Made by a program: the position numbers and the translations under genes
NCBI GenBank assembly: GCA_044356215.1
Contig: JBIKWQ010000029.1
Span: forward strand, 1 to 40,437
Direction: 5' to 3'
Length of the DNA: 40,437 nucleotides
Origin: Bdellovibrionota bacterium
GTDB lineage: Bacteria > Bdellovibrionota_C > UBA2361 > OMII01
Shown here: one piece after another, positions 1 through 40,437 of the stretch
Numbering within the stretch: the first letter of the stretch is position 1
Layout: the number at the start of each line of letters is the position of its first letter
The notes under the pieces: generated by a model
Databases searched by the model: none
What the model was told of the DNA's origin: nothing
What the model saw: only the letters and a program-made list of their open reading frames with translations

Positions 1-274
1 TTCTTCCCAGTATTGCGTTAATCGCATGAGCCGACTCGGTTTTAAAGTGCCTAATGAATGCCTGCACATGATCTGGGTCTAAAACAGTAATCATGGAGTG
101 AAAGTGTGTGGCCTCGGCGGTCATGTGAGATATCTTAATAGGATAAAGCTTTGAGGCTGCGACGAGGCAGCTCTGTATGATAGCCGTACAAAGCGGGTTG
201 GCTTGAAAAAGGAGACCTTCCTCAACAGAGAAGGTAATAAATAGCACACTGCCTTTTTGATGGTATTTTATCAT
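1..274 (-). CDS. HUH/Y1 tyrosine transposase-like protein (RAYT/IS200 TnpA superfamily), N-terminal part, runs off the window edge
   Basis: Manual translation from ATG at 274 (GAGG upstream), open to base 1: MIKYHQKGSVLFITFSVEEGLLFQANPLCTAIIQSCLVAASKLYPIKISHMTAEATHFHSMITVLDPDHVQAFIRHFKTESAHAINAILGR. HUH motif H57-F-H59; aligns by eye with the N-terminus of 22983..23984. Not in the ORF track. Confidence 0.75.
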   Translation of the reverse strand, partial: MIKYHQKGSVLFITFSVEEGLLFQANPLCTAIIQSCLVAASKLYPIKISHMTAEATHFHSMITVLDPDHVQAFIRHFKTESAHAINAILGR

Positions 275-368
275 CAGAGAGCCTCGCTGGATCTGTATGT
301 ATTTGAAAGACGCTAATTATATCGCTCTAAGACGGGCGAGAGTTGCTCGCTGCTGGAAAGAAAGTGTG

Positions 369-470
369 ATGGGTAGGAGAAGAACTAGTAGCCCAGCTAC
401 AGGAGGTCAAATGGGGAGGAGAAGAACTAGTAGCCCGGCTACAGGAGGTCACAGAGTAGCCCGGCTACAG
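369..470 (+). repeat. 42-bp tandem repeat (369-410, 411-452) plus a third partial copy, each containing the palindrome GTAGCC-C-(A/G)GCTAC; REP-like
   Basis: Units atgggtaggagaagaactagtagcccagctacaggaggtca and atggggaggagaagaactagtagcccggctacaggaggtca. Palindromic cores at 388-400, 430-442 and 456-468. Confidence 0.85.
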
Positions 471-496
471 TGGGTCACGGGATTGGGTCACGGGAT
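471..496 (+). repeat. 13-bp perfect tandem duplication (tgggtcacgggat x2)
   Basis: Copies at 471-483 and 484-496; the second ends at the stop codon of the inositol monophosphatase-family gene. Confidence 0.9.
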
Positions 497-1362
497 TACC
501 CGGATCTCCCCACCAACTCCGAAATTACCTGATCCGGTAAAGCCAGCAGCATCTTTCTTGCCAATCCCCACGGCCTTAATTCGGTGTCAGTACTGAGTTC
601 ACCCATGCCGATGCTAGAAACGATCTCACCGGATGAGATATCTCGCAAAACCAATCCTAAGGTCGATGCTATCGCTAACGGCGCCATCAGGTCCCAAAGC
701 CGCTGAGCTCCCACTACAGAGCCTCGGTGACGGCCTAACGCCGCATTAAGAAAATCATAAATACTAGAGCCACTCGAGACCCAAGGCACAGCCGCGGCTA
801 AGCCAACACTATCCAGCCAGGCGCGATCACGAGAATTAACGGAGACCTTAGCCTCTTTTGATACCTCTCTTTTTACAGCTCTTGCGACCCCTGTTCGCAA
901 ATTCTCGAAAAACACACTTTTTCTATCACTGAAGTACAACTCACCAAATTCAGGAATAAGAATGACCCCTGCGACTGGCCAAACGCCATCTTTTACCTTG
1001 CAACACAAAGCCACTGCCATGCAATATTCGCGGCGACCATCGATAAAGTTCTTAGTTCCATCGATCGGATCAATTACAATCTGCTCTTCTGCATGAAGGA
1101 ATGGCGTATAAAGCTCTGCTGCTCCCCTGACTCCCACGTCAATCGCGCCCTCCTCCCCTAATATCGGGACACCTGGAAAACGCGCGCTAAAAGCCTCCAC
1201 TAATCGCGATTCAACTAATCGATCAACCTCTGTTACTAGCGTTCCATCTCTCTTAGTCGCGACGCCTCCCTTATCTCCTCCTGCTGAAGCGAAAAGAAGA
1301 TCAGAGAGGCTCTTTAGAGCGGGGAGCGCGCAGGATATAAAATCACTCGGCGAGATCGTCAT
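496..1362 (-). CDS. Inositol monophosphatase family protein (SuhB/CysQ-like)
   Basis: K-x-D-x-T-L-V-T-E-V-D, GEE, IDPIDGTKNF and WD metal-binding motifs. Confidence 0.85.
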   Translation of the reverse strand: MTISPSDFISCALPALKSLSDLLFASAGGDKGGVATKRDGTLVTEVDRLVESRLVEAFSARFPGVPILGEEGAIDVGVRGAAELYTPFLHAEEQIVIDPIDGTKNFIDGRREYCMAVALCCKVKDGVWPVAGVILIPEFGELYFSDRKSVFFENLRTGVARAVKREVSKEAKVSVNSRDRAWLDSVGLAAAVPWVSSGSSIYDFLNAALGRHRGSVVGAQRLWDLMAPLAIASTLGLVLRDISSGEIVSSIGMGELSTDTELRPWGLARKMLLALPDQVISELVGRSG

Positions 1363-1376
1363 TTAGTATCTTCTGC

Positions 1377-1967
1377 CTAGTTTATCCTGCCCCTCGAGAG
1401 CTGCGATATGAAGTCCTCATCCTTTACAGCAGCTTCAATCGCGCTGGACATCGCCTGAGTAAGAAGCTTCTGAACCTCAGAACTACCCAACATAGGATGC
1501 GAGGTAGTGGATTCGCCGGAGAAGGTAGCGTGGTAAATCGGGTGCCCTTTACTGTCACGAACTGTAACTTTTAACCTCGCCACAGCTTGTCCTTCAGAGG
1601 TCGGGAATCCTGGCTGTACAGTAGCACTCCAATCAGCGACCTTTCCCTCTATAGTCGGAGCATTCAGCACAGCTATACGCGCACCAACCCGTCTCAGATT
1701 TCTCTCAAAACCTTCCTCTACTACCCGCCCAAGGTCCCCCTCTGAATCAACTCTGCGACCATCGATCACAACCACTGTCTGGTCTGGCCTAGCATCAACG
1801 AATTTCCCAACACGCACCTTTACGCCAGAAGTTGTATCCATTGATTCAACAGAGAACTCTGGTTCTGGCAAGCTAGGAACGGTAAGGTTAAGCCCGATCT
1901 CTGGAGCACAACCGGATAATAGTAAAGAAAAGCAGGTCGACAAAAAAGCAGTTATATCTCTCTTCAT
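1377..1967 (-). CDS. Putative lipoprotein, YajG-like
   Basis: Start placed at MKRDIT; lipobox LLSG-C; F-x-D-x-R segment and beta-rich body typical of YajG-like lipoproteins. Confidence 0.6.
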   Translation of the reverse strand: MKRDITAFLSTCFSLLLSGCAPEIGLNLTVPSLPEPEFSVESMDTTSGVKVRVGKFVDARPDQTVVVIDGRRVDSEGDLGRVVEEGFERNLRRVGARIAVLNAPTIEGKVADWSATVQPGFPTSEGQAVARLKVTVRDSKGHPIYHATFSGESTTSHPMLGSSEVQKLLTQAMSSAIEAAVKDEDFISQLSRGRIN

Positions 1968-2006
1968 ATTAGCGATTCTGTAGGGTCCTGACACTTTTCG
2001 CAACCC

Positions 2007-3176
2007 TCACTTACGGCCCCCTCTTATAAGACTTAATTCCCTTTGTATCAGCGGGTCGCTATCCTTGGACACGCGGTCTATGAGCAAGTTAGCCCGCCAT
2101 ATGTAACCATCTCGCTCCCTCTCTGAGATAGCCAAGTAACTCCAGAGCGCATGACTCCTCACTACCACTGAAGGATCATGTAGGGCGGCTTCCTCCAGCG
2201 CGTCCAGAGCTTCCGCGTAGTGCCTGTTGGCGGTAACTACGGTAGCGTTCCTGACTAAGCCCTCTCGCTTAGTCCGCATAATAGGTGTTCCGGCGAATCG
2301 CTCGAGAAACTTAGAGTCATCTCTCATCTTGATTAACTCGATCAAATCTAGACTCTGACCAACTCCAGATTCAGCTCTAAGCTCTGGTATGTCGGCCCGT
2401 AATGAGCGTTTCCTCGATATGACATTAAAGGGGCACACGTCTTGACAAATATCACACCCAAAGATCCAATCTCCAAGCCATTCTCGCTCCTCGTGTGTAA
2501 GCGCGCCGCGCTTCTCTATCGTTAGATATGATATGCACTTTCGTGCATCTAAAATCTTCTCACCCACGAACGCCTGTGTAGGGCATCCATCAAGGCAATT
2601 CGTGCAGGGGCCACAATTAGCTTTCACAACCGCGTTAGGAAGATCCGACACTTCAAGATCCCAGAGGATCTCCCCCAAAAAAAGAAAGCTTCCGGCGCGA
2701 GGAGATATGAACATAGTGTTCTTGCCGATAAAACCGGCGAGCGCTTGGCGCGCTAGCGCCCTCTCTAGAAGCGGCACCGAATCAGAGAAGAATCGCGCAG
2801 TGACTGAGCCGCTAACCGAGTTCCTAACTACCTCAAGCAGCTTTTTGAGCTTAGCACGAAGAACCTTGTGATAGTCCTTGCCCCATGCATACCTCGCTAT
2901 TTTACCGTGACCTTTTGGTAGTGGTAGCCTCGGCTGCCGGTCGTAGTACGCTCCAATAACTACTACACTTTTTGCTTCAGGCAAGAGCCGCCGAGGGCTA
3001 GAGAGAAGCTCCGGGTCACGTAGCATAAATGCCATATCCCCAGCGCAGCCAGTCTCCTGCCAAGCACGCAATCGCTGGCGATCTTCAAGTAGGCTATCAG
3101 CCGCCGCAACCCCTACTACAGATAAACCGATTCCTTGAGCGATCTCCTGAAGCCTTTGGTAGCTTATCTTTGACAT
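2007..3176 (-). CDS. queG: tRNA epoxyqueuosine(34) reductase QueG
   Basis: ARYAWGKDYH, LLER..A...GFIGKN, CxxCxxCxxxCP, CISYLTIE and FGCDICQDVCP motifs; start placed at MSKIS. Confidence 0.95.
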   Translation of the reverse strand: MSKISYQRLQEIAQGIGLSVVGVAAADSLLEDRQRLRAWQETGCAGDMAFMLRDPELLSSPRRLLPEAKSVVVIGAYYDRQPRLPLPKGHGKIARYAWGKDYHKVLRAKLKKLLEVVRNSVSGSVTARFFSDSVPLLERALARQALAGFIGKNTMFISPRAGSFLFLGEILWDLEVSDLPNAVVKANCGPCTNCLDGCPTQAFVGEKILDARKCISYLTIEKRGALTHEEREWLGDWIFGCDICQDVCPFNVISRKRSLRADIPELRAESGVGQSLDLIELIKMRDDSKFLERFAGTPIMRTKREGLVRNATVVTANRHYAEALDALEEAALHDPSVVVRSHALWSYLAISERERDGYIWRANLLIDRVSKDSDPLIQRELSLIRGGRK

Positions 3177-3281
3177 ACCCTCACAGTTATAAAGCAATAT
3201 CGCCTTTAATAGTATGAATACCGCTTTAAGACTATCGACTTAAGACAATAACTTCGTTAAACTGATGCTTGTTTGACTTGA

Positions 3282-3356
3282 GTCCCTATCGTCTAGCCTG
3301 GCCTAGGACGTGACCCTTTCACGGTCAAGACACGGGTTCGAATCCCGTTGGGGACA
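3282..3356 (+). tRNA. tRNA-Glu (anticodon TTC), CCA not encoded
   Basis: Acceptor stem GTCCCTA/TGGGGAC, anticodon arm TGACC-CTTTCAC-GGTCA, T-arm ACGGG-TTCGAAT-CCCGT. Confidence 0.95.
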
Positions 3357-3470
3357 ATCAGTTCTTACTAGCGGCTTGTGGCGGAGTGCTCTCTAATTAA
3401 ACGGGGCGCGCAAGGTCCGCTTTTCAGGACAGCAGGTCGCTTCCTTTCGCCAGCCAAGCAAAATCTTAAT

Positions 3471-4499
3471 ATGAATCCGCCCAGCCTTCCAGGAACCCGC
3501 AGTAGCACCCCATCAGAGCGATTCAGCGAGGCCATGAAACTCGTCCCCGAGTTATCAAGTGTAGAAGAGATTATCCAAGCCTCATTCAAATCTGACGTAA
3601 CTCCGATGCGAGAGATTCCAAACTATCTTCTCTCGCTGGGAGGAAAGCGGATTAGACCGGTACTTACTCTGCTTTGCGCGAAGGCTCTTGGCGCCAAGGA
3701 TATATCCAGAAAGCTTTTGGATGTGTCAGCCGGAATTGAGCTAATCCACATGGCGACTCTGATGCACGATGACATCATCGATCAGTCACCTATACGTCGA
3801 CATAAGCAGTCACCATACTCTAAATTCGGAACTCCATTAACGCTTCTTTCGGGTGATTTTTTACTCACCAGGGCTTTTGGTCTCTGCGCCCGTCTAGATG
3901 AAGTAGCGATAGCAGCTACCGAACAAGCGTGCATCGAATTGGTTGAGGGAGAGGCTCTAGAAACTCCACTCCATACCGAGCTTCACTCGCTAGAAACAAG
4001 TCTTACGATAGCCAGACGCAAAACGGCCTCGTTGTTCAGATTAGCGGCCTTCTGCGCTGCTCATTTAACAGGAACCTCGGATCTGACGGCGAGCAAATTC
4101 TCTGATTTTGGAGAAAATCTCGGAATCGCGTTTCAGATTATCGACGATGTGCTCGACGTCACATCGACAGAGGCAGTACTTGGGAAACAGCCAGGATTAG
4201 ATATCATTGAGAGAAAACCATCGATAGTTAACGTCCTCTGGCTCGCCTCTGGTGAGCCAGAAGCAAAGAGGCTGTTAGAGGCCCCCGTAGCTGGAGGGGA
4301 AGGCTCTTACGCCGCTAGCTCACTTGAAAGATTGGCCTCAAGCCCTCATATCGCTGCCGCTAAGGAGCTCGCGAGAAGTTATGGTGACAAGGCTAGAGAG
4401 GCTCTCAATCAAGGCCTGAATGACCAAAAGACCCGCTCCGAAGAGTGCGCAGAGGCCCTATACTCCGTCATTGATTTCGCCCTGGAGAGGCTCAAATAG
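3471..4499 (+). CDS. Long-chain polyprenyl diphosphate synthase (IspB-like)
   Basis: GGKRIRP, HDDIID (FARM), KTASLF and FQIIDDVLD (SARM) motifs. Start uncertain within 3378-3534. Confidence 0.9.
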   Translation: MNPPSLPGTRSSTPSERFSEAMKLVPELSSVEEIIQASFKSDVTPMREIPNYLLSLGGKRIRPVLTLLCAKALGAKDISRKLLDVSAGIELIHMATLMHDDIIDQSPIRRHKQSPYSKFGTPLTLLSGDFLLTRAFGLCARLDEVAIAATEQACIELVEGEALETPLHTELHSLETSLTIARRKTASLFRLAAFCAAHLTGTSDLTASKFSDFGENLGIAFQIIDDVLDVTSTEAVLGKQPGLDIIERKPSIVNVLWLASGEPEAKRLLEAPVAGGEGSYAASSLERLASSPHIAAAKELARSYGDKAREALNQGLNDQKTRSEECAEALYSVIDFALERLK

Positions 4500-4724
4500 G
4501 AGCCTTGAGAGAATGAATTCAGACCATTCCCGACTATAACGAACACCCGTACTAAAAAATCTCAAAAAATCTGAGTTTTTTTCGTGTTTGCACGATTCAT
4601 TTCGGGAAGAATTCGCATAACCCTCTTTAGATTAGACGACGGGAGCGCATCCCGTTGACTGGTTTTCGCTTTCAGTGCGCTGAAAAGTGAACGTGTAAAC
4701 GCGAGTTAGCTTCTAGGAGGAAAC

Positions 4725-5039
4725 GTGGCTAGTGATTTCTCGGATTCTGGTGTGGGCAATTCGGATAACTTACCTGAAATGGATCTGTCGTATCTCGGCG
4801 GGAACGGATACACAGCCGTTAGCGAGTTAATGAGGGCGATGATCCTTCGAACGATTGAGGATCTTCAATCCGGCTCCGAGCTTCGAGAGGAGGCACTGGA
4901 GTACCTCATGAGTGACGATGACGAGTACATCCTCTCATTCATCTCGATCTGCCGCCACTTCGGATTTGATCCCGTGAAAACGCGCGACGCCATCATAAAC
5001 GCCAAGTCGAGAATTCGCACCAGGCGCAGGGCCGCGTAG
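4725..5039 (+). CDS. Small helical protein of unknown function
   Basis: AGGAGG RBS before GTG, its own terminator, acidic core, SFISICRHFGFDP motif and basic tail. Confidence 0.75.
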   Translation: MASDFSDSGVGNSDNLPEMDLSYLGGNGYTAVSELMRAMILRTIEDLQSGSELREEALEYLMSDDDEYILSFISICRHFGFDPVKTRDAIINAKSRIRTRRRAA

Positions 5040-5049
5040 ATCTAGTTCT

Positions 5050-5080
5050 AGAGCGGGGCTACGGGAGGCCCCGCTTTTTT
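5050..5080 (+). terminator. Rho-independent terminator
   Basis: agagcggggct / ggccccgcttt stem followed by a T-run, just after the stop at 5039. Confidence 0.8.
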
Positions 5081-5082
5081 CC

Positions 5083-5844
5083 TCACGGCACGATAAACGT
5101 CACATTTCTCCCAGCCTTAGCTCCATCGCGACGATACGAATGGAATCTTGTATCTCTGATAGTGCAGACTTCAGAAATAGATATTTCTAGTGATGGGACT
5201 GCGCGCGCAAGCTGCCTGGCGGCAGTAGCGCCAATATCAAGAAGATATTTCCCAGGTGAACCAGCGACCTCGGAATAAACCGCATCACGGCCCTTCAATG
5301 ACTCAATAACATCCTCTCCTACCTCATAAGCATGCGCACCGGCACAGGCGAACACCAGCGCCTCCTTAGGACCGCTCATCTCACTTATAGTCTTTGAGAT
5401 AATTCCGTTCGCCAAACCTCGCCATCCAGCATGAACCAATAGATACCCTCCATCTCCAGCAACTATCACAGGCACACAATCAGCCGTCATAACTCCATAT
5501 GCCATGATATCAGATTCAAGAACCTGACTTATCGGAGCTAATAGCGCATCACCAGAGATTCTACGTAAAAGATCCCCGTCTCTTTGCAAGGCCTCTGTTA
5601 GATAATCACGCGAACTTAAGTTAACTAGGTCCGCACCGTGACACTGAAGTGGCATAGCTAACTTTGTCGCGCCCACAGCTAAACAGAGATCATTTACGGA
5701 TCCGCCGAGTGATGAAGTGCCGAATGGGAGAGCCCTTGTCGTCATCCCATGGACTATCCCCTTCGACCACCAGGGAGCATACACCAGAAGCTCCACCCCG
5801 TTATGCTTGACCAGCTCGAAAGTGGTGTTCACGCTAATTATCAC
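5083..5844 (-). CDS. pgeF: YfiH/PgeF family purine nucleoside phosphorylase / peptidoglycan editing factor
   Basis: QCHG, TADCVP, HAGWRG and FHSYRRDG motifs; canonical position after rluD. Confidence 0.85.
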   Translation of the reverse strand: MIISVNTTFELVKHNGVELLVYAPWWSKGIVHGMTTRALPFGTSSLGGSVNDLCLAVGATKLAMPLQCHGADLVNLSSRDYLTEALQRDGDLLRRISGDALLAPISQVLESDIMAYGVMTADCVPVIVAGDGGYLLVHAGWRGLANGIISKTISEMSGPKEALVFACAGAHAYEVGEDVIESLKGRDAVYSEVAGSPGKYLLDIGATAARQLARAVPSLEISISEVCTIRDTRFHSYRRDGAKAGRNVTFIVP

Positions 5845-6802
5845 CTCGACGGAAACAATCTAGCAGTGCCCTGAAGTCAGCAGGTAATGGAGACTCAAAG
5901 CTAAGTCTTTCACCGCTCACAGGATGTGTAAAAGCCAGGGTGCTGGCATGTAATGCCTGACGCCTAAACTTATCAGCGGCCTCGCCTAATTCGCGCGGAA
6001 GATTCGAAAAATCTCCATATACCGGATCTCCAATAACTGGGCTGCCTATCGAGTTCATATGCACACGAATCTGGTGAGTTCTTCCTGTTTGCAATTTGCA
6101 ACTTACTAGTGTGCCGTATGCGAAACGCTCCAAAACTCGCCACTCAGTGACCGCGGATTTCCCGTGCTCATTGATCGCCATTAACTTCCGTTGCGTTGGA
6201 TGTCTACCGATCGGCGCGTTTACTAGCCCCGCATCATCGATCTGCACTGCGCGCTTAGCGCGCGGCGTTGTAAATACAAGCGCCGTATAATCCCGATCCG
6301 TTGTCCTCTCGGCGAACTGCCGTGCCAAATGCGCGTGAGTGGGGGTGGATTTAGCAACCACCACAACACCGGTCGTGTCTTTATCCAGGCGATGTACTAT
6401 TCCCGGCCTATCTACCTCTCCTACTTTGGTCTGCGCAGCGCCTACATGGCTCACAACCGCATTGGCTAAAGTCTCGTCGCGGTTTCCAGCACCCGGGTGC
6501 ATAGACAATCCTGCCGGTTTATCGATCACCAAAAGCTGATCATCCTCAAAAAGAATAGAGAGCTTAAACTGGTAGGGCTCTAAGTGACTTGGTCTAGCCA
6601 GAGGCACCTCAACATCCACAACATCGCCCTCTTCAACCTTGAACGACGGCTTCATCATAACCTTCCCGTTGACAGAAACAGACCCCGCCTCTATTAAGCG
6701 CTCAACCTGCGACCTGCTAATTTCACCAGGATTCGACAGCTCTCTCTGCAAGAAGCGGTCTAGCCTTACAGCTTCCCCTTTAACCTCAAATCGATTCAAC
6801 AT
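5834..6802 (-). CDS. rluD: 23S rRNA pseudouridine synthase RluD
   Basis: N-terminal S4-like domain, KPAGL, GIVHRLDKDTTG, TGRTHQIRVH and QALHA motifs. Confidence 0.92.
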   Translation of the reverse strand: MLNRFEVKGEAVRLDRFLQRELSNPGEISRSQVERLIEAGSVSVNGKVMMKPSFKVEEGDVVDVEVPLARPSHLEPYQFKLSILFEDDQLLVIDKPAGLSMHPGAGNRDETLANAVVSHVGAAQTKVGEVDRPGIVHRLDKDTTGVVVVAKSTPTHAHLARQFAERTTDRDYTALVFTTPRAKRAVQIDDAGLVNAPIGRHPTQRKLMAINEHGKSAVTEWRVLERFAYGTLVSCKLQTGRTHQIRVHMNSIGSPVIGDPVYGDFSNLPRELGEAADKFRRQALHASTLAFTHPVSGERLSFESPLPADFRALLDCFRRGDN

Positions 6803-7742
6803 CTCTCAAGAGCCCCCTCGCCGCTTCGATATCTCTTTTTATCTGAGATGATAGCTCACTCACCGAATTGAACCGGCACTCATCCCTAAGGCGCTCTCTA
6901 AACGATACGTGAATCCGCTTCCCGTAAAGACTGCTGGAAGGAAAATCGAGTATATGCGCCTCTAGTCGCTTATCCTTGCCTCTGAAGGTAGGCCTGGTGC
7001 CGATATTAACCACCGCCTTAAATGATTTGCCCTCTACACTCACAACACACGCGTAAACGCCGTTCATCGGAATCAGTCGATTTCCAACAGCTAAGTTAGC
7101 TGTTGGAAATCCAATAGCACTCCCGCGCTTATCACCGTGCCCGACCCGGGCGGAGATCGTAAAGGGCGCTCCTATTAACTCTGTCGCTAGTTTAACCTCT
7201 CCTTGCTCAATTAGCTCACGAATTTTACGCGAGCCGGCCTTTACTCCATCGATCTCCAACCTAGGAACCTGATGCAACGTAATGCCGTAATGTGGAAGGT
7301 GTTGCCTAAGAAAACCGAGATCCCCCTCCCTACTTCGACCAATACCAACATCGTCGCCAACAACCAGATCGCTAGCCCCAAGACTACTAACCAAAACCCG
7401 CTCTATGAAATCAAGCGCACCGAGCTTCGAAATCGCTGAGCTGAAATGAATGAAGTAAACGAGATCAACTCCGAGGGCACCGAAGCGCTCAGCCTTCTCT
7501 CGAACACTACTTATGTAACGCAACTGAGCATCAGGTCGCAGCACCCGAATCGGATGCGGATAAAACGTCACAACTACAGACGGCCTACCGCCGGCTACCT
7601 GGTTAAGGTGCTGAAGAACCCGCTCGTGCCCCCTGTGGACTCCATCAAAATTTCCGATGGTAACAGCGCCGCCACGCAAGTTATCAGGCACCCGTTGCGG
7701 AAACCGCATTAGAGGAGCGCGCGTTATTTTTTCCATAGACAT
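6786..7742 (-). CDS. ribF: Bifunctional riboflavin kinase/FAD synthetase
   Basis: IGNFDGVHRGH, GFPTAN, NIGTRPTF and EAHILDF motifs. Confidence 0.95.
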   Translation of the reverse strand: MSMEKITRAPLMRFPQRVPDNLRGGAVTIGNFDGVHRGHERVLQHLNQVAGGRPSVVVTFYPHPIRVLRPDAQLRYISSVREKAERFGALGVDLVYFIHFSSAISKLGALDFIERVLVSSLGASDLVVGDDVGIGRSREGDLGFLRQHLPHYGITLHQVPRLEIDGVKAGSRKIRELIEQGEVKLATELIGAPFTISARVGHGDKRGSAIGFPTANLAVGNRLIPMNGVYACVVSVEGKSFKAVVNIGTRPTFRGKDKRLEAHILDFPSSSLYGKRIHVSFRERLRDECRFNSVSELSSQIKRDIEAARGLLRDVESI

Positions 7743-7790
7743 TCTAGCTGCCCTCTATACAACTCCAGCATCTAGGGAAAACACTATCGA

Positions 7791-8498
7791 TCACTTAAGC
7801 TGCTTAAGCCTATCTCTTGCTTCTACCACCTCAGGTGATTTGGGGTAGTCGTCGATTAACTTGCGAAGACTTAACTGAGCTGTTTTCTTGTCTCCTAGAC
7901 GAACAAAGACCTCTGATTGTCTGAGCAAACTGGCCGGAGCTCGGTGACTTTTTGGATACTGCGAGATACTCTCCGCGTACGCCCGAAGAGCTCCCTTATT
8001 GTCGAGCAACCCATCGTGGGCTACACCGAGCCAAAAAAGAACTGGGCCAGCTTTATCCGACCCCTGCGTCTGTTCGGAAGCGTTCTCTAGGAGGGAAACA
8101 GAATCAGCGAACTTCCCCTCCCGAATCATCCCTAGCGCGTCCAAAAATAGTCGCTGGCTCTCGTCTGGCAGACCCTTCGCCCACGATTCATCCGATTCAA
8201 GCTCCGCGGTTGGAACTCCAGGAGGCGGCGGAATTCGCTTTCTCAACGCTGACAGGTCATCCTTAAGAGCTGTCAAATCCGTCCCAAGCCTCTTATTCTG
8301 TGAAAATTCAAGCTCCTCCAATCGTCCAGCGACGAGCTTAAGCTGACTATCCAAAGAATTAAGCGACTCCGTTTGCTCAGCTTGCAGAGCTCTGAGATCA
8401 GAAACACTACGCTCAAGGCGAGAAACTTTTTTACCCAGGTCGTAAGCGGCACACCCCGAAAAAAGAAAAACTAAACTTAATATACTGAGAAATCTCAT
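7791..8498 (-). CDS. cpoB: Tol-Pal associated coiled-coil/TPR protein CpoB (YbgF)
   Basis: Lipobox FSG-C, coiled coil, TPR repeats ending LIDDYPKS; lies downstream of pal. Confidence 0.8.
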   Translation of the reverse strand: MRFLSILSLVFLFSGCAAYDLGKKVSRLERSVSDLRALQAEQTESLNSLDSQLKLVAGRLEELEFSQNKRLGTDLTALKDDLSALRKRIPPPPGVPTAELESDESWAKGLPDESQRLFLDALGMIREGKFADSVSLLENASEQTQGSDKAGPVLFWLGVAHDGLLDNKGALRAYAESISQYPKSHRAPASLLRQSEVFVRLGDKKTAQLSLRKLIDDYPKSPEVVEARDRLKQLK

Positions 8499-8552
8499 AG
8501 CACTATTTTCTTAATAGGTTCGCGAAGACATAAAATCGCGACCAATAAATAC

Positions 8553-8590
8553 AAAAAACCCTAGGGATGGAGTAACCAACCCTAGGGCTT
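8553..8590 (-). terminator. Rho-independent terminator after pal
   Basis: Minus strand reads ccctagggttgg...ccatccctaggg followed by tttttt. Confidence 0.75.
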
Positions 8591-8632
8591 CTTTTAAATC
8601 CGCGGCCGTTTAACCGCAAGACTTTAACTTAA

Positions 8633-9073
8633 CTAATTAACCTTGAAGTGGTCGCGACGGTTCTTCGCCCAAGCCTCTTCATTGTGAGCTGGATCTACAG
8701 GAAGCTCCTCACCGTAACTTACAGTGCTGATTGAGCTAGCTGGGATTCCAAGAGTACGGAAGTGGTCAGCAGCCGCACGAGCGCGGTTAGCTCCGAGAAC
8801 CATATTGTACTCATTAGTTCCACGCTCATCACAGTGACCCTCTACCTGAACGGTTGATCCCTCATGAGCCTTAAGCCACTCAGCGTTAGCGGCCATCGTA
8901 GCCTTAGCTGTAGCATCAAGCTTGTAAGAATCGAACGCGAAGTAGATGTCCTTTAGTGGACCGTCAGATGTAGCCGCTCCGATGTTACCATCAGTTGTAG
9001 CGGTCCTGCACGAACATCCGGTTGAAACAACCGCAATTACGCATACAGCAAAAACTTTCAAACTCCGAATCAT
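8633..9073 (-). CDS. pal: Peptidoglycan-associated lipoprotein Pal
   Basis: Lipobox STG-C; IYFAFD, EGHCDERG, YNMVLG, SYGEE and KNRR OmpA-like motifs. Confidence 0.95.
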   Translation of the reverse strand: MIRSLKVFAVCVIAVVSTGCSCRTATTDGNIGAATSDGPLKDIYFAFDSYKLDATAKATMAANAEWLKAHEGSTVQVEGHCDERGTNEYNMVLGANRARAAADHFRTLGIPASSISTVSYGEELPVDPAHNEEAWAKNRRDHFKVN

Positions 9074-9118
9074 CGTTCCCTTCCTCCCGAAATGGATTTA
9101 TATCAAATTGCTTAAATC

Positions 9119-9355
9119 GGATACCACAATCAGATTGTCCAGAAAGGCACGACTCTGGAGCGTTTTGTATACCAACGCACACTTCAGAGTCCTGCCCCCC
9201 GAAACAACCCTTACGGCTATCCCTACCGCCACCTTTACAGACTAAAAGCCAACTGAGGACAACTCCCCACTGAGCAGCCGTTTCAACAACTACACGGCCA
9301 ACCTTTTCTGTTTCGGCGACACAGAAGAGATACTCGACAAAGGCATTTATTGCAA
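9119..9355 (-). promoter_or_regulatory. Putative pal promoter and long structured 5' leader
   Basis: TTGCAA (9355-9350)-17 bp-TATCTC (9332-9327), then three short hairpins and a ~104-nt irregular hairpin (9222-9119). Confidence 0.5.
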
Positions 9356-9458
9356 CAGGTTAACATCGCTTAAAACAAGTTTTGCATGATTAAGGTCAAA
9401 TACCTCCCCAGCAACCGTCTTAAGCGCTTACATTTGGCATTAAGAAAGGTGGCTTATT

Positions 9459-10772
9459 CTAGTTCAACAGCGGCCCCCAAGCCGGTTCGTAATCCCCCCC
9501 CCTAGACGACGTAATCTGCTTCATACTGAGCCCGTCCGCACGGATAATGGCGATACTAAAGCCACCTCCAAACTGAGTAGTTGAGAATGTAAGATAACGT
9601 CCATCAGCTGAGAACTCAGGATCCTCGTTCTTTCCAACGCTTGTTAATTGAACGGCGTTTGAGCCGTCTGGGTTGCTAATAAAAATATTCTGTCCTCCGT
9701 CTGACTGACAAACGAAGGCGATCTTATCTCCGGTCGGTGACCAGGCCGGAGATGTACAGTAGTTAGATTGCCCAAAACTCACCCTGGTTGGATTCGAACC
9801 ATCAGCTCCCATGACATAGATCTGCGGCCCCCCACCTCTATTAGAGCAGAAAATTATCCTCGAGCCATCTGGCGACGGAACCGGAGATACGTCGATAGCA
9901 CGGTTGGGCGGCGTCAAACGTCGCGCTCCTGAGCCGTCAATATCCATGACCATAATATCGCTATCAAACCCTTCTGTTCTTGAGAAAACTATCTGTTGTG
10001 CGTTCAAAAAGTGCGCTCCAACTTCCATATCTGAGGTGCGGGTTAGCTGCTTAACCGACTTCGAATTAATATCGATCAGAAAGAGGTCAGGAACCCGGTT
10101 TCTGTAGGATGTGTACACCAACTTAGTTCCAGACTGGTCCCACGCTGAGGATACGGCCAATCCACGCTCATTTGTGAGCTGTCTCATATTACTGCCGTCC
10201 ATCTCCATCACAAATAGCTCTTTAAAGCGCCCGACCCGCGAAGAGAAAGCAATTTGGGTCCCAAACACCCCCGGGAAACCTGTATAATATTTCATTACCT
10301 CATTGGCGAACCTGTGGGCCATCATCTTTATCTGAGACGCGTCACCCTGATACTGCTTAGCGAGAACTACGCTCTGTTTCTGAACATCGTGCAGATATAG
10401 CTGTACCTTCACGTCTCCCCCGGAGTTGGACACCTGGCCTTTTATCAAACCCTCTGTACCTATCACACTCCAATCGGAGTAGGTGGTAGATTCCTGCGGG
10501 GCACACTTTCCCGGTGTCTCAATATAGCTCTTGGGATCAAGCACCTCAAAATATCCAGATAGATCCAGGTCTTTTGAGAGGACCACTGGAATCTGCGCCG
10601 CAGCATCACCCTCTCCTGCCTCAAGACAGAGTCTTGGCATCGCGACAGGTATAAGCTTGCCGGCGCCCCTAACATACAGATCGGTCTGTGCGCTAGCTGA
10701 CGCTAAAAACAAAGAGCAACACGCGACATAACATGACGCAACAAGTGAGGATTTAATAAATGACTTTTTCAT
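9459..10772 (-). CDS. tolB: Tol-Pal beta-propeller protein TolB
   Basis: Signal peptide, DLDLSGYF N-domain, AHRFANE, repeated PxWSPDG-type blades. Confidence 0.93.
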   Translation of the reverse strand: MKKSFIKSSLVASCYVACCSLFLASASAQTDLYVRGAGKLIPVAMPRLCLEAGEGDAAAQIPVVLSKDLDLSGYFEVLDPKSYIETPGKCAPQESTTYSDWSVIGTEGLIKGQVSNSGGDVKVQLYLHDVQKQSVVLAKQYQGDASQIKMMAHRFANEVMKYYTGFPGVFGTQIAFSSRVGRFKELFVMEMDGSNMRQLTNERGLAVSSAWDQSGTKLVYTSYRNRVPDLFLIDINSKSVKQLTRTSDMEVGAHFLNAQQIVFSRTEGFDSDIMVMDIDGSGARRLTPPNRAIDVSPVPSPDGSRIIFCSNRGGGPQIYVMGADGSNPTRVSFGQSNYCTSPAWSPTGDKIAFVCQSDGGQNIFISNPDGSNAVQLTSVGKNEDPEFSADGRYLTFSTTQFGGGFSIAIIRADGLSMKQITSSRGGDYEPAWGPLLN

Positions 10773-10876
10773 ACTTCAACTATTAATAAAAAACGCTCGA
10801 GCTAAACCACTGGGGCCTCGACTAGTCTACTGACATAGACGGCTACTCGCTACTGTAGATTTTTAGCTAGTGAGGG

Positions 10877-11770
10877 CTACTCCCGCGGATCAAAAGTAAT
10901 CCTGACGCTCTTAAAGTACTGCTCATAAACACTCTTTGGCGGAGCTGGCAGCGGAGACGCCTTCATCGCCGCGCGCACCACCGAATCGTCATAGTTACTA
11001 TCCCCCGAGCTCTTAACGAGCTTAACGTTCTTGATGACACCATCCGGCTCAATATCAAAAGATATTACCGTTATCAGAGATGAATTCCTGTCGTACCATC
11101 GCCACGCCTCTTTGATCCTCGAGCGCACGATCTTCTCATAGATAAAGAATTCCGGTGGTCGCACAACACCGCCGCCCATTCCAGAACCTCCGATCCTAGC
11201 AGCGCCAAAACCCTTTCCGCCGGCGTCAGAGGACTCCCCTAAATAACGCTGCATCGCGGCTTGATAGCTCTTATCGAGCTCGTCTCCAGCGCTTTTTTTC
11301 GCGGTTTTGTCGACCAACTTGGCATCGCTCTTTTTTGTTGTGGTAGGAGTTGATTTCGGCGTTGGGGCTTTTGTAGGTACGGGTTTAGGCGTAGGCCTCT
11401 TCTCGGCTATACTAACCTCAGCATCCTCCACCGGCTCTTTTTTCGGTTCAACTTTAGCCTCGTTCTTATCTGGCTGAACCTGTTCCTGCTTAGTTTCCGC
11501 CGCTACGTTCTTCATCGGCGCGATGGGAGAGGGTTTATCATTTTTTGGAACCTGGCTCATGCCACCAATAGATTTACCCCCCTCAATTGAGATCGAATAG
11601 ATTACAGGTTCAGGTACTTTCCCAAATTCAGGAAAAACCTTCACAAAAATCAAAAGAGCGATAACGATATGGCCTACTACAGAAACCGTCAAACCAGCTT
11701 TAAATTCCTGGTCGGCTTTAGAGGCGACAAAACGCGCGGGCAATTTTCTAAAACTCCTAGCTCTTACCAT
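10877..11770 (-). CDS. tolA: TolA/TonB-family energy transducer
   Basis: TM helix with SxxxH motif (SVVGH), Lys/Pro-rich linker, TonB_C-like domain (SSGDSNYDDSVVRA...PLPAPP); lies between tolR and tolB. Start uncertain. Confidence 0.8.
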   Translation of the reverse strand: MVRARSFRKLPARFVASKADQEFKAGLTVSVVGHIVIALLIFVKVFPEFGKVPEPVIYSISIEGGKSIGGMSQVPKNDKPSPIAPMKNVAAETKQEQVQPDKNEAKVEPKKEPVEDAEVSIAEKRPTPKPVPTKAPTPKSTPTTTKKSDAKLVDKTAKKSAGDELDKSYQAAMQRYLGESSDAGGKGFGAARIGGSGMGGGVVRPPEFFIYEKIVRSRIKEAWRWYDRNSSLITVISFDIEPDGVIKNVKLVKSSGDSNYDDSVVRAAMKASPLPAPPKSVYEQYFKSVRITFDPRE

Positions 11771-12185
11771 CTGGTGACGCTGATACCAGACCGATCTGCG
11801 TAATGCCTCCGGCATGAAGCGCCGCCATTACTTCCATAATACGGCCGTACCCCAGCGAGGAATCCCCCTTTATGTAAATCTTACGCTCGTTCTCAGGCCT
11901 ATTCGCGAATATAGCCTTAACTTTGTTAGCCAGCTCAGGTATTTCAACACGGTTTCCGGCTCCCAGAAAAACCAATCCTGCTTTATCCAACGAGACTACT
12001 ATCTGCTCGCTCGATCCTCTTAAAGGAGCGGTGGTCGCCTTAGGAAGATCTACCTCGACCCCCTGCTGCAACATTGGTGCTGTAACCATGAAGATCACCA
12101 GCAGAACCAACATGACATCAACCAAAGGCGTCACGTTAATCGCCGCTATCGGTCCCTCATCATCCCCACGAACATTGCTGGCCAT
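11757..12185 (-). CDS. tolR: TolR (ExbD family)
   Basis: [22 protein letters not shown] motif. Confidence 0.92.
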
Positions 12186-12207
12186 ACTCTTTTAACCTTA
12201 AGCAAAA

Positions 12208-12915
12208 TTACCTAACGAAATACCTACGGGCTATATTCAGAAACTCCTCCGAGAATCCATCCATCGACTGTCTAAATTTCTTTAGCGAAGCCGTAAAGTA
12301 ATTGTAAGCGATCGCGGCTGGGATAGCGGCTGCCAATCCGACTGCTGTCGCTACTAGCGCCTCGGAGATTCCAGGTGCCACGGCTTGAATGGTTGAGCTC
12401 TTAGCCTGACTCAATCCGTGAAAGGCGTTCATGATTCCCCAAACTGTTCCGAAAAGTCCGATGAACGGAGCGGCACTGGCGACACTGGCTAGGAACGTTA
12501 CCCCCTTTTCCAGGCGGTGAGACTCCTCTAGCTCAGCTCGTCTTAGAGCTCTCTCAACTGTACCCAACTCACTAGAAGGGTCTAAAGGCGTCGCCCCTGA
12601 TTCTTTTGTCTCCTGCAATGTGTGCAAAAGCTCTCTGTATCCAGAGGTAAAAACCGACACCAATGGGCTCGACGTTAATCGACGTGATGACTCGTCGATC
12701 CGCGCGAAATTACGGCTTTCCCAAAAAACCTGGGCGAACTCATCCGAATTGGCCTGTGCCCTTCTAAACTGGATGCTCTTGGCGATCGTTATCGCCCAGC
12801 TCCATACCGAGAGAAGTATTAAGATGATCAGAACGCTCTGAACAACCAAACCAGAACCAAAAATCATGTTTAAAATACTAGGCGCTTCCACCACTGCTGC
12901 AGGTACAGGTTCCAC
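12208..12915 (-). CDS. tolQ: TolQ (MotA/ExbB family)
   Basis: PFIGLFGTVWGIM and VAPGISEALVATAVGLAAAIPA motifs. Confidence 0.95.
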   Translation of the reverse strand: MEPVPAAVVEAPSILNMIFGSGLVVQSVLIILILLSVWSWAITIAKSIQFRRAQANSDEFAQVFWESRNFARIDESSRRLTSSPLVSVFTSGYRELLHTLQETKESGATPLDPSSELGTVERALRRAELEESHRLEKGVTFLASVASAAPFIGLFGTVWGIMNAFHGLSQAKSSTIQAVAPGISEALVATAVGLAAAIPAAIAYNYFTASLKKFRQSMDGFSEEFLNIARRYFVR

Positions 12916-13018
12916 TAAAAATCCTCCTAAACTAACGACCCGTTAACTATGCCATATACCTGATTTATACGCCAGATATAGTGCGAACCTATGTCAACCT
13001 CGCCCCTGTGTTTCCTTT

Positions 13019-13047
13019 TTGACTCGGTGGGGTTATAAACCTAAAAA
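13019..13047 (+). promoter_or_regulatory. Putative sigma70 promoter of gap
   Basis: TTGACT-17 bp-TAAAAA upstream of gap. Confidence 0.4.
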
Positions 13048-13071
13048 ACATAAATTATGGAGCATAAAGTT

Positions 13072-14085
13072 ATGTCAGTAGGAATTGCTATTAACGGCTT
13101 TGGTCGTATCGGAAGAAACATTCTGCGCCAGCTACACAGCACCAAGAAATCAAGCAAAATCCAGGTCGTTGCCATAAATGACCTAACAGATCCAAAAACA
13201 TTAGCGCATCTTCTAAAGTACGACTCAGTTCACGGGCGCTTTCCGGGAACAGTGGAGGTCGGCGATGGCGCGATCGTCGTCAACGGCCAGACGATTAAGA
13301 TTTTCGCCGAGCGCGATCCGGCCAAACTGCCATGGGGAAGCATAGGCGCTCAGATCGTTCTTGAGTGCACAGGTATCTTCACCGACAAAGAGAAAGCTCA
13401 GCTTCATCTGCATGGCGGAGCCAAAAAGGTGATCATCTCAGCGCCTGCTACCAATCCTGACCTCACATTAGCTTTCGGTGTAAATCACACCGCTTACAAT
13501 CCGGCGGAACACAACATCATCAGCAACGCATCCTGCACAACGAATTGCCTAGCCCCAGTAGCGAAAGTGCTGCACGAGAACTTCGGAGTCGTTAAAGGAA
13601 CGATGACAACGATTCACTCGTTCACGAATGACCAACAGATCCTTGACCTTCCACATAAGGATCTGAGACGCGCGCGCGCCGCCAGCATGTCGATGATCCC
13701 CACTACCACAGGAGCAGCCAAGGCTGTCGGTCTTGTAATCCCTGACCTCAAGGGCAAAGTGGACGGATTCGCGATCCGCGTACCCACCCCGGATGTTTCT
13801 GTTGTTGATTTTGTGGCGGAGCTGAACCAGGACGTCACAGTTGAAGACCTTAACAGAGCTCTGAAGAACGCGAGCGAGAATGCCCTTAAGGGGATCCTCG
13901 GATTCTCAACAGAGCCGCTTGTTTCAATCGACTACACCGGCGATACGCACTCATCGATCGTTGACTCACTGTGCACCATGGTGATTGGCAAGCGCCTCGC
14001 GAAGGTAGTTGCCTGGTACGATAACGAGATAGGATTCTCGGCCCGTATGTGCGATGTTACCGAGATGGTAGCGTCCAAACTGTAG
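13072..14085 (+). CDS. gap: Type I glyceraldehyde-3-phosphate dehydrogenase
   Basis: INGFGRIGR, ASCTTNCL and WYDNE motifs; GGAG RBS at 13059-13062 favours ATG 13072. Confidence 0.97.
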   Translation: MSVGIAINGFGRIGRNILRQLHSTKKSSKIQVVAINDLTDPKTLAHLLKYDSVHGRFPGTVEVGDGAIVVNGQTIKIFAERDPAKLPWGSIGAQIVLECTGIFTDKEKAQLHLHGGAKKVIISAPATNPDLTLAFGVNHTAYNPAEHNIISNASCTTNCLAPVAKVLHENFGVVKGTMTTIHSFTNDQQILDLPHKDLRRARAASMSMIPTTTGAAKAVGLVIPDLKGKVDGFAIRVPTPDVSVVDFVAELNQDVTVEDLNRALKNASENALKGILGFSTEPLVSIDYTGDTHSSIVDSLCTMVIGKRLAKVVAWYDNEIGFSARMCDVTEMVASKL

Positions 14086-14108
14086 CTCTAACGGCTCTAA
14101 GTGTTTTT

Positions 14109-14879
14109 ATGACCAAGAGACAGGTCCTTCTCGTTGGCAACTGGAAGATGAATTTAAGCCCCTCGCAAGCGGCCGATTTCGCGCGCGCTATGCGGGAAGG
14201 CCTTCCGGATTTAGCCTATACCTCCGTGTGGGTTGCGCCACCTGCCATAAGCGCAGCCCACGTGATCAATGAGCTCGCGGGAACCCCGATTGAAGTCGGG
14301 GCGCAGAATGTTCACTGGGAGCCCTCAGGCGCATTTACGGGCGAAACGGCCGCGATTTTCGCTAAGGATCTTGGTCTAACTTTCTCGCTGGTAGGCCATT
14401 CAGAGCGACGTTCGCTTTTTGGAGAGACGTCAGAACAGGTAGCTCTCCGCATGCGAGGAGCGATTGAGGTGGGATTAACTCCCGTCGTTTGCATCGGAGA
14501 GACAGAGAACGAGCGCGTTGCTGGCCGGACAGAGCAGGTATTGGCGTCGCAATTAGAGCCGCTATATCACCACCTCACCCACGAGACGGCGCAGAGAGTA
14601 ATTTTGGCTTACGAGCCAGTTTGGGCTATCGGAACCGGCAAGGTAGCCTCTGAGTCTGAGATCCAAGAGACACACGCTTACATTCAGAAAGAGTGGCTAA
14701 GCAGGGGGTACAGTAGCGCGCCAACAATTCTGTACGGCGGAAGCGTTAGTCCGAAAAACTTTTCCGGGATAATAGCCCTACCAGCGGTATCGGGCGCGCT
14801 TGTTGGCGGTGCTAGCTTAAAACTGGATCAGTGGTTCGAACTGGTTAAAACAGCCTCCATGGCCAAATCCCGGCAGTAG
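14109..14879 (+). CDS. tpiA: Triose-phosphate isomerase
   Basis: GNWKMN, GHSERR, AYEPVWAIGTG, YGGSV and LVGGASL motifs. Confidence 0.97.
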   Translation: MTKRQVLLVGNWKMNLSPSQAADFARAMREGLPDLAYTSVWVAPPAISAAHVINELAGTPIEVGAQNVHWEPSGAFTGETAAIFAKDLGLTFSLVGHSERRSLFGETSEQVALRMRGAIEVGLTPVVCIGETENERVAGRTEQVLASQLEPLYHHLTHETAQRVILAYEPVWAIGTGKVASESEIQETHAYIQKEWLSRGYSSAPTILYGGSVSPKNFSGIIALPAVSGALVGGASLKLDQWFELVKTASMAKSRQ

Positions 14880-14909
14880 GACAGCTAGGGAAAAGAGGCC
14901 ATCTAATTT

Positions 14910-16133
14910 CTAGAAGGTACTAATCATCGAGTCGCTCGGTTGGTCTCTTTTGGTGGCTCCTACAAGAAAAAATCTATCGAGGGAGTTTCGACCACTACCG
15001 GGCAGAAATCCGATTTGGAACGAGCCATCGCGGTTTTGCTTAAAGACGCTAGCCTTTGGATAAAAAGAATAACTCTTTGAATATGGCCGCGCTCCAAAGG
15101 AGTCACGCGCTACAAACGTCCAAACCCCAGAAGCGTCTCCAGACACATGGACCATTCGCGGCTCCCCGCGTTTGGACCGGCGAAGGGTATAAGTCTTCAC
15201 CGGTTTGCCGTTCGAGTACGCCACTATCTTTTCTACGTCCGAGCTGGCTACAGATAGATCCGCCCTAAAAGTCGCTGGGTTAACGGCGCTACTTCCCCAA
15301 CCTCTCTGCTTACGTTGCCTAACACTAAGGTCTTCTAAAGTAATTCCAGGATTGAAGGTATCTCGAATTCTCTTCTCTGCGTTAATACCACCCTTTGAAT
15401 CTATAAAGGATATTACCGGCAGATCTAACCATCGTAGAAGCACACCGCGGTCCCCTCCAGCGGCCCTGAGCCCCCGCAATGCTTGAATATGAGAGGCTCT
15501 TAGCTTCGCCGCAACCTCTTGACTCGAAGGACCCTTACTATCCTCCACCGCTACCGCGTTGATCGCGTCGCGAAGTGGCTGTATCTCCTCATCGGCGACA
15601 GTGCCGGACAGTCCCTCTTGCTTCAAGAACTTCTGGATTGAGCCGCGTGACTGTTTGAAAAAACCAGATCCTTCCTTTGATATAATTCGCTCGAATGTCA
15701 GATTGGATGGTGCTTGTTGCCCCTTCGAATCCCAATTACGAGCTCTCACCTGGAAGTCCCATCCAGAAAATATACCACCCTTCGCTCCCGAGCTGCGTGC
15801 ATCATCTCCCTCAGAGGCTTTCTTTACATCCTTTAACTCTACAGCCTTGCCATCCCCTCCCCCTCGGTTCTCGGAGTCTGAAGCACCTCTAGAAAGCAAT
15901 GACTGAGATAGTGATGCTCGGGACCCAGAATCACCGCTCCTTCCTGAAGACGCCACCTTTGAAGGTGCCTCAGCGGCGGGCTTTGAGCGCGTGACTTTTG
16001 CCTTTCCATCAAAGAGCATCTTGACCGTCTCTGGAATGAAGAAGAGCCCAACTACGATCGCTCCAGCGACGAGGGTCAGTCCTATCGCCCTTGGCGTTAG
16101 CCCTAAAAAACGTGTTTCTTCAAAGTTAGCCAT
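14910..16133 (-). CDS. Hypothetical membrane-anchored protein
   Basis: Long ORF; start placed at MANFEE; single N-terminal TM helix, Ser/Gly/Lys-rich linker, helical then beta-rich region. Confidence 0.7.
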   Translation of the reverse strand: MANFEETRFLGLTPRAIGLTLVAGAIVVGLFFIPETVKMLFDGKAKVTRSKPAAEAPSKVASSGRSGDSGSRASLSQSLLSRGASDSENRGGGDGKAVELKDVKKASEGDDARSSGAKGGIFSGWDFQVRARNWDSKGQQAPSNLTFERIISKEGSGFFKQSRGSIQKFLKQEGLSGTVADEEIQPLRDAINAVAVEDSKGPSSQEVAAKLRASHIQALRGLRAAGGDRGVLLRWLDLPVISFIDSKGGINAEKRIRDTFNPGITLEDLSVRQRKQRGWGSSAVNPATFRADLSVASSDVEKIVAYSNGKPVKTYTLRRSKRGEPRMVHVSGDASGVWTFVARDSFGARPYSKSYSFYPKASVFKQNRDGSFQIGFLPGSGRNSLDRFFLVGATKRDQPSDSMISTF

Positions 16134-16290
16134 GCAAAACTCACAAATTCCAAACCAATACCAAGGAGTGCGCTTACCTAGGTAGGTTATGAGATCAAAC
16201 CATCTGGAAGTGACATTTTTTCTAAAAACAGCGCCGCAAACTAGGCGGCTACACGTAACTAGCTGCAATCATGCTACAATTTCACCGCGA

Positions 16291-17277
16291 CTATCTATCT
16301 GACGGAGACCATAAAGCCTTCACGTCCCCTTTCAAGCGGGCTCCCATCTGGGTAATCACCTTGCTAGCCAAAAAATTGGCCCGATGGGCCGCGTCGTAGG
16401 GAGATAGTCCGTGGTTAATGCCATGCAGGAAGGCTCCGGCAAACGCATCACCAGCCCCGGTGAGATCACGCGGCTCACAAGTGAAAGCTGGCACATGAAG
16501 TTCCTCGCCCTCCCACCATATAAATGCGCCGCGAGGGCCGGCTGTTAAGACGACATGCGGAAACCTATCCTTTAATTTCCGTCCCGCCGAGACAACGTCA
16601 GCGCTGCCCGCTAATGCTGAGCTCTCCTCTTCATTAGCGAAGATCAGGCTCGCTGATTCGAGTGCTTTTTGCAATGGCTCTCCAAAACCACTGACAATCC
16701 AGGCGTCAGAGCAGGTCACCGCTACCTTGGTACCCGAATCTCTAGCTATTCTGACGACCTCAGAGATAGCGCCTCTACCTTCGTCCGAATTGGAGAAAAC
16801 ATACCCTTCGATGAATACCCAGCGCGAGTCACGAATGACCGCCTCGTCAATGTGAGCGGCGCTAAGTTCAGTGCAAACTCCGAGAGCCGTACGCATAGTT
16901 CTCTCAGCGTCCGGAGTTACTAGTGACACGCATGTTCCTGTTGCCCCCGTCTCAGCCAGAGCCACGGGCATCTTAATACCTAGATCAAGACACTCATCTC
17001 GATAGAACCTGCCGTAGTGATCATTGGCTAATCTGCAACAGATAGCGCTCTTACCACCGAGCTGAGCAACCATTATCATCGAATTGGCGACCGAGCCACC
17101 GCTACACACCTCAGGCGAGGCCCCGGCGAAACGCTCTAGTAGATCTTTCTGCTGCTGTACGTCTACCAGTCTCATCGTACCTTTCTCAAAACCCAATGGC
17201 GCGAAATCATCGTCGGAAAGATCCGCGAAAATATCGACTAATCCATTACAGATCCCGGTTACGTCTATGGTCTTCAT
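16291..17277 (-). CDS. PfkB-family kinase, adenosine/inosine kinase-like
   Basis: NGLVD, KGTMRLVD, GGSVAN, ERTMRT, FANEEE and DLTGAGDAFAG motifs. Confidence 0.88.
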   Translation of the reverse strand: MKTIDVTGICNGLVDIFADLSDDDFAPLGFEKGTMRLVDVQQQKDLLERFAGASPEVCSGGSVANSMIMVAQLGGKSAICCRLANDHYGRFYRDECLDLGIKMPVALAETGATGTCVSLVTPDAERTMRTALGVCTELSAAHIDEAVIRDSRWVFIEGYVFSNSDEGRGAISEVVRIARDSGTKVAVTCSDAWIVSGFGEPLQKALESASLIFANEEESSALAGSADVVSAGRKLKDRFPHVVLTAGPRGAFIWWEGEELHVPAFTCEPRDLTGAGDAFAGAFLHGINHGLSPYDAAHRANFLASKVITQMGARLKGDVKALWSPSDR

Positions 17278-17388
17278 AAGCAATACTCTCAGCTAATTCA
17301 AAAGCTCTCTATTGACATCATACTCTACATCCGCTTCAGGCAAAAAGTACAGAGATATGCCTAACTAGGCTCATAGCGACAATCACAG

Positions 17389-18186
17389 ATGAGCTCTAAT
17401 CTGCCAGTTCACGATTTGGGGGACCACATGATATCTGTCTTGAGAAACAAGTACGGCATGCGCTTTGAGGATGTTATCTTCTGCTCTGAGCCACAAAAGT
17501 ATACGCCTAGGCATCTACTAGTTCATTTCAGCCAGGCTCGAAATTCAATCCCTGGTTTCATGCCGCGAAAAACTCCCGTCATAAACCTTAAAAGTGATGC
17601 CGCGGTAATCTTTAGCAAACTTTCGAGCAACACTCGCTACAAGATAAGGCGCGCGGAGCGCGAGGGAGTAGTAGGAGCATTTCTGTCAGAGATAAGCGAT
17701 GGCAACTTAACAAGCTTTGTAGAGCACTACAATCTATTCGCCTCTCAAAAAGATCTTCCTCTCGCCAACCGTGACAAGTTAACGAAACTGATGGAAGCAA
17801 AGAGTCTCATTATTACAGAGGCGCGAAACTCAAAAGGCACCCTTATAGTATCACACGCTTATATCGCCGATCGCGAGAGCTCCAGAGTTCGACTCCTTTA
17901 CTCAGCGTCGCACTATCGAGCGATCGTTGACAGCGAGGATCGCAATTTTGTGGGGCGCGCTAATCGATTCCTTCACTGGTATGAGATCATGGAGGCAGCG
18001 AAGGCAGGATACGAGACCTATGATCTTGGTGGAGTCCCCTCCACCACACAGAATCAAGAAAAAAATGACATCGCTCGCTTCAAAGGTGAGTTTGGTGGAG
18101 AGATAATCACTGAGTACAGTGGCTACTTAAGCTCTCACCCGCTTGTGAAGCTCTCCATCCCAGCGATTCAGAGGATTTTCGCCTAA
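17389..18186 (+). CDS. GNAT/FemABX-like acyltransferase-fold protein
   Basis: NTRYKIRRAEREGV, ANRFLHW, YDLGG and FKGEFGG motifs. Confidence 0.75.
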   Translation: MSSNLPVHDLGDHMISVLRNKYGMRFEDVIFCSEPQKYTPRHLLVHFSQARNSIPGFMPRKTPVINLKSDAAVIFSKLSSNTRYKIRRAEREGVVGAFLSEISDGNLTSFVEHYNLFASQKDLPLANRDKLTKLMEAKSLIITEARNSKGTLIVSHAYIADRESSRVRLLYSASHYRAIVDSEDRNFVGRANRFLHWYEIMEAAKAGYETYDLGGVPSTTQNQEKNDIARFKGEFGGEIITEYSGYLSSHPLVKLSIPAIQRIFA

Positions 18187-18206
18187 CATGTTTTGGAGCA
18201 TATAAA

Positions 18207-19094
18207 GTGAGTGCGCATTATCTCTTTCGCCTTGATGATATTACACCTGAAATGGACTGGGGGAGGTTCTGGGCCCTGATGCAGCTATTTGAGCGTCACT
18301 CGATAAACCCTCTACTAGGGGTTGTCCCCGATAATCGAGATCCTAACTTGATTCGACAAAGCTCCCATGCGGATTTTTGGGAGATACTTCGAGAGCTGCA
18401 AAACTCAAACTCTGTTGATATAGCGCAGCACGGTTATCAACACATTCTGGTTAATAGACCCGCGGCCGCTCTAATCGGTCCTGCTTATGGCATAAAGAAG
18501 GAGGCCTCTGAGTTCGCCGGAGATTCATTCAACGATCAGAACTTTCGAATTAGAGAGGGGTTACGAATCTTAAATCGCAACGGCATATCGACCACAACCT
18601 GGATGGCCCCAAACCATTCCTACGATCTGAACACATTAAAGGCTCTCCGCGAAAATAACTTCATCGCGGTAAGTGATGGGGTCGCGCTTTTTCCCTATCG
18701 TGATAACGGCCTTCTATTTATTCCGCAGACTTCATGGCGGCCTCGCTGGATGCCACTTGGAGTACACACTATATGTATACACACCAATTCTATCACGCCT
18801 AGCGAAGTAAAGCGCTTGCGTATTTTCATGCGTAGACCATTAAACTTCACTCGGTTCACCGCTGTTGTATCGCGCTACAACACGACAAGTGACAACCTAT
18901 TCACGCCGAGCTCACTAGCCAATTCGGCGTATGACATAAGCTATAGATCCGCATGGTCAATTAACAGGACGATTGCTCGCTGGCGGTCTGTAGGTCTTGC
19001 GCACCCGCGAACAAACTCGCGACCCTGGCAAGCACCGCCTCTACCATCGCGTCAGGACAGCTCGCCCCAGCCGAGACCAGCACCTCAACCTTAG
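18207..19094 (+). CDS. DUF2334-like polysaccharide deacetylase (NodB/CE4-like fold)
   Basis: RLDD, LGVVP, QHGYQH, SEFAG, APNHSYD and TICIH motifs. Confidence 0.8.
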   Translation: MSAHYLFRLDDITPEMDWGRFWALMQLFERHSINPLLGVVPDNRDPNLIRQSSHADFWEILRELQNSNSVDIAQHGYQHILVNRPAAALIGPAYGIKKEASEFAGDSFNDQNFRIREGLRILNRNGISTTTWMAPNHSYDLNTLKALRENNFIAVSDGVALFPYRDNGLLFIPQTSWRPRWMPLGVHTICIHTNSITPSEVKRLRIFMRRPLNFTRFTAVVSRYNTTSDNLFTPSSLANSAYDISYRSAWSINRTIARWRSVGLAHPRTNSRPWQAPPLPSRQDSSPQPRPAPQP

Positions 19095-20184
19095 GTTTAT
19101 TGGGGAGCCAATCACGGGAGATCTTTACGCCTGATTTCAAATCAAGATGACGGATCTCATTCATTGAGATTATCTCGTCTGCGTCCTTTACATAAAATAC
19201 AGGTACACGCCCCTCACACAATTCCACCAAATGAGATGTGTTAGAGGAGTTGTATCCACCTACTACTATCGCTAGGTCAGCGTTATCTTCAAGCAAAGCC
19301 CGCATCGAGCGTTGATTCTCCGAGGTAGCGTAACACAAAGTATCTCGGGTATCTGCGAAGTGATTGGATATATTGCTCGCTCCATACCTATCGGATAATG
19401 ACTGCTTAATCATCTGCGCTATTTCGTGGGTTTCCTCAGCTAACATCGTAGTCTGATTAACCACTCCGAGTCGCACAAGGCTCTCGGGCAGGATAAAACC
19501 ATCCGAGAAGCGCCCATGAAAATCAACGGGGAAACGCTCCAGAGGCTCCTCACCTTTAATATAACGAACCAGGAGTTGTGCCTCTTCCTTGTCGCGGATA
19601 ACTACACTTGGTCCATCAATTCGGATCTGTGAAAAGGTGGCGCGAGTTTCCTCGTGAGTATGTTTTCCGTGTATGACAATCGAGAATCCCTGTTGCGCTA
19701 ATTGTCGCCCCCTCTTCCACACCTTCTCGACGAACGGACACGTGGCGTTGTAGCTCTGCGGATTAACTCCGAGGTCCTCGAGTTCTTGAAAGATCTCACG
19801 CGTCGTCCCAAACGCCGGAACTATCACTACATCATTCGGGGTCAGGTCAGAGAAAGGTATTAACTGCTTCCCAGCCGATGTCTGCAAAAAAGCGATTCCA
19901 CGAGATATTAAATCGGCGTTTACGTGAGGATTATGAATCATCTCACTTAACAAGAAGACTCGCTTGCCGGGATTATCTTCAATAGCTCTATAAGCTATCT
20001 CGATAGCGTTCTCGACACCGTAACAAAAGCCAAAGAACCTCGCCACTTTAAACGCTACCGGCCCAAGGTCAATTACAGTCGGGGACAGATCTTCTTTGCG
20101 ATTATCCGCCGCGGCACGACGCTTCTTTATCGACCCAATTAAATCAGAGCGGTAACCTCTAGGAATATCGAATTGTTTCGGCAT
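18961..20184 (-). CDS. ispH: 4-hydroxy-3-methylbut-2-enyl diphosphate reductase
   Basis: FGFCYGV, MIHNP, PAFG, ATCPFV, HEE, NQTT, TLCYAT, GGYNSSNT and GASCP motifs. Confidence 0.95.
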   Translation of the reverse strand: MPKQFDIPRGYRSDLIGSIKKRRAAADNRKEDLSPTVIDLGPVAFKVARFFGFCYGVENAIEIAYRAIEDNPGKRVFLLSEMIHNPHVNADLISRGIAFLQTSAGKQLIPFSDLTPNDVVIVPAFGTTREIFQELEDLGVNPQSYNATCPFVEKVWKRGRQLAQQGFSIVIHGKHTHEETRATFSQIRIDGPSVVIRDKEEAQLLVRYIKGEEPLERFPVDFHGRFSDGFILPESLVRLGVVNQTTMLAEETHEIAQMIKQSLSDRYGASNISNHFADTRDTLCYATSENQRSMRALLEDNADLAIVVGGYNSSNTSHLVELCEGRVPVFYVKDADEIISMNEIRHLDLKSGVKISRDWLPNKPKVEVLVSAGASCPDAMVEAVLARVASLFAGAQDLQTASEQSSC

Positions 20185-20250
20185 GCATATTCTCTTACCA
20201 TGAGAGCATCCGCCAGTCTACGTCAGGCAAACGATATATCAGGGCTTAAC

Positions 20251-21138
20251 ATGCAGAATCCTTCAGTTATCAACGTACTAAACGAGTTAGATCCGGTAAC
20301 TGTTATTGGAGCTAGTGGACAGATGGGAGGATGGTTCTGCAAGATGCTGCGATCTCAGGGATTGACGGTAAACGAGATCGATGTCGACACGCCCACCAGC
20401 GTAATTGATAATGTATTGGGCACATCACTATGTGTAATTGTATCAGTTCCCATAGCCCGCACCGCAAAGGTCATAGAGGAGACATTACCTAAACTGTCTC
20501 CGGACGCTCTTCTTGCGGATCTTACATCGGTCAAAGAACGGCCGCTCGCGGCGATGTCAAAGCATCCTGGTGAGGTTCTTGGACTGCACCCGATGTGCGC
20601 GCCGCTCGTGTCTGACTTAAGGGGGCAGACCGTCATAGCCTGCGAAGGTGGATCAGACAGTAAACCGCGCCCCAAGTCAGCCGCGCTTAAAGCTGCCCTG
20701 ACAAACCTCGGCGCTAAGATCGTTAATATGTCCGCTGAGCGACATGATCGGATGATGGCCGTCGTGCAGGGACTAAATCACTTTCACGCTATAGTCTTTG
20801 CGCACGCTTTACGAGAAACCGGATTTTCAGCCGCGGAAACAATGGAGGTAGCGAGTCCAGTATACGCTCTTAGGATGCAGCTATTAGGTAGGGTTTTAGC
20901 GCAGAGCCCTGAGCTTTACGTCGATATCGAGCTTGAGAATCCTTACATTCCCAGCTCCCTCGAAGCCTACCTGAAATCCGTTATCTCATTTAAGAAATCC
21001 ATTGAGGACAAGCAACGAGACGAATGTCTTGAATTTTTTAACGAGGCAGCTCTAGCTTTCGGAGAATACAGGAATGAGGCTCTAAGAATCAGCGCCAAGT
21101 TAATTGGAAAATCATCTGAACATGCTGTCAAGGATTAG
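20251..21138 (+). CDS. tyrA: Prephenate/arogenate dehydrogenase (TyrA family, no chorismate mutase domain)
   Basis: IGASGQMG Rossmann motif, DLTSVK, GLHPM and HDRMMAVVQG; start placed at MQNPS. Confidence 0.85.
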   Translation: MQNPSVINVLNELDPVTVIGASGQMGGWFCKMLRSQGLTVNEIDVDTPTSVIDNVLGTSLCVIVSVPIARTAKVIEETLPKLSPDALLADLTSVKERPLAAMSKHPGEVLGLHPMCAPLVSDLRGQTVIACEGGSDSKPRPKSAALKAALTNLGAKIVNMSAERHDRMMAVVQGLNHFHAIVFAHALRETGFSAAETMEVASPVYALRMQLLGRVLAQSPELYVDIELENPYIPSSLEAYLKSVISFKKSIEDKQRDECLEFFNEAALAFGEYRNEALRISAKLIGKSSEHAVKD

Positions 21139-21152
21139 CTCGAGAAGACTGC

Positions 21153-22118
21153 CTATTCAGCCACGAGTGAGCCGAAGACAGATTCCTCCGCCGCCTTTTT
21201 TCGCGGCTTGGTAGCGATGCTGGGTTGAATAGTAACGCCAGGCGCGACCACATCTTTCTGTTTGGGGGCAGCTACTGAACTGATGGTGTTAGAGGGCAGA
21301 ACGGCTACTTTATCAGCGCGAACCTTTCCTTCGTCGATCACCGCGCCAACTACTGACTTAGTATCTTGGGGTACCGGTTTACCTGCGTCTCTTGACCCTG
21401 ATTCGACCTCTGATTCCTGCCCGTTGGTAACTATCTCTCCTAACGTCAAATCTAAATCGCTTAGACCCGTGAACTTGAAGGATACTGTGACCGCGCCAAC
21501 ACAGGTGAAGCTCCCCTTGCCGCGTGGACCTCTCCGAGTGAAATTAGAGAAGGGAATAAATAGATCACTGTCCACGCTTATCCCGCGGCTAACAACAGAG
21601 CTTGAGAACCGTTGCCCCGTTGGATCCTGCGCGTCGTACACCCGCGACTCAACTATAAATTGCGGGCAAGTCGCAACGACCGCATCCTCGTCGCATTCCG
21701 GTCCAACCGACATCTTACTCACCACTAGAGCATGAGCGCTTCCCTTCGTCAGATCAACGCAATTAAGACCCGAACCTGATAAAACGTCTGGGTTTGAGTC
21801 ACCATCCCACGAAAAGCTCAGAGTCAAATCAGTCGCACCATCCGCCTTGAGGTGTAATAGCCCCTTATCGAGTCCGATTTTTACCGACACATCTCCCTTA
21901 TCACTTTTTAAAACAGCTATCCCAGTATGCCGTCCAAGGGCATCATCCACTCTTAGTACACCTGCGCACTCCCTTTGTCCCTCACCGCAGTCTAGTACTA
22001 GCCTCGAATGAAACCGTTCTAGCGGCAATGCTTCCGCTGCAAAAGGACAAAAAGACAGAGCGACTGGAAGCAGGGCCGTTAAAAGTTTGTAGGAAAAATG
22101 AGAAACAAAACGTATCAT
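21153..22118 (-). CDS. Hypothetical exported Cys-containing protein
   Basis: Signal peptide ending AEA, beta-rich domain with six Cys in the mature part, low-complexity tail. Confidence 0.7.
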   Translation of the reverse strand: MIRFVSHFSYKLLTALLPVALSFCPFAAEALPLERFHSRLVLDCGEGQRECAGVLRVDDALGRHTGIAVLKSDKGDVSVKIGLDKGLLHLKADGATDLTLSFSWDGDSNPDVLSGSGLNCVDLTKGSAHALVVSKMSVGPECDEDAVVATCPQFIVESRVYDAQDPTGQRFSSSVVSRGISVDSDLFIPFSNFTRRGPRGKGSFTCVGAVTVSFKFTGLSDLDLTLGEIVTNGQESEVESGSRDAGKPVPQDTKSVVGAVIDEGKVRADKVAVLPSNTISSVAAPKQKDVVAPGVTIQPSIATKPRKKAAEESVFGSLVAE

Positions 22119-22982
22119 GGGGCCTGAATCATCCAGGATTTAGAAGAAGTTGTCGACATCGACGGAGCTAAATTATTGGTAACCGGTCGCTTGAGAAAGC
22201 GCACTGCGTGCGATAAAACATCGTCTCCTAAAGGACCGGACTTTGTTACTTTGTACGATCGCTTCAGAGAATCAGAGTAAGCAACCGCGCTCGACGCCCA
22301 ACCGATCAGCCGGTGATTCTGCACTCTCCTCTCTGAGAAAACAGATCGGCTAATGGGATTAAATAAGGTCTGCGCATGACAAAAATCAGCGACAAAAATC
22401 TCCACAATATAAATTGAGCATTTACAATTTAGAAAAGGAGCTGTAGACGCAAAGCGGCCTGGTTTGAGTTTGTCAGCTGATACCACTCAATTCTCAGACA
22501 TGCGTCTTTTCCCCATGTGCAACGGGGATCTCCAGATTGTCATTCCGATACCTCAAACAAAACGCACTACTAAACCGCGAGCACACAGCGTCCCTTTACA
22601 AGCCTCTAATACACACCTAGAAGAGGCCGAAGTCGGTGGGGGGGCCGTTATTATCTCGGGACGAGGGGAACCGAGTACCGCTAGTCAGGCCTGCCCCCCC
22701 ATTGGTACATCCTACATTCGTCCTCCGCTGACGGAGATATTCTACGTTTGGTTCCGCGAAGACTCTAACCAGTAACATTTACCCGCTAACACTACCACTT
22801 GAGTCCAGCGTCCCCGCGAGTACGCGTTCCCGCTAGTACACCCTATACCTGCCTAAACCTCTGGCCTGCTAATCCGATTTAGACTTGTAAAGCAAATCTC
22901 TTTAATTCTGCCCTTCTACTTTGATTCATCTTTCGCCTCGTACGATAGCAACTATCATGTTCTCCGGATCGAATAGATCTAC

Positions 22983-23984
22983 ATGCCCAGACAAATCAGA
23001 ATCATATGCGAGGACACCCTCTACGAGGTTGTACCCAGAGCGAAGGAAGGGCTTCCCCTTCCTCCAAACCAAACATCTAACCAGCTCCTGGCTGGCATAC
23101 TCGGTCGTACCCAGAGAGATGATAAGGTTACGCTCTGTAATTTTGTGGAGATGAACAGCCACTCTCACCAACATGTGATTCCTAATGATCCCTGTAAGCT
23201 CACCAAATTTTATATGGAGTATCAGAAAAAGATCACTGACTCAGTACGCAAGCTTACTAAATTGAAGAACTTAGAGCTCTGGAAAGACCGTCCCAGTGTT
23301 ATTCAAGTCGTTCAGCTAGAGGACGTAATCAGAAGGATTGTGTACCTATTCTTAAATCCTGCTAAGGCCGGCCTTGTGGAAAGCATCGATCAATACCCCG
23401 GCTTAAGTTCATGGCAGGCCTTTAAGACATGTGAGCCATCGATTGACTCCACATATAAGATTAAAGCTTACTGGACCCCCGCATCTGTTCTTGAGTCCTT
23501 GCCAGCAAACAACAAGCTCTCACCATTTGAAGACCAAGCAATGGCCAAACGATTAAGAGATAAAAAAGGTACTTGCGAATACGATCTGATCATTCAACCA
23601 TTTGCCTGGCTCAAAATTTACGGGATTACCGAGCCCAGACAGATTGAAGCAATTAGGAAACGAGTTATTTCCGCCGTGTATGAGGAAGAGGCAGCTCTGG
23701 CTAAAAAACGTCAGAATGAGGGTCTATCCGTTATTGGCGTTGAAAAACTAAAGAAGCAGCAGTATCTCAGACCTCATACGCCCAAGAAAAAAGAGCGCCG
23801 TATATTCGTTATCTGCGCCGACAATGAGCTACGCCCAAAAATCATCGAAGCTCATAAGGAGACTGCTCGTAAACACAAAAAATGTTCACAAGACCTGCGA
23901 AATGGAATTCCTCAAGAGTGGCCGCCAGGAACTTTTATACCTTGGAGACCTCCTAAGATTTTTAGTTCGCCTGTCCGTCACTAA
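22983..23984 (+). CDS. RAYT-like HUH/Y1 tyrosine transposase with long C-terminal extension
   Basis: MPRxxR start, MNSHSH (H60/H62), W100-x-x-R, Y121-LFL-NP-x-KAGLV and YPGLSS: the RAYT/TnpA(REP) motif order. Confidence 0.8.
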   Translation: MPRQIRIICEDTLYEVVPRAKEGLPLPPNQTSNQLLAGILGRTQRDDKVTLCNFVEMNSHSHQHVIPNDPCKLTKFYMEYQKKITDSVRKLTKLKNLELWKDRPSVIQVVQLEDVIRRIVYLFLNPAKAGLVESIDQYPGLSSWQAFKTCEPSIDSTYKIKAYWTPASVLESLPANNKLSPFEDQAMAKRLRDKKGTCEYDLIIQPFAWLKIYGITEPRQIEAIRKRVISAVYEEEAALAKKRQNEGLSVIGVEKLKKQQYLRPHTPKKKERRIFVICADNELRPKIIEAHKETARKHKKCSQDLRNGIPQEWPPGTFIPWRPPKIFSSPVRH

Positions 23985-24121
23985 TTTAATATCCTTCATC
24001 TCCGTTTAATCCTCTTTCTATTGGTCTACAGGTTCTCTAGTAATGTCCGGCGGAAAGCATACCCGTTGCGAACTGTCAGGCGAATCTACCTTGGAGCATA
24101 TCGTTTAAACTTGAGCGAAGT

Positions 24122-24200
24122 ATCCTGAAAACGGCAGTTAAGGCTGATGGAAATGGTGCAGATGTGCCGTTTGCAGACCCGCAACTGCGGTTTTTAGGAT
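24122..24200. repeat. 18-bp imperfect inverted repeat (16/18 matches) downstream of the RAYT-like gene
   Basis: atcctgaaaacggcagtt (24122-24139) versus aactgcggtttttaggat (24183-24200). Confidence 0.7.
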
Positions 24201-24432
24201 TATGGCTTTCAAGATTATAGTTTGCGTCAGACCTGATATAAAATTAGCTGTTAAAGATCCTTATTTAGGCTGTCACCTGCCGCGAACGACCCATAAAAAC
24301 AAACTTAAGTGTACTATTAAGAAGGCACACAAGAACTTTATAGTTAGTGAGCAGAGATAGCACATGGTGATCACGAGTCTTTGGAAAATCTACAGTGTAC
24401 CAGAGTTTCTGCCGGCCCCCTACTACTTGTCT

Positions 24433-25947
24433 TCATCCCAGATCTAAACACAGCACCTCACCGCGATCGTTACGCGGGGGAGCATCCGGAAAAAACACCT
24501 CAAAGGCAGTGCCTTTGCCAACTGCCGATCTTACATCGATTACCCCGCCGTGGGCACTGACTATGCACTTCACAATGAACAAGCCCAATCCTGAACCGGA
24601 TACCGATGAGTGCTCGGAAAGTCGCGAATATCGTTGAAATAGTCGCTTCGCGTCACCTGGTTCCATTCCAGCGCCATAGTCCCTCACTATCAGCGAAATT
24701 CCACTGATGTTTCTTTTCAAGGCGACCTCAATCTCTCCGCCACTCTTCGAGAACTTAATCGCGTTACTAAAAAGATTGGTTAACACACGCTCAAATCCGA
24801 GCGCGTCAACGCACCCGATGGCATCCTCATCATCGATCTTTTCACTGATCCTAAGTCCCCTGGTCTTAGCCGTTAACGCAAATGACTCCACTACCCCTCT
24901 TACAAGAGAAGCTACCTCCGTTGTCACAGGACGCATCACAAAAGCACCTTCCTCAATCCTCCGCATGCTTAAAAACTGCTCAATCAAGTTGATCGCCGAA
25001 TTAGCCGACGTCGCGATTCTCTCAACTAGGGCATGGGCACGCGCGTCTTTACCGGGGGCATCCAACAAAACGTCGCAGGAAACAGCTATTGCCCCCAGTG
25101 GCCCTTTGAGGTCGTGCGTTGTCGTGGAAAGTATCTCCCGCTGAAATCTCTCACGACGTTTTTTCTCACGGATATCACGTACCCATAACACAAGCGTATG
25201 ATCAGCTCCCGACTCTCGCGACGCCGATACCGACAACTCATAGGCGCCTTCTAGATCATTAGTCTGCGCTAGTTCCGTGGTCCAAACCTCTCCAGGAGCG
25301 AGCGCCACCAGATTTTGCTTTACCTTTTCAACGATCTCTTCGCCGCGAACAACCGCCGCGGTTGGAATATCTCTAATATCAAATGTCTCGACACCAAACA
25401 CTTTTAGGAAGTGATCAAAGCCTGAATTGCAGTAACGAACACGACCATTTCTGAGAACCACAGCCAGGCCGTCATTACTATTTTCGATCGCCTCTCTAAG
25501 CAGGTCTCGGTCTCGCGTTGCTTGCTGACGCTCATTCTCAGCCTCCTGAGACGCTCGCAACCTAGAGAGCACAATATTCAGCACCTCCGAAAATGACGCG
25601 TCAAAGCTCTTTACCATAAAGTCGTTCGCCCCCGCCCGCATCGCGGAAACCGCGTCATTCAGGGAAGATGAGGAGGTAAGAACGAGAATTGGCGTTTTAG
25701 GAGCTTGCAATCGGAGCGCCGCCACCGCGCTATCGCTGCTAAGGTCAGGGAGATTAAGATCGCTGATAATCAGATCGAATCCGCGCTCCGACAAGCGTTT
25801 CTGTCCGTCCAATGCAGTCGATGCTCGAGTGACGGAACCAACTACAGTCCGTAACGCCCGTTCAATCACAAGAGCATGCGGCGCCTCATCCTCGACCAAC
25901 AGAACATCTTTGAACACTAGACTATCTTCTTTCATCCCGCTCATCAC
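24433..25947 (-). CDS. Hybrid response regulator / PAS-like / histidine kinase
   Basis: REC (LLVEDE, SDLNLP), PAS-like segment, H-box HDLKGPL, N-box NLFSNAIKFS, G boxes DYGAGM and GSGLGL; no TM helices. Confidence 0.92.
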   Translation of the reverse strand: MMSGMKEDSLVFKDVLLVEDEAPHALVIERALRTVVGSVTRASTALDGQKRLSERGFDLIISDLNLPDLSSDSAVAALRLQAPKTPILVLTSSSSLNDAVSAMRAGANDFMVKSFDASFSEVLNIVLSRLRASQEAENERQQATRDRDLLREAIENSNDGLAVVLRNGRVRYCNSGFDHFLKVFGVETFDIRDIPTAAVVRGEEIVEKVKQNLVALAPGEVWTTELAQTNDLEGAYELSVSASRESGADHTLVLWVRDIREKKRRERFQREILSTTTHDLKGPLGAIAVSCDVLLDAPGKDARAHALVERIATSANSAINLIEQFLSMRRIEEGAFVMRPVTTEVASLVRGVVESFALTAKTRGLRISEKIDDEDAIGCVDALGFERVLTNLFSNAIKFSKSGGEIEVALKRNISGISLIVRDYGAGMEPGDAKRLFQRYSRLSEHSSVSGSGLGLFIVKCIVSAHGGVIDVRSAVGKGTAFEVFFPDAPPRNDRGEVLCLDLG

Positions 25948-26028
25948 TTCACTTACACCAACCCTTTCTTTCTGTCGTCAGATCGACTATTCAACATTAG
26001 AAGTTTCTCAATGTTTTAGGAGCAAAAG

Positions 26029-26559
26029 ATGGGGATTAAGCCTGATCACTGGATTATCGATTTTGCCCGCAATGGCGGCATCACTCCCTTCACACCGGAG
26101 CATGTAAACCCAGCCAGCTACGATGTAACTGTTGGAAATCACTGGATATGCCCAACTAGAGATCCCGAAGAAATAGTCTGCGACTCAATAGTGCTATTTC
26201 CAGGGGAGGTAATCCTGGCGACCACTCAAGAGTTCGTGCAGATGCCGCGGGATGTCGTTTGCGATTTAAAGCTTAAAAGCTCCCTCGGCAGACTCTGGCT
26301 AAATCACAGCCTAAGTGGCTGGATTGACTGCGGGTTCTCCGGTCAGATCACGCTTGAGCTGCAAAATCTTGGCCCATACCCTCGCGAGCTTGCAAAGGGA
26401 ATGAGGGTAGCCCAGCTAGTATTTCTCGGCATGGAGTCTCCTCCCGTACACGCCTACGGCGAGGGCGGGAAAGGTCACTATCAGGGCCAGAAAGGGGCAA
26501 CTAAATCATGGTCTGATGACTTTTTTCCACGAGTTCTTGGCCCAAAAAAATCGGCTTAG
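26029..26559 (+). CDS. dcd: dCTP deaminase
   Basis: NPASYD, KSSLGR, IDCGFSGQITLE, GMRVAQLVF and YQGQ motifs. Confidence 0.9.
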   Translation: MGIKPDHWIIDFARNGGITPFTPEHVNPASYDVTVGNHWICPTRDPEEIVCDSIVLFPGEVILATTQEFVQMPRDVVCDLKLKSSLGRLWLNHSLSGWIDCGFSGQITLELQNLGPYPRELAKGMRVAQLVFLGMESPPVHAYGEGGKGHYQGQKGATKSWSDDFFPRVLGPKKSA

Positions 26560-26600
26560 GATTTATTCTCAAAGCTTGGCGGATTAATTCCCTCTAGAAT

Positions 26601-26629
26601 TTGAGTCTTTTTGCGCGAGATGCTATGCT
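26601..26629 (+). promoter_or_regulatory. Putative sigma70 promoter of rpsT
   Basis: TTGAGT-17 bp-TATGCT with an extended TG. Confidence 0.5.
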
Positions 26630-26678
26630 CGTGCTCTTTGTAACTGTAATGGTTTAACCGATTTATATTTAAGTAGTT

Positions 26679-26942
26679 ATGGCAAATCACAAATCTGCAA
26701 TTAAGCGTCATCGTCAGAGTTTAAAGCGTCGCGATGCTAACCGTTCGGCTAAAGCTGCTGTCCGCACAGCTATTAAGAAGGCAGAGGCCGCCGCCAAATC
26801 AGGAAGCAAGGCAGAGGCCCAGGCAGCTGCTCGTACGGCTGAGTCAATGATGGCTAAGGCTGCCAAGAAAGGCCTGTTCCACAAGGCTACGCTCGCGAGG
26901 AAAGTTAGCCGGATGCAGACAGGCGCCAATAAGGCGAAGTAA
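26679..26942 (+). CDS. rpsT: 30S ribosomal protein S20
   Basis: MANHKSAIKRHRQS...KGLFHK..ARKVSR. Confidence 0.95.
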   Translation: MANHKSAIKRHRQSLKRRDANRSAKAAVRTAIKKAEAAAKSGSKAEAQAAARTAESMMAKAAKKGLFHKATLARKVSRMQTGANKAK

Positions 26943-26960
26943 TCGCCAGATTGGTGAATC

Positions 26961-26999
26961 AATAAAAAAGGCGACCCAAATGTGGTCGCCTTTTTTATT
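26961..26999. terminator. Bidirectional Rho-independent terminator
   Basis: Perfect 16-bp inverted repeat aataaaaaaggcgacc / ggtcgccttttttatt between convergent genes. Confidence 0.9.
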
Positions 27000-27045
27000 C
27001 TGATAACTAAAACCCTTCCTTTAACGAGCCATCACCGAGCGGCGG

Positions 27046-27543
27046 CTACGCCAAGACCTTCATAACCTCTTGCAGTACATCAAACTCGAAAACTGTGGCT
27101 AAAAGAGCGCTTCTCATAAACTTGTTATCTGGGAGTTCGGCCGCTTTCACATCACGCCTTATAATTTCCTGCACCTCTTTGACGATCTCCTGAAATCGGG
27201 TTGGATTAGTCACCTTGATTCCACCCTCGCCTCTCTCATACGTCGAGTTAAAGTCATCGGCATACTGCTCTACTATCGCGCCAACACAGCCATCCACTAA
27301 TTCTGGAAAAGCGTACCTAACAGAACCGATAAAGAAGAACTGCTTGGAATCAAAATTTCGCTCGATAAATAAATCGCGTGGCGCGCTCTTACCTGAACTA
27401 GCCGCTACACGAAAATCCTTAGCGAATGGCGCGATCGCTGGGCTATTCGCACCTTCCTTCTTAAGGAGATTTTTTAGCGCTGCATTGAGATTCCTGGCAG
27501 CGGCGAAGGTTTCTTTAGCTTCTTCTACTGTACAATTGATCAT
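27046..27543 (-). CDS. Hypothetical protein
   Basis: 165-aa ORF co-oriented just after lptE and ending before the terminator; no recognised motif. Confidence 0.7.
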   Translation of the reverse strand: MINCTVEEAKETFAAARNLNAALKNLLKKEGANSPAIAPFAKDFRVAASSGKSAPRDLFIERNFDSKQFFFIGSVRYAFPELVDGCVGAIVEQYADDFNSTYERGEGGIKVTNPTRFQEIVKEVQEIIRRDVKAAELPDNKFMRSALLATVFEFDVLQEVMKVLA

Positions 27544-27575
27544 AAAAATACAACCCTACTCTTCAATATCTTACC

Positions 27576-28169
27576 CTAAAAATCAGGAGCTACAGCCTTA
27601 TCGTATAACTGCCTAGCCACATTCGACGCAAGGGTATTAAGCGCGTTAGCTTCCTGTCCACGCGACACCTCTCGACTGCTTAAACCGGCTAGATCTCCGG
27701 CTGCTGATGGTCCGCCAGCAAAATCCAGGGAACTTGTTACCACCACACTACTGTCGGCACCAAAGGATTGAGTGGCCTGTATAGCGCTATCTCGCCATAT
27801 TACAGGGCCGGTCACTCTCCTCAATTCTCCCGCTAAGGTGATAGTGGTCTGCGTTTGCAGCGCCGTGTTGGTACCTGAACGCGTTGCCCCAGTATTATCC
27901 TTAACATTTAAAATTCTAACTTTAAGAACAGCGTCCGCCTCGCTCTGAGTGTCGACAACGGAAACCGTTCCATAACTATCAAACTCATCCCGGATTGCCT
28001 CAGTTACGATGGTCGCCAGTCCCAACTTTGTTGAATTATTTTCGACCTGCGGAATATAGATATTCTTTACATCGGGCGGTAGAGCACTCTCGCTTCCCCT
28101 AAATGTGTATCCACACCCTACACTCGCGAAGCCGACAAATAGAGCGGTCAAATATGATATAAATCGCAT
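27576..28169 (-). CDS. lptE: LPS assembly lipoprotein LptE family
   Basis: Lipobox SVG-CGY-x-F-R-G, LPPDVKNIYI, ADAVL and a C-terminal amphipathic helix. Confidence 0.75.
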   Translation of the reverse strand: MRFISYLTALFVGFASVGCGYTFRGSESALPPDVKNIYIPQVENNSTKLGLATIVTEAIRDEFDSYGTVSVVDTQSEADAVLKVRILNVKDNTGATRSGTNTALQTQTTITLAGELRRVTGPVIWRDSAIQATQSFGADSSVVVTSSLDFAGGPSAAGDLAGLSSREVSRGQEANALNTLASNVARQLYDKAVAPDF

Positions 28170-28177
28170 CTTTTCTC

Positions 28178-28540
28178 CTACCCTTTGCGCGCCTTCATAG
28201 TGCTTACCCTCTTCGGCAGGTGGTCTACGTAGGCGCGAATCCCCTTACTCCACCCCTTCAGGTCCTTGAGAGAACGCTCAATCGAAGCAAGCATACTTTC
28301 CGCCAACTCGATTACCTTGCCATGTTGCCTAGCCACGCGCTCCATCAAGCGTCTCTCCTCAGAAGACAACTCCGGTGAACTTAAGCGGCTCATGCCCTTC
28401 TGCCATTTTTCAAAAGCATCTGTGTACTGGTCAAGCAGATCAAGCGCCTCTGGATGCGAATTTTTCAGCGCCGCAGCAGCAGCTAAACCAAGCTTCATTA
28501 CAGCTTTCACTCCGCGTGTATAATCTTTATCCAAAGCCAT
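28178..28540 (-). CDS. Hypothetical all-helical protein (possibly FliT-like)
   Basis: Start placed at MALDKD, after the rplQ terminator; helical, ends KGIRAY...P...RKG. Confidence 0.6.
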   Translation of the reverse strand: MALDKDYTRGVKAVMKLGLAAAAALKNSHPEALDLLDQYTDAFEKWQKGMSRLSSPELSSEERRLMERVARQHGKVIELAESMLASIERSLKDLKGWSKGIRAYVDHLPKRVSTMKARKG

Positions 28541-28553
28541 AACGCTTAATCGT

Positions 28554-28588
28554 AAAAACAAAAGGGGCCTATGTGGCCCCTTTTGTTT
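28554..28588 (-). terminator. Rho-independent terminator after rplQ
   Basis: aaacaaaaggggcc / ggccccttttgttt inverted repeat with a T-rich tail. Confidence 0.85.
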
Positions 28589-28637
28589 GTGTCCAAGCCA
28601 AGCATCGCCATTTACGCGACACCTGCCAAGAGTATAA

Positions 28638-29138
28638 CTACTCGCTCTTAGCCTTTGAGGCCTTCTTAGCACTAGCCTTCTTAGCTGGCTCAGCGGCTTT
28701 ATCGCCCGCCTCTTTCTTAGCTGCCGGCGCCTTCTTAGCTGCAGCCTTCTTCTCAGGCTTCTCAGATCTTACCTTCTCCCCGGCCTGATCTACCAACTCG
28801 ATAACCGCCATCTCTGCAGCATCACCATTGCGAAAGCCTGTGCGAACTATTCGAGTATAACCGCCGTTGCGACTCTTACACCTAGGCCCAACATCAGCAA
28901 ACAGCTTTGCCACTACCGTCTTATCTGTGATATAGCTATAAGCCTGCCTTCTGGCCGCTACGGTGTCGTTCTTGCCGAGCGTTATCAGCCGCTCTACAAC
29001 AGGACGCAACTCCTTGGCCTTCGGAACTGTAGTCTCGAAGCGCTCAAACTTAATAAAAGACGTCGCCATGTTGCGCAGGAGCGCCCTGCGATGGCTTGTT
29101 GACCTACTTAACTGCCTAAGACCGTTTCCGTGCCTCAT
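28638..29138 (-). CDS. rplQ: 50S ribosomal protein L17 with Lys/Ala-rich tail
   Basis: MRH...LSRSTSHR.ALLRN, TTVPKAKE, RNGGYTRI and GDAAEMA motifs. Confidence 0.97.
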   Translation of the reverse strand: MRHGNGLRQLSRSTSHRRALLRNMATSFIKFERFETTVPKAKELRPVVERLITLGKNDTVAARRQAYSYITDKTVVAKLFADVGPRCKSRNGGYTRIVRTGFRNGDAAEMAVIELVDQAGEKVRSEKPEKKAAAKKAPAAKKEAGDKAAEPAKKASAKKASKAKSE

Positions 29139-29160
29139 ACTACTACTTCCTCTCTAGCTC

Positions 29161-30177
29161 TTAGTGATCTGTCTGCTCCTTCATCGAGTCGAGATCTCGA
29201 CGCGACGGGAACTCCTCTAGCTTAAGACCAAGGGCAAGTCCCATCTCTGAGAGGATCTCCTTAATCTCGTTAAGCGATTTGCGTCCGAAATTCTTCGTTC
29301 TGAGCATCTCTGCCTCAGTCTTCTGCACGAGCTCACCGATGTACTTAATATCGGCGTTCTCAAGACAATTGGCTGAACGAACGCTGAGCTCGAGCTCATC
29401 AATGCGGCGGAAGAGATTGTCGTTCCAACGCTTCGAAGGCTCCTCACTCTTAGGCTCCTCCCTCTCAACAATAAGGTCTTGTCCAACGAAGATACCTAAT
29501 TGATCAACTAGAATATGAGCCGCCTGAGCAACTGCCGAACGTGGGTCAATGCTGCCGTTGGTCCATATCTCCATCGTGAGCTTGTCGTAATCTGTGCGCT
29601 GACCTACGCGGGCGTTGGTAACAGCGAGATTTACACGACGAACTGGGGCGAATATAGAATCGATAAAGATCGTTCCCACAGGAGCGCCCTCTACCTTGTT
29701 CTTGTCTGCTGGAACGTAACCACGTCCAACCTTGACGTTGACCTCCATCTTTAGCGAAGCGCCTTCACCAAGAGTTGCGATCACAAGCTCAGGATTGAGG
29801 ACTCCTACCGCTGGATCTCCTTGGAGCATCCCGGCTGTAACTTTGCAAGGACCTTGAGCTTCAACATGAAGGATGGCCTCCTCCTTGTCCTCTAACCTTA
29901 AAACAACCTCTTTTAAGTTTAGAGTAAGTTCAGTCACATCCTCAACAATGCCTGGCATCGTCGAGAACTCATGAGAAACTCCCTCTATGCGAACTGATGT
30001 GATCGCGGCTCCCTGTAATGACGATAAGAGGATGCGGCGAATCGCCGTACCAATCGTCATTCCATAGCCGCGCTCAAGTGGCTCAGCAACAAACTTGCCG
30101 TAGCGGTTATCCGCTGTTCCACCCTCTACTTCAACTTTCTGTGGGCTGATTAAGTCCTTGAGACTGACCTTCTTCAT
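29161..30177 (-). CDS. rpoA: RNA polymerase subunit alpha
   Basis: [32 protein letters not shown] and [10 protein letters not shown] motifs. Confidence 0.98.
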
Positions 30178-30254
30178 GTCTCTCTATCCTATAAATAATG
30201 AATACCAACCAGTTTTATCATCGCCGATCCTCGACGAAGATAGAACCAACTAAA

Positions 30255-30881
30255 CTACCTTGAGTACAACTCAACTACCAACTGCTCACGGAACGTCGGC
30301 GGAAGCTGCTCGCGGGTCGGAAGTGAATTAACAGTTCCACGCGCTGCAGCCTGATCAAGCGATAACCACTCAGGGATGATGCGCGACTTAGCCGCCTCCA
30401 TTCCCGCGATGATTAGAGGGTTCGTCTTGCTACCCTCACATACCTCCACCACATCACCTGCTGACAACAGGTAAGATGGGATAGCTACACGCTTGCCGTT
30501 CACGAGTACATGCCCGTGGTTTACGATCTGCCGTGCCTGACGACGCGACGAGCCGATACCCAGACGATACACCACGTTGTCGAGACGGCGCTCTAAACGT
30601 ACTAACATCTCTGTTCCAGTAACGCCCTTCGACCTAGCGGCCTTCTCAAAATTGTCACGAAATCCGCGCTCTAGCAAGCCGTAGCTACGTCTTACTTTCT
30701 GCTTCTCACGAAGCTGAGTCTTAAAGTTTGACCAGCTCTGACGACCGCGTCCGTGCTGGCCAGGGCCACCCTCGCGCTTCTCGACAGCACACTTGCCGGT
30801 GTAACAACGCTCGCCCTTGAGGAAGAGCTTCTCTCCCTCACGACGGCACAAGCGACAAACTGAACCACAATACCTTGCCAT
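30255..30881 (-). CDS. rpsD: 30S ribosomal protein S4 (Cys/Zn form)
   Basis: [24 protein letters not shown] and VVELYSR; start at MARY. Confidence 0.97.
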
Positions 30882-30906
30882 GACTTCTGTACCCTCTTCC
30901 TTAGAC

Positions 30907-31308
30907 CTACACTCGACGACTCTTGCGCGCGCGGCATCCATTGTGCGGAACCGGCGTGATATCTCTGATCAACGTCACCTGCAAACCAGCCAAGTGAAGA
31001 GCTCGGAGCGCCGACTCGCGGCCTGAACCAGGCCCCTTAATCTTCACGCTAACTGTTCGAACCCCAGCCTCCTTGGCCTTACGAGCCGCTGTGTCACCGG
31101 CGACTTGCGCGGCAAACGGTGTCGACTTACGCGAACCCTTGAAGCCGTTAGCTCCCGAGCTCGACGAAGCGACTACATTTCCAGCTGGATCAGTGATCGT
31201 CACGATCGTGTTATTGAACGTCGCGTGAATGTGCGCTACCCCTACAGGTACGTTCTTTTTTACCTTCTTCTTTTTTACTGCTACCGCAGTTGTCCGTGCC
31301 TCTGCCAC
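30907..31308 (-). CDS. rpsK: 30S ribosomal protein S11
   Basis: [27 protein letters not shown] and [11 protein letters not shown] motifs. Confidence 0.98.
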
Positions 31309-31345
31309 AAACTACTCCTTTAAAGACTCTATTAAAAACTAAACA

Positions 31346-31729
31346 CTAGGTCTTGGTCGCCGCTTTCTTGCCGGCGATCGGTGCCCTTCTCGGCCCCTTC
31401 CTCGTGCGAGCATTAGTGCGCGTGCGCTGACCGCGAGCCGGAAGGTTCTTACGATGACGGAGGCCGCGATAGCAACCGAGATCCATCAACCGCTTGAGCG
31501 AAGCCTGAAGCTCTCGGCGGAGATCGCCCTCTACCTTCTCACGGCGCTCGATGATCTTTCGAATCTTATCTACCTGCTCTTCAGTCAAATTATCTGTACG
31601 AACGCTCTCCTCGATACCAGCTTCAGCTAATATCTGCTTGGATTTGGTAACTCCTACTCCGAAGATGTACGTCAGTCCGCGAACTATTCTCTTGTTTCGC
31701 GGAAGATCTACTCCTGCAATACGTGGCAT
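31346..31729 (-). CDS. rpsM: 30S ribosomal protein S13
   Basis: [14 protein letters not shown] and [14 protein letters not shown] motifs. Confidence 0.98.
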
Positions 31730-31764
31730 TTCTTAAACTCCTTAGAACTCCTTATCCTTACACC

Positions 31765-31881
31765 TTAGCCTTGGCGTTGCTTGTGCTTAGGCGTGCGACT
31801 GCAGAAGACAAAAATCTTGCCTTTGCGCTTAATAACTTTGCAATAGCCGCAAATGGGCTTGACCGACGCTCGGACCTTCAC
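31765..31881 (-). CDS. rpmJ: 50S ribosomal protein L36 (Zn-ribbon form)
   Basis: GTG start at 31881 with [45 protein letters not shown]. Confidence 0.96.
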
Positions 31882-31912
31882 AACTTCCTCTCTATAAATG
31901 TTCGTTCGTTTG

Positions 31913-32005
31913 CCCCTGCTATTCTCACACCCGTTATCCATGACTCGGACCCGGTTGCATAACAACAGGAAAAGCATCCTGACGGAGATTCGCTTGCGAT
32001 TTCAA
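31913..32005 (-). promoter_or_regulatory. Putative promoter and hairpin leader of the rpmJ-rplQ operon
   Basis: TTGAAA (32005-32000)-18 bp-CAGGAT (31981-31976), followed by a ~60-nt hairpin closed by cctgttgtt/aatagcagg. Confidence 0.45.
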
Positions 32006-32185
32006 CCCAATCTGTAGGTCACTTGCGCGACGTGCAGATCCAGCATTGAAAAATCCCAGGAAATAAATGAGTTACGAACCCATCTTGAGTAGTGATACAC
32101 CACTCCCCGAAGCGAATCTTCAAAGGATGGCAGATTTTACATATTTCTGGAGCCTTTACAACCCCTCGGGCTAAAAAAACCTCCT

Positions 32186-32992
32186 CTACCACCTAAAAGC
32201 CCGGGATGGACGGTCTAGCTCTATATATCTAACACCGTCGTTATTTGTGAGATTTGCCATAATAATAGCGCCCTGCGGTATGCTTGCAGCCGGCCTGTCA
32301 AAACGAAAACGTGGTCTTCCATCGCTTCCAACCCTTTCGAGCTTACCCGTGGCGACAATTGACGCACCATCCGGCGATAATATCTTAATGCTAGAGACGC
32401 GGCCCTTTAGCTCCGGCCTAAGATCGACGTAAGCCTTCTGGTTAAACAAGCCTGGATGCCACTCCGATTTATTGGTGAATTCAAAGATCCGAGCCGAAGA
32501 TGGTAATAACGACGCCGGAGCCGTCGCAACGGCCGGCGCGCTCACTACTGGCTCTGGAGTTGTTACAACTGTGTCTTCAGGCGCCGCCGGCGCTAGTGGC
32601 ACCGGAGCCTGCGATGCTGGAGGCTGGCCTTCTGGCCCCTGTGGAACTGCCGGGGGCGCGGCTACCGGTGTCTGCGTTGGCTGGGGGGCCTGTGGTACGG
32701 CAACAGGACGAGGCGCCTCCCACACGACGGTAAGAGAGTTAACAAATTCAACGATCGCGTTGATTGCGGCTTGCGCGAATTCATGAATTTTTCCGAGGGC
32801 TCCACTCCCCAACGCTCCGGAACGATCTGATTCAGTTAACTGGAGCGCAACAGCCTTCATTTTTTCTAACTCATTAGCGCTTGAAATTAAATCGGTGGCG
32901 ACAGCCTGTGCTCCTCCCGATTGAACTCCTACCTGCGGTAGCAGGGCCTCTGTTTGTGATGGTACACTATTTAAATTTGACGATATCTCCAT
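32186..32992 (-). CDS. Hypothetical protein with Pro/Ala-rich linker and C-terminal beta domain
   Basis: GGGAGAG RBS; helical N-region, long Pro/Ala/Gln linker, globular C-terminus. Confidence 0.75.
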   Translation of the reverse strand: MEISSNLNSVPSQTEALLPQVGVQSGGAQAVATDLISSANELEKMKAVALQLTESDRSGALGSGALGKIHEFAQAAINAIVEFVNSLTVVWEAPRPVAVPQAPQPTQTPVAAPPAVPQGPEGQPPASQAPVPLAPAAPEDTVVTTPEPVVSAPAVATAPASLLPSSARIFEFTNKSEWHPGLFNQKAYVDLRPELKGRVSSIKILSPDGASIVATGKLERVGSDGRPRFRFDRPAASIPQGAIIMANLTNNDGVRYIELDRPSRAFRW

Positions 32993-33175
32993 AATCTCTC
33001 CCTTAGGAGGCTAGCTAGTCCATCACCCCCATAAAATACACGATTACCATCATGTTCGGATGAGAGACGATAATAGTTGCTTGGGCTACCCGCGGCGAGA
33101 CCTATCGAGTTGGGCTTTTGCCGCGGCTTAGTCGTTAAAATCACTTTGGCGTTCTTCAGCGCTTCTATGGATACT

Positions 33176-33856
33176 TTATCTTCTCTTAAATATCCCCACC
33201 CACTCTAATCCAGGCTTTCTATCTGGCTCTCCAACACGTGCTGGTTGTAACTTAACGACTTCGAACTCAGGACTAAACATCTCTCTTAGTTCGCGCTCAC
33301 TACTGGCGAATGGCGGACCCAAACTATCTTTGGTTAAAGACTTTCCTGATAATTTATCAATCTCTTCTTCCGTCAAAACAAAAAAATTACCTACTAGATA
33401 TCCACCCTTCTTAAGCCATTTAAGAATAGCCTCCTTGTAGCGACATCTCATGGCTGGATCAATCGCGCAGAAAAATGTGTGCTCACAAACCAAATCAACT
33501 GCGATAGGCTGGGCGGCGAAAAAATCGCCGCTTATGACGCTAACCATCGAAGAGAGATCGTTAGCCGAGTAATTTGCAAGCCGAACGCGTAACCGCGAGG
33601 TCGCGGCTGGTGACCAATCAACCGCAACGACCGACGCTCCACGCCGCGCTAGCTCGATCGCGTCAGACCCTGAGCCGCATCCAGGAGAAAGTGCGCTGAG
33701 TCCCTTAAGGGAATTCTCGCCAGGAAAGACGTGGGATACAGCTTCACATAGAACCTTAGACGGCGCGTTCAATTCCCAAGGTGTATCCCCCGAATCGAAG
33801 CGCCCCTGCCAGTATTCGCCAGTCGACCAATCGCGGCGCTGGTTATCAGAATTCAT
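33176..33856 (-). CDS. SAM-dependent methyltransferase, thiopurine/thiol/halide (TPMT-like) family
   Basis: YWQGRF..GDTPWE, PGCGSGSD, GDFF, EHTFFCAIDP and GPPF motifs. Confidence 0.88.
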   Translation of the reverse strand: MNSDNQRRDWSTGEYWQGRFDSGDTPWELNAPSKVLCEAVSHVFPGENSLKGLSALSPGCGSGSDAIELARRGASVVAVDWSPAATSRLRVRLANYSANDLSSMVSVISGDFFAAQPIAVDLVCEHTFFCAIDPAMRCRYKEAILKWLKKGGYLVGNFFVLTEEEIDKLSGKSLTKDSLGPPFASSERELREMFSPEFEVVKLQPARVGEPDRKPGLEWVGIFKRR

Positions 33857-33868
33857 CTCAATAGCGAA

Positions 33869-34330
33869 CTAACGAGCCACGCAACCTAGGCCGCTCGGCA
33901 TCCGCATATCGCGACATCCGCGTCTACGTTCCTCAGGACTGCATTTTCTCTCGCTTGGGCTAAAGCCAGACGGGCAGCGATCCGCTTGCGGAGGTGGTGG
34001 TGATGGCCTGGTGTATTGCGGGGGGACGTTCTGCTGATTCCGGCGCTCTTGCTCAAGTCTACGACGCTCTGCCTCTAGACGCTCGCGCTCGCGCTGTAGC
34101 TCACGTTGCTCGCCACGATACGGGATACCTCCGTAATAACCACCACCATAGTAGGGGTTATTCCCGTAATATGGTGCGCCTCCGTAATAAGGAGCTGGAG
34201 GAGGTGGATTATACGTCGGCTGATTGTAGCCGTATGGGTCGTTTAAATTAGCGCAGCCTACTACTAATGACTGGAGTGAAAACAAAGAAATCAAACCGAC
34301 AAATCTCTTAATCATAAATCGCAATCTCAT
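33869..34330 (-). CDS. Hypothetical lipoprotein, Pro/Tyr/Gly-rich with four-Cys tail
   Basis: Lipobox VVG-C, PYYG repeats, charged coiled coil, C-terminal four-Cys segment. Confidence 0.65.
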   Translation of the reverse strand: MRLRFMIKRFVGLISLFSLQSLVVGCANLNDPYGYNQPTYNPPPPAPYYGGAPYYGNNPYYGGGYYGGIPYRGEQRELQRERERLEAERRRLEQERRNQQNVPPQYTRPSPPPPQADRCPSGFSPSERKCSPEERRRGCRDMRMPSGLGCVAR

Positions 34331-34380
34331 ATCTACTAGTCCTTATTCGCGACAAAACTCCCCAGGCGAACTTCCCTATT

Positions 34381-37002
34381 CTACCCCTCAGCGAGCACAA
34401 CATCCACCACAAATTTGCTCTGAGTTGTCTCTTCAACTGTTATCAGCTTAGTTCCGCCTTCAGCAACGCTACCAGCCCTCACCACATCGTCCAGCACCGT
34501 ACTAAGCGTCTCTAGGTCGCTCTGCTTGGCGCTGACCTTTAGCGAAGAGACTCCCCACCTCTGGCCCTTCTGGGCACTTGTCTTCATACCTCGGATAACA
34601 GAGAGAACCTCAGTAGCCGCGTCAAACGCCGAAGGGACTCCCTTGATACCCGCCACCTCACTTGGCGAAGGCCACTCTGTTGAATGCACCAACGCATCTC
34701 GCCCAGCCCCGGCGAAGCGCCATGACCAGACCTCTTCAGTCACATACGGCATAAATGGAGCGAATAATCTGATGAATGTCTTTAGACACCAGAAGAGCGC
34801 CGCTTGGGCTGACGCCCTACTCGCGGGATCCCCCTCGTTGTATGAGCGTCCCTTGACTAGCTCGACGTAGTGATCGCAGAAGTGCCAGAACTTCTCCTCA
34901 ACCGTTTGAAGAGCCTGCGCGTAATCAAACTTCTCAAATGACTCCGTCGCGCTCTTAACCACTTCAGCTAAAGTTGAAACCATCGCCCGATCAAGCGGAT
35001 GCTGAATCGCCCCTATTCCAGGTACTGGATCCGTCAACTGCATCAATACAAATCGGCTAGCGTTGAAGAGCTTAACCACTAGCTTACTACCGATCTTAAA
35101 TACGGCTGGGTCACAAGCTGTATCCGAACCTAAACGCGCTCTACCTGCCCAATAGCGGATTGCGTCAGAGGAGTACTCAGCTAAGAGACCTTCTGGCGTG
35201 ATCACATTTCCTTTGGACTTACTCATCTTCTTGCGATCTGGATCGAGCACCCACCCGGAGATGACTACGTTACGCCACGGGATCTCATTCTCATGCATCC
35301 ACGCCTTAACTATCGTGCTAAACGCCCACGTGCGGATAATCTCATGCGCCTGCGGCCTTATATCCATCGGGAAGAGCTTTTTGTGCTTTTCTGGATTAAG
35401 CACCCACTCACTCTGAATCTGCGGAGTTAGTGAAGATGTTGCCCAAGTATCCATTACATCAGGGTCGCCGGCGAAACCACCCGGCTGATTACGTTGAGAC
35501 TCGGTAAAACCAGGTGGAAGGTCACTCGAAGGATCTACCGGAAGCCTTGTCGATTCAGCGAAGATCGGCTTGTCGTATTGAATCTCTCCATCCTTGTTTA
35601 TTGGGTACCAAACTGGAAAAGGAACCCCGAAGAATCTCTGTCTACTAATACACCAGTCAGCATTTAGCCCCTCGACCCAATTCTCGTATCGCAGACGCAT
35701 ATGCTCAGGATACCAATTAATCTTGCGCCCTTGAGCCTTCAAGGCCTCCTTGTGCTGCATAGTTCTGATAAACCACTGCCTAGTTGTAACGAACTCAAGT
35801 GGCCTATCTCCCTTCTCATAGAACTTAACTGGATGCGATATGATCTTAGGTTCTCCCACTAAGGCAGCCCCTACTCCATCAACTGCGCTACCTGGCTGCG
35901 CAAGCATCTCAGCGATTACTTTCTTCGCCTTACGAAGATCCAGCCCGACCAACTTACTATAGTTTTGACGGGCCAAATCTGAGTTTACGGTGTCAAATGG
36001 AGCCTCTCCAAATGTTACATCGCGCATCGTTCCGTTAAAAGAGACCACCGGCTTAGCTGGCTTACCGGAGCGCTTCCACCACTCGACATCGTTAGCGTCA
36101 CCAAAGGTGCACACCATCAGTATTCCGGTACCCTTCTCGCGATCAACGTAATCAGCGGCCAAAATCGGCACTCTCGCGTGGAAAAGAGGAGTAATTGCAA
36201 ACTTCCCAAACAACGGCTGGTAGCGTGGGTCCTCAGGATGAGCCACTACAGCCATGCAAGCCGGTAATAATTCCGGCCTGGTAGTCGCGATCGTTAATGA
36301 ACCACCACCCTCAACACCGAATTGAATATCGTGAAACGCGCCTGGGATTTCGCGATCCTCAATCTCTGCCTGGGCCACCGCTGTCTTGAAATCAACATCC
36401 CACATCGTGGGAGCTTCGACACTGTAAACCTGCCCCTTCTGAGCCAGATCAAGAAATGAATGTTGCGACAAACGGGTACAGAGAGATCCCACAGTTGAGT
36501 AGGTCCTAGACCAATCGATCGACAAACCTAGCTGTTTCCAAAGATTCTCAAAGACAACCTCGTCCTCCTTTGTTAGCTGTTCGCATGCTTGAACGAAATT
36601 CCTACGAGATATCTCTTGAGCTGGTTTCTTCTCCTTACTATCGGGATTCACCTTTGTTGGTTTCCAATCAGGATCGTAAGGAACAGATGGATTACATCTA
36701 ATATTATAGACGTTCTGTACCCGTCTCTCGGTCGGTAGACCGTTATCATCCCATCCCATTGGGTAGGAGATATTTTTTCCGCGCATACGCTGGAATCGCG
36801 CAAGCACATCAGTCTGGGTGTAACTAAACACATGACCCAAGTGCAGAGAGCCTGAGACCGTCGGAGGTGGTGTGTCGATCACGAAGTTTTGTTCACGCGA
36901 CTTTGACGAATCCCAGCGGTACACTTGAGAACTCTCCCAGACATCCATCCAGCGCTTCTCAACACTTAAATGATCGTACTTTTCTGGAATCTCTTTTTTC
37001 AT
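34381..37002 (-). CDS. valS: Valine--tRNA ligase (type 2 subfamily)
   Basis: DTPPPTVSGSLHLGH, GWDDNGLPTER, ATTRPE, DWCISRQR, DVMDTW and KMSKS motifs. Confidence 0.95.
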   Translation of the reverse strand: MKKEIPEKYDHLSVEKRWMDVWESSQVYRWDSSKSREQNFVIDTPPPTVSGSLHLGHVFSYTQTDVLARFQRMRGKNISYPMGWDDNGLPTERRVQNVYNIRCNPSVPYDPDWKPTKVNPDSKEKKPAQEISRRNFVQACEQLTKEDEVVFENLWKQLGLSIDWSRTYSTVGSLCTRLSQHSFLDLAQKGQVYSVEAPTMWDVDFKTAVAQAEIEDREIPGAFHDIQFGVEGGGSLTIATTRPELLPACMAVVAHPEDPRYQPLFGKFAITPLFHARVPILAADYVDREKGTGILMVCTFGDANDVEWWKRSGKPAKPVVSFNGTMRDVTFGEAPFDTVNSDLARQNYSKLVGLDLRKAKKVIAEMLAQPGSAVDGVGAALVGEPKIISHPVKFYEKGDRPLEFVTTRQWFIRTMQHKEALKAQGRKINWYPEHMRLRYENWVEGLNADWCISRQRFFGVPFPVWYPINKDGEIQYDKPIFAESTRLPVDPSSDLPPGFTESQRNQPGGFAGDPDVMDTWATSSLTPQIQSEWVLNPEKHKKLFPMDIRPQAHEIIRTWAFSTIVKAWMHENEIPWRNVVISGWVLDPDRKKMSKSKGNVITPEGLLAEYSSDAIRYWAGRARLGSDTACDPAVFKIGSKLVVKLFNASRFVLMQLTDPVPGIGAIQHPLDRAMVSTLAEVVKSATESFEKFDYAQALQTVEEKFWHFCDHYVELVKGRSYNEGDPASRASAQAALFWCLKTFIRLFAPFMPYVTEEVWSWRFAGAGRDALVHSTEWPSPSEVAGIKGVPSAFDAATEVLSVIRGMKTSAQKGQRWGVSSLKVSAKQSDLETLSTVLDDVVRAGSVAEGGTKLITVEETTQSKFVVDVVLAEG

Positions 37003-37081
37003 TTCTCTTTAATCCTGGACTGAACCACCTCTGCTGAGTAGTTACCTTGGAACTATATACACTAGGTTCGCTTATAAAGCT

Positions 37082-37309
37082 TTAAATATCAAGTGGTTCT
37101 TCGTCTACGCAACAGCTACGTGGGGTTCTGATCCACTGATTGAGTCTCTCTGTAATTTCTTCTGGCGAATCTTGGGGGTGCTCCCTGACAAGCCGCTGCC
37201 GCACAAGCGCGAAACTCAGCTCCATTAATTCAAGAGCCTCGAGCAAACCTTGGGGATTGGGGAGGGTGTACCCTGTTGACGACACTCGGTTAGATTCCGC
37301 GGAAGACAT
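37082..37309 (-). CDS. Small helical protein resembling the MenA1 (Rv0078B)-type antitoxin
   Basis: Pattern Q-x-L-x2-AL-x3-E-x6-R-x-RL-x-RE-x-P-x5-EI-x6-W-x2-T; fills the gap between co-oriented genes. Confidence 0.55.
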   Translation of the reverse strand: MSSAESNRVSSTGYTLPNPQGLLEALELMELSFALVRQRLVREHPQDSPEEITERLNQWIRTPRSCCVDEEPLDI

Positions 37310-37356
37310 AGGGTTATTCTACCATCGAGGCTCCAGACGGTAAAGAAACCTATCGC

Positions 37357-38040
37357 TCAGAGCTTCCCCCGCTCCAAATCAAAATAGCTCGCGATCGTTG
37401 AGTAACTTAAGCCCCCTAATCTAGCGACCGGGTTTATCTCGCTTAACAACACCTTACCGTTGTTCCATGCACGCGAGTGAATGTGGCACCTTACTACTTC
37501 TCCAATCACCACTGTCGAGGCCCCAGCCTCAGCCTTACCGACCTGTGTCAGGCTCAGCAATCGGCACTCAAAATGAACGGGAGCTTCAGCTACCCGAGGA
37601 GGTGAAACAAGGTCCGAGCTTATCGGAGTCAAACCAGCGCGGTCTAATTCGCTCTCGCCGTAAGGAAGATCAACAGAGCAGAAGTTCATCGGTTCAGCCA
37701 TCCACGCGCCAACTGTGTTAACCACAAACTCCTTTGACCTCTCTATGTTAATCAACGTGTCCTTCTTTGTCCCATTTGGCTTAAAACCAATAGAAAACAT
37801 GACCGCCATCGGCTTGCTCGATACACCATTAAAAAAACTAAATGGCGCGACGTTGACCGTTCCATTTTCATTTACCGTTGAGACAAACGCGATCGGCCGA
37901 GGCACTATCGATCCGATTAGTATCTTGTAAGCCGCTGCTGCCTCTAGCTCTCTTGGATCTATGGAGATCATCTCGGATACAGGAGAAGTGACCTTGTCTC
38001 CGGGCCGCCAAGCTGGATTAGGTGGAGGTATTTGCTTCAT
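37357..38040 (-). CDS. Flavin reductase-like FMN-binding protein
   Basis: VPRPIAFVST, NVAPFSFFN, KDTLINI, EFVVN and RLGG.SY motifs. Confidence 0.9.
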   Translation of the reverse strand: MKQIPPPNPAWRPGDKVTSPVSEMISIDPRELEAAAAYKILIGSIVPRPIAFVSTVNENGTVNVAPFSFFNGVSSKPMAVMFSIGFKPNGTKKDTLINIERSKEFVVNTVGAWMAEPMNFCSVDLPYGESELDRAGLTPISSDLVSPPRVAEAPVHFECRLLSLTQVGKAEAGASTVVIGEVVRCHIHSRAWNNGKVLLSEINPVARLGGLSYSTIASYFDLERGKL

Positions 38041-38079
38041 AGCTACTCAATACCCGATCGATAACAGTGTGCCAAGTAA

Positions 38080-39030
38080 TTAGACCAACACAACCGAACT
38101 GTACCCTCCCTCGATAACAGCTCCACGCAGCGCCAATACATCCCTCACTTGAGAGCTAGACCTGACTAGATTATCGCCCTCTAGTACCGCCCACGGACCA
38201 ACGCATGCATGATCTTCTATTGTACACCGTGGTCCTATCCAGACCGGCCCGTCTATGACGGCCTTAGCTGATATTATAGCAGAGGGATCAATACATACCG
38301 ACGGAGACTGCCGTCTAAGATAGATCCGATTAAGCTCAAGGAGATCAGATTGATTTGTCAGGTCAATCCTCTCGTTAACAAACGAGCCAACCAAGAGAAA
38401 ACGGGGATCTCCGCACATTTCAGAGAAAACACCGGTTAACTCATACTCTCCCCTGGCTGAAGGTTTAAGCTGCTCTAGCTGTTTAAATACACCGGTATTA
38501 CAGATATAGAGTGGCAACGCCGTAATATCAGAGGTCCGCTCTTCCGGCTTTGGCTTCTCAATTAGACTCGAGATCCTACCGTCTGACTCTAAATTCACGA
38601 CTGAGCGCGATTGAAGCGAAACATTACGATCAACTCGCATAACCCCAAGTGAGACACTAGCCTCTCTATCGTTATGGGTTTTAATCAGTGAACAGATCTC
38701 ACTGGCCCTAACGATGCTATCGCACGCTGATATCAAGAAATCCCCAGAGATCAATCCCGCGCAAACCTTTAAAGCGTCCCCACTTCCCAGTGGTTTATCT
38801 TGCTGAAGAACTGTTACACCCCTCCGCCCTTTGAAATAATCTCTTAAATCGATATCGCGAGGAGAAGCGACGATAAGAAAATTAGTTATTCCAGCGGCCG
38901 CGATCTCATCGATTACCCGCTGGATCATAGGCAGCCCTAAAACTGGAACCATCGGCTTAGAGCGCCGCTCTGTAACTCTTTCGAGACGCGATCCCCTTCC
39001 TGCCGCCAATATCACCGCTGTATGAACCAT
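38080..39030 (-). CDS. Sugar-1-phosphate nucleotidyltransferase with C-terminal hexapeptide region
   Basis: AVILAAGRGSRL...KPM, Q..PLGSGDA, EKP and SARGEYELT motifs; short left-handed beta-helix tail. Confidence 0.88.
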   Translation of the reverse strand: MVHTAVILAAGRGSRLERVTERRSKPMVPVLGLPMIQRVIDEIAAAGITNFLIVASPRDIDLRDYFKGRRGVTVLQQDKPLGSGDALKVCAGLISGDFLISACDSIVRASEICSLIKTHNDREASVSLGVMRVDRNVSLQSRSVVNLESDGRISSLIEKPKPEERTSDITALPLYICNTGVFKQLEQLKPSARGEYELTGVFSEMCGDPRFLLVGSFVNERIDLTNQSDLLELNRIYLRRQSPSVCIDPSAIISAKAVIDGPVWIGPRCTIEDHACVGPWAVLEGDNLVRSSSQVRDVLALRGAVIEGGYSSVVLV

Positions 39031-40272
39031 TTAAATCCGCTCCAACTTAACTGACTCACTCAACTCACAGATGTGCATCGAATAGCTCTTGGCTAACTCA
39101 GGATGCCTATCTGTGTATCGTTGATGAACTTTTTCGATCACCCTATCTCGCTTTCGAGGGTCGATCAGGGCCAAACAACACCCCTGAAAACCACCGCCAC
39201 AAAAACGAGCTCCATAAACTCCATCGTTTTCGGCTAGAATCTCATAAAGCGAAATTAACGCCGGACTACCACTTTCGAAATTTACAATTGAGCTCTCTCC
39301 TGACTTAGTTACCAATTCGCCAAAACGCTGGATATCCCCAGCGGCCCAAGCCACCGTCCCGTCACTAACTCTCTCAGCCTCGCTGAAGAAATGCTTCGCT
39401 CTTCCATGTAGAGGTTTCGGCAAATCTGGGTTAAACCGCTGATAGACTTCAGTAGGCACGTCACCAAGACGGGGCTTAAGTGGCACTGGCAACTTGCCCA
39501 ACTCAAGCAACATGCGCGCCGCCTCATGACATTCACTGACCCGTTGATTAAATGGCGTCGCCGTTAGCTGTCTCGATAATCCTGAGTAAATAACCAAAAC
39601 CTCCCAAGGCACCGCCGCTGCCCCGAGTTTTAGCGCTCGAACAGAATTGCCGCGACAATCGATCACGGTCAATGCCCCCCGCTTGCTAAAAAGAATCACT
39701 GACTGATCAAGTACACCGTTATTAAGACCCAGATAGCCGTTCTCAATCCTAAGAACCAACTTCACTAACTCTTCTGATGATATCCGATAATCGTTTAGGT
39801 AAGCTAATGCTGTCAGGTACGCCAACGAAACCGATGCCGAAGAACTTAACCCGCCTATCGGCATCTCGCCGTAAACAACTCCGCTAAAGCCAGTATTGAT
39901 CACTCTGTCTGATTCGCGCAGAGCAACTATCGCCCCTCGCAAGTAGTTCCCCCACTCTCCGGTTACTTTTGCTCCGACCTGTCCCAGATCAACAGACAGG
40001 CGTTGCTGAAAGTTCTGACTGAAAACCGACACCGCTGAATTTTTAGAAGGCGTCGCTACTAGGCGAGTCGCGCGATCTATCGTAAATCCAGTAACGATAC
40101 CGCCTTGATGATCACTGTGTGCCCCTAAGGGACAGAGCCTAAGTGGAACTTCAACTGAAAACTGGTGAGCATCTTTCCGCTCCGCGAATTCGGCGCCCAA
40201 CCGCGCGCGCAGCGCGGCTGTCACGTCATCAGGTTGTTCTCTGGGGATTAAAGGGATCTCAGATAAGCTCAC
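39031..40272 (-). CDS. GHMP sugar kinase, galacturonokinase-like
   Basis: PLRLCPLGAHSDHQGG, GGLSSSAS, ENGYLGLNNGVLDQ and GARFCGGGFQGCC motifs. Confidence 0.85.
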   Translation of the reverse strand: MSLSEIPLIPREQPDDVTAALRARLGAEFAERKDAHQFSVEVPLRLCPLGAHSDHQGGIVTGFTIDRATRLVATPSKNSAVSVFSQNFQQRLSVDLGQVGAKVTGEWGNYLRGAIVALRESDRVINTGFSGVVYGEMPIGGLSSSASVSLAYLTALAYLNDYRISSEELVKLVLRIENGYLGLNNGVLDQSVILFSKRGALTVIDCRGNSVRALKLGAAAVPWEVLVIYSGLSRQLTATPFNQRVSECHEAARMLLELGKLPVPLKPRLGDVPTEVYQRFNPDLPKPLHGRAKHFFSEAERVSDGTVAWAAGDIQRFGELVTKSGESSIVNFESGSPALISLYEILAENDGVYGARFCGGGFQGCCLALIDPRKRDRVIEKVHQRYTDRHPELAKSYSMHICELSESVKLERI

Positions 40273-40437
40273 TATTGCCTCATCATCTGCTCATGAAACT
40301 ACTCGGCATGTTTTGCCTTAATAACGTTAGCTCCTATTAAGGGAAGGCCGGCAAAACCCCTCCCTACTGCGAAAGTGGATCTTGAGCTGCTCTTCGATTT
40401 TCGAGATGGGAAAAAATCCTCAATGTATCACAGGGGA

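Follow-up and report, generated by a model that had tools for sequence, protein, structure and literature searches.

Two abutting genes near the end of the window, which is the name used here for the whole stretch of 40,437 nucleotides of Bdellovibrionota DNA that was analysed, code for a sugar-1-kinase related to the galacturonokinase (GalAK, EC 2.7.1.44) of plants and for a sugar-1-phosphate nucleotidyltransferase. On balance we think that the pair would serve the import, 1-phosphorylation and nucleotide activation of D-galacturonate (GalA) and/or D-glucuronate (GlcA). The initial annotation had proposed a two-step salvage of GalA or GlcA into glycan precursors, and this proposal finds support, as an inference, in the phylogeny of the kinase, the conservation of the gene pair and the neighbouring genes. 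Plants (GalAK or GlcAK together with a UDP-sugar pyrophosphorylase) and lower animals (a GlcAK-transferase fusion) are already known to salvage uronates to nucleotide sugars. No description of a GalAK-type route in bacteria was found in the literature searched.

The kinase gene lies at 39031..40272 on the minus strand and codes for a GHMP sugar-1-kinase of 413 amino acids of the GalAK-like (PLGAHxDHQ) clade, with a GTG start and GAGG 6 nt upstream of it. Direct reading of its translation gives RLCPLGAHSDHQGG, ENGYLGLNNGVLDQ, SSIVNFESG...LYEIL, GVYGARFCGGGFQGCC and TPFNQR, and all the motifs that the initial annotation had quoted are thus correct. The plant GalAK motifs which it had named were right as well, since RICPLGAHIDHQGG and GVYGARFSGAGFRGCC are both present in V9QNR1 of Camellia sinensis (P0167 in our set), a protein named galacturonokinase by UniRef/NCBI. 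Pfam finds GHMP_kinases_N, GHMP_kinases_C and GalKase_gal_bdg in the window kinase. PF00288 (52.7 bits) and PF08544 (38 bits) both score above their cut-offs and PIGGLSSSAS is present, placing the protein in the GHMP kinase superfamily.

Within this superfamily the window kinase, as judged from its sequence, is not an ordinary galactokinase (GalK). The galactokinase model TIGR00131 gives it 168.9 against a cut-off of 226.65, which is near the 166.5 obtained for the Camellia protein, and the five control rows with GalK motifs score 286-376. The other four GalK equivalog models give 129-197 against cut-offs of 385-509, and the window kinase therefore stays below every GalK equivalog cut-off (TIGR00131 and the PRK models). 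A phmmer search of a library of 1.84 billion proteins linked the window kinase to the Camellia enzyme at 247 bits; with an E-value of 2.7e-68 the similarity of the two sequences is not due to chance. The best solved galactokinase, 1pie of Lactococcus lactis, reaches only 143 bits. A quick tree (80 rows, LG+G4) showed the same division; its GalK rows are those passing a GalK equivalog cut-off. Here the window kinase and the plant and algal GalAK rows fall in the PLGAHxDHQ clade, which is split from the GalK rows at SH-aLRT 100. The view that this is a homolog of plant galacturonokinase is thus borne out by bit scores, cut-offs and tree alike. JGI automatic names call many of the homologues galacturonokinase, and a search of the window genome with the window kinase as query (E<=1e-20) found no canonical GalK. 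The quick tree also draws plant GalAK nested inside the bacterial clade, yet the AU test keeps the tree in which the bacteria stand together (lnL difference 49.6, p 0.093; this group of bacterial rows was named only after the tree was seen), and the nesting was not accepted.

The plant enzyme (Arabidopsis At3g10700; here the Camellia sequence) belongs to the same GalK-derived clade and has PLGAHxDHQ, ENxYLGLxNGxLDQ and GARFxGxGFxGC in common with the window kinase. Canonical GalK (1PIE) is of the same fold family, and the window kinase keeps its Ser-rich ATP loop, the catalytic Asp of GxLDQ and the Arg that precedes the signature. The signature itself differs, as GEHTDYNGG and YNER of 1pie are aligned with GAHSDHQ and FNQR in the window kinase, which thus has Ala for the GalK Glu and DHQ for DY-N. 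Ala51, His55 and Gln56 are found in 274/274 clade members and in all 4 plant-like rows; the catalytic-site Asp189 is found in 273 of the 274 and Arg45 in 271. The reading of YNxR as FNQR, pointed out in the initial annotation, is real and is shared across the subclade of the window kinase. Across the clade this position holds Y in 159 members, F in 112 and L in 3 (F241 in the window kinase), and all four plant-like rows have Y. Of the 80 named loci, only L068 has Phe outside the window's subclade. We take this Tyr to be Y250 of Arabidopsis GalAK. A study of the Y250F change in that enzyme (said to be by Yang et al. 2009) reportedly found that the Tyr governs the galacto/gluco choice; the literature searched makes no mention of Y250F with galacturonic acid. 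A second conserved position also differs from the plant enzyme, Gln363 standing for Arg.

The transferase gene lies directly downstream, at 38080..39030 on the minus strand, and codes for 316 amino acids with an NTP_transferase domain and a short left-handed beta-helix (LbH) tail. PF00483 matches it at 93.3 bits against a gathering score of 21.2, Hexapep matches weakly (21.5 bits), and the N-terminal G-x-G-x-R-L loop reads LAAGRGSRLE at residues 8-17. Its best NCBIfam model is Arch_glmU (160 against a cut-off of 292.1), followed among others by rmlA_long (119 against 320) and galU (81 against 326.8), and it passes no named equivalog cut-off among RmlA, RmlA_long, GalU, GlmU, AglF, ManC and archaeal GlmU. 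The MurU model is another of the weak matches to the transferases. It was considered whether the transferase could be the missing GalU of the genus; this was rejected, as GalU scores above cut-off in 0/25 genus genomes, with or without the pair. The best solved relative is ST0452 of Sulfolobus tokodaii (PDB 5Z09/2GGO), a dual sugar-1-phosphate nucleotidylyltransferase; the alignment covers residues 5-306 and takes in the LbH tail. This match is of 81 bits only, and ST0452 has 401-409 amino acids whereas the window transferase ends at 316. ST0452 has acetyltransferase activity in its extended C-terminal part.

The initial annotation had the kinase stop abutting the transferase ATG at 39031/39030, and this is what is read directly at the junction (39028..39033, minus strand). 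GAG CGG ATT TAA is followed at once by ATG GTT, with the stop at 39033-39031 and the start at 39030-39028. GGAG stands 9 nt before the transferase ATG, and translational coupling of the two genes is likely from this arrangement. Abutting or overlapping genes are also seen in the closest metagenome contig, L106 (7242/7243), and in relatives.

The gene pair is conserved in the relatives of the window bacterium. The genus and order are represented by 41 genomes. Kinase genes occur in 11 of them and the transferase in exactly the same 11; with the window genome set aside, kinase and transferase stand side by side in 10/10. The conservation of the pair, which the initial annotation had wished to see checked, thus holds both as adjacency and as perfect co-occurrence. 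In genome contigs, relatives were found by an alignment-based scan, a single-protein scan having yielded none. The GalAK-like kinase spans at least eight phyla. Of 80 loci of other phyla, 7 are cut off too soon to be judged; in the 73 informative ones the transferase is directly downstream 33 times and missing there 40 times. Of the 33 downstream transferases, 21 have the long form of 316 aa and 12 a short form of about 250 aa that is unrelated to the long one, and both forms are likewise below all named equivalog cut-offs. Because two unrelated transferase forms occur downstream, the distribution suggests that the pairing with the kinase arose more than once.

In the relatives a third gene precedes the pair. 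An MFS transporter gene is immediately upstream of the kinase in 10/10 other kinase-bearing genomes and also in L106, the kinase of which is 78% identical to that of the window; in one locus (L092) its open frame, adjoining the kinase, is 429 aa long. TIGR00893, the D-galactonate/hexuronate anion-symporter model, is the best model for all 4 MFS proteins scanned, at 210-268 bits, which is below its cut-off of 395, and the next NCBIfam model gives the same four 116-156 bits. The TIGR00893 family carries aldonates, aldarates and other anions too. In the window, the DNA further upstream of the kinase is hidden by a dispersed repeat copy of about 100 bases (40340..40437, no strand assigned) that ends the contig. 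When the last 237 bases of the window were searched by blastn against the genome, the last 98 or so matched many contigs at 90-100% identity, several of them at contig ends. The 165 bases upstream of the window kinase have no homology to the 3' end of the MFS gene of L106. No MFS orthologue was found in the window genome by tblastn and genome search, only distant paralogues (best 34% identity over 92 aa). The smallest contig of this genome has 2534 bases, and a short repeat-flanked piece with an MFS gene could have been dropped from the assembly. Of the upstream neighbours of the relatives, S30AE and GT4 were not found in the window genome and only the TonB-dependent receptor was; since this receptor lies in the middle of contig C5, the synteny upstream of the kinase is not kept. 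Scans of 37000-40437 for promoters and terminators found about as many as in shuffled sequence (3 against 2.8 and 5 against 3.7), and a search of the last 338 bases of the window gave no inverted repeat.

These observations can be put together in a salvage route for GalA and/or GlcA, in which kinase and transferase genes would make up a single operon. In the relatives, the upstream MFS protein of the anion:cation-symporter type would import the substrate. The kinase would then phosphorylate, with ATP, a free hexuronic acid at C1 (the anomeric carbon); the likeliest substrates are D-galacturonate and/or D-glucuronate. Replacement of the GalK Glu beside the sugar C6-OH by Ala, and of DY-N by DHQ, may make room for the C6 carboxylate and remove repulsion. 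From an NTP and the uronate-1-phosphate the transferase would make an NDP-uronate, which glycosyltransferases would use; the nucleotide is guessed to be UTP or dTTP. The choice of nucleotide, the later use of the product and the roles given to single residues are inferences, and the substrate is assigned by analogy with the plant enzyme (37% identity by BLASTP to 43% by HMMER). An Ugd-like dehydrogenase gene stands beside a UXS/ArnA-like SDR gene in the window genome, which probably makes UDP-GlcA de novo; salvage would therefore be an accessory route and not the sole one. Several points count against the salvage reading. The transferase is not adjacent in 40 of the 73 informative loci of other phyla, the window kinase is without the plant insert of about 17 residues and differs at Phe241 and Gln363, and the MFS proteins score below the TIGR00893 cut-off with no orthologue found in the window genome. 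In addition, an RmlA-type transferase of the PF00483 family was inactive on GalA-1-phosphate (PMC9056299).

It is possible, though unlikely, that another acidic sugar is salvaged, such as mannuronate, guluronate or an N-acetylated hexosaminuronic acid, and the product may then be a GDP- or other NDP-sugar instead of a UDP-sugar. Cys358 and Pro240, together with Phe241 and Gln363, set the window clade apart from plant GalAK. The transferase, below all curated cut-offs, also resembles mannose-1-phosphate guanylyltransferases with LbH tails (about 54 bits), and the genome has TviB/TviC-like genes and makes UDP-GalNAcA-type sugars. However, the remaining sugar-contacting motifs are common to the window kinase and plant GalAK. 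Neighbours in other clades also point to GalA/GlcA, the pair being adjoined by the tagaturonate epimerase UxaE in L003, L006 and L019 and by altronate/galactarate dehydratase in L045, although the kinases at these loci with hexuronate-catabolism neighbours, some of them of Chloroflexota, are Tyr-type.

The same two steps acting on a neutral sugar (galactose, L-arabinose, xylose or GalNAc) are rather improbable. A bacterial salvage of xylose by GalK and a uridylyltransferase, as in Solitalea canadensis, has been described (PMC11267548). The window kinase is itself a member of the GalK family that all GalK equivalog models match at E 1e-37 to 1e-58, and the missing Tyr of YNxR could loosen C4 recognition. 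Against this, its scores fall below all GalK cut-offs just as those of plant GalAK do, the tree places it with the plant enzyme and away from GalK, every clade member has Ala for the Glu of GEHTDY, and the transporter that partners the pair in the relatives is by type an organic-anion symporter and not a sugar porter. That the kinase serves catabolism or sensing, with the adjoining transferase acting on another sugar phosphate, is very improbable: the catabolic neighbours at some Chloroflexota loci and the 40 of 73 loci that have no adjacent transferase speak for it, but the genes abut and co-occur perfectly across 41 genomes, UxaC was not found in the window genome (96% completeness), and a uronate-1-phosphate has no known use except nucleotide activation, as argued for GlcA-1-phosphate in one report (PMC3938481).

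The preferred salvage of GalA and/or GlcA would have close parallels in eukaryotes. The plant route is described as a kinase followed by a UDP-sugar pyrophosphorylase (USP/Sloppy), the same two-step logic (PMC8636097). The second enzyme of the window differs: it belongs to the NTP_transferase family (PF00483), has an LbH tail and is encoded next door, and the relatives of the window bacterium have, unlike the plant system, a dedicated importer gene. A Pfam search of the transferase (E<=0.01) gave no domain of the UDPGP family, to which USP belongs. Zebrafish DrGKUP joins a glucuronokinase to a short NTP_transferase of bacterial type for UDP-uronate salvage; the two are fused there with the transferase N-terminal, whereas the window has separate genes with the kinase first (PMC3938481). 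The window pair would follow a strategy that is established for other sugars. Bacteria reuse free fucose through Bacteroides Fkp, and free MurNAc through AmgK/MurU, by an anomeric kinase followed by an NTP_transferase, with other kinase families and other substrates than in the window pair.

A wider proposal is made only tentatively, and as a whole it is rather doubtful. A three-gene module of anion-type MFS importer, GalAK-like kinase and unclassified transferase may send scavenged hexuronates to surface glycans, the Phe241/Gln363 subclade of Oligoflexia-like bacteria, which includes the window kinase, may have switched or broadened its specificity (e.g. to GlcA or both epimers), and plant GalAK may be an offshoot of the bacterial family. 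The split between Tyr and Phe and between Arg and Gln in this family is a natural experiment on galacto/gluco discrimination. If the salvage reading is true, a whole unclassified subfamily of transferases would gain a function, and compact soluble bacterial enzyme pairs would be at hand for one-pot synthesis of UDP-GalA or UDP-GlcA. Many environmental bacteria would then put free GalA or GlcA, coming from pectin, glycosaminoglycans, exopolysaccharides or prey, back into glycans of their own and not just burn it.

Judged from its sequence, the kinase encoded at 39031-40272 on the minus strand is a galacturonokinase (GalAK)-like enzyme and not an ordinary galactokinase (GalK). The open reading frame codes for 413 aa from a GTG start, with GAGG 6 nt upstream, and contains all the kinase motifs quoted in the initial annotation. 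Pfam detects both GHMP domains, and the galactokinase signature domain is weak. All five NCBIfam galactokinase equivalogs match the kinase, each far under its cut-off. For TIGR00131 it scores 168.9 against a cut-off of 226.65, a shortfall like that of P0167 (166.5), a Camellia sinensis protein named galacturonokinase by UniRef and NCBI; five library proteins bearing RVNLIGxHTDY reach 286-376. With phmmer, run exhaustively against 1.84 billion representatives, 8702 matches were obtained at E≤1e-3. In the best 149 of these, which were scanned for signatures, 99 carry the R-x-C-P-L-G-A-H-x-D-H-Q type, the other 50 being mostly fragments or missed by the pattern, and classical GalK signatures begin only at about E 1e-45, among the weaker matches. 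The Camellia protein matches the kinase with 247 bits (E 2.7e-68), at 43% identity in the HMMER-aligned stretch and 37% across 441 BLASTP columns, and the best solved structure is Lactococcus GalK 1PIE (143 bits).

Phylogeny placed the kinase with the plant and algal GalAK proteins, in agreement with the homology proposed initially. A quick IQ-TREE run (LG+G4, SH-aLRT only) took in 80 rows. Besides the window kinase, these were 7 kinases of its genus or order, 16 belonging to named loci, 11 drawn from the 120 close homologues listed, every third full-length representative, 6 odd-signature, 5 GalK and 4 plant-like proteins, and P0265; all remaining fetched proteins were left out. A branch supported at 100 splits the PLGAHxDHQ clade, with its Camellia, Spirogloea and Micromonas rows, from four GalK rows; the fifth (P0258) joins the tree just beyond it. 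The window kinase falls in a 17-row subclade with its genus and order relatives, also supported at 100. At the base of the clade branches a small sister group (P0228, P0236 and P0250) that combines the GalK Glu with a GalAK-type DHQ (R-x-C-[IL]-L-G-E-H-V-D-H-Q), a signature intermediate between the two types. The tree draws the plant and algal rows nested among kinases of Latescibacterota, Planctomycetota and Gemmatimonadota. An AU test did not reject the tree in which the bacterial rows are held together (p 0.093), so a bacterial origin of plant GalAK is only a suggestion.

The residue comparison covered 301 sequences, namely the window kinase together with fetched proteins 340-480 aa in length and locus kinases no shorter than 340 aa; 274 of them are clade members. 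Ala51, His55 and Gln56 are invariant in the clade, where GalK has Glu, Tyr and Asn (1PIE alignment). Arg45 is kept in 271 members, Asp189 of GxLDQ in 273, and Asn242 and Arg244 likewise. Structural roles for these residues are inferred. The usual YNxR motif reads FNQR in the window kinase, as noted before. The Tyr position is Tyr in 159 members, Phe in 112 and Leu in 3; all four plant-like rows have Tyr (P0167 and P0239, with P0170 and P0177, which are unnamed but cluster with them). Of the 80 named loci, only those in the window's subclade (L001, L050, L071) and L068 have Phe. Across the clade Phe mostly co-occurs with Gln363, Cys358 and Pro240, and Tyr with Arg363, Ser358 and Asp or Gly240; the combination at positions 241 and 363 is Y/R in 130 members and F/Q in 80. 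FNQR is thus a fixed lineage trait and not a one-off. In Yang et al. 2009, plant GalAK reportedly accepts GlcA once the Tyr is changed to Phe and is inactivated when the Ala is changed to Glu.

As the initial annotation stated, the kinase stop abuts the next gene: its TAA directly precedes the ATG of the transferase (38080-39030, minus strand, 316 aa), which has GGAG 9 nt before it. The coupling is conserved. A survey of 41 genomes of the genus and order found the kinase (E≤1e-20) in 11 and the transferase (E≤1e-30) in exactly the same 11, and by coordinates the two are adjacent on one strand in all ten besides the window's own. The pair is an accessory module, because it is present in 9/24 other genomes of the genus and in 1/16 from the order's other families. 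Alignment-based scanning of a single genome from each species gave at least 585 kinase loci. The 80 that were kept represent Chloroflexota, Planctomycetota, Verrucomicrobiota, Latescibacterota, Armatimonadota, Gemmatimonadota, Calditrichota, KSB1, Lentisphaerota, Saccharimonadota and Bdellovibrionota; the closest named loci among the matches listed are, by title, Bdellovibrionota, 'delta proteobacterium' and Gemmatimonadota MAGs. A same-strand transferase lies directly 3' of the kinase in 33 of the 80. Orthologues of the window's 316-aa form account for 21 (125-241 bits; L043 is an overlapping-ORF call), and 12 are a form of about 250 aa that scores just 24-40 bits against it (L042 was added from the Pfam result). 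Two unrelated transferase subfamilies thus stand behind the same kinase family, which argues for a functional link. Forty loci have no adjacent transferase and show that the link is not universal; seven end too soon to tell.

In Pfam the transferase matches NTP_transferase (93 bits), with a short tail of hexapeptide repeats. It lies under every curated family cut-off, the best being the archaeal GlmU type (160 versus 292). Its nearest solved structure is the dual sugar-1-phosphate nucleotidylyltransferase ST0452 (81 bits, residues 5-306), followed by YngB, RmlA, GalU and mannose-1-P guanylyltransferases with a left-handed beta-helix tail. As RmlA, a ManC-like enzyme, two RfbF and GlmU have genes of their own in the genome, this is a sixth, unclassified transferase. 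Its stretch VLQQDKPLGSGDAL is similar to the Q...G motif with which GlmU and RmlA bind uracil or thymine, and UTP or dTTP as the nucleotide is a guess whose sole basis is this likeness. One RmlA-type enzyme does not take GalA-1-P, according to PMC9056299, so acceptance of GalA-1-P by the window transferase cannot be assumed.

The relatives add a third gene. An MFS_1 gene of about 420 aa ends at or overlaps the kinase start in 6/7 relatives' loci by ORF calls, and genome search, which recovered one that the calls had missed, places it next to the kinase in all ten other kinase-bearing genomes; it also occurs, in two pieces, in one 76%-complete genome in which no kinase was detected. The closest long relative, metagenome contig L106 (kinase 78% identical), reads GT4 glycosyltransferase, S30AE, MFS, kinase, abutting transferase, flavin reductase and ValRS. 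Its right-hand side has the same order as the window, where a flavin-reductase-like gene (37357-38040) and valyl-tRNA synthetase (34381-37002) lie downstream of the pair. Further along are minus-strand ORFs of 153 aa (33869-34330; lipoprotein-like N-terminus, Tyr/Gly/Pro repeats and an Arg/Glu-rich stretch in translation) and 268 aa (32186-32992; long Pro/Ala-rich middle). In the genus relatives L092, L094 and L097, genes for a TonB-dependent receptor and a GT4 glycosyltransferase precede the MFS-kinase-transferase unit by a few genes, a small S30AE-like gene lying between; the window genome carries its receptor orthologue at another site, mid-contig on C5. TIGR00893, the D-galactonate-type anion:cation symporter family, is the best NCBIfam model for all four transporters tested (210-268 bits, the next model 116-156), with its cut-off of 395 not reached. 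ExuT, the hexuronate carrier, belongs to this family too. A rival reading is that the substrate of the kinase and transferase is another acidic sugar.

No MFS orthologue was found in the window's genome, and the 165 b left ahead of the kinase start share no homology with the 3' end of the L106 MFS gene. The strain's transporter may be lost, or lie in unassembled DNA. The final ~98 b (40340-40437) are a copy of a dispersed repeat of ~100 bases with about 170 blastn matches across the genome; the assembly break therefore falls exactly where the kinase's upstream neighbour would lie. The window is one entire contig (40,437 b) of the assembly (3.24 Mb, 49.5% G+C). The repeat occurs on a large proportion of its 131 contigs, repeatedly at contig ends, and for this reason is probably the cause of many breaks, including the one here. 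It is often paired with an adjacent, more diverged inverted partner. The window's RpoA shares 75-79% identity with proteins labelled Oligoflexia, Deltaproteobacteria or SAR324 bacterium.

The genome, at 96% completeness, yielded no UxaC and no second GalK-like gene at E≤1e-20. De novo UDP-GlcA is probably available, because a Ugd-like dehydrogenase (TuaD model, 532 bits) is encoded, followed by a UXS/ArnA-like SDR; a TviB/TviC-like pair is also present. GalU exceeds the TIGR01099 cut-off in 0/25 genomes of the genus versus 11/16 from the order's other families, and the Ugd-like gene is present here although no GalU reaches that cut-off.

It is very probable that kinase and transferase form a sugar-salvage pair. 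In the complete salvage operon, which on balance is the likelier case, import of a hexuronate would be followed by its C1 phosphorylation through the GalAK-like kinase and by conversion to an NDP-uronate through the coupled transferase. The same two-step logic is outlined for plant GalAK with USP (PMC8636097) and for a zebrafish fusion of glucuronokinase (GlcAK) and transferase (PMC3938481); GlcAK is described as a different GHMP family (PMC2823444). A neutral sugar as substrate is a second rival: GalK-based xylose salvage exists in bacteria, as summarised in PMC11267548; against this rival, the relatives' transporters match an anion family best. The weakest rival is a non-biosynthetic role of the kinase. 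In other members of the family, UxaE tagaturonate epimerase adjoins the pair in three Chloroflexota loci and an altronate/galactarate dehydratase follows it in L045. Ten loci, mostly from Anaerolineae with two from Saccharimonadota and Lentisphaerota, carry an NAD-epimerase gene close to the kinase, directly upstream in six and within three genes in the rest, and many also have PAPS-synthesis and sulfotransferase genes. In Anaerolineae loci lacking an adjacent transferase (L002, L005, L007, L011, L021, L031, L036, L037, L040 and others) the kinase sits amid NAD-epimerase, bifunctional ATP-sulfurylase/APS-kinase and sulfotransferase genes. These neighbours hint at a link to sulfated glycan synthesis. 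The salvage operon is preferred as the most economical explanation.

The kinase assignment itself is no novelty, since the JGI pipeline names many homologues galacturonokinase. No bacterial GalAK-type pathway was found described in the literature searched, where the galacturonokinase papers all concern plants by title. What is new is the bacterial module, which joins a distinct unclassified transferase and an anion-type importer to a Phe/Gln kinase subclade.
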